Origin: Candidatus Latescibacterota bacterium
Lineage (GTDB): Bacteria > Latescibacterota > UBA2968 > UBA8231
NCBI GenBank assembly: GCA_965206595.1
Contig: OZ242214.1
Span: 1 to 64,000, forward strand
DNA: 64,000 bases
Direction: 5' to 3'
The notes below the pieces were generated by a model, which worked only from the letters and a program-made list of their open reading frames with translations, was not told the DNA's origin and did no database searches. Below are positions 1 to 64,000 of the stretch, one piece after another; within the stretch, counting starts at the first letter, position 1, and the number at the start of each line of letters is the position of its first letter. The position numbers and the translations under genes were made by a program.

Positions 1-1826
1 ATAGGCGCTTCCGAGACCCCTTTGCTTAGCCTCAGAGGCTTGCGTCCCTTCTATAGTCGGCTTTTTGGGTAGAGCCGTCTCCTTATCTCTACCGACCTTG
101 TTGAAATTGTACGCGCCTTCTCGAAGACGCTTGCCTTTGCGAGCCCATCATCCCGACCGACCCGGCCTGCGCTTACGCCATCGCCGCGTCCACCGGTTTG
201 AGCGTGGCCAGAAATCTCCACAGACGATCCCAGGCAGCCGCCGTCCCTTGGGTCAGGATGACGCCCACCCTGCGCCCATGCAAGGTGACGCGGGACGGCA
301 GGCGCAGGTAGCGCCGTCGAAAACTGTCCAGGCTCAGGGCCGTCGTCGAGCGTCCGTATGTGCGGGGCCGCCCGCGTCGGGCCTCGGCGCGTTCGGCGGC
401 CTGGCGGCCCAGGTGAAGCAGGTTGTAGGCCAGCAGGTTCAAGGTCAGAAGCGCCTGGTTGGCAGCGAAGGCATCCCGGGACGGGGTGCGCTGACGCGGC
501 TCTCGACCCCGGTAGTGTTGCTTGCGACGGGTGGTAGAGGAGAGCTGAGGCTGGAGGGTGGAGCTCAACTCGCCGAGCATGCGCTCGAAAAGGCCGCGCT
601 GACGATAAAAGGCGACCAGGTCGCGGCCGCTCATCGTCTGGGGACTCTGGTCGGTGATCAGGAAGAAGTGGCGGGCGATGGGCAGCTCTTCCGTCTCGGA
701 AGGGACCAGGACCAACACCACCCGCCGGGGCTGCGCCCAGGACCTGGCTTGATAGCGCAGCTCGCGACAGCGAAAACCCTCTTCCCGCAGCTCTTCCGGG
801 TGCTGCGCCAGCTCCTGCTGATAGCCTTCCACCCAGGCACGAGCCAGCTCCTCCAGGCGCGCATTCTTCTTGATGCGCGCCACGTACGAGGTGTCGGCCC
901 GCGCTTCCAGCTCACTCAGGAAAGACCCGCTCACCGAGGCCGCGTCGAAGCGCAGGATGAGGCGCCGGGCCAGATGCGACTGAATCCAGTCCAAGCGCTT
1001 GCCGAGAGCCTCTGAGGCGCCCTCATGGGCGTGCACGTTGCCCGGCCGCAGCACGGCACCGAAGAAATCGCCCGTCTGCGCCGAGCCGAGGAGCAGGGGA
1101 TGGTACCCCGAGGCGTGGAAGTAGCCGTTGTATTCGACCCCCGCCTGGTGCCCGTGCGCCGGCATCGGCAGGGCATCCATGTCGACGGCCAACTCCTCGT
1201 ATTTCATCCGTCCTTCCAGCAGCCGGCAACGAGACCGGGCGCTGCGCAGGACGGCTTCCTCCAACACCTCGCGGTTATAGGCAGTCGAGGCTTGCTCGAG
1301 CAGGCGCGACAGCGTCGGCTGACTGGCCAGTCCCTGCGGCCGGTCTTCGTCGCCGCTGCGCAACGGCGCCTGCCCTTTGCGATCGCTGACCGCCAGACGC
1401 AGGATCGGATCTTGGCGCAACGCGTCGGCGTCGGCGGCGTGGGTCCAGCCCTGTGCCAGCAGCACGATCTGTGTGCGCAGCAGCTCCGGCAGCGGGTGCG
1501 TGATCTGGTCTTGGGTACGGAGATCCTCGAAGTGGGCGTCGACCCAATCCAGAACCCGGCTGTGTTCGAGCAGTTGACGCAACATCAGCGCACCGGTGTC
1601 GCTGCCAAGGTGGGTGGGGCGGGCTTCGATGTGGATGGAGCGGTTGAAAGACGGCTGAATCGGCCCGGCTTGCTCGGACTCGGTGTGTGACGGTAATTCA
1701 CCCATTGGGTGTCCTACTGTGTGATGGGTTCAAAGGGCGATACTGCCTTGTGTTTCCCTCTGAAATCTAAGCATGGGAGGCACCCAGTACAGCCCTCTCC
1801 ACTAAAATTCCATGAATAACAAGGGG
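1..1826 (-). mobile_element. IS1380-family insertion sequence (left end probably at or just before the window start)
   Basis: Minus-strand end CCCCTTGTTATTCATG at ~1811-1826 resembles IS1380 termini; matching other end not seen inside the window. Confidence 0.6.
173..1705 (-). CDS. IS1380-family DDE transposase
   Basis: 510 aa; 'SDTGALMLR', 'DADALRQDP', 'LASQPTLSRL', 'DMDA...HGHQAGVEYNGYF...YHPL', 'LRPGN', 'YRQRG' match IS1380 transposase motifs. Confidence 0.9.
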   Translation of the reverse strand: MGELPSHTESEQAGPIQPSFNRSIHIEARPTHLGSDTGALMLRQLLEHSRVLDWVDAHFEDLRTQDQITHPLPELLRTQIVLLAQGWTHAADADALRQDPILRLAVSDRKGQAPLRSGDEDRPQGLASQPTLSRLLEQASTAYNREVLEEAVLRSARSRCRLLEGRMKYEELAVDMDALPMPAHGHQAGVEYNGYFHASGYHPLLLGSAQTGDFFGAVLRPGNVHAHEGASEALGKRLDWIQSHLARRLILRFDAASVSGSFLSELEARADTSYVARIKKNARLEELARAWVEGYQQELAQHPEELREEGFRCRELRYQARSWAQPRRVVLVLVPSETEELPIARHFFLITDQSPQTMSGRDLVAFYRQRGLFERMLGELSSTLQPQLSSTTRRKQHYRGREPRQRTPSRDAFAANQALLTLNLLAYNLLHLGRQAAERAEARRGRPRTYGRSTTALSLDSFRRRYLRLPSRVTLHGRRVGVILTQGTAAAWDRLWRFLATLKPVDAAMA

Positions 1827-1908
1827 ATATATGAAGTGGGAATCTGGGCGTACGTGAAGCTGTCTCAAGTCTCAGCATGATGGCTCAAAATTGCTCGGTG
1901 GGGGCTCA

Positions 1909-2460
1909 TCAGCCGGCTCTGATCCTCGGATCTCGGAAACGCGCAATCGCGTGAGGGCCGTAGGTCCCTAAGGAAATCGTCCCAGTGAGGTCGTCATTCA
2001 CATTGACATCGCTCACGGGCTGTCTGTCGACAAAGTTTTTGACTGTTGTCCCCTCGACAGTAAGGAGCAGGTCATACTCTCGCCCCCACTCGATCTCCAT
2101 GTCGAGAAGCTGGAGCACCTTGGTGCTGCCATCCTTGTCTCGTTCGTAGCTGCTTATCGCCATCTTCTGCATTCCGTTGAGCCAATCGAGCATATGGGCT
2201 GTCGGGCGCTCCGCAGTTATTCCGAAATCAATCTGCAAGTTGGCCCCGTGAACGAGCGTAGCCTGGACACTTAGCTCGAAGCTGGACCAATTGCCCTTCT
2301 GATAGGTCAGTGCGTTACACTCGTTTCGGCCAGCCGCATCGATGACCAAGGCATCGCCATCACGAGACCAAACTCTCGGATCATCGGGTTCCCACCCTAC
2401 AAGATCATCGCCATGGAGTAGGGATTTCCAATCACCGTCGCTTGTGCCAGCTGATTCCAT
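1909..2460 (-). CDS. DUF1080 (3-keto-disaccharide hydrolase-like) protein; integron cassette 4
   Basis: 'WKSLLHGDDLVGW', 'GTISLG...RFRDPRIR'; GGAGG RBS before ATG 2460. Confidence 0.7.
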   Translation of the reverse strand: MESAGTSDGDWKSLLHGDDLVGWEPDDPRVWSRDGDALVIDAAGRNECNALTYQKGNWSSFELSVQATLVHGANLQIDFGITAERPTAHMLDWLNGMQKMAISSYERDKDGSTKVLQLLDMEIEWGREYDLLLTVEGTTVKNFVDRQPVSDVNVNDDLTGTISLGTYGPHAIARFRDPRIRAG

Positions 2461-2576
2461 CAACTCTCCTCCTTGCTTGACGCAACGATTGCGCATCACT
2501 TTGCGGCTCTCCTGGGGCGCAGCAACGACGTTCTACGGTTGTAGAGCCGCGTGGATCTGGTCTTCTGTCCCATTTC

Positions 2577-2658
2577 ATATATCGTTTTCGTGCCCCCGAA
2601 CCGCGCAGCGGTTGGGCGAAGGGCCGAACGGCCCGAAGCCGGGGGCACGGTGTTAGGT
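2577..2658 (-). other. attC site 1
   Basis: Minus strand: R'' ACCTAAC, imperfect palindrome (cgtgccccc...gggggcacg), R' GATATAT (non-canonical). Confidence 0.75.
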
Positions 2659-2677
2659 GCTGTCTACCAGATCGTCC

Positions 2678-3655
2678 CTATCGTAGCCATGTCCACGCGG
2701 CCTTAGTTGCTGGATAGACAAGCTCTTCTCTCAAGTGCAGTTTCTTGATTTCTGGAGTCTCAATGGCGTTACGAACACTCTGGGCATATCGAAGCAGTTC
2801 ATTGTCTGGATAGGCCAATCTTCTAGTGGCTGCTTGGACCGCTGGTGAAAAGCCAAGCTGCTGAAGCATCTCCATATAGATCATCTCTATGCGCTCAACG
2901 AGTTTTCGTCTGCCTTCCACCTTCTCGAACCCCTCCTCAAGCAAAGGAGAAACTTCGTCGGCAATGGCACCCAACTTCCTGAACTCTCTCCACAACCATT
3001 TGTGGTAGGGTGCATGACGATGACTCATCAGAAAACCAACCTTCATTGCGTACTCAGCAAATCTTGCCCAATAGCAAGACGCACTCACGTGGTCTCCTCG
3101 AGTTTCCGCCCTGAAGAGATGCTTTCGTCCCCACTCCCAGAGCCAGGAAAGGCAAGCCCCCATTCGCTGCTGCCAGACATCATCAGGGTATTTGGAGAAC
3201 GCTCGGAAGCGAGCACTGACAATGCCAGGCCCATCGTGATAGAGCCTGCTCGGGGTCAACTCGAATAGGTACGACTCGGGTATTCGCAACCAGTCCATGG
3301 GCGACTCGGGTGGTTCTGAGAATCCAACTGCAGATTCTATATAGTTACCGATTTCGATTACACCACAGGTCCTCGCCCGTGGATCCTCCCATCGAAATCC
3401 CTCATACTCATTGGGCAGCGTGTCCAGCACTTCCTGTAGACGCTCACTGTGATCATCGAAATCGTCTTTGGCAAACCACACCGTGAATCTCGGCCCCCAA
3501 CCGTGATCGCGAGACACTGCATCGTCGTTCTTGTGCGCTTGCGAGCCTCCACTAACGCCCACTGCCAGTCTCAGGACACACCCGGGCAATCGTTGCTCAA
3601 TGGTGGGAAGCCCAATCTCCCGGAAGAACCTCTCTGACAATTCGAATCCATTCAC
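2678..3655 (-). CDS. DUF4037 domain protein; integron cassette 3
   Basis: 'GFELSERFF...GGSQ...DDAVSRDHGWGPRF', 'PYHKWL'; cassette bounded by GTTAGGTG and CACCTAAC (perfect complements). Confidence 0.8.
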   Translation of the reverse strand: MNGFELSERFFREIGLPTIEQRLPGCVLRLAVGVSGGSQAHKNDDAVSRDHGWGPRFTVWFAKDDFDDHSERLQEVLDTLPNEYEGFRWEDPRARTCGVIEIGNYIESAVGFSEPPESPMDWLRIPESYLFELTPSRLYHDGPGIVSARFRAFSKYPDDVWQQRMGACLSWLWEWGRKHLFRAETRGDHVSASCYWARFAEYAMKVGFLMSHRHAPYHKWLWREFRKLGAIADEVSPLLEEGFEKVEGRRKLVERIEMIYMEMLQQLGFSPAVQAATRRLAYPDNELLRYAQSVRNAIETPEIKKLHLREELVYPATKAAWTWLR

Positions 3656-3686
3656 GAGTCCTCCACAGTGGAATCTTTCAGATGGC

Positions 3687-3776
3687 ACCTAACGTTGTGC
3701 GGGTTGATGAACTCCGAAGGGGTTGCCTGTTAGGGCCAAGCGGCGAAGGCCGCGCAGCATTAACCCGCTGTTAAGC
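3687..3776 (-). other. attC site 2
   Basis: Minus strand R'' GCTTAAC ... R' GTTAGGT with inner palindrome (gcgggtt...aacccgc). Confidence 0.85.
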
Positions 3777-3787
3777 GATGGCCACTA

Positions 3788-4153
3788 TCAAAGATCTTCG
3801 ATGACGTCTGGCTCGGGCATCTGCGCAAATTGGACAGCCTTGATCGTCGTAGTCCCTTCGAGCAAGGCTCGAGCCAGACGGTGACCGCCGTCCATCAGGC
3901 GGCCGTTCTCGTTTATGATAACGGGGAATTCGGTGTTGACCTCGTTGATCCGTTTGCAGTGAGCGGCCACTTCTCGGATGGTCGGCGTACGGCCCGTGCC
4001 AAACCAGCAGTCCCAGTCCAGTTCCTGAAAACGCTCCACCTCGACTTCAAATTCAGGTAGTTCCTGGGCTAGCTTCCATAGCCGATCCGTGTACCGGATG
4101 TACCTCTTACCCTTGATTTCCGTCGAGTGGGTTTGTCGTCTACGCCGCTGCAA
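3788..4153 (-). CDS. ParB/Srx-like N-terminal domain protein; integron cassette 2
   Basis: 'FPVIINENGRLMDGGHRLARA' (DGxHR motif); bounded by GTTAGGCGA / TCGCTTAAC. Confidence 0.7.
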   Translation of the reverse strand: MQRRRRQTHSTEIKGKRYIRYTDRLWKLAQELPEFEVEVERFQELDWDCWFGTGRTPTIREVAAHCKRINEVNTEFPVIINENGRLMDGGHRLARALLEGTTTIKAVQFAQMPEPDVIEDL

Positions 4154-4175
4154 TGCTTCTCTCCTTTTGGCTTTC

Positions 4176-4262
4176 GCCTAACGTTCAGCCGTGTGCGAAC
4201 TTGCGAAGCAAGTTGGGGCGGAAGGCGCGCAGCGACTGGAGCCGCACACGGACGTGTTAAGC
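4176..4262 (-). other. attC site 3
   Basis: Minus strand R'' GCTTAAC (overlaps GNAT stop) ... R' GTTAGGC, inner palindrome (cgtgtgcg...cgcacacg). Confidence 0.85.
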
Positions 4263-4491
4263 GTTGGTCCGTCTTCGGGGTGGGGTGCTTCTGAGTTGTT
4301 TCCTGTTTTCCCATTCGGATCTTAGAATTCCGCACCAGGCTTCATCCACGAGTTCGCCTCGAAATACCTTGTGCTGCCGAAAAACTCCTTCTTCAACCAT
4401 TCCAATCTTCTCCATAACCCGGAGCGATGCCGGGTTTCGTGGATCGGCCGCGGCTCGAACCTTGTTGAGATCCGGGTATGCTGTGAATGCG

Positions 4492-5955
4492 GGCTATATC
4501 CGGGTTTTTCAAAGGACATTTTATAGCATGTACAGAGAGAGATATTGAGTGATTCACACGGTACGGAATCGGGCCGGAATCTGCGCAGGGATATCGAGGT
4601 CTCCGACGCACAGGTAAATGAGGTCGGCAAAGGCATCCAGAGATTTAAATCCACTGGCTCGATTCTTGACCATGCGGATGATTCGATTGAGCCCTTCGGC
4701 GGCGGCGTTGGTCAGGTGCGTGTCGACGAAGGCCGTGATGCCGGCCGCATGCTTGCGCACCGTGTTGACGAACCTGCGCAGGGGCTCCAGGCGGCTGCGC
4801 AGGGCCGCCGTCGTCCACTTCTTGAGGAAGCGTTCGGCGGCCCAGCGCGCCTTGTAGCGCCAGAAGTGCTCGAACTCGTCCTTCAGGCGCCAGGCGCGGT
4901 AGATGCGGCGGTTGGCCTTCTCCAGGGTTTGGAGCGTGCGCCGGTCCTTTGGCGAGCGCCGGGCGGAGTGATGCAGCAGCACCCAGCGCAGGCCCTTGAG
5001 CAGCTTGCGGTCCTCGCCGCAGGCTTGCCGCCACTGTTCCTTGCGCACCTCGTCGACGGCTTCGTTGAGGGCCTTGACGACGTGGAATCGGTCCAGGACG
5101 AGCTGGGCGTTGGGGCCGTGCTGGCGGATGGCGCCGATGAAGGTCTCGCTCATATCGCAGCAGGCCCAGCGGATACGGGCCTTCCGGAAGGCGCTGAGAT
5201 GGTCCCGGAAGAACGTATCGATCGTTTCGCGGGCCTTGCCCTTGCCGATCCAGACGACACAGGAGCGCTCCAGGTCGTAGACCAGGGTGGCGTATTTATG
5301 GCCCTTGGCGTAGGAGATCTCGTCGATGCCGAGGGTCGTCAGCGCGCGGATGCGATGGCCTGTACGCCGGCGCTCGATGAGCCGGTGCACCTGGTCGGAC
5401 AGGGTCGAAGGAGCCAGGCCCAGCAAGCGCGCGGCGGTGACCTGCGGCATCCACTGGCAGTAGGTCAGCAGCAGGTATTCGAAGCGGTAGCTGACCCGGG
5501 CCGAGGGCGCTGCCCAGGGCACCTCCTCGACGTGCCGGCCGTGGGTCGGACAGCGGATCTCTCGAGGGCGGTGGTACAACCAGACGGTACGGCCGCAAAT
5601 GCGGACGTCGCGCCAGCGGCGGGGCTCCATGACCTGTACGATCTTGCCCCGGCGCCCACACTCGGGACACCGGCACCCGTTCCTTTGGGGCTTCACCGCG
5701 ACCACGACGGCCGCTTCCTCCCCGTGTCCTTCGAACCACACGCCCACAGCGCCAAACCCCTTGAACTTGAACAGCTTGGAGACGAACTTCATAGCGGTCA
5801 TAGGTCGCCTTCCCTTCCCTTTCCTGGGGAGTGCTTGATGGGGATACACCAAGCATAGGGAACGACCTATGGCCTTGTCATGTACTCAGATGAACAGCAA
5901 GGGCTCAGGTACTTTCCGTACTTACGTTTCGGCGTTGAAAAACCCGGATAGACCC
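4492..5955 (-). mobile_element. ISL3-family insertion sequence
   Basis: Inverted repeats GGCTATATCCGGGTTTTTCAA / GGGTCTATCCGGGTTTTTCAA; 8-bp target duplication TGAATGCG at 4484-4491 and 5956-5963. Confidence 0.92.
4554..5852 (-). CDS. ISL3-family transposase
   Basis: Zn finger 'CPECG', 'LGIDEIS', 'CDMS', 'LDRFHVV', 'TNAAAEGLN'. Confidence 0.93.
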   Translation of the reverse strand: MVYPHQALPRKGKGRRPMTAMKFVSKLFKFKGFGAVGVWFEGHGEEAAVVVAVKPQRNGCRCPECGRRGKIVQVMEPRRWRDVRICGRTVWLYHRPREIRCPTHGRHVEEVPWAAPSARVSYRFEYLLLTYCQWMPQVTAARLLGLAPSTLSDQVHRLIERRRTGHRIRALTTLGIDEISYAKGHKYATLVYDLERSCVVWIGKGKARETIDTFFRDHLSAFRKARIRWACCDMSETFIGAIRQHGPNAQLVLDRFHVVKALNEAVDEVRKEQWRQACGEDRKLLKGLRWVLLHHSARRSPKDRRTLQTLEKANRRIYRAWRLKDEFEHFWRYKARWAAERFLKKWTTAALRSRLEPLRRFVNTVRKHAAGITAFVDTHLTNAAAEGLNRIIRMVKNRASGFKSLDAFADLIYLCVGDLDIPAQIPARFRTV

Positions 5956-6462
5956 TGAATGCGGCGTCAAGAACAGCTTGGGCAGCTTCGGTTGTCAGAC
6001 CCTTACCCCAATGGGTCCGTGAGATTCCATAGCCCATTGTTCCTAACCGATTCTCGAAGTCAAAGCCTAGATTGATTCCTCCAATCACACTCTTTGAATG
6101 CTCAATGGCCCAGGCTTGATGTCTTTCCGGGTTAAGTAGCACCTGATTCGCGATAAACTTCTCTGCATCCTTCCTGGTATATGGTACAGGGACTGGTAGA
6201 AACCTTCCCCATTCAGGATCGGTTGCATAGCCCATTACATCCTCAACATCACCCAGTCTAAATGGCCTGAGTTTTAGTCGCTTAGTTTCTATCACTTCGG
6301 GTAGCATTTGATCTTGTCTTTGAGAGGGGAGAAGACGGACTTGCGCTTAACTGATTGCATCCGAACAAATGGTTCGGATAATGGCCGCCGGGGGGTTACT
6401 TATCCGGCGCGACGGTACGTATCGGGGTGAACAGTCGCAATCGGACACGCCCACCGACACCC

Positions 6463-7545
6463 CTACTCCCGCACCGGCTCGGCCTTCCCCGATGCGGCGG
6501 AACGGTACGCGGCGTCGAGCATCTCGGCTCCTCTCATCGCCGCTTCCCCGGGAGCCGAGTTGACCTCCGTCTTCCCGAGCATCAGCTCGACGAAGTTCGT
6601 CGCCGGCCCGTCGCACTCGTAGAAGCCGGCGTCCTCGGCGACGTCGGCGACCTCGTGGCGGCCGTCGTGGCGGCGCAGGTGCATGCGCGCCCGTTCGCAG
6701 TCGAGAAGCAGCATTCCCTCGGTGCCGAAGAACCGCAGGTCGACCTGGAAGGTCTGGTCCATCGGCACGGTGCCGGCGCCGCTCATCGAACCGATCCCCC
6801 CGTTGGTGAAGGTGACGGCGAGGGCGTCGTACATCTCCACCGCCGACTCGGAGGAGGACATGACGCTGTAGACGGTTCGGGCCTGGAGGCCGCTGAGCCA
6901 GAAGAGCATTCCGGTGGAGTGCGACATCTGCGCCAGGGCGTAGCCGCCGCCGGCTATCTTCGGGTCCGCCCAGGTCGAGGGGGCCGGGTCGAACATGTTG
7001 CCGCCGGACTGGCCGCTGACCTCGTCAATCCTGAACTCCTCGCCGCGCAGCAACGGGCGGATCGGCGAGGCCATGTGGCAGAGGACGAACTCGATCTCGC
7101 CGACGGCCCCGTCGTCGAGGAGGGCCTTTGCTCGCTGCACGAAGCTCTTGTAGTGCCACCCGTACGGGACCAGCAGGTGCAGTCCGTTGCGGTCGGCGAT
7201 CTCCACCAGCCTGCGGGCGTGGGCCCCTCTGGTGGTGATCGGTTTCTCGCACAGTACGTGCAGCCCCTTTTCGAGGGCGGCGCCGGCGTGCTCGAAGTGC
7301 AGGGTGTGGGGGGAAGCGACGACCACGCCGTCGAGCTCGCACTGCTCGAGCAGCTCGTGGTAATCCTCGGTGGCGTAGGGAAAGCCGAAGCGGTCCTGAA
7401 TCTGCTTCAGCTCCGGCCTGCCGAGGCGGCAGACGCCGGCCAGCTCGACGTCGTCGCGCGCCGCCAGCACCGGCATGTGGTTGCTGGTCGCCCACCACCC
7501 GGCACCTATGAATCCGATTCTCGCTTTTCTGTCCGATCTGCTCAC
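6463..7545 (-). CDS. Gfo/Idh/MocA oxidoreductase
   Basis: 'IGFIGAGWWA', 'VASPHTLH', 'HVLCEKP'. Confidence 0.9.
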   Translation of the reverse strand: MSRSDRKARIGFIGAGWWATSNHMPVLAARDDVELAGVCRLGRPELKQIQDRFGFPYATEDYHELLEQCELDGVVVASPHTLHFEHAGAALEKGLHVLCEKPITTRGAHARRLVEIADRNGLHLLVPYGWHYKSFVQRAKALLDDGAVGEIEFVLCHMASPIRPLLRGEEFRIDEVSGQSGGNMFDPAPSTWADPKIAGGGYALAQMSHSTGMLFWLSGLQARTVYSVMSSSESAVEMYDALAVTFTNGGIGSMSGAGTVPMDQTFQVDLRFFGTEGMLLLDCERARMHLRRHDGRHEVADVAEDAGFYECDGPATNFVELMLGKTEVNSAPGEAAMRGAEMLDAAYRSAASGKAEPVRE

Positions 7546-7685
7546 GGGGTCCGCCTCCTGTGCATATTTGGTGTTGGCGCTCGATCAACGCCACCCGACA
7601 AACACCTGTCAAGTTTTTCTGCTATACTTGCAGTCGCTTGGACAACCATCGATCCGCAACCCATAAAGAGGAGTGAACCGACAGC

Positions 7686-8639
7686 ATGGCCGCTACCGAA
7701 AACGCCCTGACAGACCCCTTCGCCCTGAACGGGGACGGCTGTTTCTGGATGAAGGGAAACCTGCACAGCCACACGACCAACTCCGACGGCCGCGTCTCCC
7801 CGCAGGAGCGCCTCGACGGGTACGTCGACCAGGGGTACGACTTTCTGTGCCTGTCCGACCACAACAACATCACCCGCGTCGACAGCGTCGGCGCCCCGGA
7901 GGATTTCGTCCTGATCCAGGGGGCGGAGCTGCACCCATCCAACCCCTTCGGCGGACAGGTGCACCACTTCGTCTGCCTCAACATCCACGAGGACATGGAC
8001 GCCCGGCGCATGCCGCCGCAGATGGTGATCGACGAGGTCCGCGAGCAGGGGGGCTGCGTCTGGCTCGCCCACCCGCACTGGAGCTCGATCAACATTTTCC
8101 GCGATACCCTGCCCCTGAACGGATTTGCCGGCATCGAGGTCTTCAACACCACCTGCTGCCGGGCGGGACGCGGCGAAAGCTCCGTGCACTGGGACGACTG
8201 GATGAGCCTCGAGGACCGGCTCTACCCGGCCCTCGCCAACGACGATTCCCACGCGCAGGAGTCGGAGCGCCGCGACACCTACGAAGGCTGGACGATGGTG
8301 CGCGTGAAGGAACGGACCGTCGAGGCGGTGCTCGAAGCCCTGACCAGCGGCTGCTCCTACTCGACGACCGGGCCGGAGATCCGCGACATCTCGCTGCGGC
8401 GGGTCCCGGCCGGGGACGGTGAGGAAGCCGGCAAGGTGGAGGCGACGGTGCGCTGCTCCGAGGCGCAGGCGGTGCGCGCCGTCAACGACGCCTACGGAAC
8501 CGAGTACCGCGAGCACGGGTCGAGCTTCGAGGAGGCGACCTTCCTGCTGCGGCCCGGGTCGCGCTGGGTCCGCTTCGAGATCATCGGCCCGGACGGCCTC
8601 AAGGCCTGGTCGAATCCCCGCGACTTGAGCGAGGTGTAG
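7686..8639 (+). CDS. PHP-domain metallohydrolase (CehA/McbA-like)
   Basis: 'KGNLHSHTTNSDG', 'SDHN', 'LAHPHW', 'NDDSH'. Confidence 0.85.
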   Translation: MAATENALTDPFALNGDGCFWMKGNLHSHTTNSDGRVSPQERLDGYVDQGYDFLCLSDHNNITRVDSVGAPEDFVLIQGAELHPSNPFGGQVHHFVCLNIHEDMDARRMPPQMVIDEVREQGGCVWLAHPHWSSINIFRDTLPLNGFAGIEVFNTTCCRAGRGESSVHWDDWMSLEDRLYPALANDDSHAQESERRDTYEGWTMVRVKERTVEAVLEALTSGCSYSTTGPEIRDISLRRVPAGDGEEAGKVEATVRCSEAQAVRAVNDAYGTEYREHGSSFEEATFLLRPGSRWVRFEIIGPDGLKAWSNPRDLSEV

Positions 8640-8812
8640 GGTCGGGGCCTCCCGGCCCGTCGGAAGATCCGGAATTCTCGTGAACGCTCCCTTCGGCAGC
8701 GCCGGACGACCCACGGCTTACGACGCCGCCCTGCCGGCGTCCCGGCGAAGAAAGGTGGCGCCGCCACGGTGATTTCCGGCGCCCTGCCGGCCCCTTCGCC
8801 ACGAAAGGTGAT

Positions 8813-10375
8813 GTGACCTCGATGGACGCTCCTTCCTACCACGTCGCGGTGATCGACCTCGGCTCCAACACCGCCCGTCTGGTGCTGATCGCCGCCATCC
8901 CCGGGTACTCGTACCGCCTGCAGGACGAGATCCGCGAGGTCGTGCGCCTGCGCCAGGGCATGACCAAGAAGGGGCTCGCCGAGGAAGCCGCGGCCCGGGC
9001 AATCTCGACCTTGAGGCTGTTCAAGCGGTTCTGCGAGAGCACCGGGGCCGATGTCGTGCTGTCGACGGCGACCAGCGCCGTGCGCGACGCCGCCAACGGG
9101 CGCGCTTTCGTGCAGCGGGTCCGCGACGAGGTCGGGCTCGACCTGCGGGTCCTCGACGGCGAGCGCGAAGCCTACTACAGCACGGTCGGCGCCCTGAACG
9201 ACGTCACCCTGCGCGACGGCGCAGTCCTCGACATCGGGGGCGGCAGCGTCCAGGTGAGCGAGGTGCGGGACGGGCGCTTCATCCGGGGAGAAGCGCGCAC
9301 CCTCGGAGCGCTCGCCCTGACCGAGCGCTTCGTGCGCACCGACCCGATCTCGGCGAAAGAGCGGAGGACGCTGGAGCTGGAGATCGAGGCGCAGCTCGAT
9401 TCGATACCGTGGCTCGGAAAGGCCGGCGCCCTGGTCGGACTGGGCGGGACCATCCGCAACCTCGCCAAGATCGAGGCGGCGAGGCAGCGCTACCCCCTCA
9501 ACACCCTGCACGGCTTCCGCCTCACCCGAAGCTCGGTCGACGAGTCGATCGGCCTCTTCTGCCGTTCCGATCTGAAGGCGCGGCAGGCCCTGCCCGGCAT
9601 CAGCCCGGACCGCGCCGACATCATCCCCGCCGGGGCCTTGGTGCTGGCCGCGTTTCTCGACCGCCTCGGCCTCGACGACTTGACGATCTCGGCCTGCGGG
9701 CTGCGGGAGGGGCTCTTCTTCGAGCACTTCTGGCAGCACCTGCCGTTTCCCGTCATCCCGGACGTGCGCCGCTTCAGCGTCCTCAACGTCGCGCGCAACT
9801 ACGACTACCAGAAGCAGCATTCCAACCACGTCCGCTACCTCGCCGGACGCCTGTTCGACCAGCTGGAACCGCTGCACGGGTACGGCGCCGGGGAGCGGGA
9901 GATGCTCGACGCCGCGGCCCTGCTGCACGACCTCGGCACCGTCATCGCCTACGCCGGCCACCACAAGCACTCGCAGACGCTGATCCACTACAACGGGCTG
10001 GCCGGCTTTTCACCGCGCGAGATCGCCCTGATCGGCCTGCTGGCGCGCTACCACCGCAAGGGCGCCCCCGATATCTCGACCTACGAGGCCCTGCTCGACG
10101 CCGACGACCTTGACATCCTCACACGGCTTTCGGCCATCCTCCGCCTTGCGGAGAACCTCGAGCGCGGCCGCAACGGTGTCGTCGACGACGTCATCGTCAA
10201 CTGGGGGGACGACTACCTGAGGCTGACCCTGATCGCCGACGATTACCCCGCGGTGGAGCTGTGGGAGACCGAGCGCAACGCCCTGCCGCTGGTGGAGCAG
10301 GCCTTCGGGCGCAAGGCCCTGGTCGACAGCATCGCCGCGCCGGGGGAGTGGCCGCAGCACCGCCCAGGGGCGTAA
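8813..10375 (+). CDS. ppx: Ppx/GppA exopolyphosphatase
   Basis: 'VIDLGSNT', 'ATSAVRDAAN', 'DIGGGS', 'GLREG', C-terminal HD domain 'LLHDLG'. Confidence 0.92.
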   Translation: MTSMDAPSYHVAVIDLGSNTARLVLIAAIPGYSYRLQDEIREVVRLRQGMTKKGLAEEAAARAISTLRLFKRFCESTGADVVLSTATSAVRDAANGRAFVQRVRDEVGLDLRVLDGEREAYYSTVGALNDVTLRDGAVLDIGGGSVQVSEVRDGRFIRGEARTLGALALTERFVRTDPISAKERRTLELEIEAQLDSIPWLGKAGALVGLGGTIRNLAKIEAARQRYPLNTLHGFRLTRSSVDESIGLFCRSDLKARQALPGISPDRADIIPAGALVLAAFLDRLGLDDLTISACGLREGLFFEHFWQHLPFPVIPDVRRFSVLNVARNYDYQKQHSNHVRYLAGRLFDQLEPLHGYGAGEREMLDAAALLHDLGTVIAYAGHHKHSQTLIHYNGLAGFSPREIALIGLLARYHRKGAPDISTYEALLDADDLDILTRLSAILRLAENLERGRNGVVDDVIVNWGDDYLRLTLIADDYPAVELWETERNALPLVEQAFGRKALVDSIAAPGEWPQHRPGA

Positions 10376-10478
10376 GTCGGCTTACCTGCGGTAACTTTTT
10401 CGGGTGGGACGGTAGGGGCCGGGAGGTGGCATCAGGCCGGAGGGCGCCTTCCTGAACCTGTTGTCTCCCCGAACCTTT

Positions 10479-13400
10479 TCAGCGCAGCAGCATCAGCTTG
10501 CCCACCGCCTGGTACGGCCCCGCCTGCAGCCGGTAGAGATACGAGCCGCTGGCCAGGGCCCGCCCCGAATCGTCCAGGCCGTTCCATTCCACCGAGTGGA
10601 ACCCGGACCCCCGCGCCCCCCGAACCAGCACCGCCAGTTTCTGCCCCAGCAGGTCGAACACCGCCAGCTCGACCGAGGCCTGGGCTTCCGGCAGGGAGAA
10701 GGAGAGCACGGTCCCCCTGTTGAAGGGATTGGGGTAGTTGGGATACAGGGCGAAGACCGCAGGCTCCGCCCCGGACTCCACGACGGTGACAGTGGACGGC
10801 AGAATCTCGAAAGATATCAGGGCCCCCACGTAGGTCAGGTCCCCGGAAGAACCCACGCTCACCGCCAGCCGATAGCTGCCGGCCGGGATTTCTGAAAAAA
10901 GCAGCTCGCCGTCGAAACGCCCCGCATCCACCGGCAGGCTCAAAATGGTGTCTGGCCTGGTTTCATTGTTTCCTTCCTCGTCGAGGGCAAACAAAGCGAA
11001 CTCCACCACGGTCGCCCCCGCATCCGTCACTTCACCGCTGACGCGGAGAGGCCGGCCAGCATTCACCGAGATCGGCAGGGGACGGTCGAGCCGCACCCTG
11101 TTGAAGTAGGCGGTGGGCGCCTCCAGAGGGCCGTGGCCCCTTGAAATGCGCATGGGATGAAAACTTCCGACGAAGGGGGTCGGCTTCCGGTTCGCGACAT
11201 GGACGTTGAGGGTGTAGGTTGCGGCCTCGTCGTGCCGAAAAAAGATGGTGCGCGAAAAACGCCCCTCGTCGACCAGAAGGAAAAAGTCCTCCCCATCTCC
11301 TCCGCCCTCCGGGACGAATTCCAGATTAATCACCTCGACGCTGTCGGCAGTGGTTCCCTGGACCAGCAGGGGTTCCCCGGTAGCCAGCTCCACCGGCAGG
11401 GGGGGATCGAGGGTGATGCCGCCAAAGTGGTCGGAAGTCATAGGAGCTGGGGCCGCGGCCTTCGCCACCGGCAGAACGACCGCGCCCAGCTCTGCATGCC
11501 CCTCGGTTTGCAGGCTCAGGCTTCCGGTACCGTTTCCGACCACGCGGAGGAACTGCAGCCCCCAGGGCGAGATGTGCATCTCCGGGGGTGCATCGCCCAA
11601 CCGGTAGATCACCGAGGCCGGCAGGGGAAAGCCCCTTCCCTCCGGAGTCTGCAGGGTGGCAAGCCGGTAGTTGAAGCGCGGGTGGTCCGCTCTGCCCGGT
11701 ACCGCTGATGTAGAGCTGCGCCCCCCAGCGGGCCATTACGTCGGCAAAGTACTCCCCGGTGGCCGCCTCGACATTGGCGCCGGCGATCAGATCGGTCTGT
11801 ACCAGGCGCAGCAGCACCCCCTCCCCCAGCAGATCGACAAGGCTGCGCACGAACAGGTAAACCCCCCCCGCGCCATGGCGAGAAGTCCGTTGCCGTGTTC
11901 AACCCGACCGCACCCGGCTGTCTGAGAAAGCTGCGCACATACCGGTAGTTGAGGTTGTCCTGCTCCGCCACCAGATCCTGGGCCACGTGGGACAAGCCCT
12001 CGTTGAGCCAGATAGACTCGGTGCTTGACCGGCGCACCAGAACGTGCTGGTTGAAATTGATGAGATGCTGGAAGTAGTGCGCCAGCAAAGGCCGGTACCG
12101 CTCGGAGCGGACCGGGCTCAGCCACAGCAGGTCTGCCATGTTGCCGTCTCCGCCCGACTCGGCAGGGACCACGGAAGTCGCGCGGAACAAGACCCACCGC
12201 CCCAAATCGTGGATCAGGTGGGTGAAGAGCACGGCCATCTTGCCGTCTCCGTCCACGTCCGAAGGGGTTCCGAAGGCACCTGTCAGGATCGGGATATCCT
12301 CGGCGAACTGGTCGACAACCGTCTTCATCTGGTCTTCGTCGATGTTGTTTTCGTCTTCCCGCAGGTTCTCCTGGACGAAGGCTACGACGCGCTCGTTTAC
12401 CGCCACCACCCTCGCTTCGATCGATTGGTCCGGAACCTCCCCTCGGGCAGCGAAGAAAAGGAGCGGCGGTCTCCGACCTCGTACTGTACCCGAACCGGCT
12501 TTCCCGCTTTGCGCCCGCCCTGCTGCAGTCGCAGGGCCAGTGTTTCCTCCAGTTGGCGATCCTGTTTTTCAAGGGAATCGCGGCGATCCGCGAACGGGGC
12601 ATGGATCGGTTTGGTTCGGACCGCATTGCCGTCAACCTCAATGTGGTACCTCGTCCGATCGGACGGTCCTTCGGGCGACGAATAGAGGGCGAAGACGAAA
12701 TCCTGCTCCCGGAAATCGAGGTCCGCCTCCATACGCCCCGCGGCGTCGGCCCGCAGATGCACCAGGTCGGAGGCCGCCTCCCGGCGCCCCAGTCCGGACA
12801 GGGCGATGGAGACCCTCGGCCGAAAGGGATCGTCGCTGAGCACGGTCAGCAGACCCTGGTCATCCCCTGCGCCGCTGTAGCTCAGCACGATCTCCCCGGC
12901 CTCGCCGGGCTCCAGCGCCAAGGGGTATCTCTCGACCGCAATAGGACCTTCGATCAGGGGCGTCTCCAGCTCGACCGTCGCGTTTCCCCGGTTGAACAGG
13001 GGAATCGTCGCTTCCTTCCCGGCCAGCAAGGCCATTGAAAGCACCCCCACCTCGAGATCGGCGGCCTGCGGATCGATACCCACAATGACGTACTCACCCG
13101 CAGGCCAGAGGATACCGCCTTGCAGTTCGACCCTCGCGGCCAGGATGATGGGGCCCAGTTCCCAGGGCTCCAGCCGCACTGGGAAATTGAAGCGCCCTTC
13201 CTTCAGTTCCGGGGAGAGGACACGGGATTCCCCTCCGTTTACCGGCTCCAGCTCCAACCGGATTCCCTGCACGAACGGACGCACTTCACCGGCGAAAACC
13301 ACAAGCTTGTTCACCGGCCATTGCACCGGCAGCGGCTCGTCCAGTACCAGCCCATCGAAAAACAGCCTGGGAATTACGGACGGTTCGGTACCGCGCATGA

Positions 13401-14103
13401 TTTCGAGGTGGAGGTACCAACCCATCAAGTCCGCCGTTTCTCCCCATCCAACCCCCAGGAACATGAGCACGGCATACGCTTCCTCCGCTTCCTGCGGCAG
13501 GAGAATGGTACGCTCGAACCGGCCCTCGTCGGCGCGAAAGACGAAATCCCACTGCGACCCTGTCTCGGACAGAAATCGAAAAGCGACGAACGCGGGAAGG
13601 GGGAAGCCCTCCACGGTTCCGGCAATGTGCAGGGCCTCACCGGTGGTGATGCTGGCCGGCAGCGGCTCGTCGAGATTCACAAAGGGGAAATAGCGCCGCG
13701 GCAGCGTCACCGGTCCCTGGCCTTGGTTGACCTGCAAGCCCTCGAAACGCCCTAAAACCCGGGCCCTTTCCCTACCCCTGTCCGCCTCGACCTCCAGGTT
13801 GTACTGCCCAACCGCACTGTGGGGAAAAACGGCTTCGAAAACAAAAGCGCCATCACTTACAAATCCCCAGAAATCCAGTTTAAAGCCATCGTCACGGGTG
13901 AATGTGAAATTGATCTGGAAGATGTTGAAATCTTCGGATTTCCCGGACAGGGACAGGTGCTGGCCCGTCTCGAAGGTTGTGGGCAGGGGCTCGTCCAGCA
14001 GGATGCGGGGGAAGAAATCCGCCGGAACCTCCTCGGCATTCAGCAGGAAGGGATTCACCAACAGCAGGACCACCGGGAAGGCGTGGCGCATGGGTTTCTC
14101 CAC
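10479..14103 (-). pseudogene. Frameshifted paralog of the M30-like peptidase at 14301-17933
   Basis: ORF pieces 12397-14103, 11609-12409, 11326-11850 (part) and 10479-11612 are colinear with the 1210 aa neighbour; at least 3 frameshifts (~12455, ~11870, ~11690); HEFQH reads HYFQH. Confidence 0.8.
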
Positions 14104-14300
14104 CGGTAACGATTTAACCTAACCGCGAGCCGCGGAATGGTTGATCGGGGAGTTTCCGCCAAAAGAACAGGGGCCGCCATCCCCAGCCCCTTTCCACATC
14201 GCCTTGATCACGAACCCCCGGTAGACTCCGCGGTCACGCGGAAACCGGCGGCCGCCGGCGGCGCGGCTCATCGAGCCCGCGGTAAAGCCGATGCCCTCCC

Positions 14301-17300
14301 TCAGCGCAGCAGCATCAGCTTGCCCACCGCCTGGTACGGCCCTGCCTCTAGCCGGTACAGGTACGAGCCGCTGGCCAGGGCACGACCCGATTCGTCGCGG
14401 CCGTTCCACTCCACCGAGTGGAACCCCGACCCCCGCGCTCCCCGGACCAGGACCGCCAGCTTCTGCCCCAGCAGGTCGTACACCGCCAGCTCGACCTCCG
14501 GCCGGGACTCCGGCAGAGAGAAGGAGAGCAGAGTGCGGCTGTTGAAGGGATTGGGGTAGTTGGGATACAGGGCGAAGGCCCGCGGCCCGGTCTCCCCTTC
14601 CTCCAGGACCGCGGTGACCGGTTCGAGGACCTCGAAGGAGGTAACGGCCCCGACGTAGGTCAGATCCCCCTCCGGTCCGACCTCCAGCGACAGCCAGTAA
14701 GTGCCGGGGGGCACATCGTCGAAATGCAGCTCGCCGTTGAAACGCCCCGCCTCGACCGGAAGGCCCTGGGCCTTTTCCGCCTCTCGCGAGCGCTCCCCCT
14801 CCTCGTTCTGGGGAAACAGGGAGAACTCCATCAGGGTCGCTTCGGCATCCTCGACTTCCCCGCTGACGCGGAAGGGCAGGTTGGCGGCAGCCGAGGTCGG
14901 CAGGGGACGGTCGAGCCGCACCCGGTTGAAGTACCGGGTCGGTGCCAGCAGGGGACCTTGCCCCTGGGTCAGGCGAATGGGGAAGAAGCGCCCGGCGAAA
15001 GGGGTCGGTTGCCGATCGACGACGTAGACGTTGAGGGAGTAGGTCGCGGCCTCGTCGTGCTGAAAGAAAACGGTCCGGAGAAAGCGCCCCTCCCCGACCA
15101 GCAGGAAGAACCGCTGCGCATCCCCCCCGTCCTCCGGGACGAACTCGAGGGTGATCTCCTCGACGCTGTCGGCGGTGGTTCCCTGGAGGAGTAGCGGCTC
15201 CCCGGTAGCCAGCTCCAGCGGCAAGGGCGGATCGAGGAGGATGCCGTCGAAGTGGTCGGACGCCATGGGGGCCGCCGCCGCGGCCTTGGCCACCGGCAGG
15301 GCCACCGCTCCCAGTCGGGCCTGCGGCTCGGTCTGCAGCCTCAGCGTTGCGGCTTCACTGCCTTCGAGGCGGAGGAACTGCACCCCCCGGGGCCGGATCG
15401 CCAGCCCGGGGGACTCCTCCCCCAGGCGGTAGGTCACCGAGACCGGCGGGGGAAAGCCCCGGCCCTGCGGGGTCTGCAGGGGCGATATGCGGTAGTTGAA
15501 TCGGGAGTGGCCGCTCAGCCCGGTGCCGCTGATGTAGAGCTGGGCCCCCCAGCGGGCCATCAGGTCGGCGAAGCTCTCCCCGGTGGCGGCCTCGACGTTG
15601 TCGCGATCGACCAGGCCGGTCTGCACCAGGCGCAGCAGCACCCCCTCCCCCAGCAGGTCGACGAGGCTGCGCACGAACAGGTAGGCGGCTCCGCGCATGG
15701 GGGAGTCGACCATGTAGCCGTCGTTCAACCCCACCGCACCCGGCTCCTCCAGGAAGATGCGGACCAAGCTGTAGTTGCCGCTGACCTGGTGGTCCGCGAC
15801 CAGGTCTTCGGCCAGGTGCGACAGGCCCTCGTTGAGCCAGGAAACCTCGCTGATTCCCCGCCGCACGAGGACGTGCTGGTTGAAGTTGACGAGATGCTGG
15901 AACTCGTGCGCCAGCAGGGCCCGGTAAGACTCGGCGGGATAGAGCGGATTCACCCACATGAGATCGGTCACGTTGCCGTCCCCACCCGCGTGCCGGGGCA
16001 GCAGCGAGGCGGCGCGGAATTGCCCGCCGGCGTCGACGTCTTCTATCAGGTGGGTGACGAGCACGGCTATCCTGCCGTCTCCGTCGACGTCGGAGGGAGC
16101 CCCGAAGGCCTCGACCAGGAGCGGGTAATCCCCGGCGAACAGGTCGATGGCTTCCTTCAGCTGGTCCTCCTCGATATTGTCGTCGTCCTCCCGCAGGTCC
16201 TCCTGGACGAAGGCGACGGCGCGCTCGTTGACGGCCACCACCCTGGCCTCGATGGACTGGTCCGGAACCTCCCCCTGCGCCGCGAAGAAGAAGGAGCGGC
16301 GGTCCCCGACCTCGTACTGCACCCCTGCGGGCTTGCCTGCCGGGCGCCCGCTCTCCCGCAGCCTCAGGGACAGGGTCCGCTCGAGCTGCCGCGCCCGGTG
16401 CTCGACGGAATCGCGGCGGTCCGCCCGGGTTGCAACGGTCGGTTTGGCCAGGGCCGCGGAGCCTTCCAGGGAGATCTCGTACACCTTCTCCCGGCGGAAG
16501 CGCTCCAGCGGAGCCGCATAGAGGGCGAAAACCAGATCCTTTTCCATTAGATCGAAGCCGGACTCGATACGCCCGGCGGCGTCGGCCCGCAGGTGCACGA
16601 GGTCGGAGGCCGCCTCCCGGGCCTCCAGCCCCGACAGGGCGACCGACACCCGCGGTCGGAAGGGGTCGTCGCTGAGCACGGTGAGAAGGCCCTGGTCGCC
16701 CCCCGAGCCGTCGTAGCTCAGCTCGACCTCTCCGGCCTCGCCCGGCTCCAGCACGGAGGGATACGCCTCCACCGCGAACGGCCCCTCGACCTGGGGCGGC
16801 TCCAGCTCGACCGGTCCGCTCCCCCGGTTCAACAGGGGGACCTCCGCTTCCCGACCTGCCAGCAGGGCCACCGCCACCACCCCCACTTCCAGGTCCGGAA
16901 TGGGCGGATCGATCCCTTCGATGACGAGCTCGCCGCTGTCCCAGGTGGCGCCGCCCTCCAGCTCGATCACCACCGACAGGCTCACCTGGCCCAGCTCGGA
17001 GGCCAGCAGCCGCGCCGGAAAGCGGAAGCGCCCATCCTCCAGCCCGGGTGACAGCACGCGGATTCCCCCGCCATCCAGCGGCTCCAGGTGCAGCCGGAAC
17101 CGGCGCACGAAGGGACGCGCTTCTCCGGAAAGAACCACGTCCCGCTGCAGCGGCCATTGCACCGGCAGCGGCTCGTCCAGCGCCAGCCCGTCGAAAAAGA
17201 GCCTGGGGACCTCGGCCGGTTGGGCCCCGTGCTGGACTTCGAGGTAGGGGTACCAGTCGACATAGGGCAGGTTCCCCTCCCGCGGGCCGGCGAAAAGGGC

Positions 17301-17933
17301 CAGGGCATTCGCCCCCTCCGCTTCTTCCGGCACGAGGATGGTGCGCTCGAAACGCCCCTCCTCGACGAGGAAGAAGGAGGTCCAGGACGACCCTTCCCCG
17401 AACACGAATCCGAAGGCGAGGGCCCTGTGCGCCGCATCCTCGACCTCCCCGGCCAGGTGCAGGGCCTCCCCGGTGGCCATGCGGGTCGGCAGCGGCTGGT
17501 CGAGAAGAAACCCGGGGAAGAAGCGCCGGGGAAGCATCACCGGCCCCCTGCCCTGGAGCATCTTCAGGCCGTAGTAGCGGCCGGCGTAGTCCAGGGATTC
17601 CCTGGTCTGACCGGTGTAGATCTCGAGGCTGTACTGCCCGCGCGCCGCATGGGGAAAGACGATTTCCCGGGCGAAGCGGCCCTCCCTGACCGGGGTGATG
17701 AAATCCGCCTGCTCCCCCCTGCCGATGGGGAGGAAGCTGAACAGGATCCAGGCGACTCCGCCCTGGTCGACGCTCCCGTCCAGGGGCAGGACCTGCCCGG
17801 TGTCGAAGGTCGTGGGCAGCGGCTCCTCGAACCGGATGCCGGGGAAGAACTTGCCGGGGATGTTCTCCGCCGGGAGCAGCTGCGGCACCAGCATCAGCAG
17901 GACCATCGGGAGTGTTATGCGCATGGCTTTCAC
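14301..17933 (-). CDS. Secreted M30-like zinc metallopeptidase with Ig-like repeats and FlgD/Ig-type C-terminal domain
   Basis: Signal peptide; 'PSDVDGDGRI', 'AHEFQH...WLNEGLS' (gluzincin); 'YPNYPNPFN...GKLMLLR'. Confidence 0.8.
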   Translation of the reverse strand: MKAMRITLPMVLLMLVPQLLPAENIPGKFFPGIRFEEPLPTTFDTGQVLPLDGSVDQGGVAWILFSFLPIGRGEQADFITPVREGRFAREIVFPHAARGQYSLEIYTGQTRESLDYAGRYYGLKMLQGRGPVMLPRRFFPGFLLDQPLPTRMATGEALHLAGEVEDAAHRALAFGFVFGEGSSWTSFFLVEEGRFERTILVPEEAEGANALALFAGPREGNLPYVDWYPYLEVQHGAQPAEVPRLFFDGLALDEPLPVQWPLQRDVVLSGEARPFVRRFRLHLEPLDGGGIRVLSPGLEDGRFRFPARLLASELGQVSLSVVIELEGGATWDSGELVIEGIDPPIPDLEVGVVAVALLAGREAEVPLLNRGSGPVELEPPQVEGPFAVEAYPSVLEPGEAGEVELSYDGSGGDQGLLTVLSDDPFRPRVSVALSGLEAREAASDLVHLRADAAGRIESGFDLMEKDLVFALYAAPLERFRREKVYEISLEGSAALAKPTVATRADRRDSVEHRARQLERTLSLRLRESGRPAGKPAGVQYEVGDRRSFFFAAQGEVPDQSIEARVVAVNERAVAFVQEDLREDDDNIEEDQLKEAIDLFAGDYPLLVEAFGAPSDVDGDGRIAVLVTHLIEDVDAGGQFRAASLLPRHAGGDGNVTDLMWVNPLYPAESYRALLAHEFQHLVNFNQHVLVRRGISEVSWLNEGLSHLAEDLVADHQVSGNYSLVRIFLEEPGAVGLNDGYMVDSPMRGAAYLFVRSLVDLLGEGVLLRLVQTGLVDRDNVEAATGESFADLMARWGAQLYISGTGLSGHSRFNYRISPLQTPQGRGFPPPVSVTYRLGEESPGLAIRPRGVQFLRLEGSEAATLRLQTEPQARLGAVALPVAKAAAAAPMASDHFDGILLDPPLPLELATGEPLLLQGTTADSVEEITLEFVPEDGGDAQRFFLLVGEGRFLRTVFFQHDEAATYSLNVYVVDRQPTPFAGRFFPIRLTQGQGPLLAPTRYFNRVRLDRPLPTSAAANLPFRVSGEVEDAEATLMEFSLFPQNEEGERSREAEKAQGLPVEAGRFNGELHFDDVPPGTYWLSLEVGPEGDLTYVGAVTSFEVLEPVTAVLEEGETGPRAFALYPNYPNPFNSRTLLSFSLPESRPEVELAVYDLLGQKLAVLVRGARGSGFHSVEWNGRDESGRALASGSYLYRLEAGPYQAVGKLMLLR

Positions 17934-18075
17934 GAGGAAGGAGTTGACATTTCAGTGGCGTGCCGGAGGCAGCCGCTTGGGAGGAAGCCCGGATTGGGTA
18001 CCTGGCTGCGGAAACAGATGCATCCGTTTGACGTGCAGCCCCGGCGAATGACTAGCGCCTGCCCTTTTCGCATCT

Positions 18076-18732
18076 TTGGCCAACAAGGTAGTATTCCTGA
18101 CCGCCTCCGCTCCGAACCGGTTCCCGCCGCAGAGACAACGACCCGTGCGCATCGTCACCGGCTCCCTGAAGGGCCGCACTATTCCGTTCAACCCCCGAAG
18201 ACAGGGAGAGATCCGCGTCACCGGCGCGCGCCTGAAGGAAGCGGTCTTCTCCATGCTCGGCCCGCTCGATGGCCGCGCCTTCCTCGACCTGTGCGCCGGC
18301 AGCGGCCAGATCGCCCTGGAGGCGTACAGCCGCGGGGCGAAAGTCATCGCCTGCGAGCCCGACGGCAGGCGCTACCGGATGCTCCGGGAGCTGTTGCAGG
18401 CCTGGGGCGTCGACAAGCGCCTGCAGCTGTTCAACCGGAAGGCGCAGGTGCTGATCCCCCAGGGATATGGAGAATACGCCGGTGTCTACGTCGACCCGCC
18501 GTACGAGGCCTCCCTGGGAGGGCGCCCGCTGAGCCTGGCCCTCGCCGAGCAGCTGGGCCGCGCGCGGATGCTCGACAGCGACGGCATGATGTTCGTTCAG
18601 CATGCCGGCCGCCTGCAGCTTCCCGAGGCCATCGATTCCCTGCGCCTCGAGCGCCGCCGCCCGTTCGGGGACTCCGCGGTCAGCGTGTACGTCGCCTTGG
18701 AGCCTGCCGGCCCCGGCAGCCGGGACGGTTGA
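18076..18732 (+). CDS. rsmD: RsmD-family RNA methyltransferase
   Basis: 'RIVTGSLKGR', 'LKEAVFSML', 'FLDLCAGSG', 'DPPY'. Confidence 0.85.
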   Translation: MANKVVFLTASAPNRFPPQRQRPVRIVTGSLKGRTIPFNPRRQGEIRVTGARLKEAVFSMLGPLDGRAFLDLCAGSGQIALEAYSRGAKVIACEPDGRRYRMLRELLQAWGVDKRLQLFNRKAQVLIPQGYGEYAGVYVDPPYEASLGGRPLSLALAEQLGRARMLDSDGMMFVQHAGRLQLPEAIDSLRLERRRPFGDSAVSVYVALEPAGPGSRDG

Positions 18733-18766
18733 CCACTTCCAGTCCCCCGCTTTCGTTGTACCCATC

Positions 18767-19633
18767 ATGGAATTCACGCCGCTCTCCCGGCAACAGCGAG
18801 ACGGCCTCGAACGCGACGGCTTTCTCGTGGTGCCGCAGGCCCTGCCGCCCGCAATGGTCGGGCGCCTGCTCGAGGCCTGCGACCGCCTGTACGAGCAGGG
18901 ACGGCGCGCCGATGGGATGAACGAGCGCGGCTTCTGGCAGCTGCGCAACTGCCTGCCCGAGGACGACGCATTCCTCGAGCTGCTCGACTGGCCGGCCACG
19001 GTGCCGTTCGTCGTCCAGCTTCTCAACCACAACATCCAGCTGATCACCTCCCACCTCGTGGTGAGACCGCCGATCCCCGCGGGCTCCGATTCCTCGTTCG
19101 GGCGCTCGGGATGGCACCGGGACGGGGGCACCTGCCCCTCCGATCTCGACGCCGCGCAGCCGCGCATGTTCATCAAGATCGCCTACTGGCTCAGCGACAT
19201 CAGCGAACCGGGCCGCGGCGCCATCCGGCTGCTGCCGGGCAGCAACGACACCGCGGTCGAGCCCCCCGAAGGAGACCCGGCCGGGAGCGAGGACTTCGCC
19301 ATGCGCTGCCGGCCCGGGGACGCCGTGCTGTTCGAGAACCGCACCATGCACGCGGTCGGTCCCAACCTGTCGGAGATCACGCGCAAGACCCTCTTCTTCG
19401 GGTACGGGTACCGCTGGTTGCGGCCGATGGACTACCTGCGCATGCCGGAGGAGCTGCTCGAACGCTGCGACCCGATCCGCCGGCAGCTCCTGGGGGATTG
19501 CAGCAGCGCCATGGGCTTCCAGATCCCCGAAGCAGGCGAGGTTCCCCTGAAGGAGTGGATGCAGGAGCACACCGGCGTCGAGATCGAACGCAGCGACGAG
19601 ATCCCCGCCCTCAAGGTCGGCGCCGCGCGCTAG
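18767..19633 (+). CDS. Phytanoyl-CoA dioxygenase (PhyH) family
   Basis: 'RDGFLVV', 'WHRD', 'LLPGS', 'GDAVLFENRTMH'. Confidence 0.85.
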   Translation: MEFTPLSRQQRDGLERDGFLVVPQALPPAMVGRLLEACDRLYEQGRRADGMNERGFWQLRNCLPEDDAFLELLDWPATVPFVVQLLNHNIQLITSHLVVRPPIPAGSDSSFGRSGWHRDGGTCPSDLDAAQPRMFIKIAYWLSDISEPGRGAIRLLPGSNDTAVEPPEGDPAGSEDFAMRCRPGDAVLFENRTMHAVGPNLSEITRKTLFFGYGYRWLRPMDYLRMPEELLERCDPIRRQLLGDCSSAMGFQIPEAGEVPLKEWMQEHTGVEIERSDEIPALKVGAAR

Positions 19634-19649
19634 CCGGCCCGGCCTAGCC

Positions 19650-20414
19650 ATGCGCTTCCGCCCCTGCATCGACCTGCGCGACGGCAGGGTCGTGCAGATC
19701 GTCGGCGACACCCTCGACGATTCGTCGCAGGGGACGCAGACCAACTTCACCAGCCCACAGCCCGCATCCTGGTTCGCGCGGCGCTACCGCGACGACGGGT
19801 TAGCCGGCGGACACGTGATCATGCTGGGCCCCGGAAACGAGGCGGCTGCCGCCGCGGCCCTCGAAGCCTTTCCCGAAGGGCTGCAGATCGGCGGGGGCAT
19901 GAACCCCGGCAACGCCTGCGGCTGGCTGCAGCGCGGCGCGAGCGCCGTCATCGCCACCTCCTGTCTCTTCGAGAATGCCGCCTTCTGGCCTGCCCGTGCC
20001 GAGCAGATGGCCGCGGCCGTCGGCGCCGGCAACCTCGTCCTCGACCTGAGCTGCGCCGCCCGGGACGGGCGCTACTTCGTGGCCGCGGACCGCTGGCGGA
20101 CCCTCACCGACTTCGAGATCACCCGGACCAACCTCGAGAGCCTCGCCCCCTGCTGCTCGGAGTTCCTCGTGCACGCGACCCAGGTCGAGGGGAAGCAGGG
20201 GGGAATCGACGAAGAGCTGGTGCGGCTGCTCGCCGACGCCAGTCCGCTTCCGGCCACCTACGCCGGGGGCATCGCCTGCATGCGGGACGTCGAGCTCGTC
20301 GCCGGGCTCGGGCAGGGGCGGCTCGACTTCACGGTGGGCTCCGCCCTCGACCTGTTCGGGGGAACGGGGGTGAAGTACCGCGACCTCGTCGAGCGGTACG
20401 GCCCCGGCCGCTGA
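19650..20414 (+). CDS. hisA: ProFAR isomerase, His6/eukaryote-like type
   Basis: 'FRPCIDLRDGRVVQIVG', 'GGHVIMLG', 'LVLDLSC', 'EFLVHA..VEG', 'TVGSALDLFGG'. Confidence 0.9.
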   Translation: MRFRPCIDLRDGRVVQIVGDTLDDSSQGTQTNFTSPQPASWFARRYRDDGLAGGHVIMLGPGNEAAAAAALEAFPEGLQIGGGMNPGNACGWLQRGASAVIATSCLFENAAFWPARAEQMAAAVGAGNLVLDLSCAARDGRYFVAADRWRTLTDFEITRTNLESLAPCCSEFLVHATQVEGKQGGIDEELVRLLADASPLPATYAGGIACMRDVELVAGLGQGRLDFTVGSALDLFGGTGVKYRDLVERYGPGR

Positions 20415-20824
20415 AGCGGGGACCGCTCCCCGCGCCATGGAGGTTTCACGAAGCGGATCCTCATCCCATTCACCCTGCTGCTGCTCGCCCATTCCGCCGC
20501 GCCGGTTGTCTTCGGCGAACCCGGGGACAGCAATCTTCTCGGAGGGGTCACCCTCGAAGCTTTGGGGTACGTGCTCGATCCCCTGAAGCGAGAGCTGCGT
20601 GCGTTGCCGATGCTGTTGGCAGGGCTGGGAGGTGAGGTACGCGGTTAATTGCAGCCACTGAAGAGTGGCGACCTATGGCAAGCGTCAGCAACCGGGACAA
20701 GCCTGATGAACGGCTGGATGGGCGAGAGGGAGAGCCTCCCGGCATTCCGTCCTGCCGGACGGTCCCCAGACCGAGCTTCACCGCCTGCCCGCAACCAGCC
20801 GTGCGGGGTTGGCGGCCCTCCTGA

Positions 20825-22180
20825 TCAGTGCCCGCCGCCGCCGCCCCACAGCTGGAACAGGTTGAAAGCGGTGAACACCGTCACCGCCCAGATCGTGGCC
20901 ATCAACCCCAGCTCGATCGACATCGGCATGCGCACGCGCCCGTCGAGACGCATGGCGAGGTGAAGTACTCCGAACGCCAGGGGGATCAGCAACAGGTTGT
21001 TGCAGTTGGCCCCGAGCCGGAGAAGCAGGAACGGCTTCTCCGCATAGCCTAGCTCGCCGATCAGCCAGAGCAGCGGGATGCCGATCTGCAGCACCCGCAG
21101 CAGGAGCCTCCGCTGTTCGCTGGTCTGCGGCGCCACCGCCCCGGTCTGGCGCAGGAAATCGAGCATGATCCGCCCGGAGCTGGCGGCGAACACCAGCAGC
21201 GTCGAGAACAGGGTGCAGAAGGCGCCGAACATGAAAATGTTCTTCGCCCATCCGCCCAGGGACTCGGTGAAGATCAGCGATACGTTGTCGACGACCTCGT
21301 AGCCTTTGGGTATCACCTCGAGCTTGTTGAGGATCGAGGCTCCCAGCAGGTAGTAGGCGCAGGTGATGACCACGGCGATCCCGGTGCAGACTCCGGCGTC
21401 GACCGCAACCACCCGCATCCAGCCGCGGTAGCGCTCGCGCCACTCCGGGGAACCGTCGCGCGGCCCGATGAACCGCGGGTACCCCTTCTCCCTGATCCAG
21501 TAGGGATACATGAACAGCTCGACCGCGGTGGCCCCGACCGAGCCCATCACCGCCAGGGCGGTGAAGGCCCCTTCGACCGGCATGGCGAATCGCAGCCCCG
21601 AGGCGATCTGCGCCCCGGTGATGGCGTGCTCCGTGCCCTGCAGGGCGAGGACGCAGAAGATGACGACGAGGCTGAAGGCGGCGACCAGGAAGGAGACCAT
21701 CTTCTCCAGGTCTTCGTAGAGGCCGCGGTAGAGCAGCACGCCCAGCAGGGCGAAGATGACGCAGTTCCACGTCCACTTGGGAAGCCACGGGAACACCGAG
21801 CTCATCATCCCGCCCACCGATCCCAGGATGCCGACGAGGGCGATCATGACGCCGAGGAAGCCGGCGATGCACAGCCAGGCGTTCCAGGAGGTGTCGCGCA
21901 GCCTGAACCCCCTGACCCGGTCGAGCGACTGGATGGTGGTCTCGTCCTTGAGCAGGCACTGCCGGCCGAGCTCGAGCTGGATGAAATACTTGATCACCGA
22001 GGCGACGATGACCCCCCACAGGAACACGAAGCCGACTTCGGCCCCCATGCGCGTGGTCACCAGCAGCTCTCCGGAGCCGACCACCGATCCGGAGACGACG
22101 ATCCCGGGGCCGATGTTGCGCAGGAGGCCGCCGAGGCCCCGGGGGGCTTCCCTGATTTCGTGTGACGATTCGTTGTCCAT
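20825..22180 (-). CDS. Nramp-family divalent metal transporter
   Basis: 'IGPGIVVSGSVVGSGELL', multiple TM helices, 'YPYWIREKG'. Confidence 0.8.
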   Translation of the reverse strand: MDNESSHEIREAPRGLGGLLRNIGPGIVVSGSVVGSGELLVTTRMGAEVGFVFLWGVIVASVIKYFIQLELGRQCLLKDETTIQSLDRVRGFRLRDTSWNAWLCIAGFLGVMIALVGILGSVGGMMSSVFPWLPKWTWNCVIFALLGVLLYRGLYEDLEKMVSFLVAAFSLVVIFCVLALQGTEHAITGAQIASGLRFAMPVEGAFTALAVMGSVGATAVELFMYPYWIREKGYPRFIGPRDGSPEWRERYRGWMRVVAVDAGVCTGIAVVITCAYYLLGASILNKLEVIPKGYEVVDNVSLIFTESLGGWAKNIFMFGAFCTLFSTLLVFAASSGRIMLDFLRQTGAVAPQTSEQRRLLLRVLQIGIPLLWLIGELGYAEKPFLLLRLGANCNNLLLIPLAFGVLHLAMRLDGRVRMPMSIELGLMATIWAVTVFTAFNLFQLWGGGGGH

Positions 22181-22252
22181 AAGTCTGTAATTGTCTGCGG
22201 GTGAGGTCAGCGGTCGTCCGACTCGGGAAGTCATGGCTGACGAGCCGGAAAC

Positions 22253-23098
22253 CTATGGGAATGGGTATCCCCTCTCAACCGGAGGGGAGGCCGCCAGCCG
22301 CAGCAGCTCGCCGGCGTGCTGGGCGAGCACGGCTTCGGCATCGCAGCCGCTTCCGGGCCGGTGTATCACCTCGACCGACACGTACCCTTCGAAGCTGGCG
22401 CGGCGCAGCAGCTGCAGGGGGCTGGAATGGTCGATCTCCCCGTCGCCGAGGCGGTCGAGCAGCTGCAGCCCGCCGTCGACGCAGCGGCCATCGTGGGCGT
22501 GGGCGTGGCGGGTGAGCATGCCGACGGCGAGGAACGACTCGGCCGGGGTCTCCATCATCCGCTGCGGATGCATGAAATCCCACAACACTTGCAGGCAAGG
22601 GTCATCCACCGCTTCGATCACGGCGCGCACCGGCGCGGTGGCGGACCAGTCGTCGTGCGTCTCCAGCAGCAGGGTGACGCCGGCGTCCCGCGCCTGGTCG
22701 ACGACCTGCCCGTAGCCGGCGGCGACGTAGTCGACCACCGCGGACCATTCCGCGTCGCGGTCGCGGCGGCCGCCGAAGGTGCGCACCAGGCCGCACCCCA
22801 GGTCCGCGGCGAGATCGAGGTAGCGCCGCAGATCCTCGATGTGGCGGGCGCGCTCGCCGGCATCCGGCTCGGCCATGCGCACCCCGGTTGCGAGGCAGCA
22901 GATCTCGAGTCCCTCGGAGGCGAACAGGTCCCGCGTCTCGCGGCGGCGGTCCGCAGGCAGGTCCACCTCGATGCCGCAGAGGTGCCCCCATTCGACGCGC
23001 GGCTCGAAACCGGTGTAGCCGTGCTCCTTCATGGCGCCGGCGATTTCTCCGAGCGTCCAGTCGGGACAGACGCTGCTCATGAAGGCAAGCTCGATCAT
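22253..23098 (-). CDS. Sugar phosphate isomerase/epimerase (AP endonuclease 2 TIM barrel)
   Basis: 'LLETHD', 'LWDFMH', 'HAHD', 'VSVE'. Confidence 0.85.
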   Translation of the reverse strand: MIELAFMSSVCPDWTLGEIAGAMKEHGYTGFEPRVEWGHLCGIEVDLPADRRRETRDLFASEGLEICCLATGVRMAEPDAGERARHIEDLRRYLDLAADLGCGLVRTFGGRRDRDAEWSAVVDYVAAGYGQVVDQARDAGVTLLLETHDDWSATAPVRAVIEAVDDPCLQVLWDFMHPQRMMETPAESFLAVGMLTRHAHAHDGRCVDGGLQLLDRLGDGEIDHSSPLQLLRRASFEGYVSVEVIHRPGSGCDAEAVLAQHAGELLRLAASPPVERGYPFP

Positions 23099-23223
23099 GG
23101 TTGTTGAGGTCAGCTCCGCATACCGGGTGAAGGTGACTGCCGGCGAGACCCGGCAATCGGCGCGACGAAGGTAGGCCACCACGGGCGGAAATGCAGGCCC
23201 CTCCCCGGCGACAGGTCTCAGCC

Positions 23224-23928
23224 TCAGGCGGCCTCGGCAAACAGCTGCGTATTGCCTCGCTTACCGACCACCTCGAGGGCGCCCATCTTCTTGAGGCAGT
23301 AGGTGAGTTTCGCCGCCAGCCGCAGGGAGTACGAGGTGCTCTCGGCAAACTCCCGGTTGGTGAACGGCCTCTCCAGCTCCTCGGGAACGAATTCGAGAAA
23401 ATCCGCCGGCTGCGCCAAAATCCGGCGCTCCACCACCTCCAATAGACGGCGGTCGCGGCGCGTCCATTCGCGGTGGCGCCAGCTGCCGCGGCCGTCGTAG
23501 CAGCGCACCTCCTCCTCCTGAATCATCAGCACCTCGATACTGAACGAGTCCCTGTTCACCAGCTCGGGAATGCTGACGAGCTGCTCGAACAGGTGCGCGG
23601 CCATGCCCCGCTTCGGGGACCTGCGGCGGCCGAGAACGGTCTCCTCGTCGGCGGCGAGCCGCAGGATCCACTTTTCGCGGGGGATCGGGTGAACCAGCCT
23701 GACCTCGTACTCCTCGGTCAGGCGCCGCAGCTTGCGCTTGAGGGGGGCGAAGCCGCGGGTCTGGATCTCGATCAGCAGCTGCCGGTCGCGCACCATGCTG
23801 CCGTCGCGGACGATGTCGACGACATAGCCCCCCACCCTTTCCTCGAGCAGGTCGCCGGGAAGGGCGTACCACTGCTTGACCGAGGCGTGGAGCGAGCGCT
23901 CCCGGAGGATGCCGATATGTTCGGACAC
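23224..23928 (-). CDS. Hypothetical PD-(D/E)xK nuclease-like protein with C-terminal HTH
   Basis: 'ERSLHASVK', 'YVVDIV...LIEIQT'. Confidence 0.6.
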   Translation of the reverse strand: MSEHIGILRERSLHASVKQWYALPGDLLEERVGGYVVDIVRDGSMVRDRQLLIEIQTRGFAPLKRKLRRLTEEYEVRLVHPIPREKWILRLAADEETVLGRRRSPKRGMAAHLFEQLVSIPELVNRDSFSIEVLMIQEEEVRCYDGRGSWRHREWTRRDRRLLEVVERRILAQPADFLEFVPEELERPFTNREFAESTSYSLRLAAKLTYCLKKMGALEVVGKRGNTQLFAEAA

Positions 23929-24260
23929 GGAGTTCCCTTCGCGAGGGTGGTTCGCGACAGGGGAAGATGCGGTGGGGGGCGCGGCGTTCGGCAGGGGATG
24001 CCGAGGGATTCAAATGTACCGACGGCCGAAAGGGGCCGCCACGAGTATTCGGGCTGCTTACCGGGCCTCCGACAGCTGTGAGGTCGAGGGTGGCACAGGT
24101 GATTCTTATACGAATACAGCAGGTGAAACGCCGAGCCACTTTGCGGGGCGCCCGAGTCGATTCCCGCCGATCGGTTTTCACCCCCCTCTGATTTCAGGTT
24201 GACTCTGAAATACTCATGAGTAAATTAAGGTCCTGCCTGAAACACTAACGCCATATCGAG

Positions 24261-25412
24261 ATGGGAAGCAGGATGAAACCGCGCTACATCAAGGACCACA
24301 TCGAAGCGGATCTCGCGAAGCGGATGGTATTCGTCGGCGGGCCGCGCCAGGTTGGAAAAACCACCCTGGCCCTGTCTCTGCTCGGACCTGGCAGCAACGA
24401 GTCGTCCCCCGCTAACCTGAACTGGGACGTGCTTTCCGATCGCGAGAATATCCTGGCGGAACGCCTGCCCTCCGGCCAGCCCCGCATCATTTTCGACGAG
24501 ATCCACAAGTTCGCGCGCTGGCGAAACCTGGTGAAGGGACTGTTCGACAAGAACAGAACCTCCATTTCCTTCATCGTCACCGGATCGGCGCGTCTCGACT
24601 ACTACCGCAAGGGCGGGGATTCCCTGCAGGGGCGGTATCACTACTACCGGCTGCATCCGTTCACGGCGACGGAGTACGGGGCGGCTGCGGATGAGGCGAC
24701 AGCGGAGCAGCTGCTCAGGTTCGGCGGTTTCCCCGAGCCGTTTCTGCGGGGAGAGGTGCGCTTTCATCGCCGCTGGCAGCGCGAGCATTCCACCAGAATC
24801 ATCCACGAGGATCTCCGCGATCTGGAGAACGTCAGGGAGATTTCGATGCTGGATCTCCTGCTGTCTCACCTGCCGGGGTGCGTGGGCTCCCCGCTTTCCG
24901 TCAACAGCCTGGCCAGGCTGCTGCAGGCGTCGCACGAATCCGTCGAACGCTGGCTGGCGATCTTCGAAAGGATGTACCTCTGCTACCGCATTCCACCGTT
25001 CGGGGGGAAGAGGATCAGGGCGGTCCGCAAGGAAAGGAAGCTCTACTTCTGGGACTGGTCGCGCGTTCCCGACCGCGGCGCCCGGTTGGAGAACATGGTG
25101 GCCGGCCACCTCCTCAAATACTGCCACTTCGTCGAGGACACCGAAGGATACGGGATGGAGCTGCGCTTCATTCGCGATACCGACAAGCGCGAGGTGGACT
25201 TCGTCGTTCTCCGCGGCGGCGCTGCCGAGTTCGCCGTCGAGTGCAAGAGCGGCGAGCAGAGCGCGGCGCCGGCATGCCGGTATTTCAGGGAGCGGACCGA
25301 TATCCCACGGTTCTACCAGGTACACCTGGGCACGAAAGACTTCGGCAACGAAAACACCGGCACGCGCGTGCTGCCGTTCTCCACATTCTGCCGCGAAGCT
25401 GGCCTGCCCTGA
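24261..25412 (+). CDS. AAA_14 ATPase with DUF4143 domain
   Basis: 'GPRQVGKTT', 'FDEIHK', 'TGSARL', 'GGFPE', 'EVDFV...ECK'. Confidence 0.88.
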   Translation: MGSRMKPRYIKDHIEADLAKRMVFVGGPRQVGKTTLALSLLGPGSNESSPANLNWDVLSDRENILAERLPSGQPRIIFDEIHKFARWRNLVKGLFDKNRTSISFIVTGSARLDYYRKGGDSLQGRYHYYRLHPFTATEYGAAADEATAEQLLRFGGFPEPFLRGEVRFHRRWQREHSTRIIHEDLRDLENVREISMLDLLLSHLPGCVGSPLSVNSLARLLQASHESVERWLAIFERMYLCYRIPPFGGKRIRAVRKERKLYFWDWSRVPDRGARLENMVAGHLLKYCHFVEDTEGYGMELRFIRDTDKREVDFVVLRGGAAEFAVECKSGEQSAAPACRYFRERTDIPRFYQVHLGTKDFGNENTGTRVLPFSTFCREAGLP

Positions 25413-25472
25413 CAGGCCTCACGGCATTTAGCGATAAATTGCAGCGGACAAGGTCCCGCCATCCCGGGGCTT

Positions 25473-26222
25473 CTACTGGGCCGGCGTTTCCGGTGCCGGG
25501 GGAAGGGGCCCCGGAGGCTCGGGAACCGAGGCGCCAATGGCGAGCCAGAACATCCAGAGGAACAGCACCACGGCCAGCGCCCGTTTCGCCGGCACCTGGG
25601 CCATCACCGACAAGCCGGTGCCGATGACGAAGACCTGCCACAGGTCGAACAGGTTGGCGCCGATCAGCAGCTTGCCGAAGAAGGTGCCGGCCCCCTCCTC
25701 GCCGACGAAGGCCCCCGGTCCCAGGTGGACGAACGGCTTCTGGGAAAGCAGCATCAGCGGCGTGCTCACCACTTTCTCGATGGCGACGATGACCGCGGCG
25801 TATCCCTTCAGGGTCAGCATCTGCCGCAGCGAGACGTCGACGCGCAAGATCCAGCGCCCGACGGCCAGCATCACCAGCCCGACGCAGACCACCGTCGAGA
25901 AGCCGTTCACCAGGGGCAGGGTCATCCAGCCGTGCTCGCGCCAGGTTTCGAGATTCTCCAGGGCCTGCTGGCGCTGCTCCTCCGGCAGCCCGTTGAGGCG
26001 ATCCTGCATCGCCGGCAATCCGGGGTCGGCGGTGACCGACAGGGTCGCGTAGTTCGAGCCGATCCAGATCAGGCACATCAGCAGGACCGGCAGCAGCCAG
26101 TCCTGCGAGGTCGGGTCGTCGCGCACCGCTTCGAAGCTCGTCCGCGGGGCGTACACCACGCGCGCCAGCCGGTCCGTCAGGGACAGGTCCTCGTAGCCGG
26201 TCGAGAAGGAAGGTTTGTTCAT
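25473..26222 (-). CDS. YIP1-family membrane protein
   Basis: 'VVYAPRTSFE...WLLP', 'NLFDLW', 5 TM segments. Confidence 0.75.
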   Translation of the reverse strand: MNKPSFSTGYEDLSLTDRLARVVYAPRTSFEAVRDDPTSQDWLLPVLLMCLIWIGSNYATLSVTADPGLPAMQDRLNGLPEEQRQQALENLETWREHGWMTLPLVNGFSTVVCVGLVMLAVGRWILRVDVSLRQMLTLKGYAAVIVAIEKVVSTPLMLLSQKPFVHLGPGAFVGEEGAGTFFGKLLIGANLFDLWQVFVIGTGLSVMAQVPAKRALAVVLFLWMFWLAIGASVPEPPGPLPPAPETPAQ

Positions 26223-26300
26223 GAATTGGAAGTCCTGAAAGAGGCCGAATATAGGGACGGAAACGGTTTAACGGACAGGCTTCCGGCGCCTTCCGACGCG

Positions 26301-26329
26301 TTGACAGGGTAGCCTTTCCGGGATAGAAT
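26301..26329 (+). promoter_or_regulatory. sigma70 promoter of tRNA-Glu
   Basis: TTGACA-17 bp-TAGAAT. Confidence 0.8.
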
Positions 26330-26352
26330 TAACCGATTCGCAACCGCTTCAT

Positions 26353-26428
26353 GGCCCGTTCGTCTAGAGGCCCAGGACGCCGGCCTCTCACGCCGGTAAC
26401 ACGGGTTCGAATCCCGTACGGGCTACCA
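26353..26428 (+). tRNA. tRNA-Glu (CTC)
   Basis: Cloverleaf; anticodon arm CCGGC-CTCTCAC-GCCGG; GGTTCGAATCC T-loop; CCA end. Confidence 0.97.
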
Positions 26429-26438
26429 TGAAATTTGA

Positions 26439-26470
26439 GAAGGGAGTGTCGAGAGGCACTCCCTTTTTTT
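26439..26470 (+). terminator. Rho-independent terminator
   Basis: AAGGGAGTG...CACTCCCTT followed by T-run. Confidence 0.85.
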
Positions 26471-26557
26471 GTTGCCCGGGCTAAAGGACGCACCGGAACC
26501 GCTGCGGAAGGCTCTGGCCTCGAACGTGGGCCGATACTGGCGGTATTCCGCGCCGGT

Positions 26558-26992
26558 TCAGGCCGCTCTGTCGGCGACCACCAGGCCGCGACCGAGGGCG
26601 CGCAGGGCGGTTTCCACGCTGCCGATATGGGATCGGTGGCCGGGATTGCACAGCTTGCGCACGGCCCCTTCGCTCAGCCCGAGAAGGCGGGCGAGCTCGA
26701 CCTTGGTGACTCTTTGGCGCCGCATGGCCGTATAGAGGGCCAGCTTGGCGGCCAGGACGGTCGGGACCGCTACCATTTCCTGCCCGGGAACCGCGGCGCT
26801 CGGAACGGGGATGTCCCGGCGCTCAAGGACATATGCGGTCAGAGCAACGGCGAGGGCGTCCTCGGCCAGGGTAAGGGACTCTTCCTTGGTTCGCGCCCCG
26901 GTGATGGCTTCCGGGACGTCGGGGAAGGTCACGATGTACCCTTCGCCCTCTTCTTCATCGGGGGTGAGATTGCATGGATAAACGTAATGCAT
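26558..26992 (-). CDS. hicB: HicB antitoxin with C-terminal HTH
   Basis: 'YIVTFPDVPEAIT...EDAL', 'ELARLLG'. Confidence 0.9.
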   Translation of the reverse strand: MHYVYPCNLTPDEEEGEGYIVTFPDVPEAITGARTKEESLTLAEDALAVALTAYVLERRDIPVPSAAVPGQEMVAVPTVLAAKLALYTAMRRQRVTKVELARLLGLSEGAVRKLCNPGHRSHIGSVETALRALGRGLVVADRAA

Positions 26993-27001
26993 GATTCCTC
27001 C

Positions 27002-27207
27002 TCAGAAATCCCGTTTTTCTATACCGAGTTGCTTGAGCATGGCTGTCACCATTCCCTTGGAAATTTCGCCTCGCTTTACGACCGTACGCCTATCCCCCAG
27101 GTAAAGAAAACCATGGCTTCCCTTGCCATGACCAGAATCAAAACGGCATTCCCTGCCTGTCTTCCTGGCGTAGCGCCGGACCCGCCTGATGAATTCGCTC
27201 CGTTCAT
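27002..27207 (-). pseudogene. hicA: HicA toxin with 1-bp deletion at codon 3
   Basis: ATG-to-TGA span is 206 nt; restoring one base gives 'MNGSEFIRRVRRYARK...GKGSHG...GMVTAMLKQLGI'. Confidence 0.8.
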
Positions 27208-27224
27208 GTATCAGTCAACCTGCA

Positions 27225-27242
27225 CTGAATAGCACGATTCAG
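27225..27242. promoter_or_regulatory. Possible HicB operator
   Basis: CTGAAT-N6-ATTCAG palindrome just upstream of hicA. Confidence 0.4.
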
Positions 27243-27553
27243 CAAGTTTTTCGTAAAACAGAGGACCCTACATGCAGCAGACCGCTCGAAATCGGGCCGA
27301 CTCGACCAGGGCTACCGCGGTCGCCGGAAACCGCAACTCGTGAGTTCGGTCTCCGCCGCGGCGACAACCGGCCCCCCGACCCATCTGAACGAAGGACCCG
27401 TGTCCGCGGCCGTCGGCGGCATTCACGGGGAAGACGACCGATGAAGGAGAACCCGATCCAATCCATCCACCTGTCGCCCGGAAACAAAGGAACAAGGACC
27501 TCACCGGGACCCGCCCCTGCGGAGTCCCCGAACTCGAGCGCAGGAGAAATGAC

Positions 27554-28957
27554 ATGCCACGTCCCGTACGCATCGGCGTAATCGGCGCCGGTTCCGCCAC
27601 CTTCACCCTCGGCCTCGTCAGGGATTTGTGCCTGACGCCCAACCTCAAAGGGAGCGAGGTCCACTTCATGGACATCGACGCCGGGCGCCTCGACGCGGTC
27701 ACCCGCATGGCGCGGCGCTACACCGACGAGGTCGGGGCGGAGCTCCGTTTCGAGCAGACCACCGAGCGCGCCGAAGCCCTGCGCGGCTGCGACTTCGTCA
27801 TCGACACCGCCATGGTGCAGAGCCATCACCACCAGGCCGGCATGAGGGAGCTGATGGCGAAGCACGGGTACTACTACCGCGGCGTCTCGGCCGGCTCCTT
27901 CTACCAGTTCGGCGTAATGATGGAGTTGGGCCGGGACATGGAGCGGCTGTGCCCGGAGGCCTGGCTGATCCAGTCGGGCAACCCGGTGTTCGACGGCTGC
28001 ACCCTGATGACGCGGGAGATGCCGATCAAGATCTGCGGCCTCTGCCACGGGCATTTCGGGTACCTGCGCATCGTCGACGAGCTCGGTCTCGACCCCGACC
28101 GCGTCGACTTCGAGGCGCCCGGGGTCAACCACTGCATCTGGATGACGCGCTTCCGCTACGACGGCGAGGACGCCTACCCGCTGATCGACCGCTGGATCGA
28201 GGAAGAGGGGGAAAACTACTGGGCCACCCACGAAGCGGACGGGACCCACGACATCCAGCTCTCGCGCGGCACCATCCACCAGTACCGCATGTACGGGCTG
28301 ATGCCGATCGGCGACACGCCGCGGTCGGGCGGCTGGTGGTACCACACCGACATCGACACCAAGAAGCACTGGTACGGGGAACCGTTCGGAGGCCCGGACA
28401 CGCACATCGCGCGGCCGGTGTTCGTCGAGCGCCTCGACCGCAGGATGGAGCAGATACGGGCCGCCTGCGCCGACCCGGGGGCGCGCATGACCGAGGTATT
28501 CGGCACCGAGCGCACGCGCGAGCAGCAGGTGCCGATCATCGACGCGCTCGCCAACGACGTGCGCGGGAAGTTCCAGGTCAACGTGCCCAACCGCGGGGCC
28601 CTGCCCGGGGTGGACGACGACGTCGTGGTCGAGGTGCCGGCGGTGATCGACGGCGAGGGGATCCGGCCGCTACGGCTCGAGCCGCTGCCGAAGAAGATCA
28701 TGCTCGAGCAGGTCCTGCCGGAGATCCTGCGCATGGAGCGCGGGTTGGAGGCGTATCGCACGGGGGACCGGAGCATGCTGCTGTGGGGGGCGCTGGAGAA
28801 CCACCAGACCCGTTCGTACGAGCAGGCCTGGGCGGCGCTGGAGGAGCTGCTGGAGCAGCCGGCCAACCGCGAGCTGGCCGCGCACTTCAGGTATCCGTGG
28901 GGCGAGGGGGAGGAGCGGAGGTGGCTGCGGGGGGGGGGTTCGGTGGCTGCGGGGTAG
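27554..28957 (+). CDS. Glycoside hydrolase family 4 (NAD-dependent alpha-glucosidase/galactosidase)
   Basis: 'IGAGSATF', 'GNP', 'GLCHG', 'GVNH', 'VVEVP'. Confidence 0.92.
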   Translation: MPRPVRIGVIGAGSATFTLGLVRDLCLTPNLKGSEVHFMDIDAGRLDAVTRMARRYTDEVGAELRFEQTTERAEALRGCDFVIDTAMVQSHHHQAGMRELMAKHGYYYRGVSAGSFYQFGVMMELGRDMERLCPEAWLIQSGNPVFDGCTLMTREMPIKICGLCHGHFGYLRIVDELGLDPDRVDFEAPGVNHCIWMTRFRYDGEDAYPLIDRWIEEEGENYWATHEADGTHDIQLSRGTIHQYRMYGLMPIGDTPRSGGWWYHTDIDTKKHWYGEPFGGPDTHIARPVFVERLDRRMEQIRAACADPGARMTEVFGTERTREQQVPIIDALANDVRGKFQVNVPNRGALPGVDDDVVVEVPAVIDGEGIRPLRLEPLPKKIMLEQVLPEILRMERGLEAYRTGDRSMLLWGALENHQTRSYEQAWAALEELLEQPANRELAAHFRYPWGEGEERRWLRGGGSVAAG

Positions 28958-29130
28958 GGTCGCGGCGCGGGCAAGCTGGAGGCAGGTCGGCCAACGGATC
29001 ATGAGGTGGGTGGAGATAACTCCAGACGGCACAGGGATACCTGAGGCATGCTGGCAGACGCCCAGAGCGACTGAGCCGTTCTGCAAGACCGCGGGATTTC
29101 CCCGAGCCCGGGCTTACCCGCAGGTCCGCT

Positions 29131-30036
29131 TCATGTCAGCGCCGGGGGGCGAAAGACCTCTTTCCCATGCCACTTCACGAACCTGGGGTCGGGACCCAGA
29201 CAGCGGTTCCGAGGCGACCGAAGCGGCTTGTCGTGGTAGTCGAGAAACCAGCGAACCGGGGCGCTGAGGCCGTGGACTTCGCTGGAGACCAGCACCTTGT
29301 AGCCCCCCGCCTCGACCGGTTCCAAACCAAAGGCTCCCCGGTCGAACGCCTTGTGGTGCAGCCCGCACAACGCCAATCCGTTCGCGACCTCGTCCGGACC
29401 TCCGGCGGCATGCCACTTGATGTGCGCCGCTTCCAGACCGATCAACTCATTCCCCAGACGCACGTCGAAGTCACAGACGGCGCAACGGCGCTGGTACTCG
29501 CGCAGAACCTCGTCGCGGAAGGCCGGGTCGCGCCTCGGAGGAAGGGGCGCATCACGCGCCACCCAGGTACGTGGGATTCCGACGGCATCGCGGATCTCAT
29601 CGTGCAGGGATTCCGGGAAGTGCCCGTCCAGGAGTCTTTGCGCTGCCTCTCTCCCCAACTCCGGCCGGTTGCGGAGCAGGTCGTACAGCGGCTCTGGAAA
29701 ACCGCCCTGCACTCCACGCTCGCGCAGATCCCGAACTCGAAGATCTCCGCTCGCAGTGCGGGACAAGGTTTCCCTCTCGGGGATCTCCCAGAGTTCGTCG
29801 GCGGGCAGGCGGCCAAACGGGAACTCCGGATGCCACGCCTTGCGGGGCGGACCGAAATTTTTCAGGAGGTCCGTAAGCCGGCTCTCGATCTGCATGTAGG
29901 CAGCAAGTCGTTCCCGCTTGCCGAGGACGCGCCCGAGCGCCAACAGCAGCAGCAGGGGTTTGTGCGGCGCGCGTTCCCCGCGTCGTTGCCAGACGTTGAT
30001 GCGCTCGATTTTCTGCAGAAACTCGTCGCGATTCAT
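29131..30036 (-). CDS. SBD-HNH endonuclease (phosphorothioate-DNA-binding restriction nuclease family)
   Basis: N-term 'RAPHKPLLLL' and 'PEFPFGRL' resemble the sulfur-binding domain; C-term HNH 'CAVC...LEAAHIKWH...NGLALCGLHHKAFDRG' intact. Confidence 0.8.
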   Translation of the reverse strand: MNRDEFLQKIERINVWQRRGERAPHKPLLLLLALGRVLGKRERLAAYMQIESRLTDLLKNFGPPRKAWHPEFPFGRLPADELWEIPERETLSRTASGDLRVRDLRERGVQGGFPEPLYDLLRNRPELGREAAQRLLDGHFPESLHDEIRDAVGIPRTWVARDAPLPPRRDPAFRDEVLREYQRRCAVCDFDVRLGNELIGLEAAHIKWHAAGGPDEVANGLALCGLHHKAFDRGAFGLEPVEAGGYKVLVSSEVHGLSAPVRWFLDYHDKPLRSPRNRCLGPDPRFVKWHGKEVFRPPALT

Positions 30037-30177
30037 CGATCAGTAAGAGGGCGAGATCTGGGCGTATCGTCAAGGTTACACGGAGAAGGTTTTCTTGGAA
30101 TTGATGACGGGGTCTGGGAGGTGAGGGTTCGGTCCCCTCAGAGACTGGGCCGCATGGATTCGATCGGTTCTGCAACC

Positions 30178-30993
30178 CTACAAATGACACACGGCACAAC
30201 CTTCGGCTAGATCTGGCGCTGGGATCTCCTCCCGCTCCGGCAGCTCGGCAATCCTGAGTAGCGGCCGTCCGTCGACCCAGGTATAGCCCCGGTCTCCGGC
30301 GCTATCCTGTTCGTACCCCATTGCTTTTTCGAAAAGATCGGGGTGCACCTCCTTGAGGTTCTGCCATTCCCCGACCTGCTGGTAGAAACAGAAGTAACAG
30401 CCGGAACGGGACCGCCAGCGGTAGTAGCCGGGCAACCCGATGCCTGATTCGGTCAGAATTCGCTTGATGTCCTCAAGGATCATCCCCGCGTCCTTGAAAG
30501 GGTACACGGGCAGGATGTTCGGCCGCTGCGAAATCACCGGTGGCTTCTTCGATTGGTACCCCTCCCTGTCCTCGTCGCCGCGGATCCCGATGTAGCTGAA
30601 CGCCTGGCTGTCGCCGACGAAGCGTTCGAACGGCTGAATCTTCAGCACCCTCGTGCACCACCTCGACCGCGGATTCGGCAGGAATCCGCCGTAGAGCTCG
30701 TTCAGATACATGTCGAAGGGATTGCGCCCGGGCTTCCTCGCGACCTTCAGGTCGTCGAGGGCATTGAGCCGCTTCACCTCCACGCCCAGGAGAGCTTCCA
30801 GCCGTTCGAGGTACTCGTAGGTTTCGGGCAACTCGCAGCCGGTATCGCAGAACACGTACTCCGCCCTGATCTCCGGGAAACTCTGGCGCATGTACAGGGC
30901 GAGCGCGGTCGAGTCTTTACCTCCTGAGATACTGACGATATGGCGGATGCTCTTGTCGGACAGGCTTTCCAACGCCTCTTGCATGCTAGCCAT
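30178..30993 (-). CDS. sspD: PAPS-reductase-family protein (SspD-like)
   Basis: PP-loop 'SGGKDS', 'DTGCELPETY', 'RWCTRVLK', 'GIRGDE', 'RSGCYFC'; operon context. Confidence 0.82.
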   Translation of the reverse strand: MASMQEALESLSDKSIRHIVSISGGKDSTALALYMRQSFPEIRAEYVFCDTGCELPETYEYLERLEALLGVEVKRLNALDDLKVARKPGRNPFDMYLNELYGGFLPNPRSRWCTRVLKIQPFERFVGDSQAFSYIGIRGDEDREGYQSKKPPVISQRPNILPVYPFKDAGMILEDIKRILTESGIGLPGYYRWRSRSGCYFCFYQQVGEWQNLKEVHPDLFEKAMGYEQDSAGDRGYTWVDGRPLLRIAELPEREEIPAPDLAEGCAVCHL

Positions 30994-33900
30994 CGAGCGA
31001 TTCCTCCGTCCTCTTTTGCCGAATTACGGACAGCCTCCTCTCAGCTTCCCCCTCGCCGACGAGATCGACGAGCCTGGCGAACAGTTCATCAATTCGGCCC
31101 TCGACGAGTTTCGACAAACCCTGAGCGGCGCTGCTGTCCTCCAACAGGCCGCTACGGTCGAGCGCCGACTCCTCGATCTGCTGCACGGTGGCCTGCAGCT
31201 CGCGCTCGAAATGCGCGATGGTGGTGTCGTCCCACCTGGCGAGCGGCTGACCGACGAGTAACGTGGCGAGGGAGTCCGCGAGCTTCTCGTCGGACCTGTA
31301 ATTCATCTGCATGATCTTCAGCATGCTCGTGGTCGTGCTCGCAGTGCCCATCTTCTCCACGAAGCTCTGGGTAAAGCAGCCCGCCCATTCCCTGGCCACG
31401 ACCTGCAGGCTCTCTCCCTGATCGCGATCCCCCAGGCGTATCGCCCGCCGGACCGCCGCACCCACCTGCTGCGCGTAGATGCGAGTGACATCCATCAGCT
31501 CCTGCTTCGCCGCCTCTATGCCTCCCAGTGCTTCACTGGTCGCACGGTCCTCGCCACCGAGGCGGGGCAGGTCCTGCAGGATGAGGCGGACGGGGTCCCC
31601 CCCCTTGCGGATGAGTTGCTGCAGCTTCTGGCCGGCGGGGGTCAGCTGACGGGTGGTCAGGGCGGCTGCCGGCAGCTGTACCTTCCATGCCTCCAGGGCG
31701 TCGTGGCAGAGCCGGACCAGGTCGGCCTCCGGGGCTTCGTACTCCGGACCCGCAGGGAAGATGCGATGCAGGCCGCGCAGGTATTTTTCGCTCTCGTCAT
31801 CCAACTCCAAGACACTGACACGGAAACGGTCCGGCTCTCGGCACAGGCTCTCGATAACGGAAGGCAGGATGTCGGCCACGTAGGCCCCGTCCTTCATCAG
31901 GGCCAGGGCGCTCGGGAACGCCTTGAGCCCGGAGGCAAGCAGGATCGGCAGCAAACCTTCCCGCACTCCATGGGGCGGCTCCATCAACTTGTGCAGAAGC
32001 AGGCGAGGGTCCTTCGGCGTCGTGCTCGGCTCGGTGAGGAAGACCTCGACTTCCTTCCACACCTGCTTCAGGCCGGGGTCCTCGAGCTCTTCCGGATCCG
32101 CATACCGCCAGCGGCCGTTGTCCTGCCGGTAGAGCCCGGTGTGAAGCAGCACGCACCGGAACATCGACGAATCAGGGAAGTTCCCCTCGATGCCTAAGCC
32201 TTCCATGCCGGACCGTTCCAGGATCCCGAGCATCAGCTTCTTGCGGGCGTTCACCACGACCGCGGAAGGACGGTGCCTGACGATCATCTCGTTGTTGATG
32301 CGGGGGCAGTGCCCGAACACTTCCTCCATGATGTTCGACAGCGCCGTCCGCAGGCCGCGGGGGGAATCGGCTCGCCGCATCGGCTTACCCTTGTGGAACC
32401 ACCGCGGCCCATCGAAACCGGGCCAGACCAGCCGGTCCAAGAGCTGTTGCAGATGGCCTTGGGCGTCGTCGGTCATTTGCTGCAGCTCCGGACCGACGAG
32501 AGGATCGGCCCCGACAAGCTCGCTGTCGGTCTGCATCCTCAGCAGGCACCAGACCTCCAGGGCCGCCTCGCGGATCGGCAGCGGTTCCCGGGGCAACGCC
32601 ACCACGATCCTGTCGGCGTTCAGGTCCGACCGAACCGCCTGCTCGGCCTGCGAGATCTCCTCGTGGCTTTCCGCAAGGACGTACAGCACCTCTCCATCCG
32701 TGCCGGGATCGAGCCGCCTCAGGTACTGGTCCTGTCTAAGGGATTCGGGAAGGGTCGCTACGCACTCGTAGCGGCCGGCCAAGTATCTTCGGACGCAGCG
32801 CTTGGCGTTGTACTCGACGGGGCGCCAAGCGGGCGGCCTGGCTTCCTCGCTGAGGAACCCCAGGCCGTCGAACTGCTCTACCTGCCTGCGCTTCTCCTCC
32901 TCAAGCCTTCCCCGCAGGTCGACATCGGTGCCGTGCCATACCGCCACTTGGTCGCTGTGGCGGCGGTGGAGCAGCAGTTTGCGGTCGACCAGTCGCTGGA
33001 CGACATCCGCCTCCGAATCGTCACTGGCGTATCCCTTGAGCGCGAATCGCAGCAGGCCGTGGCCGGCGCGCGAGCGCTCGCCGCTCGCACCCAGACTGAG
33101 CAGACAGGCTGCCTTCAGAGCCTTCGTCTCCGCTTCGTCGGTAACCTTCGTCAACGCGCTCTCCGTCTCGAGCCACTGGCGGTAGGTGCCGCCAACCGAA
33201 GTGTCCGACCTCATCACTGGGGCGAAGTAGTCGTACAGGGCGGCCGGTCCGACCTCCCCGTCCATATCGACCGCGTAGAGGAAGCTGAACAGAGTGCGCT
33301 CGTTCTGAGCCACGCGCGCAGCCAGGCGGGGCAGCAGGTACAGCGTCACGGGTTCGAGGGGATATGCCCGGTGAAGCACCTGCTGAATCTCCAGGAGGGT
33401 GGCTTCTCCGAACAATCCATGAGTCTGGCATTCACGGGCTGCCCTGAGCGCAAGGGGCCCCGCCAGCTTCTTCCTGCCTCTGCGCGAAGCCACTACCTCA
33501 GAGACGAGCCGGTAGATCTCCTTGCTCTCATCGACGTACTGCAGGGTGCGGAAGCGGCCTTCGATCTTGGTCCACTCCGAACGGACCGACTGCGTCATGT
33601 TCCCCGCGTACTGGAGCAGGCTCTGATGGAGGAACAGGCCCATCGTCGCCGGCACCCCCCTGGGGCGGCTGACGAACTCCGCCAGCACCTGGATTTCCCC
33701 CAGTGCGGAAGTCCGCCCTTCGTTGAGGAGGGATTCGAGGTGCCTCCCGAACTCGTCCCACAGCAGGACGACCTGGTCGCACCCACACTCCCCCGCTTTT
33801 TTCTGCAAAGCGGCAAGCACGTCCTCCAACGCGCCCGGCCCCTCAGTATTCAGCCCCTCGATGGGCTTGGCTTGGCGCCCAAGTTTCAACCGCTTCATGC

Positions 33901-34324
33901 TCAGAACCGCGGCATCCCGCAGCGCCTCGGCGACGTTTGGGCGGTACCCGTGGAGAGCCACAACGACTCCCCGCTGTTTCCGGTTCCTCCCCCTTCTTTT
34001 CACGGAACGCGCCAGTTCCGGACTGACCGCTTCGAGACGGTCCGCTATCTGCCCCAGGGAACCGGCGACCTCCGGCCTGTTCTCAATCACCTGCAGGGCG
34101 TAGGTCGCCGTCAGTGACTTCCCGCTTCCATATGGAGCCACGACGAAATAGGTGCGCTCCTCCTCTTCGCCGATGAGAGCCTTGAGCAGGGGCACCGTCT
34201 TGGCAGTGGGCCGGAAGTGGGCGATCCGCTCCGGCTCGTCGGCGTCGTAGACGATGTTAATCGACCGCAGAAATGCGTCCTGCGAGGCAGGCTCGTTCGA
34301 CACGGTTTTCCTTCTACGCTGCAT
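30986..34324 (-). CDS. sspC: Large P-loop ATPase (SspC-like)
   Basis: Walker A 'APYGSGKS', Walker B 'LLWDEFG', 'AQNERTLFSFL'; lies between DUF4007 and PAPS reductase genes. Confidence 0.8.
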   Translation of the reverse strand: MQRRRKTVSNEPASQDAFLRSINIVYDADEPERIAHFRPTAKTVPLLKALIGEEEERTYFVVAPYGSGKSLTATYALQVIENRPEVAGSLGQIADRLEAVSPELARSVKRRGRNRKQRGVVVALHGYRPNVAEALRDAAVLSMKRLKLGRQAKPIEGLNTEGPGALEDVLAALQKKAGECGCDQVVLLWDEFGRHLESLLNEGRTSALGEIQVLAEFVSRPRGVPATMGLFLHQSLLQYAGNMTQSVRSEWTKIEGRFRTLQYVDESKEIYRLVSEVVASRRGRKKLAGPLALRAARECQTHGLFGEATLLEIQQVLHRAYPLEPVTLYLLPRLAARVAQNERTLFSFLYAVDMDGEVGPAALYDYFAPVMRSDTSVGGTYRQWLETESALTKVTDEAETKALKAACLLSLGASGERSRAGHGLLRFALKGYASDDSEADVVQRLVDRKLLLHRRHSDQVAVWHGTDVDLRGRLEEEKRRQVEQFDGLGFLSEEARPPAWRPVEYNAKRCVRRYLAGRYECVATLPESLRQDQYLRRLDPGTDGEVLYVLAESHEEISQAEQAVRSDLNADRIVVALPREPLPIREAALEVWCLLRMQTDSELVGADPLVGPELQQMTDDAQGHLQQLLDRLVWPGFDGPRWFHKGKPMRRADSPRGLRTALSNIMEEVFGHCPRINNEMIVRHRPSAVVVNARKKLMLGILERSGMEGLGIEGNFPDSSMFRCVLLHTGLYRQDNGRWRYADPEELEDPGLKQVWKEVEVFLTEPSTTPKDPRLLLHKLMEPPHGVREGLLPILLASGLKAFPSALALMKDGAYVADILPSVIESLCREPDRFRVSVLELDDESEKYLRGLHRIFPAGPEYEAPEADLVRLCHDALEAWKVQLPAAALTTRQLTPAGQKLQQLIRKGGDPVRLILQDLPRLGGEDRATSEALGGIEAAKQELMDVTRIYAQQVGAAVRRAIRLGDRDQGESLQVVAREWAGCFTQSFVEKMGTASTTTSMLKIMQMNYRSDEKLADSLATLLVGQPLARWDDTTIAHFERELQATVQQIEESALDRSGLLEDSSAAQGLSKLVEGRIDELFARLVDLVGEGEAERRLSVIRQKRTEESLDG

Positions 34325-34595
34325 GGAGACCCTTCAAATCCCGCATGAGCCCGCCGCTCGACGGCGAATCATCGCTGCCCGGGGCGCCCTTTCGATGCCG
34401 CCTTCCCGAGACTTGCTCGCACAGGCCGGCCGCCTGAAGCCAATACCGGATCGACTTGGCCATGTTGCGGCCCACCCCGAGCCAGTCGGCAACGTGCTCG
34501 TCGACGAGCTTCTCGGGCTCTTCGACGACGAGCTTCAACCCTTTGTGCAGCCACCCCTCCCGAACGGGGAAGGTCTCGTGTCCGCCGAACCTCAT
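34314..34595 (-). pseudogene. sspB: DUF4007 (SspB-like) protein truncated to 93 aa
   Basis: 'FGGHETFPVREGWLHKG...LGVGRNMAKSIRYWL' is the DUF4007 N-terminus; ATG overlaps sspA stop; rest of the domain absent. Confidence 0.82.
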
Positions 34596-35776
34596 TCCGC
34601 CACCTCCGAAAGCTCCATGCGGCTTGTGTCTCTCCAGTCCGAAAACGCCCTGATCCGGGCGGCTACGTCCGCTACGGCCTCGGCGGCAGCGGCAACCTCC
34701 TCCTCGCTGTTCAGCACCGACATGCTGAAGCGGACACTTGCGTACGCCTGCTCTTCCGACAGTCCCATGGCCCGCAGCACGTGCGACGGCTCCGGCCGGT
34801 GGTTGGTGCAGGCCGAGCTCTGCGAGCACCGGATCCCGCGCTGGTCCAACCGGGCTACCAGGGCCTGTCCGTCCACCCCGTCGAAGAGCAGGTTCGTCGT
34901 GTTGCACACTCGGGTGGCGCGCCCCCCGTTCACGGACACGCCGGCGCACCGGTCCATGACCTCGCTCTCGAACAGATCGCGCAGCCTGCCGAGCTTGGTG
35001 ATTGTTTCGGGGTGAGAGCCTGCGCGTATTCCGGCAGCACACCCCATGCCGGCGATCCCCGGCACGTTCTCGGTGCCCGCCCGCAGGCCCGACTCCTGGT
35101 CGCCGCCGTCGAGAAGTCCCCTGAGCCCGGCGCTGCCGCGCAGGTACAGAGCCCCTGTGCCGGGTGGACCGTGGAACTTGTGCCCGGCAATCGACGCGAA
35201 GTCGACCGGGAGTTTCCGCAGATTCACCGGCAGCTTGCCGACTGCCTGGGCCGCGTCCGTGTGGAACGGCACCCCGGCTTCCGAGCAGATCCGCCCGAAC
35301 TCCGCGACCGGTTGGACGACCCCGGTCTCGCTGTTCACCCATTGAATAGATATCAGGGCGGTTTCCCCGACGATCGCTTCCCGCAGGTCGTCCGGATCGA
35401 CGGTCCCGCTTCTGTCGACGGGGAGCAGCACGACTTCCGAACCTTCACGCTCAACCCGTTCGAGAGCGGCGAGGACGGATGAGTGTTCGGCTGCGGTCGA
35501 AACGATCCTTTTCCCCGGCCCGGAGAAACTGCGGATGACGGTGTTGTTCGCCTCGGTGGCGCCGCTGGTGAAGATGATGGAGTCGGGCTCGCATCCGATA
35601 AGAGAGGCCAGCGACGACCTGGCGTTGCGCAGCTGCTCGCGCGCACGGTCGCCGGCTGCATGGCTGCTGGAGGGATTGCCGAACGCCCCGCCCATCGCCT
35701 TCAACACGGCGGCGCGAACCTCGGGCAGCGGCTGAGTCGTGGCGTTGTTGTCGAGATAGATCTCGGAGGGCTCCAT
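34592..35776 (-). CDS. sspA: Cysteine desulfurase (SspA/IscS-like)
   Basis: 'YLDNNATT', 'FTSGATEANN', 'HTDAAQ', 'GHKFHGP', 'SSACT'. Confidence 0.9.
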   Translation of the reverse strand: MEPSEIYLDNNATTQPLPEVRAAVLKAMGGAFGNPSSSHAAGDRAREQLRNARSSLASLIGCEPDSIIFTSGATEANNTVIRSFSGPGKRIVSTAAEHSSVLAALERVEREGSEVVLLPVDRSGTVDPDDLREAIVGETALISIQWVNSETGVVQPVAEFGRICSEAGVPFHTDAAQAVGKLPVNLRKLPVDFASIAGHKFHGPPGTGALYLRGSAGLRGLLDGGDQESGLRAGTENVPGIAGMGCAAGIRAGSHPETITKLGRLRDLFESEVMDRCAGVSVNGGRATRVCNTTNLLFDGVDGQALVARLDQRGIRCSQSSACTNHRPEPSHVLRAMGLSEEQAYASVRFSMSVLNSEEEVAAAAEAVADVAARIRAFSDWRDTSRMELSEVAE

Positions 35777-36209
35777 GCTCAGGGACTGGAGATTTGCAGA
35801 TGAGAGATGGGTGTTGCGGATCGGAAAGCGAGGCAAGGTCCGTCTGGTCTCAGGTGCGAACAAAAACGAGGCCAGGTTTCGTGGAGTGTCGAACAGTCCA
35901 AGCCGGGGACCCTGGGAGATTTCAAGAGGTTTTTCAAGCCCTGATCTGTGTCCTAACCTATCCCGAATGTTGGGGGATGGTCAAGCGAATTCCCAAGATG
36001 TTGGGGTTCCTGCCGAAAGAGCACCAAGGGCGTAGCCGGTTCCGTTCGATCGTGGATCTGTTCCCTTACGGTCGCAGTAACGGCGGCTATTTGATACAGC
36101 TAATATACTGAACAAAAGTGCACATTGGCAAGGTTTGGAGCCTGACAAGGAGCCTGACAATAGATGAGATTTTCTCGGGGCAACCGGTCCATTCCAGTCC
36201 GCGACTCCT

Positions 36210-36300
36210 CGGTACAGGGTGAAGACGAAGTACGGGTTAACCGTGGATCGGGCGGAGATGGAGGCCCTGGCGTCGGTGCTGGCGGAGTTGGAAACCGTGA
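36210..36300 (+). pseudogene. C-terminal remnant of a DUF1524/HNH-like nuclease
   Basis: Hand translation 'YRVKTKYGLTVDRAEMEALASVL'; no start. Confidence 0.35.
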
Positions 36301-36357
36301 TTCGGATGCAGTCCTTCGGATCACTGAAGCGCAGCCGATTCGAACTGAGGATTAACC

Positions 36358-37164
36358 CTATTCCGTTTCTGACAGGGCTTTGACGGCGCCCCATGTCTGC
36401 TGGCGAACGGCGGTGTCACCTGGGCTCAGCAGCAGGGCCCTGACGGTAGAAGCATCCTCCTCAGGCGCCAGATAGAATCCTGTGTGTTGTACGTCATCAG
36501 CGTCCCAGTCTCTCACTTGCAGGACGAGGTCGATTTCGTCTCCGGCGGCCAAGTCCGTGATGACGTTTCCGTCTTTGTGCTCATTTTTCGGCAGCACATC
36601 AAAACACGAGATAAAGAACTCAATCCCCCAGGTGGTAGGCGTCTGCTCTGTCCGGATCGCATGGCCAAACGGGTCCCTCACGCTCCACACTGGAGAGCCG
36701 CCTAAGTACGGGAACGGCATCATGATGTTCCCGGCTGGCCGGATGGCGTAGTAGGTACGGCTTTCGTGGATGGCCGGTGTCGCCGCAATGACCAGACCGT
36801 CCGCTTTGTAGAAAAGCGGTCTGCCTTCGTCCCGGATGACATCGTCCGTAAAGGTCGCCGCCACGAAGATGCGCCCTGGCGTACTCCACCCGAGCCAGAT
36901 GCGGAAATCCAGATTCTCAGGATCGTACTCAGAGTAGAGGGGTACGTGATCCACAAATGTGTTCGGATTACCAAAAACTCCCTGTTTAGGTCGCCAAATG
37001 AGGAAATCTGACGCCGTCAGCAAGGGCGGACCCAGAATCTCAGACCAGTCGTCCAACTGACCATCCAGCTGAATCTGGTCCTCCGAGACGTACGGTATGG
37101 GAACCACGCCGTAGGCCGGAATGACCAGCGTCAGGGCCGCGAACAACGTGAGGCAGTAGCGCAT
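36358..37164 (-). CDS. Secreted protein, CBM9-like N-terminus, TWGxVK tail
   Basis: Signal peptide; 'IQLDGQLDDW'; C-term 'TAVRQQTWGAVKAL'. Confidence 0.65.
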   Translation of the reverse strand: MRYCLTLFAALTLVIPAYGVVPIPYVSEDQIQLDGQLDDWSEILGPPLLTASDFLIWRPKQGVFGNPNTFVDHVPLYSEYDPENLDFRIWLGWSTPGRIFVAATFTDDVIRDEGRPLFYKADGLVIAATPAIHESRTYYAIRPAGNIMMPFPYLGGSPVWSVRDPFGHAIRTEQTPTTWGIEFFISCFDVLPKNEHKDGNVITDLAAGDEIDLVLQVRDWDADDVQHTGFYLAPEEDASTVRALLLSPGDTAVRQQTWGAVKALSETE

Positions 37165-37374
37165 GGGGCTATGAGGGAGTAGGGCGGGAAGGTAAGGGTC
37201 CCGCCTGCTGGTTGGTACGTGCTCAGGAGAAGAAAACAACTTGACGACCGTGTCGTACCGTGGGTCTTCCGCTTGGCCAACACCGCCTCAGCCCTCCCGT
37301 GGCCCCCCATAATGACGAAGCAACATGACACACGCAATGCACGGGTTTTCGTAGCCTCGGCCTCCGGTCCCCGC

Positions 37375-37836
37375 TCAGTCGGCGGTGTACTTCGTCATCA
37401 CCTCCCAGATCTCGTCGGTGACGTCGTTCAGGCAGTAGTAGGTGAAACGCGTCAGGCCGGCGTCGACCATCGCCCGGAAGAGGAAGTCGAGCTCCTCGGC
37501 CGTCATCCAGGGACTGCCTCCGTGCTCGAGCCCGACGAACGGGGAGATCCGCTCCGGGTCGCCGATGCGGAACAGCATCTTGCGCGACTCGCGGTAGACG
37601 ATCTTCTCGAAGAAGCTCCAGGGAGCCGGGCGGTCGAAGTCGGCGATGCGGTAGTCGCGCGGAATCTCGACCCCGAGGAGGCGGCCGATCAGCGCCTCGA
37701 TCCTGTCGTCGCCGAGGCCAGGGTTCCACTCCCGCAGGGTGTTCCGGTAGCGCTCCAGGGTCCCGCGAAAGCCGTCGCGGCCTCCGGTCCAGAGGTAGTG
37801 CTTGGTCTGGTTGTAATCGCAGAACTGGTTGAGGCG
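37375..37836 (-). pseudogene. 3' fragment of a hypothetical gene, 5' end lost at the integrase boundary
   Basis: Frame continues upstream of ORF 37375-37578 ('LRLNQFCDYNQTKHYLW...') and breaks at an abrupt GC drop near 37845. Confidence 0.55.
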
Positions 37837-38036
37837 GAGTCCGCCATCTCAGTGTTTCCCACTGTCCCATTATTTTCCGTATTGCCCCATGTAACAAGCT
37901 CCCTTGCAGTAAGTTACCGACAATCAATCGTTTCTTGACGTTTCCTAAAGGTTCCTTTAGGTTCTCCTCCATAGTGATAATTTGGTGATACCATTAGAAA
38001 TATTTCAGTGGTGATATCAAGGAGGAAAATCGAACC

Positions 38037-39209
38037 TTGCAACGTCCAACAATGCTCTCGGCAACCTTCGTGCGATCAGTTAGCCAGCCGGGCCGATACG
38101 GCGACGGCCGTGGAGGGTTTGGGCTCTCGCTGCTGGTGAAGTTGAGGGAAAACGGGAGGCTGTCGAAGACGTGGAGCCAGCGGCTTCGGATCGACGGAAA
38201 AGTAACCAACGTCGGCTTGGGTTCCTGGCCTGTCACGACGCTCAAAGAGGCTCGGGAGAAGGCGTTGGAGAATCGTCGGGAAGTTGAGCATGGGGGTGAT
38301 CCCCGCGAACGCATCGCCCGCGTTCCGACGTTCGCGGAAGCCATCGAAAAGGTGATTGCGATCCATGAACCGTCATGGAAGGACGGAGCCCGATCTGGCG
38401 AAATCTGGCGGTCGTCTCTGCGCGACTACGCGATGCCGCGGCTCGGAGGAAAGCCAGTGGACAAGATCACGACGGCCGACGTGCTGGCCGTGTTGGTGCC
38501 GATCTGGAGCACGAAGCGGGAGACGGCGCGACGTGTTCGCCAGCGGATCGGCGCGATTTTGAAATGGGCGGTCGCGCAGGGATACCGCGACGACAACCCG
38601 GCCGGCGAGGCCATCGGCGAGGCACTGCCGAAAACCGGCTCTCCGAAACAGCACCAACGGGCGTTACCGCACGCCGAAGTAGGGACGGCGGTGCGCAAGG
38701 TGCGGGGGTCGAAGGCGTGGTGGGCGACGAAAGCAGCCTTCGAGTTTCTGACGCTGACGGCGGCGCGCTCGGGTGAAGTCCGGGGGGCGCGGTGGGAGGA
38801 GATCGACTTCGAGACGGCGACCTGGACGGTGCCGGGGGAGCGCATGAAGGCGGGCCGACCGCATCGGGTGCCGCTGCCCCGCCGAGCCCTCGAGGTGCTG
38901 GCCGAGGCGCGTGAGCTGGCTGACGGCTCCGGGCTGGTGTTCCCGAGCAGTGTGCGCGGCAAGATGCTATCGGACATGACCCTCTCCAAGCTCGTCAAGC
39001 AACTCGGCATCGAGGCGGTGCCGCATGGGTTCCGAAGCAGCTTCCGCGATTGGGCCGCGGAGTGCTCGACCGCGCCGAGGGAGGTCCGCGAGCTAGCATT
39101 GGCACACGTCAACAATGATCGGACGGAAACGGCGTATCGGAGGAGCGATTTGTTCGAGCTGCGGCGGAAACTGATGGAAGATTGGGGAGCTTACTTGGGC
39201 CGAAGGTAG
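38037..39209 (+). CDS. P4-like tyrosine integrase with arm-binding domain
   Basis: 'YGDGRGGFGL', 'GLGSWP...TLKEARE'; catalytic R (ARSGE), HGFR, LAH, AY. Confidence 0.92.
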   Translation: MQRPTMLSATFVRSVSQPGRYGDGRGGFGLSLLVKLRENGRLSKTWSQRLRIDGKVTNVGLGSWPVTTLKEAREKALENRREVEHGGDPRERIARVPTFAEAIEKVIAIHEPSWKDGARSGEIWRSSLRDYAMPRLGGKPVDKITTADVLAVLVPIWSTKRETARRVRQRIGAILKWAVAQGYRDDNPAGEAIGEALPKTGSPKQHQRALPHAEVGTAVRKVRGSKAWWATKAAFEFLTLTAARSGEVRGARWEEIDFETATWTVPGERMKAGRPHRVPLPRRALEVLAEARELADGSGLVFPSSVRGKMLSDMTLSKLVKQLGIEAVPHGFRSSFRDWAAECSTAPREVRELALAHVNNDRTETAYRRSDLFELRRKLMEDWGAYLGRR

Positions 39210-39225
39210 TGATCTATTGGTAGAA

Positions 39226-40605
39226 CTGGACTTTTGCAAACTCCGCTTTTTTACTAAAGTTTCAGGTGTGCGACAATTCGCTGCTCTGTCCACCCTATTG
39301 TGGTTTGGTCCACTACCCAGGTGATGGTTTTGCTGAGCGTTTCTCGCGACACGGCTCGACAGGCTTCGCCAATGGTCGTCAGCACGGTGTGAGCCCAGTC
39401 ACGCGCACGGCCCTGCCGCATCCGTGCCCTGAGCAGACTGTGCGTCAGCATCACGAGGTACCTATGCCGGGTCTGGCCCTCGCCGCTTTTGTAACTGACC
39501 GTCTCCCATGCCCAGATGGTGCTTGCCGTCCCGATGAAAAGTCTCGGTGCCCGTCCAGCGTTTGCGATAAACATTCAGAATACGACTGATCTCCCAGTGC
39601 ACGCGATTGGTCAGTAGAAACTTGACCGCTTCCCTGCCGTTCTTGCGATCCCACAGGATCACCAGGCGAACCCGGTGCTTTAGCTTGGGCAGACTCAGGG
39701 TTTTGGTGAAATACCATTGTTTGCGCTTGCCGATGCTGACCTGTTTGCGATCCTCGGGCGGGATATTCGCAGCCACTTCGGCGGCCTTCATCAGGCCGCC
39801 CTTGAACTCGACCTTGCGGTTGCTCTTCAGGGCTCCTACGTAGCCGCGCTCATGACTATGGATGTGATCGAGACACTCGACACTGCTGAAGTAGCAGTCG
39901 AAGGCGAAATCACCCGGGATCTGGCGGAAAACGACCCCGTCCACCAGCTCTTTGAACAGCTCGGTATGGCTCTTGAAGGAGGTGTCCGTCTCCCCTTCCC
40001 GGCGCTTGCGAAAACGACGGAATTCCATCGGATAGTATTTCCCCGAGGTGCACACGTAGTTGGCGATGACGTAATCGTGCGCAATCCTATGGCGCTGGTC
40101 GGAGTGATCCCAAAACCAACCCACGTCCTCGATCTTGTCTCCGCTGTGGCCGACCAAGGTGTTGTCGATGGCGATCACCCCGCGCCCCGAATAGCGCGTC
40201 GAGGGACGCTCCTGCAACCATTCCAGGCGGTGTTCGTTGAGCCATTTCCCGTGCCCATCGCACCTGCGTAATCCAGCGGTTCAGGCAGGACTGATCGGTG
40301 GTCTCGACGAACTCGGCGTTGATCGCCGATACATGTTTGCGTTCGGCCACCATCAACCCGGTCAGATACTCGCCAAAGTGACGGCGCTCCGGGGCGTTGG
40401 CGAAGAGGCCGCCGAACTCTGCCACCGCGTCTTCAACCACCGTGGGAAAATCAACAATACCTGGCATGAACAACCTCTCACATGGCCAGGGGAAACGAAG
40501 GCGGGGGATGCCTTCGTCCTACCAAAAATACCGAGTTCCATCGAATTCGCGCTACCCTCTATCCTTGCCGATTATTCAGGAATTCTGCCTTTTGCAAAAG
40601 TCCAG
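39226..40605 (-). mobile_element. IS701-family IS, transposase frameshifted into 3 ORFs
   Basis: Perfect 15-bp IRs CTGGACTTTTGCAAA at 39226-39240 and 40591-40605; 'YLTGLM', 'VIAIDNT', 'FDCYF', 'ETFHRDGKHHLGMGD'. Confidence 0.85.
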
Positions 40606-40620
40606 ATGTACCATTGGTGT

Positions 40621-40950
40621 ATGGTCAATCTGACCGACATGCAATGGCAACGAATCCGCCATCACTTTCCTGAAGAACTTCGTCCCAAGAGCCATCCGGG
40701 TCGCAAACCGGTTTGCACCCGTGATGTTTTTGAAGCCGTCCTTTGGATTCTAAACACCGGGGCTCAATGGCATATGTTGCCGCCGTGCTATCCGAACTAC
40801 AAAACCGTGCATCGCCGTTTTCAAAACGGGTGTCGTCAAGGGGTGGTACGCGAAGTTCTCATGGACCTGGCCCAGACCCTTCACGAGCAAGGGGGTCTGG
40901 ACGAATCGGAGGCTTTCATCGATGGCCTGTTCTCGGCGGCCAAGGGTGGA
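40621..40950 (+). pseudogene. IS5-family transposase N-terminal fragment (DUF4096)
   Basis: 'LTDMQWQRI', 'VLWILNTGAQWHMLP', 'TVHRRF', 'AFIDG...AKGG', then breaks off. Confidence 0.82.
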
Positions 40951-41066
40951 GGACGCCGCCGCCAACCCCACCTTCCTCTTTGCCGAACCGCGCGTCGGCT
41001 ACCGCATGCCCCAAGGGACAGGAACCGGAACCGTGACCGCGACCGGGGAAGCCACAGTTGAAGAAA

Positions 41067-41948
41067 CTACAGCCCGCCCAACCCCTGGTGGGCGAAATGC
41101 CAGTCCTCCAGGTGGTTGAGCAACACCCCTGAAGTCCACGTCCGGGGCCGCTGCAAGGTGGCGTGAATTTCCGCCTGCTTGGCCTCGATGTGCTCGCGCT
41201 CGAGCAGGCGCCGGTTGAAGGCCGCCACGGCTCCTTCCTCGACCACACCTTCCCGCCGCACCCAGTCCTCGAATGCGAGGTAGTCCGGCATTTCCCCGCG
41301 GAGAAACGCAAGGGCCGCCTCCTCATCCACCTGCAGGGTCCGCAGACAGCGCTGGTCGAGGCTGCCCTCGGCGCAGTCGGGATAGTCGGGATGCAGCAGG
41401 CCCCTGGCGCGCAGGCAGGTCTTGAGCCAAGTGCGGGGAAGCTGGCAGATCCCCAACCGCCCCCGGTCGATGCTGCTGAGGGTCGGAGCCACGGGCCCTG
41501 GCAGGCCCTCGGCGCCGGGTGCGAATACCTGGCGATGGAACAGCTGCCAGTCCTGCAGGCAGTTGAGCAGCACGGCCGATACTTCCGTCTTCTCTTCCTG
41601 CGACCAGCCTATGTCGCCATAGGTCTCGTCGATCTTTCCCGGAATATGGTGGGGGCGCTGAACCAGGGCCTTGTTCCAGCGCGCGATGCGGGCGGGATCG
41701 CAGGTGCCTTCGGAGATCACCCACTCCTCGAACTGCAGGTAGGAAGGGCGCTGGTCCCACAGGAATTGCAGGGTGCTGTCCTGATCGAGCCGCAGCACCT
41801 CGAGGACGTACTTGTCGAGGCCGCCGCTGCAGAATGGGTAGCCGGGGTCGAGCTGCCCGGCCTGGTGGAGGCGGTTCTTCCACCAAAGACGGGGCAACTG
41901 GGCCACGCCCAGCGGGCCCTTGCACAGGGTGCTGACCAATGGTATCAC
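41067..41948 (-). CDS. Hypothetical protein with duplicated DUF5069-like domains
   Basis: Two internal repeats 'GPLGVAQLPRLWWK...PSYLQFEEWV' / 'GRLGICQLPRTWLK...PDYLAFEDWV'. Confidence 0.65.
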   Translation of the reverse strand: MIPLVSTLCKGPLGVAQLPRLWWKNRLHQAGQLDPGYPFCSGGLDKYVLEVLRLDQDSTLQFLWDQRPSYLQFEEWVISEGTCDPARIARWNKALVQRPHHIPGKIDETYGDIGWSQEEKTEVSAVLLNCLQDWQLFHRQVFAPGAEGLPGPVAPTLSSIDRGRLGICQLPRTWLKTCLRARGLLHPDYPDCAEGSLDQRCLRTLQVDEEAALAFLRGEMPDYLAFEDWVRREGVVEEGAVAAFNRRLLEREHIEAKQAEIHATLQRPRTWTSGVLLNHLEDWHFAHQGLGGL

Positions 41949-42239
41949 GGTTTTGCTCCTTTCGGGTTGTGACTGTCCCACCCAGATCTTGGGATCGTTC
42001 CCCCGATCCATCCCGGTTCGTGAGCAGAATTGGCAATATTTCGGGGCAGGACACTGGCTGACAACTCGAACCAGGAACGTTCCCCTCGGCCGGAACCGCA
42101 AGTCCGCTTCGGCGGGATTTATGGGGAAATAGTGTCGGCCCTTTCCAGGCCGTTTCAAAGAAGGACCTGAGCGGACGGCAGGCAGAAAGTGATGCCCGGA
42201 ACAGGACGATGCTCCGTGCCGGCCAGAGCTGCCGGCACC

Positions 42240-43934
42240 TTACCCGCTGAGCCGCTCCTCGAGCAGGGCCGCCGCTTCCCCGTGCCCCTCCTTCTCCGCC
42301 CGGCAGAGCGGCTGCGCCCAAGGCGACTGCGCAGGCGCGGCCGGATCGGCGCCCTGTTCCAACAGGAACCGCACCATCTCCGCCTGCCCCTTGCGCGCCG
42401 CAGCGGCCAGGGGCGTGCCCCCGTATTCCAACTCGACCGCCTCGATATCGGCTCCCAGCTCCAGAAAGACGCGGGCGGCGGCGACATCCCCCTTTTCCGC
42501 ACAGCCGTGCAGGAAGGTGCGGCCGATCCAGTTGGCGCGCCGCATGTCGACGCCGCGGTCGGCCAGGGCGCGAATCGTAGGGGGGTCCGAAGGGTAGTTG
42601 CCGCCCCAGATGTCGGTCAGTTGGAACAGCTCTCCCGCATTCGGCACGGTTTCCAGGAAAAGGCCGATGAGCGCAGGCTTGTCCCGTCCCATCACCTCGT
42701 GCAGCAATTGCGGGTCCGCAACCCCCTCTTCCCCTTCGCGCAGGGCCCGTTCCAGCTCGGCATCGTCCATGGCATAGGAGGGGGTCACCGCTCCGTGCTC
42801 GCGCAGCAGGGCCTGCATCTGCCGGCCCTGCTCGCCGTGGTTGTACTCGACGATGGTCAGGCAGGTGCCGGAAGAGTCCACTCCGGCGTTGGGATCGGCG
42901 CCGCGTTCGATCAGCAGTCTCGCCGTCTCCAGGTGGTTTCCCGCGGAAGCGCCGAACAGTGCCCCGCCGCGCGGCGCGAGCTCCTCCGGCCGGTTGGGAT
43001 CGGCACCGAGGTCAAGCAGTTTTTCGACGATCCGGGTATGGCCGTTGCGAGCGGCGCAGGAGAGCGGGCTGCGTCTGCCGGCATCGAGGCCGCGGGCCTG
43101 GGCAGGATCGGCCGCCAGCACCGCATCGACGCGGGCTTCGTCTCCGGCAGCGCAGGCGATGCTCAGGGCGTACTCCGCGCCGCAGGCGAGCAGATGGCGG
43201 GTGACCATCCACGAGTCTTGCGGGGCTTCCGGCGGCAGATTGCGGGTCCGGTACCAGTAGTCGCCGTTGAGGGAGACCAGCAACGGAGTCTGGCCGTCGG
43301 CGCGGCGGGCTTCGAGGCCGGCGCCCCGTGCGACAAAGAGATCCACCAGGTCGTTCTGCCGCGTCAGCGCCGCCCAGTGCAGGGGCCCGTTGCCCAGCGC
43401 GTCCGCGGCGCGGATGAAACCGGGATGCTCTCCCAGCACCGCTTCGACCCGGGCGCGGTCGCGGCCCTTGATCGCCTCGGCCAGCGCGACAAATCCCGGA
43501 CCGTAACCGAAGCGCTCGCGCATCGCCGTCGCCAGCAGCGCCTGCACCTCCCTGTAGCCGCGCTCCTCGCTGATAGCCAGCAGCTTGTCCCACGAGTTGT
43601 AGGTATAGCGCGACTGGCCCGGATCGGCCCCTGCCTGCAGCAGCAGTTCTACCACCTCGGCATGGTTCTCGCGCACCGCCATGTGGATGGGAAACTGGTA
43701 CCAGTACTGGGCGTTGACCAACCTGGGGTCGCTGTCGAGCAGGGCGCGGACCCGCTCCAGATCTCCGGCGCCGCTGGCGCAGAAGAGCTCCCAGGCCCGG
43801 TTCCCGTCCACCGGCTCGATCCCGCACTGGTAGCTCTCCGTCTTCATGCCTTCCGGCTGCAGCAAACGGGCCATCCGTTGCGCGAAACGCTCGCCCGGCG
43901 ACTGGGCCTGCGGCTGCGATTTTCGTCCGGTCAT
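42240..43934 (-). CDS. Ankyrin-repeat protein
   Basis: Multiple 'PLHWAA', 'TPLAAAARKG...LLEQGADP' repeats. Confidence 0.9.
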   Translation of the reverse strand: MTGRKSQPQAQSPGERFAQRMARLLQPEGMKTESYQCGIEPVDGNRAWELFCASGAGDLERVRALLDSDPRLVNAQYWYQFPIHMAVRENHAEVVELLLQAGADPGQSRYTYNSWDKLLAISEERGYREVQALLATAMRERFGYGPGFVALAEAIKGRDRARVEAVLGEHPGFIRAADALGNGPLHWAALTRQNDLVDLFVARGAGLEARRADGQTPLLVSLNGDYWYRTRNLPPEAPQDSWMVTRHLLACGAEYALSIACAAGDEARVDAVLAADPAQARGLDAGRRSPLSCAARNGHTRIVEKLLDLGADPNRPEELAPRGGALFGASAGNHLETARLLIERGADPNAGVDSSGTCLTIVEYNHGEQGRQMQALLREHGAVTPSYAMDDAELERALREGEEGVADPQLLHEVMGRDKPALIGLFLETVPNAGELFQLTDIWGGNYPSDPPTIRALADRGVDMRRANWIGRTFLHGCAEKGDVAAARVFLELGADIEAVELEYGGTPLAAAARKGQAEMVRFLLEQGADPAAPAQSPWAQPLCRAEKEGHGEAAALLEERLSG

Positions 43935-44245
43935 CCGCGGAATCCCCTTCCTTTTTCCGAGGCGCCTCCCGGGCAGGTATGAACCTCGACCGCTACATGC
44001 ACGAGGCCGAGGTCCCCGGGAATGCGCTCCTTGTATTGCCCCGGCATCGCGGGACGGTGAGCCACGACGGCGATCAGCGCCGAATAGATATCCGGACCGA
44101 TGGACCACAGGTGGAGGTCGGTGACCTTGCTGTCGCCGTCCTGCTCGATGCTGTGGGTGATCCTGTCGCGGATGGATTCGGGACCCTGCCTGTCGAGCAG
44201 TATGTCGCTGGTGGTCCGCAGCAGGCCGAACGACCAGCTGGCCAG
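43931..44245 (-). pseudogene. C-terminal fragment of a DmeF-like CDF metal transporter
   Basis: 'WSFGLLRTTSDILLD...VTDLHLWSIGP...LVHVAVEV'. Confidence 0.7.
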
Positions 44246-44289
44246 GAACGCCTCGGTCACCGCGAAGAAGGACCCTGCACGAACTGCTG

Positions 44290-44408
44290 CCCCGTCCACC
44301 CGCGGCGGGGTGCGGCTGAAGCAGGACACGGCATTGCCCGCCTCTATCAACTCTCTCAGCACGTACCCTCCAATGGCGCCGCTGCCCCCCTGACGAGGAT
44401 CGTTCATC
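44290..44408 (-). pseudogene. N-terminal fragment of an NAD-dependent epimerase
   Basis: 'GGSGAIGGYVLRELIEAGNAVSCFSR'. Confidence 0.55.
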
Positions 44409-44475
44409 GCGTCATCCCTCTCTGTACCGTATGCGGTGGCAGGCCGTTGTATAAAAGCCCGATCCGAATGCAAGC

Positions 44476-45288
44476 TCAAACTTCCCGTCGAGGGGGATCG
44501 TACCTGGGAAAGAACGCACCTTCGCCGCATTGTCCCTCCCCGATCTTCGCTGCCTGCCCGCCGCCGGTAACCGGGAATCGAGCCCCATCCAGTTCCGGCA
44601 GGACGTAGCGGTTGAACCATACGCTCATCTGTTGGCGCATGTCGGATATCAGGGCCTTCCGGGACTTGTCGTCCACCAGGTTCCTGCGTTCCCCCGGGTC
44701 GTTCACCAGGTCGCAGAGCTCGTGCGGACCGTACGGATACCTGTGGACGTATTTCCACTCCTGCGTGCGGATCATGCGCACGGGACCGTACTCGTCGAAG
44801 ACGACGATCTCCTCCCAGGCGTCGTTCGTCTCTCCGGAAAGCGCGGGGAGAAAGCTCCTGCCGGGGGACATGTCGTCGTTCGGATCGGGCAACCCGAGGT
44901 AGTCGAGCAGGGTCGGCATGAAGTCGTACTGGCTCACCATCGCCTCGCTCACCCGTCCCGCGGGGATCCTGCCGGGCTGGCTGACGATGAAGGGGACCTT
45001 CACGGAGTTCTCGTACATGTTCAGCGGGAAGGTGCCGTTTCCCTTGTGCCAGAACCCGTGGTGTCCGCACGAGTAGCCGTTGTCGCTGCTGAAGACGACG
45101 AGCGTGTTCTCGCGGATACCCAGCTGCGCCAGCCGTTCGAGGATCCTCCCGACGTTCAGGTCGAGCGCCGTTATCGCCGCGAAGTACCCCTTCAACGACT
45201 CGCGGTTGCCCATGTGAACGGCCGCGGCCTGCACCGCCCACGGGTGCAATGCCTCCTGCGGACAGGTCCTGAACGGTTTCTTCTCCAT
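44476..45288 (-). pseudogene. Sulfatase, C-terminal half only
   Basis: 'YFAAITALDLNVGRIL', 'FSSDNG', 'MYENSVKVPFI', 'DFMPTLL'; no CxPxR N-terminus. Confidence 0.75.
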
Positions 45289-45507
45289 TCCCGATCCTCC
45301 GTCTCCTTTGAAAAGCAGGCCCCGTCCGGGGGCGGCACGCTCAGTCGCGGCGCAGCCACAGCCGCGCGCAGTGCCGCCGGTCCGCGGAGAGGTTCTGCAT
45401 GGGGAGAAAATAGCGCCGCCCTGCCCCCCGCTCGACCGGCCGGTGGCTTGCCGCCGCGGGAGCGGGCTATCTTCAGGCGGCACACCCACCCACGGATCGA
45501 GCGCCGA

Positions 45508-46632
45508 ATGACCACTGCAGAGGAACAGAGCAGCCTGCCCGGGGCCGCCCTCCCGGCACTCCTGCGGCCCGAGGTCCTGGCCGCTTTCGACCGCGAGTTC
45601 TTCGAGCGCGAGGGCTACTGGGTCTGGAACGGGGTCCTCACCGACGAGGGCCGCCGTCGCTGGACGGCCACCCTGCAGCGGCTGCAGGGAATGAACGACT
45701 CCTTCCTCACGGGCACCGACTGGGGCGCCGTCGACTACCCCGGCCTGGGCCTGACGGCGCCCGATCCGGAGGTCCATACCCCCGAGTTTCTGGCTTCCTG
45801 CCGCGGCGGCTCCGAGCAGATGCGGGTCATCCAGACGACCCCCGGCCTGCGCGACTACATGAAGGACCACGGGCTCTTCTGCCCGACACCGGAACCGGTG
45901 GCCGACGGCACCGGGTGGGAGGGGGTCATGCCCGAGTACTTCCCCCTGGCCTACGACGACTTCATCCTCGACGTCACCACCACCCACCCGCAGATGATGG
46001 AGCTCTTCGGCAAGCTCCTGGGGCCGCGGTTCCTGCTGGATCACATCCTGATGCTGAACCGCACACCGGGGTCGACGGGCCGGCGCTGGCACGCCCACGG
46101 CTACCGACAGGGGCAGCACGAGACCGAGGATCCCGGCGGCGGCGGCAACGAGCGCCCGCCGAGCAGGGAATTCCTGCAGCACCAGTGCGTGCGCACCCTG
46201 TGCTATCCCGAGGGCATGAGGGTCGACGACGGGGGCGGCGAGCTGGCCGTGGTCCCCGGCGCCCACCTCTACCGCAGCCCCTACCTGTGGAACACCCGGC
46301 GCAGCGAGTACGACGGCGAGTTCGAGGCCGGCTGGATGCGGGGCCGGGTCCACGCCTTCAGCGGGAAGCCCCTGCGCATCGAGCCCCTCTCCCTGGCCCC
46401 GGGCAGCATGGTCTCCTTCGTCCACCACATGCCGCACCGCGTCGGCCACCGCGACGAGGACGCCCCCACCCGCTGGGGGCTGCTGATGGCCTACCGCACA
46501 CCCGACCCGGAGTCGGCGCCGGCGCGCTGGAACGAGGGCGTCCCGGCCCAGTGGGTAGGGCGCCAGGAGGCCGCGGGCCGGATCACCGCATCGATGCGCC
46601 GGGTCTTCGAGGGGGACAACCCGCCGGCTTGA
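45508..46632 (+). CDS. PhyH-family dioxygenase-like protein
   Basis: 'FFEREGYWV', 'WHAH', 'LAVVPGAH', 'PGSMV...HHMPH'. Confidence 0.75.
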   Translation: MTTAEEQSSLPGAALPALLRPEVLAAFDREFFEREGYWVWNGVLTDEGRRRWTATLQRLQGMNDSFLTGTDWGAVDYPGLGLTAPDPEVHTPEFLASCRGGSEQMRVIQTTPGLRDYMKDHGLFCPTPEPVADGTGWEGVMPEYFPLAYDDFILDVTTTHPQMMELFGKLLGPRFLLDHILMLNRTPGSTGRRWHAHGYRQGQHETEDPGGGGNERPPSREFLQHQCVRTLCYPEGMRVDDGGGELAVVPGAHLYRSPYLWNTRRSEYDGEFEAGWMRGRVHAFSGKPLRIEPLSLAPGSMVSFVHHMPHRVGHRDEDAPTRWGLLMAYRTPDPESAPARWNEGVPAQWVGRQEAAGRITASMRRVFEGDNPPA

Positions 46633-46800
46633 TAAGGGCCGGCGGCGGGCTCCGTCAGGGTTTGCCCGGCCGGATCATCCGGGGCGGAACACTCGGGAGC
46701 GGTCCAGGGCGGACGATTAGTGCCTATACGCGCCATTACGCGCGAATTCGGCTGCCGCTGCATCCCGGGCCACCGTTCAGTCCCCCTGCAGTAGTTTGCG

Positions 46801-47040
46801 GTAGAGTCGGGATGTGGCGCGGTGGTGTAGGCTCGGCCTATCTGTTTCCGGCCCTTTCGTCTGCCGGTGCCTCACTAGCCGAACCCTGCCCCGTTTCCAC
46901 ACCCCGCTCATCGAACCCAGCGGGCGGATTTCCCGCATTGGGCTCTCGGACGAGATCATGCCTTCGCCCACGAAAAACCGGTCGTACGCGCGCAAAGGGG
47001 GGTGAACCCATGATCCTGCCACAGATGCCCCGCCGGGTCG
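46801..47040 (-). ncRNA. Group II intron 3' remnant (domains V-VI and end of RT ORF)
   Basis: Minus strand GAGAGCCCAATGCGGGAAATCCGCCCGCTGGGTTCGATGAGCGGGG (DV-like, ~46902-46947), long DVI ending CGACTCTAC. Confidence 0.82.
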
Positions 47041-47044
47041 CTGC

Positions 47045-47365
47045 GGGCAGCCGGGCTGGATGCGCTCGGGCAGGATGCCGAGCCGGATCCACCAGACCGA
47101 CAGTTGGGAGAGCCGTCCCAGCGCCTGGGAGGAGGCGAAGGGGGCGCCGTTGTCGGTACGGATGATGCGGGGCAGGCCGTAGGTGCGGAAGAGCCGGTGG
47201 AAGACCGGCCGGCTCAGTTGCCCCTGGGGCGCGTCGAGGGCCTGGCACCCCAGCAGAAAGCGGCTGTAGCCGTCGACGACGGTCAGCGGGTAGCAGTAGC
47301 GGCCATCCAGGGTTTTGAACTGCCCCTTGAAGTCGGCGGTCCAGACGTGATTGGGCGCGTTCTTG
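47045..47365 (-). pseudogene. IS481-family transposase (rve core) fragment
   Basis: Hand translation 'PNHVWTADFKGQF...YPLTVVDGYSRFLL...YGLPRIIRTDNGAPF...WWIRLGI'. Confidence 0.85.
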
Positions 47366-47524
47366 GACTATGTGCCGGACGTCGACCAACCGCCCTTGGA
47401 TGGAAGCATACTCCCCTCTGCTGTTGAATCGGACACCTGGGGGAGGATCAAGAACCAATGAACTTTCGAAGGTGGTTGCTTGCGGCGGTGCTTCTGGTGC
47501 GGGGCGGTCCGCTCGGCGCTCAAG

Positions 47525-47966
47525 TCAGGGCACCGAGGAGACGACGGTGGAAATCTTCTTCGACATGTCGGAGAGCGACAGCTACGGAGTGGCGCAGGAG
47601 CCGTGGCGCGACTTCCGGCCGGACTACGTGGTCGGGGTCACCGGCAGCAACGGGGTCCTGACGAAGGAGTTCTACTGGCGCTACACCGGGACCGGGTGGG
47701 ACAAGAAGGAAGGGGCCGACATTCCCGAGGTGGACATAGCCTTCGCGACCCGATACCTGGAAGGAGCCTGGGACTGGAAGCTGCTGGACATCCCGGACAC
47801 GGACCGGCATCACCTTGAGGTGGACTCCTACAACCAACTCAAGGCCGTGCGGGTCTCGAAGGGTGTGTTCCGGGACTATGTGCCGAATGACGACTACGCC
47901 TTGAGGGGACAGATCCTCCCGTCGGCTGTCGAACCGGACACCTGGGGGAGGGTCAAGAGCCGATGA
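47525..47966 (+). pseudogene. Gene A copy 1, 5'-deleted
   Basis: 'EETTVEIFFDMSES...SAVEPDTWGRVKSR'. Confidence 0.8.
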
Positions 47967-48316
47967 GCTATCGCGGGTGGTTGCTGGCGGCGGTGCTTCT
48001 GGTGTCGGGCGGTCCGCTCGGCGCTGAAGGGGAGTTTCCCATCGGGGCGTGGTTCCCGGGGATGATCGAGATCGAGGGGGACGAAGAGGCCGAGGAGGCC
48101 GAGTGGGCGACGCGGCTGGATTCGGTGAAGGCGCAAGGCTTCAACACCATCCATGCCCGGCAAGGCCGCGGCCATGTGCGGACCTCCGCGTACAACCAAC
48201 GCTGGATGGCCCGTGCCCACGCCCGGGGGCTGAAGGTGCAGCTGCACAGCTGGCAGCAGCCGCCCGAATGGCGCGAACACAGCCGCGGCTACTGGACGCG
48301 GCCTTGGAGCCGTTAA
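47963..48316 (+). pseudogene. Gene B 5' fragment, variant 1
   Basis: Signal peptide + 'EFPIGAWFPG...YWTR', then stop. Confidence 0.8.
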
Positions 48317-48359
48317 CAAAAACCTGTTCACCTGATTCCTCACGATGGAGGATGCTACC

Positions 48360-49067
48360 ATGCGAACGAAGACCCTTCAACTCATGCTGACCGCTCTGAC
48401 CGCCTTGCTGGTGGCGGGACCGGGTTCGGCCCAGAACAGTGGAAATTTCACCGTCGACGGAGACCCGATGGAGTGGTCAGGGTTGCGGTTTGACGAATAC
48501 GCCGACGTGGTCCCGGACACCAGCAGCACCGTAGACCTTCTCGGTTACTCGTTTGGCGACGCCAGCGTCTACACGGGTGGGGACACGCTGATCACCTTCC
48601 TCTTCCAGTTTGTAGCCCCGCCCTTTCAGGGCGCCGAGGAGACGACGGTGGAGATCTTCTTCGACATGTCGGAGAGCGACAGCTACGGAGTGGCGCAGGG
48701 GCCGTGGAGCGATTTCCGGCCGGACTACGTGATAGGGGTCACGGGAAGCAACGGCGCTTTGACCAAGGAGTTCTACTGGCGCTACACCGGCAGCGGCTGG
48801 GACAAGAAGGAAGGAGCCGACATTCCCGAGGTGGATATAGCGTTCGCGACCCGATACCTGGAGGGCGCCCTGGACTGGAAGCGGCTGGATATCCCGGATA
48901 CGGACCGGCCCTACTACGAGGTGGAGTCCTATAACCAACTCAAGGCGGTGCGGGTCTCGAAGGCTGCGTTCCGGGACTATCTGCCGAATGGCGACCATCC
49001 ATTGAGGGAACAGATACTCCCCAGTGCGGTGGAAGCGGACTCATGGGGGAGGATCAAGAACCCATGA
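48360..49067 (+). CDS. Gene A copy 2: secreted protein with SWGRIK tail
   Basis: Signal peptide, 'FTVDGDPMEW', 'SAVEADSWGRIKNP'; GGAGG RBS. Confidence 0.8.
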   Translation: MRTKTLQLMLTALTALLVAGPGSAQNSGNFTVDGDPMEWSGLRFDEYADVVPDTSSTVDLLGYSFGDASVYTGGDTLITFLFQFVAPPFQGAEETTVEIFFDMSESDSYGVAQGPWSDFRPDYVIGVTGSNGALTKEFYWRYTGSGWDKKEGADIPEVDIAFATRYLEGALDWKRLDIPDTDRPYYEVESYNQLKAVRVSKAAFRDYLPNGDHPLREQILPSAVEADSWGRIKNP

Positions 49068-49402
49068 ACTTTCGAGTGTGGTTTCTTGTGGCGGTGCTTC
49101 TGGTGCCGGTCGGTCCGCTCGGCGCGCAAGAGGAGTTTCCGATCGGGGCGTGGTTCCCGGGGATGACCGAGGGCGATGATGAGGACCAGTGGGCGGCGCG
49201 GCTGGATTCGGTGAAGGCGGCCGGGTTCAACACCATCCATGCCATTCGCGGGCGGGGGGAGATCCGGGCGTCCGAGTACAACAAAAAGTGGATGGCCCTG
49301 GCCCACGCCCGGGGCCTGAAGGTGCAGCTGCACAGCTGGAGGCAGCCGCCCGCGTGGCGCAGCTCCAGCCGCAACTACTGGACGCGGCCTTGGAGCCGTT
49401 AA
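49064..49402 (+). pseudogene. Gene B 5' fragment, variant 2
   Basis: Same truncation point 'YWTRPWSR*' as variant 1. Confidence 0.8.
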
Positions 49403-49445
49403 CAAAAACCTGTTCACCTGATTCCTCACGATGGAGGATGCTACC

Positions 49446-50153
49446 ATGCGAACGAAGACGCTTCAACTCATGCTGACCGCTCTGACCGCCTTGCTGCTGG
49501 CGGGACCGGGTTCGGCTCAGAACAGTGGAAATTTCACCGTCGACGGAGACCCGATGGAGTGGTCAGGGTTGCGGTTTGACGAACGTAACGACGTGGTCCC
49601 GGACACCAGCAGCACCGTCGATCTGGACGGCTACTCGTTTGGCGCCGCCGGCGTCTACGCGGGCGGGGACACGCTGTTCACCTTCCTCTTCCAGTTTCGG
49701 GCCCCGCCCTTTCAGGGGGCCGAGGAGACGACGGTGGAGATCTTCTTCGACCTGTCGGAGAGCGACAGCTACGGAGTGGCGCAGGGGCCGTGGAGCGATT
49801 TCCGGCCGGACTACGTGATCGGGGTCACCGGCAGCAACGGCGCCCTGACGAAGGAGTTCTACTGGCGCTACTCCGGCAGCGGGTGGGACAAGAAGGAAGG
49901 GGCCGACATTCCCGAGGTGGAGGTGGCCTTCGCGACCCGATACCTGGAGGGAGCCCTGGACTGGAAGCGGCTGGACATCCCGGACACGGATCGGCATCAC
50001 TCCGAGGTGGACTCCTATAACCAACTCAAGGCGGTGCGGGTATCGAAGGGCGCGTTCCGGGACTATCTGCCGAATGGCGACCATCCCTTGAGGGAACAGA
50101 TACTCCCCACTGCTGTTGAATCGGACACCTGGGGGAGGATCAAGAACCCATGA
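49446..50153 (+). CDS. Gene A copy 3: secreted protein with TWGRIK tail
   Basis: Paralog of 48360-49067. Confidence 0.8.
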   Translation: MRTKTLQLMLTALTALLLAGPGSAQNSGNFTVDGDPMEWSGLRFDERNDVVPDTSSTVDLDGYSFGAAGVYAGGDTLFTFLFQFRAPPFQGAEETTVEIFFDLSESDSYGVAQGPWSDFRPDYVIGVTGSNGALTKEFYWRYSGSGWDKKEGADIPEVEVAFATRYLEGALDWKRLDIPDTDRHHSEVDSYNQLKAVRVSKGAFRDYLPNGDHPLREQILPTAVESDTWGRIKNP

Positions 50154-53100
50154 GCTATCGAGGGTGGTTCCTTGTGGCGGTGCTTCTGGTGTCGGGCGGT
50201 CCGCTCGGCGCGGAGTTTCCCATCGGGGCGTGGTTCCCGGGGATGATCGAGATCGAGGGGGACGAAGAGGCCGAGGAGGCCGAGTGGGCGGCGCGGCTGG
50301 ATTCGGTGCAGGCGGCCGGGTTCAACACCGTCCATGCCATGCGCGGGCGCGGGGAGATCCGGACGTCCGAGTACAACAAAAAGTGGATGGACCTGGCCCA
50401 CGCCCGGGGGCTGAAGGTGCAGCTGCACAGTTGGCAGCCGCCGCCCGAATGGCGCGAGCACAGCCGCAACTACTGGACGCGGACCTTCGAGGCGGAGGAC
50501 ACGGAGCTCTTCACCTATCCGATCGGTCGGGAGGTCACCGACGACGACGGCACGACGAGGAGGGTTGCGCGGTATGCCGCGACGGGGGAGCACAACCCCG
50601 GCCTGGTGCTGGAATCGAGAGGAAGCGTGTACTTGCGCAGGAACCCTCCTCCCCCTCCTTCGGAGCCGGGATACGGCTCCCGCTTCGGGCACCATGTCTT
50701 CCGGCTGAAGACCGACGACGCCACTGGCACCGACCACATCGCCACCCTGAGAGTTCTCCAGCCGTCCGGGACCGTGATGGACTCGATGGAAGTGTTTGAA
50801 GACGACTTTCAGGCTGCCGACACATACCAGGACTTTGGACTCGAATATGACATTGGGCCCAAGACCGATGATCGCGGCTCCATTCCGGTTCGCTACCAGG
50901 TGTATTGGACCGGGGCGGACACTCTTTGGGTGGACCACATCCGGGCCCACGACTGGGAGATAGATCCTGACACTGAGGAGCCCGTGAAACCACCCCACGC
51001 TGCCCGGCTCTTTGCCGGCAAGTTTGACAGAACCCTCACTGACACCCTGGCCAAGTATGACGGGGTGAGGGCCCCGCGCCCGTGGCGGTTCGCCCTGTAC
51101 GACGAGCCGCGGTGGGAGCTTCGAGAGAGCGTGGCCTACGTGGACTCCTTCATCGAAGCCCAGACCGGAGGCACGCCGGGGATCAGTCCGTACAACCAAA
51201 ACCACCGCGGCGCCATGGAGCGGTATGTGGACACGGTCTCCCCGCCCGAGCTTCTGGTGGATTTCTACCCGTTCTTCCACGACACGCCGGCGCCGGGTCA
51301 GGCGGCCTATGCGGACTCCCTGCGCCGCCGCCTGGACTGGCTCGTCACCGGCTACGGCCACGCCCGGGCGGTGAGCCTGGGGCTTCGGGAGGACGGATCC
51401 GTCAAGCGCCGGATTCCTCTGTGGTGCGTGGTGCAGACACACAACTGGAGCAACTTGCGCAATCCGACGCCGGAGGAGATCCGCGTGCAGGTCAACCTGG
51501 CCCTGGCCCACGGCGCGACGGGCATCTACTACTACCAGTATCACAGTTACAGTGAGGACCGCCAGGTCGACGGCCTGGTCGATCTCGACTATCGGCGGAC
51601 GCCTCGACTGACGGAAGTGGAGGACCTCAACACGATGCTGGATGCGCTGGACGATACGTTTCTGGAGCTGACATCCGATGACGTGTTTGCCGGCGACGAT
51701 CCCGACGATTTCCCAGATTTCGTTCAGAGCCTTTCGGTTGGGGCCGATTATTTTCTGGGCGCCTTCACCCATACCGACGACACGCGCTATCTGATGGTGG
51801 TCAACACCCAGTGCGGAACCGCGGGCACGCGGACGACGACGGTGACCCTGGATGCGGCGGCCCTGAAAGGGGACGCCTACGACTATACGTTGTTCGATGT
51901 GTACGGAGACCGGCGGCTGCAGGCCGGGGGCAGCGATGCGCACCCGGCGTTCTCGGTGACGCTGGGTCCGGGGGAGGGCACGCTGTATCGGGTCGAGGCG
52001 GATCTTCCTGTTTTGGCGAGTTTCGGCTCTTCGAGTTACGAGTTGATCGAAGGGGGGGATGCGGTGACTGGGGAGAATCCGGCGGATGTGGGCAAGAGGG
52101 TGGAGGTGACGGTGTCCCTGTCGGCGGCGCCCAGCGAGCGGTTGGAGGTTCCCATTGAGGTGACGTTCGGGACGGAGGAATTCACGGCGGAGTACACGGC
52201 GGATGACCCGGACCTGCAGGACTACAGGGTCAGCGGCCTCTCGTCGGGGGGGCTGAGGTTCACCCCTAACCGAACCTCGGCGACGTTCCGGATCCGGGCC
52301 AACCCCGATCTCGACGTGGAGGACGAGACGATCGGCTTGAGTTTCGGGCGGTTGCCGGCGGGGGTGCGGACCGGGGATCCGTCGACGGCGACGGTGACGA
52401 TCCGGGACACGCCGAACCCGCCGGAGGGCTTGACGGCGACGGCGGGTCACGGCGAGGTGACGTTGCGGTGGGATGCCCCGGACCCGGAGAATCCCGGCAT
52501 CCGGGGCTGGCAGTATCAGGTGCGTCTGCCGCCGCAGCAGACGGAATTTGGGCCCTGGATGCCGATGGGCCTGGGGGAGTTCACCGATCGGACGGTGTTC
52601 CAGCGGACCGAGCACACCGTGGAGGGTTTGCCCAACGGGGTGAAGCACCTGTTCCGGATCAGGGCGTACACACGCGGGTACGGCTTGGCCTCGGCGTCGG
52701 CGGAGGCGACGCCCAATGGACTGCTGGCGGAGGCCTACCGAGGGGCGGTGGTGCTGCGGTGGATTGATGCCCCGGAGGGTGAAGATATAGCCAGGTGGGA
52801 GTATCAGGTGAGGGAGGTCTTGGAGCAGGGCCAAGGGGATTGGAGCGGGTGGAGTTCAGCCGGCGGGTCGAGCGCGCGATCGCACACGGTTCGGGGCCTG
52901 ACCAACGGGGTGCGGCACCACTTCCAGGTGCAGGGTCTCACGGCGGCGGGCGTGACGGCGCTGACGTGGCCGACGCCGAGGGACGGCAGTGTTGTGAAGG
53001 CGACGCCTCAGGCGAGTCTGCCTCTGCCTCCGAACGAGGCCCCATCGAAACCGGAGGGGGAGCCGGCGGTGTCGATTGCCGAGCACACCACCGACACAGG

Positions 53101-53692
53101 GGAGGACTATACCTCCCTGGATCCGGAGGGCACGGCGATCCAGTGGTCGTTGACCGGCGACGACGCCGCCCATCTCCAGGTCACCGCACAAGGCCGGTTG
53201 ATCTTCCGGGATCCGGCGCCGGATTTCGAGGATCCGAAGGACAAGGACAAGAACCGCGTCTACGAGGTGGAGGTTGTGGCCTCCGACGGGGAGTTGTCGT
53301 CGCCGCCGCTGGCCGTAACCGTAACGGTGACCAATGTGAACGAACCGCCGGTGATAACCGGGGAGGCGTCGCAGTCGGTTCCGGAGAATACCAAGCCCGT
53401 GGGCACGTACACGGCCACGGACCCGGAAGGGGACCCGTTTACCTGGTCGAACACTGGCGAGGATGCGGATGACTTCGTCATTGAGGATGGCGCTTTGAGT
53501 TTCAACCTGCCGCCCGACTACGAAAGCCCTTCCGACGCAGGAGGCAACAACGAATACCAGGTGACGGTAACGGCGACCGAGGGTATGCTAGCCGGGCAAC
53601 TAACGGCATGGGGACTTTCACCCCACAAAATGCGCGGCCTTGTCGGCCGCTCCTGCAACGTTAGGGTTAAACGCTATAAAAATGTCCTTTGA
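50150..53692 (+). CDS. Gene B: large secreted protein with glycoside-hydrolase-like barrel, Calx-beta-like, 2 FN3 and 2 cadherin domains; C-terminus truncated
   Basis: 'YDEP', 'LRNPTPEEIRVQVNLALAHGATGIYYY', 'LTATAGHGEVTLRW', 'PDFEDPKDKDKNRVYEVEV', 'PDYESPSD'; last ~35 codons run through intron/IS remnants. Confidence 0.75.
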   Translation: MSYRGWFLVAVLLVSGGPLGAEFPIGAWFPGMIEIEGDEEAEEAEWAARLDSVQAAGFNTVHAMRGRGEIRTSEYNKKWMDLAHARGLKVQLHSWQPPPEWREHSRNYWTRTFEAEDTELFTYPIGREVTDDDGTTRRVARYAATGEHNPGLVLESRGSVYLRRNPPPPPSEPGYGSRFGHHVFRLKTDDATGTDHIATLRVLQPSGTVMDSMEVFEDDFQAADTYQDFGLEYDIGPKTDDRGSIPVRYQVYWTGADTLWVDHIRAHDWEIDPDTEEPVKPPHAARLFAGKFDRTLTDTLAKYDGVRAPRPWRFALYDEPRWELRESVAYVDSFIEAQTGGTPGISPYNQNHRGAMERYVDTVSPPELLVDFYPFFHDTPAPGQAAYADSLRRRLDWLVTGYGHARAVSLGLREDGSVKRRIPLWCVVQTHNWSNLRNPTPEEIRVQVNLALAHGATGIYYYQYHSYSEDRQVDGLVDLDYRRTPRLTEVEDLNTMLDALDDTFLELTSDDVFAGDDPDDFPDFVQSLSVGADYFLGAFTHTDDTRYLMVVNTQCGTAGTRTTTVTLDAAALKGDAYDYTLFDVYGDRRLQAGGSDAHPAFSVTLGPGEGTLYRVEADLPVLASFGSSSYELIEGGDAVTGENPADVGKRVEVTVSLSAAPSERLEVPIEVTFGTEEFTAEYTADDPDLQDYRVSGLSSGGLRFTPNRTSATFRIRANPDLDVEDETIGLSFGRLPAGVRTGDPSTATVTIRDTPNPPEGLTATAGHGEVTLRWDAPDPENPGIRGWQYQVRLPPQQTEFGPWMPMGLGEFTDRTVFQRTEHTVEGLPNGVKHLFRIRAYTRGYGLASASAEATPNGLLAEAYRGAVVLRWIDAPEGEDIARWEYQVREVLEQGQGDWSGWSSAGGSSARSHTVRGLTNGVRHHFQVQGLTAAGVTALTWPTPRDGSVVKATPQASLPLPPNEAPSKPEGEPAVSIAEHTTDTGEDYTSLDPEGTAIQWSLTGDDAAHLQVTAQGRLIFRDPAPDFEDPKDKDKNRVYEVEVVASDGELSSPPLAVTVTVTNVNEPPVITGEASQSVPENTKPVGTYTATDPEGDPFTWSNTGEDADDFVIEDGALSFNLPPDYESPSDAGGNNEYQVTVTATEGMLAGQLTAWGLSPHKMRGLVGRSCNVRVKRYKNVL
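53580..53653 (-). ncRNA. Group II intron 5' remnant
   Basis: Minus strand GGAGCGGCCGACAAGGCCGCGCATTTTGTGGGGTGAAAGTCCCCATGCCGTTAG resembles intron 5' end and start of domain I. Confidence 0.6.
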
Positions 53693-53709
53693 AAAACCCG
53701 GATATAACC
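53673..53709 (+). mobile_element. Solo ISL3 terminal remnant
   Basis: GCTATAAAAATGTCCTTTGAAAAACCCGGATATAACC is nearly the reverse complement of 4492-4527. Confidence 0.8.
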
Positions 53710-53761
53710 TTTCCGAATATCTGGATTGTTTCCGGCGTGTTTGGTGAGAGGAGAGAGCATC

Positions 53762-54492
53762 ATGAAAATTGCAGCGTTGCTGCTGTGGTGGGCAACCTGG
53801 GTCGGGTGCAGCAACCCCGTCACGCCAGATGAGGATAGGGAGGATGACGGGACTTGCTGCTGGGATGAAACCATCCTTGTGTTTGAGGCTCTTCCAAGGG
53901 CCTTCAACGAGCGCGACAAGGACCTCTATGAGACTCTACTCGCTGACGATTTCCGGTTCACGGAGAGCGACTGCGGGGGTTGATCTATGACTACGGCAAG
54001 GAGGAGGAGCTTCGAATTATGGGAACGCGGGATGGTTCCTCCCGGGGGATATTTGACATCTACCGCACTATCGAGTGGGGCTTCTTATTATCCCGAAGAT
54101 GGAACAGCAAATGGCCGCCCGGTGAACAGGCAGGTCCAGAAGAAGAAGAGTGGGAGGGATTTCGGGGCCTGGGGAAAATCACACTGCTCAATCAATCGGG
54201 CGAGAGTTATTTCGTCGATCAAATGATGACTTTCAAGGTCGCCCTCGACGGCATCATGAGCTGGATTGCCCATCCCGTCTGCTCCGAGGACGATAAACCA
54301 GAGGTGGGCAGCAGTTTTTCTTGGGGTTCTTTCAAGGAGCGACTGGACTCAACCACAGCGACAGGCTTCGAGCTAGGCGAGTCGGGGCTTGTATTCCCCG
54401 GTTATCGCGACCGGGCCCGTGGGGATGATATGCCTTCCATTTTTTCGAGAAACTGGGTGTCGAAGGAGTGGGGTCAACTCCAGGCTCCCTGA
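53762..54492 (+). pseudogene. Lipoprotein-like gene split by a frameshift near 53980
   Basis: Lipobox-like 'WVGC'; 'DLYETLLADDFRF' continues in the next frame 'YGKEEELRIMG...SWGSFK'. Confidence 0.55.
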
Positions 54493-54521
54493 AACAGCAT
54501 TCGCATGTCGAGCGTCTCCGG

Positions 54522-56138
54522 ATGAAAAAGACCCTGTTTTTCCATCTCACCTACCTGTTGCTCTCCGGCGCGCTCATGCAGGACAGCATGGCCAGGGATC
54601 ATACCCGCCTGCTTCTACCCGCGGGCACCTGGGTGCGCTTTGGCGAAGCGGTCCTTACCGGTGAAATCGCCTATGCCCCCAACGGCGCCTGGCTGGCGGC
54701 GCCCAGCAGCATCGGCACCTGGCTCTACAACGCACGCACCGGCCGACTGAAAGCCCGTCTGGGTACGGGCTTCGTCCGGTCGGTGGCGTTCGCGCCCGAC
54801 AGCAGGACCCTTGCCGTCGGCAGCCACAGCGAGATCCAGCTGTGGAAGGTCAGGAGCGGACGACTCGACGCCACTCTCGACGGGCACGAGGGTTTCGTCC
54901 GTTCCGTGGCGTTCGCGCCGGACGGCAAGACCCTGGCCAGCGGCGGCCGGGACCGGACCATCCGGTTGTGGGAAGTCGGCACCGGACGACTCGAGGCCGC
55001 CCTCGACGGGCATAGGGGGGAGGTCGAGGCTCTTGCATTCTCTCCGGACGGCAGAACCCTGGCCAGTGCCGGCGGCGATTATGCGATCCGGTTGTGGGAT
55101 GCGGGCACCGGGCAGCACAAGGCTGCCCTGGAAGGGCATACGGGTTGGATCGAGGCTCTTGCATTCTCGCCGGACGGCAAGACCCTGGCCAGCGGCAGCT
55201 GGGACGGGACGATCCGGTTGTGGGACGCGGGAACCGGGCAACCCGGGACTACCCTGGAGGCGCATTCGGGGTATGGACTTGCGGAGTGGGTCTGGTCCGT
55301 GGCCTTCGCCCCGGACGGCAAGACCCTGGCCAGCGCTCACGACCACGCGATCCGGCTGTGGGACCTCGAGACAGGACAGCTCGGGACCACCCTCACCCTC
55401 GAGGGGCATACGAGCTGGATCTCTGCGGTGGCGTTCGCCCCGGACGGCAACACCCTGGCCAGCGGCAGCCGCAGCAGCAATGAGAGCGAGAGCAGGCATT
55501 TCTCCGTTCTGCTGTGGGATCTGTCGCCCCGCACCAAAGTGGAAGCCGCGGTCCTGGGCGGCATGGTCGAGGGATTGACCGTCGAGTTCTCCCGGGCCAT
55601 TTCCGGCCGCCGCCGCCACTACGCCTGGAGCGCCGTCACCGACACGTCCGGGCGGCTGGAGCTCACCCTGATCCCCGGGGTCACCGGCTTTTACGAAGCC
55701 CGCGCCCGCGCCGCCGACGGCACGGTCGCAGGCCGGTGGCACAGCATTCCTCTCAACATCGACGAGCGCCAGTTCCTGGAGCTCACCCTGGGTGGCGGCA
55801 TGCAGGTGGTCTCGGTCGAAGCGCTGGCCGCAGCCAAGGTCGCGGCGCCGGAAGGGCCGGCCGTCAGCGAGCTGCATCCCAACACCCCCAACCCTTTCAA
55901 CGCCGGCACCCGCATCGCCTACCGTCTGGCCGCCCCCGGTCCGGTGCGGCTGGAGATCTACAACCTGTTGGGACAGCCGGTACATACGCTGGTTGACGAA
56001 GCCCAGGCCCCCGGCGAGTACCAGGTCGCCTGGGATGCGCGCGACCAGCGGGGAGCTGCGGTCGCAGCGGGGGTCTACCTCACCCGCCTGACTTTCCCCG
56101 GTGGTGTGCAGAGCCGCAGACTCATCTATCTCAAGTAG
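54522..56138 (+). CDS. WD40-repeat protein with FlgD/Ig-type C-terminal domain
   Basis: ~6 repeats 'GH...VAFAPDGKTLASG..D.TIRLWD'; 'PNTPNPFN'. Confidence 0.9.
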   Translation: MKKTLFFHLTYLLLSGALMQDSMARDHTRLLLPAGTWVRFGEAVLTGEIAYAPNGAWLAAPSSIGTWLYNARTGRLKARLGTGFVRSVAFAPDSRTLAVGSHSEIQLWKVRSGRLDATLDGHEGFVRSVAFAPDGKTLASGGRDRTIRLWEVGTGRLEAALDGHRGEVEALAFSPDGRTLASAGGDYAIRLWDAGTGQHKAALEGHTGWIEALAFSPDGKTLASGSWDGTIRLWDAGTGQPGTTLEAHSGYGLAEWVWSVAFAPDGKTLASAHDHAIRLWDLETGQLGTTLTLEGHTSWISAVAFAPDGNTLASGSRSSNESESRHFSVLLWDLSPRTKVEAAVLGGMVEGLTVEFSRAISGRRRHYAWSAVTDTSGRLELTLIPGVTGFYEARARAADGTVAGRWHSIPLNIDERQFLELTLGGGMQVVSVEALAAAKVAAPEGPAVSELHPNTPNPFNAGTRIAYRLAAPGPVRLEIYNLLGQPVHTLVDEAQAPGEYQVAWDARDQRGAAVAAGVYLTRLTFPGGVQSRRLIYLK

Positions 56139-56225
56139 TGCGGAGCACATTCCGGCCTGCCTTGAAACGGCCGAAAGCGGACGCAGAGCCGCAACAGCTC
56201 ATTCTCACTGAAAGGACTCCTGGCC

Positions 56226-56999
56226 ATGCGCGTCGTATGGAACATGCTCTTCGGTTCGGTTTGCGCCATCATGTCGGGATATGGCACGGGTACGGCCCAT
56301 GCACAGGATGTCTCGGGATTCGTCGTGGATGGGGATTGGGGGGATTGGGGAGGGGGCGGTCCCGGCGAGGGGGATGAATTTTACGATGTCACCCCCGATA
56401 CCAACAGCAGCATAGATATCATCGCATACGGGTATGGACTCGGTTCTTTCCGCCGGGACGATGCCAACGGAACGGAGAACCTGTTCGCCTTCATTTTCAG
56501 GTTTCTGGAGGCTCCCTTTCAGGATTCGGCCCGGACTTCGGTGGAGCTGTTTTTCGACGTGTCGGCCGATTCCACCCTTGGCGAAGAAACGTCGCCCTGG
56601 GTCGGTTTCCTCCCGGATTATCGAATCGAAATCGTCGGAAACAATGGAGGGCTGACCGGGGAGACCTACCGCCGCCTGTCCGGAGATCGATGGATCGTCA
56701 GCGCAGGCGAGGACCTGCCTGAAGTGGAGGTCGCGCTTTCGGGTCAATGGCTGGAAGGAGCCGTCCCCTGGGCGGCGTTGGGCAGTCCCGGGGACACATC
56801 AGAAGAACGTGAAAGAGGATATTTCCACTTCAAGTGGGCTGCGAAAACCACAAAGAACGGTTCCCATGACTTTGTCCCGGACGGGAACACCTACTTCGAA
56901 GTTCCCTGGGGTCCGGTGGATTTGCGCATCTCGACTGCTGTCGAGTCTCAAGGATGGGGTTGGATCAAGAGCGATCATTCGAATGGAGAACCGGAGTGA
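56226..56999 (+). CDS. Distant gene A paralog (secreted, GWGWIK tail)
   Basis: 'FVVDGDWGDW', 'DVTPDTNSSIDI', 'VELFFD', 'PDYRI', 'TAVESQGWGWIKS'. Confidence 0.75.
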   Translation: MRVVWNMLFGSVCAIMSGYGTGTAHAQDVSGFVVDGDWGDWGGGGPGEGDEFYDVTPDTNSSIDIIAYGYGLGSFRRDDANGTENLFAFIFRFLEAPFQDSARTSVELFFDVSADSTLGEETSPWVGFLPDYRIEIVGNNGGLTGETYRRLSGDRWIVSAGEDLPEVEVALSGQWLEGAVPWAALGSPGDTSEERERGYFHFKWAAKTTKNGSHDFVPDGNTYFEVPWGPVDLRISTAVESQGWGWIKSDHSNGEPE

Positions 57000-59140
57000 A
57001 GGCCCGCACGATCCTGCTTGTATCGGCCCTTGTTTTCGTTCGGTATGGAATGGGTCTTGCGCAGGAGTTCCCCATCGGGGCCTGGTTCCCGGGCCTGTTC
57101 AACAACCAGTCGGAACAGTTTGCGGAGAGGCTCGACCGGGTAGTCGATGCCAACTTCAACACCATTCACGCCGCCCTCGCGGGAAGGAACGATCCTTCGG
57201 TCAATGGCGTTTTCCTCGACCTGGCGCACCAGCGGAGACTCAACGTGCAATTGTACAGCTGGAATGTCCCTCCCGCCTGGCGGACCACCACCCGAACCTA
57301 CTGGACCAAGACCCTGGAAGCGGAGAACAGGAGGTTCATCCATCCCGTCGGAACCCGGGACGGAGATGCCTGGCAGGCGAATACGGAAGATCACACCCCG
57401 GGCCTCCTTCTCGACACCCCGGCCGAGGGCTCCGGGATTTTCCTGCGTTACAGGGAACAGAAACTGAATGACCGTGGGCAGCTCGTGGAAAACAGAGTGC
57501 GTCACGGGATTCACGTCTTCCGCCTGAAAACGGACGACAACAGCAGCCCGGACATTATCGCTACCCTGAGAATCCTCAGGCATTCCGACGGCACGGTATT
57601 GCGCACGCGGGATGTGCGGGCACTGGAATTTCGCGAGGTCGATACCTACCAGGATTTCCTGATCCGCTACTCCGTTTCCCGCGGCGGCGACCGGGTGCGG
57701 TACCAGGTCGACTGGAGCGGGACCGGCAACCTCTGGGTGGACAGGATCAGGGCCCACGACAGTCACGGCTACAGGCTCTTCTCCGGGAATTACGATGCCG
57801 ATATCGTCAACGACCTGGCCGCCTATGACGGCATATCCGTCCGCCCGCCCTGGCGCTTCTACATGGACGATGAGCCCCATTGGACTGAGAAGGACGAGAG
57901 CATCGCCTATGTGAACGACTTGATAAAGGCGCAGACCGGAAAGTCGGGCGTGGTGTCTTTCCACCAGACCCGCAAGGATTACATGCAGCATTTCGTCGAC
58001 ACGGTTTTTCCTTCGGAGTTCCTGGTCAATTTCTATACTTTCGGGCTTTATGTTCCGGAGCCCGGTCGGGCAAGATACGCGACTCGCCTGCAGAGTGCCC
58101 TGGACAGTTACGTCACCTGGCACGGACACGCCAGGGAGGTGGCCAAGGAGGCCGGGATACCTCTTTGGGCGGTTATCCAGGCACATGGTTGGCCCAACGG
58201 CCTGCGCAACCCGACGCCGGAGGAAATCCGGGTTCAGGTAAACCTGGTTCTGGCCCACGGCGTGACGGGGATTTACTACTTCATGTATTCAAGCCACGTC
58301 GATGGCGATGGCAGGGCGGATTTACAGGGGTTGGTAGACGGGAACTACCGGATCACTCCCAAATGGAGAGAAGTGCAGGCCCTCAACAAAATGCTGCAGG
58401 AACTGGACGACACCCTGTTGCAGTTGACCTCGGACGCCGTCTTCCGCGGCGACGCTCCCGAATCCCCGGTGCAACGGCTTTCCGATCCGGCGGATTACCA
58501 CCTCGGCGCCTTTACCCATGCGGATGGCAGGCGCTATCTGATGGTCGTCAACCGCCGCTGCCAGCCCTATCCCCGCAGACCTCGGATGGTGACCATCCAA
58601 CTGGATGCATCTGAATTGGATGGCCCCACCTATTCCTACCTGGTCAGGGATATCCATACCAAAGAGATGGTAGCCACCAGCAACGGCGTTTCCCCTTCCT
58701 TTTCACTTTCCCTGGGTCCGGGAGAGGGGAAGCTGTTCCGCCTCGAACCCTGGGACGATCAGGTTGCCTTGACGGGGGATGTGACGGTTCCCGCGGGGGT
58801 GAAGCTGACTCTGGCTGCCGGAACGACGGTGGCGTTCGCCCCGGGGGACGAGACCGGGGGCGGCAATGACGGCTTGCGTTCGGAGCTCATCGTCGAGGGC
58901 ACTCTCGACGCCGGCGCCGGCGACATCACCTTTCGCTCATCCGATGAAGCAGGCGCTTCCTCCGATGGCAGTTGGTATGGCATTCGCGTGGCAGGAACCG
59001 GCAACGCCGACCTGTCCGGCGCCACTATCGAGGACGGGCTGCGTTGTGTGGAGACTTATGAAACGAGCACCCTCGACATGACCAACACTGCCTTGATCAA
59101 CTGCGGCCAGACCGTGGAACTGCTCTCGACCTCCCCATGA
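56996..59140 (+). CDS. Distant gene B paralog: GH-like barrel + beta-helix-like tail
   Basis: 'QEFPIGAWFPG', 'DDEP', 'LRNPTPEEIRVQVNL'; 'GDVTVPAGVKLTL...WYGIRV'; GTGA overlap with gene A. Confidence 0.78.
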   Translation: MKARTILLVSALVFVRYGMGLAQEFPIGAWFPGLFNNQSEQFAERLDRVVDANFNTIHAALAGRNDPSVNGVFLDLAHQRRLNVQLYSWNVPPAWRTTTRTYWTKTLEAENRRFIHPVGTRDGDAWQANTEDHTPGLLLDTPAEGSGIFLRYREQKLNDRGQLVENRVRHGIHVFRLKTDDNSSPDIIATLRILRHSDGTVLRTRDVRALEFREVDTYQDFLIRYSVSRGGDRVRYQVDWSGTGNLWVDRIRAHDSHGYRLFSGNYDADIVNDLAAYDGISVRPPWRFYMDDEPHWTEKDESIAYVNDLIKAQTGKSGVVSFHQTRKDYMQHFVDTVFPSEFLVNFYTFGLYVPEPGRARYATRLQSALDSYVTWHGHAREVAKEAGIPLWAVIQAHGWPNGLRNPTPEEIRVQVNLVLAHGVTGIYYFMYSSHVDGDGRADLQGLVDGNYRITPKWREVQALNKMLQELDDTLLQLTSDAVFRGDAPESPVQRLSDPADYHLGAFTHADGRRYLMVVNRRCQPYPRRPRMVTIQLDASELDGPTYSYLVRDIHTKEMVATSNGVSPSFSLSLGPGEGKLFRLEPWDDQVALTGDVTVPAGVKLTLAAGTTVAFAPGDETGGGNDGLRSELIVEGTLDAGAGDITFRSSDEAGASSDGSWYGIRVAGTGNADLSGATIEDGLRCVETYETSTLDMTNTALINCGQTVELLSTSP

Positions 59141-59351
59141 CAGCCCAGCGAATTAGTCCACCCGGGCTGCGGCCGGGCCCTGGCGGCCGCCAGCGATTGC
59201 TCGTGCGCAGCAGGGGGAAAGGTGAAGTCGGCGCACGCCAGTTTGAGCTGCATGATTTCTCCGCTATGTGCTGAGGTTCCCGACTGACGAAAGCCCGGAC
59301 GCCATGATGCCGCGGCAGTCCAGCCGCCTTTGTCAGCAAGGCGACCCGTTT

Positions 59352-59546
59352 CTACGTGCCCACCTTCCTGACCCTGCCGACCTCGCCTGTCTCGAGGCGC
59401 ACCTTGATCCCGTGCGGATGCGTCGCCGACCGGGTCAGTATGTCCTGCACCACGCCCTCGGTCAGGCGGCCTGTGCGCTGGTCCTGCTTCTGCACTATGG
59501 AAACGCGTATCCCGGGCTTTACGGCCGCCCTGCTATTACCGTTCAC
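59352..59546 (-). CDS. YwbE-family (DUF2196) protein
   Basis: 'KQDQRTGRLTEGVVQDILTRSATHPHGIKVRLETGEVGRV'. Confidence 0.88.
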   Translation of the reverse strand: MNGNSRAAVKPGIRVSIVQKQDQRTGRLTEGVVQDILTRSATHPHGIKVRLETGEVGRVRKVGT

Positions 59547-61372
59547 TGCCCCCCGCTCTCCCGGTCGAGCCACACCGGGCTCAACCACGCCCGGTGCCCG
59601 TCCTTCTGCCGCAGGCGCAGGTAGTAGTAGGATCCCGACCCTTCCGGGACCGGAAGCTCGGCCCCGTCGATCTCCACGTCCCAGGAATCGGGCGCGTCCT
59701 GCCAGACGCACTGCCCGTTGGAAATAATTTCGATCCGCTCGATCGGCGCGGTCCCGTGCAGGCTGGCGGAGAAATGTACCTCTCCTCCTTCGGCCAGCAC
59801 GCCCTCCGCCCCGGAGCGCACCCCGTTGACGGCGTAGCCGCAGACGATCGGCACGCCGGACGTCGCGTAGGTCCAGCGCTCGTCCATCGCCTGCCACACC
59901 GCCTCGCGGGTCAGCTTCGCCGCCCGGAAACAGGTCATCCCGACGTAGCTTCCCGGGAGTTGCGTCGGGTGCCCCTGGTGGTTGTCGGTCCCGGCCACGA
60001 AACCCAGGCGCCAGCCCCTGGCGAAGGCATCCTGCACCGAAGCACCCATCCCCCCGTTGCGAATACCCCAGTACTCGTCGAGCGCGTCCGCCTCGAAATC
60101 GCCCCGGCCCTGGACGATTTCCACCAGCCTGGCCCGCTCGTTGGGGAACTCCCAGTGGTATTCCGACCAGTAGAACGACTTCCCCATGACCTCGCGGTGC
60201 TTGCCGTACTCGATGGGCTGTCCGCAGTTGGGATGGTGCGGCACCATGACCACGTCCCTGTCCCAGGTCACCTCCGAGGGGCAGAGCTCCGGCTTCCAGT
60301 GCCAGGTGCCGCCGTCGACTTCCGGGGTGCGCAGGTAGAGGTTGGCGTGCCCGTAGGCGTTGGAGCTTTCCCACGCGGGGATGGTCACGAAGCGACCCGG
60401 CTCGTTGAACTCCTCGTTGACCGCCAGGCACTCGTCCCACCCGGGGCCGATCGGGGCGTGGTCCGTCATCGCCACCACGTCGAGGTTGAGGTGGTCGCGG
60501 GCATAGGCGTAGGCCGCGCGCGGTTCGCGGTCGCCGTCCACCGAAAGCCGCGTGTGGAAGTGGATGCCGCCGAAGAAGTGGCCGCGCTCGCCGACCGCAT
60601 GCGCCGGACCGCCCCGGGCTTCGAGCCCGCGTTCTGGATCCCTCACCTCGATGCGGACCGGGCCGTCGGCCTGCACCTCGACGCCCTCGACCACGCCCCG
60701 TCCGTCAGCGCCGGTTTCCACCTCGGCGGGCAGCCCGGCGACCGCACCGTCGGCCTGCACGGCCACCTTCCCGCGGTAAGAGGGTATCGGATTGAGATTG
60801 TCGTCCGTGGCGAAGATCACGACCCTGCGCTTTCCTTCCGCGTCGGCCGTAGCGGAGATCCGGCCCTCCAGCCGCGTCAGGGGGCCGGGGGCGTTGAGCA
60901 GCGGAATCGGCTCGCCAACCTTCTCGAACACCTCGGCTTCGGGCCGCCGCACCCGCACCTGCAGGGCGCCGCTGACATCCGCATGAGGCGACGGCGCAAT
61001 TCCAAAGGGAAAGACCAGCCGCGCTCCCGGGCTCAGCGACCCGGTGACCTGGACGGTGCACAGGTAGACCTCGTTGACCGGCCGCCCCACCAGGCCGCCG
61101 CCGGCAGGACCGTCGCCGCCCCGGGTCAGATCGGTCCAGTCGCCCGGCAGCCCGTGCCCGATCACCACCACGCCCTCGCCCCCTTCGACAAACGGGTCTG
61201 CCAGCGTCCACTGGTGTGAATAGGTATGGAAGGTGCTGACCGTAACGCGCACGTCGGCGCCGGCTTCCAGGCCGGCCGGACATGCGACGAACAGCCGCAG
61301 GGGCTTGCACTGCCGGTCGGTGGCGACGAACTCCGTCTGTCCTTCAAAATGAATTTCCAACTGCTCGTACAT
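59543..61372 (-). CDS. PHP-domain hydrolase (DUF3604/CehA-McbA-like)
   Basis: 'GIHFHTRLSVDG', 'TDH', 'PHHP', 'GFVAGTDNH', 'AWLSPVW'. Confidence 0.8.
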   Translation of the reverse strand: MYEQLEIHFEGQTEFVATDRQCKPLRLFVACPAGLEAGADVRVTVSTFHTYSHQWTLADPFVEGGEGVVVIGHGLPGDWTDLTRGGDGPAGGGLVGRPVNEVYLCTVQVTGSLSPGARLVFPFGIAPSPHADVSGALQVRVRRPEAEVFEKVGEPIPLLNAPGPLTRLEGRISATADAEGKRRVVIFATDDNLNPIPSYRGKVAVQADGAVAGLPAEVETGADGRGVVEGVEVQADGPVRIEVRDPERGLEARGGPAHAVGERGHFFGGIHFHTRLSVDGDREPRAAYAYARDHLNLDVVAMTDHAPIGPGWDECLAVNEEFNEPGRFVTIPAWESSNAYGHANLYLRTPEVDGGTWHWKPELCPSEVTWDRDVVMVPHHPNCGQPIEYGKHREVMGKSFYWSEYHWEFPNERARLVEIVQGRGDFEADALDEYWGIRNGGMGASVQDAFARGWRLGFVAGTDNHQGHPTQLPGSYVGMTCFRAAKLTREAVWQAMDERWTYATSGVPIVCGYAVNGVRSGAEGVLAEGGEVHFSASLHGTAPIERIEIISNGQCVWQDAPDSWDVEIDGAELPVPEGSGSYYYLRLRQKDGHRAWLSPVWLDRESGGQ

Positions 61373-61407
61373 GAGGTTCCCTCGATTCTGCGCGGTTGGC
61401 CGCCTGG

Positions 61408-61650
61408 CTAACAAGCCTGCGCGATACGCCGTGCGTGCCTGTCGTCCAGCAGCACCGTGCACTCAGGATGCTCCAAGGCCAAAGCCAGTGCGGCCAATTC
61501 TCCCACTCCCAGATCCAGATTCAACCATTCGGATGGAATCACGCGAGGGTCAACGATCTTGAGCCACTCGTAGTGTTGTGGATCGGGAACGTCATACCCT
61601 CTTTGTCGTCCTTCCGACAACTCTTGCGACACGGCCGTTGGAATCCACAC
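61408..61650 (-). pseudogene. DUF3368/PIN-domain fragment
   Basis: 'IPTAVSQEL...LGVGELAALALA...LLDDRHARRIA'; N- and C-termini missing. Confidence 0.65.
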
Positions 61651-61735
61651 TTCATTCTACAGGGTGGAAAGCCATTTCAGGGCGCTATGGCCTGACAATT
61701 CAAGCCTCTGTGAGGTTGGCAAGGAAGGGAGCAAA

Positions 61736-62722
61736 ATGGAGAAACGGACTCTTGGCCGCACGGGACTCGAGGTCAGTGTGCTGGGAATGGGGGGACTCTA
61801 CGTCTCCGGCGCGGGTACCGGTGGCCGTGACGGATGCCGCGCCGTACACCGCGCCCTCGAGCTCGGCGTGAACTACGTGGATACGGCGCCCGCCTACCGC
61901 GACAGCGAAGAGGTTCTGGGCATCGCGCTCGAAGGTGTGACCCAGCCGTACTATCTCGCGACCAAGCTCGGCGGCCGCCCGGAGCCGTTCGATCCCCAGG
62001 ACAAGGATCTCCTGCGGCGGTCGGTCGATGAAAGCCTGCGGCTGCTCAAACGCGATGGTATCGACGTCCTGCTGATACATGAACCGGATCGCCCCGGTCA
62101 GTACGACTGGTGGACGGACTACGACCGTTTCCACGGACCGGTCTGCGATCTGCTGGAAGAGCTGAAGGCGGAGAAGATCATCCGCTTCACCGGACTCGGC
62201 GGCACCACCGCCTATCAGCTTCCCCTCATCATGGCGACCGGGAGCTACGACGTCGTCCTGACGGCGTTCAACTACAGCCTGCTCTGGCGGGAAGCGGCCA
62301 TCGCCGTCTTCCCCGAAGCCAGGCGGCGGAACATGGGCCTCGTCATCGGCTCGCCGCTTCAACAGGGCGCCCTGTCGCGGCGCTACCCCGAAATAGAAAC
62401 CGGGGCGCCGTGGCTGAGCCCGCCGCGACAGGAACAGTTTCGGCGGCTGTACGGGTTCCTGGATGAAACCGGACTGTCGCTGCCGGAGGCTGCGCTGCGC
62501 ATGATGGTGGCAAGCCCCGACGTCTCCACCGTCCTGATGGGAGCGCGGTCGGTGGAGGAGGTGGAAGAGAATGTGCGCGCGGTGGAAGCGGGGCCGCTGC
62601 CGGCGGATCTCCTCGGCGAGCTTCAGGAGATTGCGGACATGGTGCCGTTCCGGCCGGCTGAAGAGCCTTTCGGCCTGCCGTTCGGACGGCCGTACAAGGG
62701 CCCCGGCCATGCCGGCAGGTAG
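61736..62722 (+). CDS. Aldo/keto reductase
   Basis: 'RTLGRTGLEVSVLGMG', 'YVDTAPAY', 'ATK', 'SLRLL...LIH'. Confidence 0.92.
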   Translation: MEKRTLGRTGLEVSVLGMGGLYVSGAGTGGRDGCRAVHRALELGVNYVDTAPAYRDSEEVLGIALEGVTQPYYLATKLGGRPEPFDPQDKDLLRRSVDESLRLLKRDGIDVLLIHEPDRPGQYDWWTDYDRFHGPVCDLLEELKAEKIIRFTGLGGTTAYQLPLIMATGSYDVVLTAFNYSLLWREAAIAVFPEARRRNMGLVIGSPLQQGALSRRYPEIETGAPWLSPPRQEQFRRLYGFLDETGLSLPEAALRMMVASPDVSTVLMGARSVEEVEENVRAVEAGPLPADLLGELQEIADMVPFRPAEEPFGLPFGRPYKGPGHAGR

Positions 62723-62769
62723 GATCGGGAGAAGGCTGGATGGGAATGCGGGAAAGGGGCGCCTGTCAA

Positions 62770-63276
62770 CTATCCCGGTGAGGTGCGGTCGCGGACCTCG
62801 CGCAGGAACGCATCCAAAGCCCCGAGATCGCTCAGCACCGCCGGATGGGCATCGTCCAGGGTCGCCAGCAGAAAGTCGATGCGAGCCCAGTCGTACTCCA
62901 TCTCCACGTAGTAGCGGCGGAAGTGGCGAAAACGGAGCAACTCGCGGAGGCGGACGAGGTTGCCGTCCCCCACCACCTTCGTCCGTACCCCTTCGATCTC
63001 GAGGTTCATCTTTTCCAGCAGGGTGGAATGCCAACGCCCCTGCGGCAGGTCGTTCTCGAAGTAACCTGAGACCCGAACGAAGAAGGTTTCGAGGGCCGTA
63101 TAGTAGGTTTCCAGGTAGCCTGCGACGACCAGAGCGCTGTCATCGGTGCGGCCGATGCGGGGCAGCGTCGAGTCCCGGGCATGGCCGAGCTTGGAGTAGA
63201 TTGCCTCTACTCGTTCCCGCGCCTGCGCGAGCTCGGCGATCAGCTCGTCGATGCCGCGTTCAGGCCGGGTCTCCAT
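62770..63276 (-). CDS. HEPN-domain (HepT-like) toxin
   Basis: 'YYTALE', 'WHSTLL..M', 'LLRFRHFRRYY'; downstream of MNT. Confidence 0.75.
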   Translation of the reverse strand: METRPERGIDELIAELAQARERVEAIYSKLGHARDSTLPRIGRTDDSALVVAGYLETYYTALETFFVRVSGYFENDLPQGRWHSTLLEKMNLEIEGVRTKVVGDGNLVRLRELLRFRHFRRYYVEMEYDWARIDFLLATLDDAHPAVLSDLGALDAFLREVRDRTSPG

Positions 63277-63643
63277 CTTTCCATGCCACTCTGCCGAAGC
63301 GCCGGATGAGGTCGGCCCTTCCCGGATCGAGGCGCTCCATGACGACGAGGTCGACGTGGAAGTCGGTCATCGAATCCGCCTGGGACCGGATGGCCGCCAG
63401 GGTTTGTTCGTCGCAGTTCATCCCCTCGACGGCGATGTCGATATCCGAGATTTCCGAGAAGCGTTCGGTATGGACGAGGGACCCCCACTGGTAAATACGC
63501 GGGGGCCGGTACTGCGCGGCTATTGCGGAGATGATCCGGGCCGCGTCCCTCTGTGCGGACTGCAACCGACGGTGAAGAGCCTCTCGCCGCCGCTTGTGCC
63601 GGCTGACAACCCAGCGGGCGGCGGCGGCAGTATCGACAGCCAT
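63260..63643 (-). CDS. Minimal nucleotidyltransferase (MntA-like antitoxin)
   Basis: 'WGSL...SDIDIAVEG', 'VDLV'. Confidence 0.82.
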   Translation of the reverse strand: MAVDTAAAARWVVSRHKRRREALHRRLQSAQRDAARIISAIAAQYRPPRIYQWGSLVHTERFSEISDIDIAVEGMNCDEQTLAAIRSQADSMTDFHVDLVVMERLDPGRADLIRRFGRVAWKDGDPA

Positions 63644-63763
63644 ATTCCCTCTCAGGTGAACGCGATTAGCATACCTTCTGTGAATCCTCTGTCAAGAATA
63701 TCGAACGCAGGAACGGGACCGGCATGGCAGGCAGGTAGGCAGGTGTAGCAGGTAGAATGCGAA

Positions 63764-63799
63764 AAGCCTTCCGAAGGCATGGGAACCTTCGGAAGGCTT
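63764..63799 (-). terminator. Hairpin / probable terminator
   Basis: Perfect 14-bp stem AAGCCTTCCGAAGG...CCTTCGGAAGGCTT; short T-run on minus strand. Confidence 0.7.
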
Positions 63800-63864
63800 G
63801 AAGAGCCGGAGACCGAAAGGAATCAGGTCTCAGGCAGTCGGCGCCGGCTGCGCCGGCGGATGCT

Positions 63865-64000
63865 TCACCGCAGCGCCAGGCGCAGCATGACCCCGTGGTC
63901 CGGAGGGGCGTTGCCGGCGGTGCTCTCGCGGCGCGTTCCCTCGATGCCCAGCTTCATCCCCTCCCGCTGCGGAAGCTCCAGCCGGCAGCCCAGGCGCACC
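63865..64000 (-). CDS. 3' end of an autotransporter-barrel-like protein (partial)
   Basis: Hand translation 'VRLGCRL...LGIEGTRRESTAGNAPPDHGVMLRLALR*'. Confidence 0.45.
   Translation of the reverse strand, partial: VRLGCRLELPQREGMKLGIEGTRRESTAGNAPPDHGVMLRLALR

Follow-up and report, generated by a model that had tools for sequence, protein, structure and literature searches.

Systems that place phosphorothioates (PT) in DNA are usually described as a writer joined to an effector for which PT signifies 'self'; nucleases guided by a sulfur-binding domain (SBD) are portrayed as stand-alone enzymes for which PT signifies 'foreign' and which shun writer loci. The Ssp module modifies host DNA by single-strand phosphorothioation at CpsCA. 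Its writer genes follow the order sspA-sspB-sspC-sspD, with the effector position after them, both in SspABCD-SspE (Xiong et al. 2020) and in SspABCD-SspFGH (Wang et al. 2021, PMC8092258). A minimal PT set of sspBCD is given in PMC12914056, SspB appears in PMC10853773 as a multi-wHTH DNA-binding component, and SspE itself, according to PMC9646914, is a PT sensor fused to a nuclease of the HNH type.

The SBD-HNH enzymes of the SprMcrA/EcoWI type (family NF045808; Lutz et al. 2020, PMC7461809) bear the cavity residues HR/HK and YP, and fewer than 3.6% of them were counted near dnd or dnd-related clusters in the tally of PMC7461809, which may already include ssp cases. ScoMcrA has the architecture SBD-SRA-HNH (PDB 5ZMM/5ZMO). 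A PT reader-nuclease beside a PT module has been described for Dnd loci, where proteins combining wHTH (SBD), SAD and HNH, spread over 698 taxa, are proposed in PMC10853773 (Rakesh, Aravind & Krishnan 2024) as an alternative restriction component. Hga (SBD plus PD-(D/E)XK; PDB 8H0L) binds CpsCA, restricts the ssp cluster of V. cyclitrophicus 10-fold and has a sulfur cavity without Tyr (Hu et al. 2023, PMC10602919). It is the sole characterised SBD nuclease known both to bind CpsCA and to restrict an ssp cluster, and a clash between writer and reader is therewith possible in principle.

Organization of the locus

The window, i.e. the whole stretch of DNA analysed here, comprises 64,000 nt of contig OZ242214.1, and the locus of interest lies on its minus strand at 29131..35776. 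The genes are arranged in the order sspA, sspB, sspC and sspD, with overlaps of 16, 11 and 8 nt between successive members, followed after a gap of 141 nt by a gene encoding an SBD-HNH protein of 301 aa (29131..30036). Families, order and effector position are the same as in SspABCD-SspE and SspABCD-SspFGH. The sspA gene (34592..35776) encodes a cysteine desulfurase of 394 aa (PADLOC SspA 6.3e-124, full length; Pfam Aminotran_5 4.7e-71) with dN/dS of about 0.2 against the sister species. The intact sspC (30986..34324) encodes a BrxC-like ATPase of 1112 aa, residues 17-1052 of which align with positions 4-1050/1054 of the PADLOC SspC profile (3.9e-154), with dN/dS of 0.19 against the sister species L002. 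The likewise intact sspD (30178..30993; PADLOC SspD 1.9e-90; PAPS_reduct) encodes a sulfurtransferase of the PAPS-reductase family (271 aa), which keeps the SGGKDS, RWCT, GCYFCF and C-terminal CxxCHL motifs and exhibits dN/dS of 0.03-0.08.

A simple scan of the 141 nt that separate sspD from the nuclease gene (30037..30177, minus strand, read directly from the sequence) detected neither promoter-like nor terminator-like sites; in two sister species, L002 and L012, this spacer is 39 nt long. The sole candidate promoter in the scanned region lies upstream of sspA (36102..36131, minus strand), a pattern match of 10/12 to the consensus. Further out on the sspA side, a tyrosine integrase (38037..39209, plus strand; Pfam Phage_integrase, Phage_int_M and Arm-DNA-bind_3) belongs to a stretch of integrase and IS4/5-type transposase ORFs (38037..41061; Pfam including DDE_Tnp_1 and DUF4096). 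A search for an integration site in the form of a direct repeat of the tRNA-Glu end found none.

The DUF4007 gene, sspB, is a stump of 97 codons (34314..34607, minus strand) that matches positions 1-67/288 of Pfam DUF4007 and 1-70/293 of PADLOC SspB: its first ~70 residues are DUF4007 and its tail is out-of-register sequence. Comparison by blastn with L012, in which sspB is intact, places the junction of a ~600-nt deletion at about 34337..34380, as homology ends at window position 34382 and restarts at 34347, and the window gene has no counterpart of L012 positions 8240 to ~8838. Contigs of four runs from three studies (X4, X7, X8 and X9) span this junction, no intact allele was seen among the contigs of these runs, and the stump is the sole SspB match in the genome, which has no second copy. 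The deletion is fixed in the species. Since sspB is deleted, the writer would be disabled by the canonical requirement for sspBCD, and we infer that the DNA of this organism is free of PT.

The nuclease scores 309.8 bits against NF045808 ('phosphorothioated DNA-binding restriction endonuclease'; profile 2-284/284), the curated cut-off of which is 180 bits. Its N-terminal winged-helix SBD (about residues 1-155; 29572..30036, minus strand) matches the SBDs of ScoMcrA (8.6e-12) and SprMcrA (5e-7) in phmmer. An AF2 model of the protein (pLDDT 87.7) retrieves 5zmo_A (E 1.3e-8, TM 0.82, rmsd 2.2 Å), 7ccj_A (TM 0.79) and 8h0l_A (TM 0.66) in Foldseek, with matches covering the SBD and HNH parts alone. 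In the HNH domain (about residues 170-301; 29131..29529, minus strand; Pfam HNH_2 4.5e-11; dN/dS 0.12) the catalytic and zinc motifs CAVCD, EAAHIKWH and NGLALCGLHHKAFD agree with invariant or near-invariant columns of the family. The SBD and HNH are homologous to those of ScoMcrA, but no SRA/SAD domain occurs between them in the 301 aa, for which Pfam gives HNH_2 alone. In the sulfur cavity HK is kept (PHKP in 75/81 homologues), and YP is replaced by FP (Tyr in 42/81, Phe in 11/81), where Phe would keep the hydrophobic character of the position. Among the proteins adjacent to ssp genes this position is non-Tyr in 8 of 11, as compared with the 42/81 with Tyr overall.

The enzyme shares with the SprMcrA/EcoWI type the two-domain architecture, the SBD fold, the HK and xP cavity motif and the HNH motifs, but its gene stands in line with ssp genes, and Phe takes the place of the cavity Tyr. 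It resembles Hga in being an SBD-guided nuclease, but Hga carries another nuclease domain and is a distant structural match. Both PT-dependent cleavage by the window nuclease and its sequence specificity are presumed.

In the genome (7.05 Mb in a single contig, 92.9% complete), searches for SspE, SspF, DndB, DndC and BrxP found none of them. Models of SspE (DUF262 plus DUF1524) match DUF262 proteins over just the initial ~100 residues, and the eight DUF262 proteins of this genome score best as HEC-05, HEC-06 or Orf5; the SspF model, which has no match here, is also silent in every control genome. The locus therefore differs from SspABCD-SspE and SspABCD-SspFGH in that sspB is a stump, SspE and SspF were not found in the genome, and the effector position holds an enzyme of a type known for cutting PT-DNA, not unmodified DNA.

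These results agree with a preliminary description of the locus as to gene order, strand, coordinates and family identities, the SBD nature of the N-terminal domain, the intact HNH, and the lack of sspE, which now extends to the whole genome. That description had, however, taken the DUF4007 gene as an ordinary operon member, and the paradox it drew from this, a writer beside a nuclease that attacks its mark, does not apply to a genome in which sspB is deleted.

Order of events in the sister species

Orthologous HNH genes occupy the same place in three sister species (L002, L012 and L003), and a quick tree unites the nucleases of the window, L002 and L003 with 97% support. The damage to the writer differs from lineage to lineage. 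L012 and L003 retain an intact sspB, the window and L002 an intact sspC; sspB was hit by two distinct deletions, and sspC by an internal one in L012 and by another that L003, L108 and L109 have in common. Since the sisters share an orthologous nuclease and differ in their ssp losses, their common ancestor already had the nuclease, and each lineage lost writer genes on its own afterwards. Before that, the ancestral writer and the nuclease were kept together under purifying selection, with dS up to ~0.9. In the stretch downstream of the nuclease, neither the window nor L002, L003 or L012 showed remnants of a module consisting of an unknown and a DndB-family protein.

The linkage is conserved in these species and recurs in other phyla, so that none of the three objections which the preliminary description raised against itself (an N-terminal domain other than an SBD, a linkage that is not conserved, an sspE elsewhere in the genome) holds. 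Its suggestion of a post-decay replacement comes near the truth as to replacement, but has the order reversed, the nuclease having preceded the decay of the writer.

The position after sspD in other lineages

SBD-HNH genes adjoin ssp genes at 13 loci in several phyla. In three lineages (the window clade, G198/G205 and the Poribacteria locus L123) they directly follow sspD in the same orientation; they are divergent from sspB in L050, L076 and L128, and convergent in L060 and L011; nuclease motifs are degenerate in L011 and in the second paralogue of L050. The sspBCD set is complete, i.e. free of frameshifts and internal stops, at 4 of the 13 nuclease-adjacent loci versus 22 of 26 nuclease-free ssp loci, in a hand-picked sample of mutually related loci in which some frameshifts of MAGs may be assembly errors. 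The co-occurrence of sspABCD with SBD-HNH proposed for counting in the preliminary description is thus recurrent as adjacency, but mostly not as a complete writer. A strict rule by which an intact writer goes with an inactivated nuclease was rejected, as the four complete loci (L050, L076, L128 and L123) retain the nuclease motifs.

In loci with closely related ssp genes the position after sspD is filled differently: by an unknown protein and a DndB-family protein in L111 and L105, by NOV_C in L108, by an HNH_4 protein in L109, and by a helicase with HATPase and PLD proteins in L107, L101 and L104. The position 3' of sspD is an exchangeable effector/nuclease slot. In G198 and G205, compared with their sister G213, an 8.9-kb effector region has been swapped for a 0.9-kb SBD-HNH gene between conserved flanks and 1970 nt of sspA-sspB have been deleted, which represents a second, independent replacement by the nuclease.

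Co-occurrence in whole genomes was rejected as evidence of coupling: SspD is found in 19 of 80 nuclease-carrying genomes (one of them a weak case) against a baseline of 44 of 168 genomes in the phylum, which is no enrichment, and within the phylum it occurs in 8 of 15 nuclease genomes versus 36 of 153 without the nuclease, these genomes being mutually related. With SspD in 44/168 genomes, there are plenty of targets for a PT-reading nuclease in this community.

Interpretation of the locus

We give about an even chance to the reading that the locus combines a canonically disabled writer with a self-contained, PT-dependent Type IV nuclease, from the family to which ScoMcrA, SprMcrA and EcoWI belong, in the exchangeable slot 3' of sspD. 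The adjacency would have arisen when SBD-HNH replaced the cognate Ssp effector, and the writer genes would then have been shed piecemeal. The SBD would dock on a phosphorothioate of incoming DNA, with the HNH domain cutting nearby, and self-damage would be avoided because the genome has no complete PT writer. Several observations count against this reading: the leftover ssp genes are not drifting (see below), the tight, recurrent adjacency also fits a functional partnership, complete sspBCD sets stand beside a motif-intact nuclease at four loci (L050, L076, L128 and L123), and writer and nuclease coexisted for long in the ancestor (dS ~0.9).

The adjacency (at 13 loci, and co-oriented after sspD in three lineages) and the ancestral coexistence also speak for SBD-HNH as a genuine Ssp effector, past or present, analogous to SspE, in which the SBD would sense the host PT written by SspABCD and control the HNH domain against invading DNA, the window copy being a recently disabled example. 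In SspE, too, a domain that senses PT is coupled to a nuclease of the HNH type, the genome has no other Ssp effector that was found, the Dnd-associated wHTH+SAD+HNH proteins offer a parallel (although the neighbour here is Ssp, not Dnd, and the module mostly incomplete), and L123 and L050 combine a complete sspBCD and the nuclease with no DndB-type module in view. However, in six of seven slot loci the writer is incomplete and in six of those seven the nuclease is intact; L076 and L128 carry a module of their own (unknown plus DndB-family protein), to which the nuclease is an extra; and in nine genomes the nuclease lies at a site unlinked to the ssp cluster, which is complete in eight of them and has a stop in sspC in the ninth (L119). 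We consider this explanation unlikely, and the 'new Ssp effector architecture' of the preliminary description finds no support as a functioning system at this locus, the writers at SBD-HNH-bearing ssp loci being mostly incomplete.

If, on the other hand, SBD-HNH reads PT of the Ssp type, loss of the writer may have been selected, turning 'PT marks self' into 'PT marks foreign'. Such a conflict would account for the excess of incomplete writers beside the nuclease, for at least four separate writer knock-outs in the window clade with the nuclease already present, and for the same outcome arising independently in G198/G205; Hga, as described in PMC10602919, and the lack of Tyr in its cavity, as at this position in the window protein and most ssp-adjacent proteins, also speak for it. 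Against it stand the four loci at which both partners are intact, the long coexistence in the ancestor, nucleases of 68-72% identity (L005, L007 and L008) that live with complete ssp clusters elsewhere in the same genomes, and the SBD of SprMcrA, for which Table 1 of PMC7470945 gives no binding of CpsCA. On balance, a selective conflict appears quite improbable.

The leftover ssp genes remain under purifying selection, which would not be expected of a simple 'dead writer'. Among strains with the window's sspB deletion, sspC shows 15 synonymous versus 4 non-synonymous changes (among the 40 of 293 differences listed), and sspA is constrained as well; after the sspC deletion common to L108 and L003, whose genomes contain no SspC anywhere, the frames of sspB, sspA and sspD are open and give dN/dS of 0.22, 0.23 and 0.03, respectively, between the two. 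The reduced cluster might accordingly still work, with SBD-HNH standing in for SspB as the DNA-binding, nicking subunit (SspB being the multi-wHTH component, and SprMcrA with a truncated SBD a non-specific nicking enzyme; PMC7461809), or with SspD and SBD-HNH as a minimal two-gene module for writing and reading PT to which other genes are accessory; if true, this would explain the selection on the leftovers, the near-constant SspD beside the nuclease and the position of the nuclease in line with the operon. SspD is kept at 12 of 13 nuclease-adjacent loci, G198 and G205 retaining sspC-sspD-HNH alone and L060 sspD and HNH alone, but we rejected this retention as a significant signal, it being about what random loss by gene size predicts. 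Prediction of a complex between SspD and SBD-HNH gave no support, which counts neither for nor against. We regard a working remnant as very doubtful, as no one substitution accounts for both sspB-less and sspC-less loci and no published support was found for PT being made when sspB or sspC is missing.

Purifying selection on incomplete ssp sets nevertheless casts doubt on the idea that sspB, sspC and sspD serve a purpose only in combination. At this locus, and repeatedly in several phyla, a PT writer and a PT reader are physically joined, and the join is accompanied by loss of writer genes. If that link is causal, a defence locus may come to use its own epigenetic mark in the opposite sense, or be taken over by the mark's reader.

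The ssp genes of the window and the truncation of sspB

The reverse strand of the window carries sspA (35776..34592, 394 aa; PADLOC SspA, 6e-124), a short DUF4007 ORF that is the stump of sspB (34607..34314, 97 aa; SspB, 4e-33, profile positions 1-70 of 293 only), sspC (34324..30986, 1112 aa; SspC, 4e-154, full length) and sspD (30993..30178, 271 aa; SspD, 2e-90), followed after a gap of 141 nt by a gene for a 301-aa nuclease (30036..29131) composed of a sulfur-binding domain (SBD) and an HNH domain. Pfam concurs with the PADLOC gene names and confines the DUF4007 match to positions 1-67 of 288. The gene cluster reported in the preliminary description, an sspABCD operon with an SBD-HNH enzyme replacing SspE, is therefore real, but its DUF4007 gene is truncated.

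Compared with the sister locus L012, in which intact sspB encodes 302 aa, the window lacks ~600 nt (L012 positions 8240 to ~8838). The deletion junction is spanned by contigs of four runs from three studies, which differ from the window by ~1.8% nearby and among which no intact sspB allele was found; the best-matching of these runs may be the source sample. A recent survey (PMC12914056) gives sspBCD as the minimal set for phosphorothioate (PT) synthesis and, since sspB is truncated, by this rule the writer in the window would be disabled. A search of the window's genome (G000; 7.05 Mb in a single contig, 92.9% complete) found no second SspB, no DndB-family protein, no match to DndC or BrxP, and no SspE, the SspE models reaching only the first ~100 residues of DUF262 proteins; SspF had no match either, with a model that matched none of the control genomes. 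The eight DUF262 (GmrSD_N) proteins of this genome (G000:C1, sites L082-L089) score best as HEC-05, HEC-06 or Orf5 and belong to the HEC-05 and HEC-06/Orf5 candidate-defence types, so that the genome is rich in candidate modification-dependent nucleases.

On the sspA side, tyrosine integrase and IS4/5 transposase ORFs occupy 38037-41061 and the GC content goes down to 0.58-0.61 at 36-42 kb, while a tRNA-Glu (26353-26428) is found 2.7 kb past the nuclease; a search for an att-like repeat of the tRNA-Glu end found none. Further along, at 42240-44108, a 622-aa protein consists of ankyrin repeats nearly throughout. Ankyrin-repeat-rich proteins of this type are often reported in animal symbionts. 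Sponge and coral metagenomes were among the runs holding DNA of the window, with small shares of the query's words only.

The nuclease and its sister loci

The nuclease matches NCBIfam NF045808 ('phosphorothioated DNA-binding restriction endonuclease') over its full length with 309.8 bits (cut-off 180), and phmmer aligns it with the sulfur-binding domains of ScoMcrA (8.6e-12) and SprMcrA. The N-terminal half of its AF2 model (pLDDT 87.7) superimposes on the ScoMcrA SBD-DNA complex (5zmo_A) with a TM score of 0.82 and an rmsd of 2.2 A, and the C-terminal half resembles the HNH enzymes TagI, VcaM4I and McrA; an SRA domain is absent. The PHKP and HNH motifs agree with the family consensus, and the Tyr of the cavity is replaced by Phe.

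Its closest homologues (91, 82 and 79% identity) come from three other Latescibacterota MAGs, all of which possess a co-oriented locus of ssp genes and nuclease (L002, L012 and L003). SspB is intact in L012 and L003, and sspC in the window and L002. In L002, sspB has suffered a deletion other than that of the window (474 nt, with a frameshift and a stop); L012 exhibits an internal deletion in sspC, and its nuclease gene has lost 1 nt; sspC is missing from L003, where an IS630-like ORF lies at the junction, the end-points of this sspC deletion being common to L108 and L109, two loci with other nucleases (NOV_C and an HNH_4 protein, respectively) in the slot, i.e. the position just 3' of sspD. 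The ssp proteins track the species grouping, with the window, L002 and L012 in one genus and L003 and L108-L111 in the other, and the nuclease has diverged to a similar depth (dS between the window and L003 of 0.93 for the nuclease, 0.93 for sspD and 0.70 for sspA); dN/dS amounts to 0.03-0.08 in sspD, 0.12 in the nuclease gene and about 0.2 in sspA, sspB and sspC. The common ancestor therefore most likely combined sspABCD with the nuclease, and at least four separate hits to the writer followed. The nuclease would thus have been in place first and the writer lost afterwards, rather than the nuclease having replaced an effector after decay, as proposed earlier.

Exchange of the slot and damage to the writer

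Within the family to which the window belongs, 20 SspD regions were fetched of the 51 SspD places listed, and 17 of them are ssp loci without SBD-HNH. Their slots contain a protein of 420-457 aa without a Pfam or PADLOC family plus a DndB-family protein (L111, L105), an AAA_23 ATPase with a DndB-family protein farther along (L095), a helicase with HATPase and PLD proteins (L107, L101, L104), or else NOV_C, HNH_4 or an IS with a methylase. The remaining three regions, from genomes G198 and G205, represent a second, independent case of the nuclease in the slot: relative to their sister genome G213, a 0.9-kb SBD-HNH gene from another branch of the family stands in place of an 8.9-kb effector region and 1970 nt are cleanly deleted across sspA-sspB, while the flanking TonB-dependent receptor gene and rsmB are kept. 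The pair of the 420-457-aa protein and the ~410-aa DndB-family (PF14072) protein follows ssp clusters in several phyla (L111:7377-9874, L105:6209-8675, L076:593-3205, L128:15097-17613, L125:3136-4776), and a DndB-family gene is also nearby in L095, L098, L099, L101 and L102; the pair appears to be a frequent partner module of Ssp, unmatched by the SspE and SspF models used.

Among the best 80 of 512 nuclease relatives, ssp genes lie inside the fetched flanks of eight and ~12 kb away from a ninth (L020); further cases are G198, G205, the Poribacteria locus L123 and the Acidobacteriota locus L128. In a quick tree of the nuclease, adjacent cases occupy at least five separate places. Whole-genome co-occurrence was discarded as a sign of coupling, being uninformative (SspD in 19 of 80 nuclease genomes versus 44 of 168 genomes of the phylum); a published survey gives about 3% for sspBCD in general genomes. 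Several genomes of the phylum (G213, G219, G117, G130) have two ssp clusters apiece.

Nuclease adjacency goes with writer damage. With completeness defined as one near-full-length match per gene and no frameshift or internal stop, sspBCD is complete in four of 13 nuclease-adjacent loci (L050, L076, L128, L123) and in 22 of 26 nuclease-free ssp loci, counts taken over interrelated loci that we chose for fetching and in which single MAG frameshifts may be assembly errors. The nine incomplete adjacent loci are the window, L002, L012, L003, G198, G205, L060 (only sspD and an sspA fragment), L011 (sspB split at a poly-G run) and L055 (rearranged, no sspD in the MAG), and the incomplete nuclease-free ones are L108 and L109 (no sspC), L110 (sspD with a stop close to its end) and L119 (stop in sspC).

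Several of these loci exhibit further peculiarities. In L112:13600-14600, on the contig of L011, sspB extends across two reading frames at the G run, which may reflect a genuine frameshift, a phase-variable tract or faulty assembly; in the neighbouring SBD-HNH (L011) the catalytic motifs are degenerate (EAVYIKWP, HQGAFD), and PbeA-like and PbeC/DndD-like genes separate the nuclease gene from sspA. In L055 (2244-2669, 8872-9807) the first 142 codons of sspB are duplicated beside the SBD-HNH gene; the duplicate shows 89% identity to the complete gene, which lies 6 kb off, and genes for an AriA/HEC-01A-like ATPase and a mad2-like protein are found in between, a layout that suggests rearrangement or insertion into the ssp cluster. 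L050:10001-11853 comprises tandem SBD-HNH paralogues by a complete sspBCDA cluster, the second with altered HNH motifs, and L123 carries a Gp49-like toxin gene and small partner ORFs between sspB and sspC (15415-16513), and a further 1.4 kb of small ORFs between sspC and sspD.

Interpretation of the locus and the remaining ssp genes

With moderate confidence, we regard the locus as a canonically disabled Ssp writer next to a self-contained PT-dependent Type IV nuclease in an exchangeable effector position. A true partnership between Ssp and SBD-HNH of the SspE kind, the new architecture suggested in the preliminary description, appears unlikely. We found no description of SspABCD with SBD-HNH in the literature, although Supplementary Table S4 of PMC7461809 might include ssp cases; that paper places <3.6% of SBD-HNH genes near dnd(-related) clusters, possibly since such clusters are mutated, and according to PMC10853773 Dnd loci commonly encode a wHTH+SAD+HNH protein, which may act as the true restriction partner there.

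Conflict between writer and reader, in which the nuclease would attack the mark of its neighbours, is not our preferred reading and seems quite improbable: eight genomes, among them some that encode near relatives of the nuclease in the window (L005, L007, L008), combine a complete ssp cluster with SBD-HNH at unlinked sites, four adjacent loci pair complete sspBCD with a motif-intact nuclease, and the SBD of SprMcrA is listed as not binding CpsCA (PMC7470945, Table 1; also PMC9521924). However, Hga (SBD fused to PD-(D/E)XK) does bind CpsCA and imposes 10-fold restriction on an ssp cluster, and its cavity is without the Tyr (PMC10602919), so that by analogy a clash may be possible for an SBD with Phe there. 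A reduced ssp module that still functions is very doubtful.

No SspC exists anywhere in the genomes of L003, L108 and L109, which have one common sspC deletion, and between L108 and L003 the frames are open and dN/dS is 0.22 for sspB, 0.23 for sspA and 0.03 for sspD (dS 0.29-0.48). In strains with the window's sspB deletion, synonymous changes exceed non-synonymous ones in sspC (15 versus 4) and in sspA (10 versus 6), among the 40 of 293 differences that were listed. Partial ssp sets are under purifying selection after the loss of an 'essential' partner, which fits ill with any simple relic reading; given the low dN/dS, the open frames and the synonymous excess, the remaining ssp genes still seem to matter.
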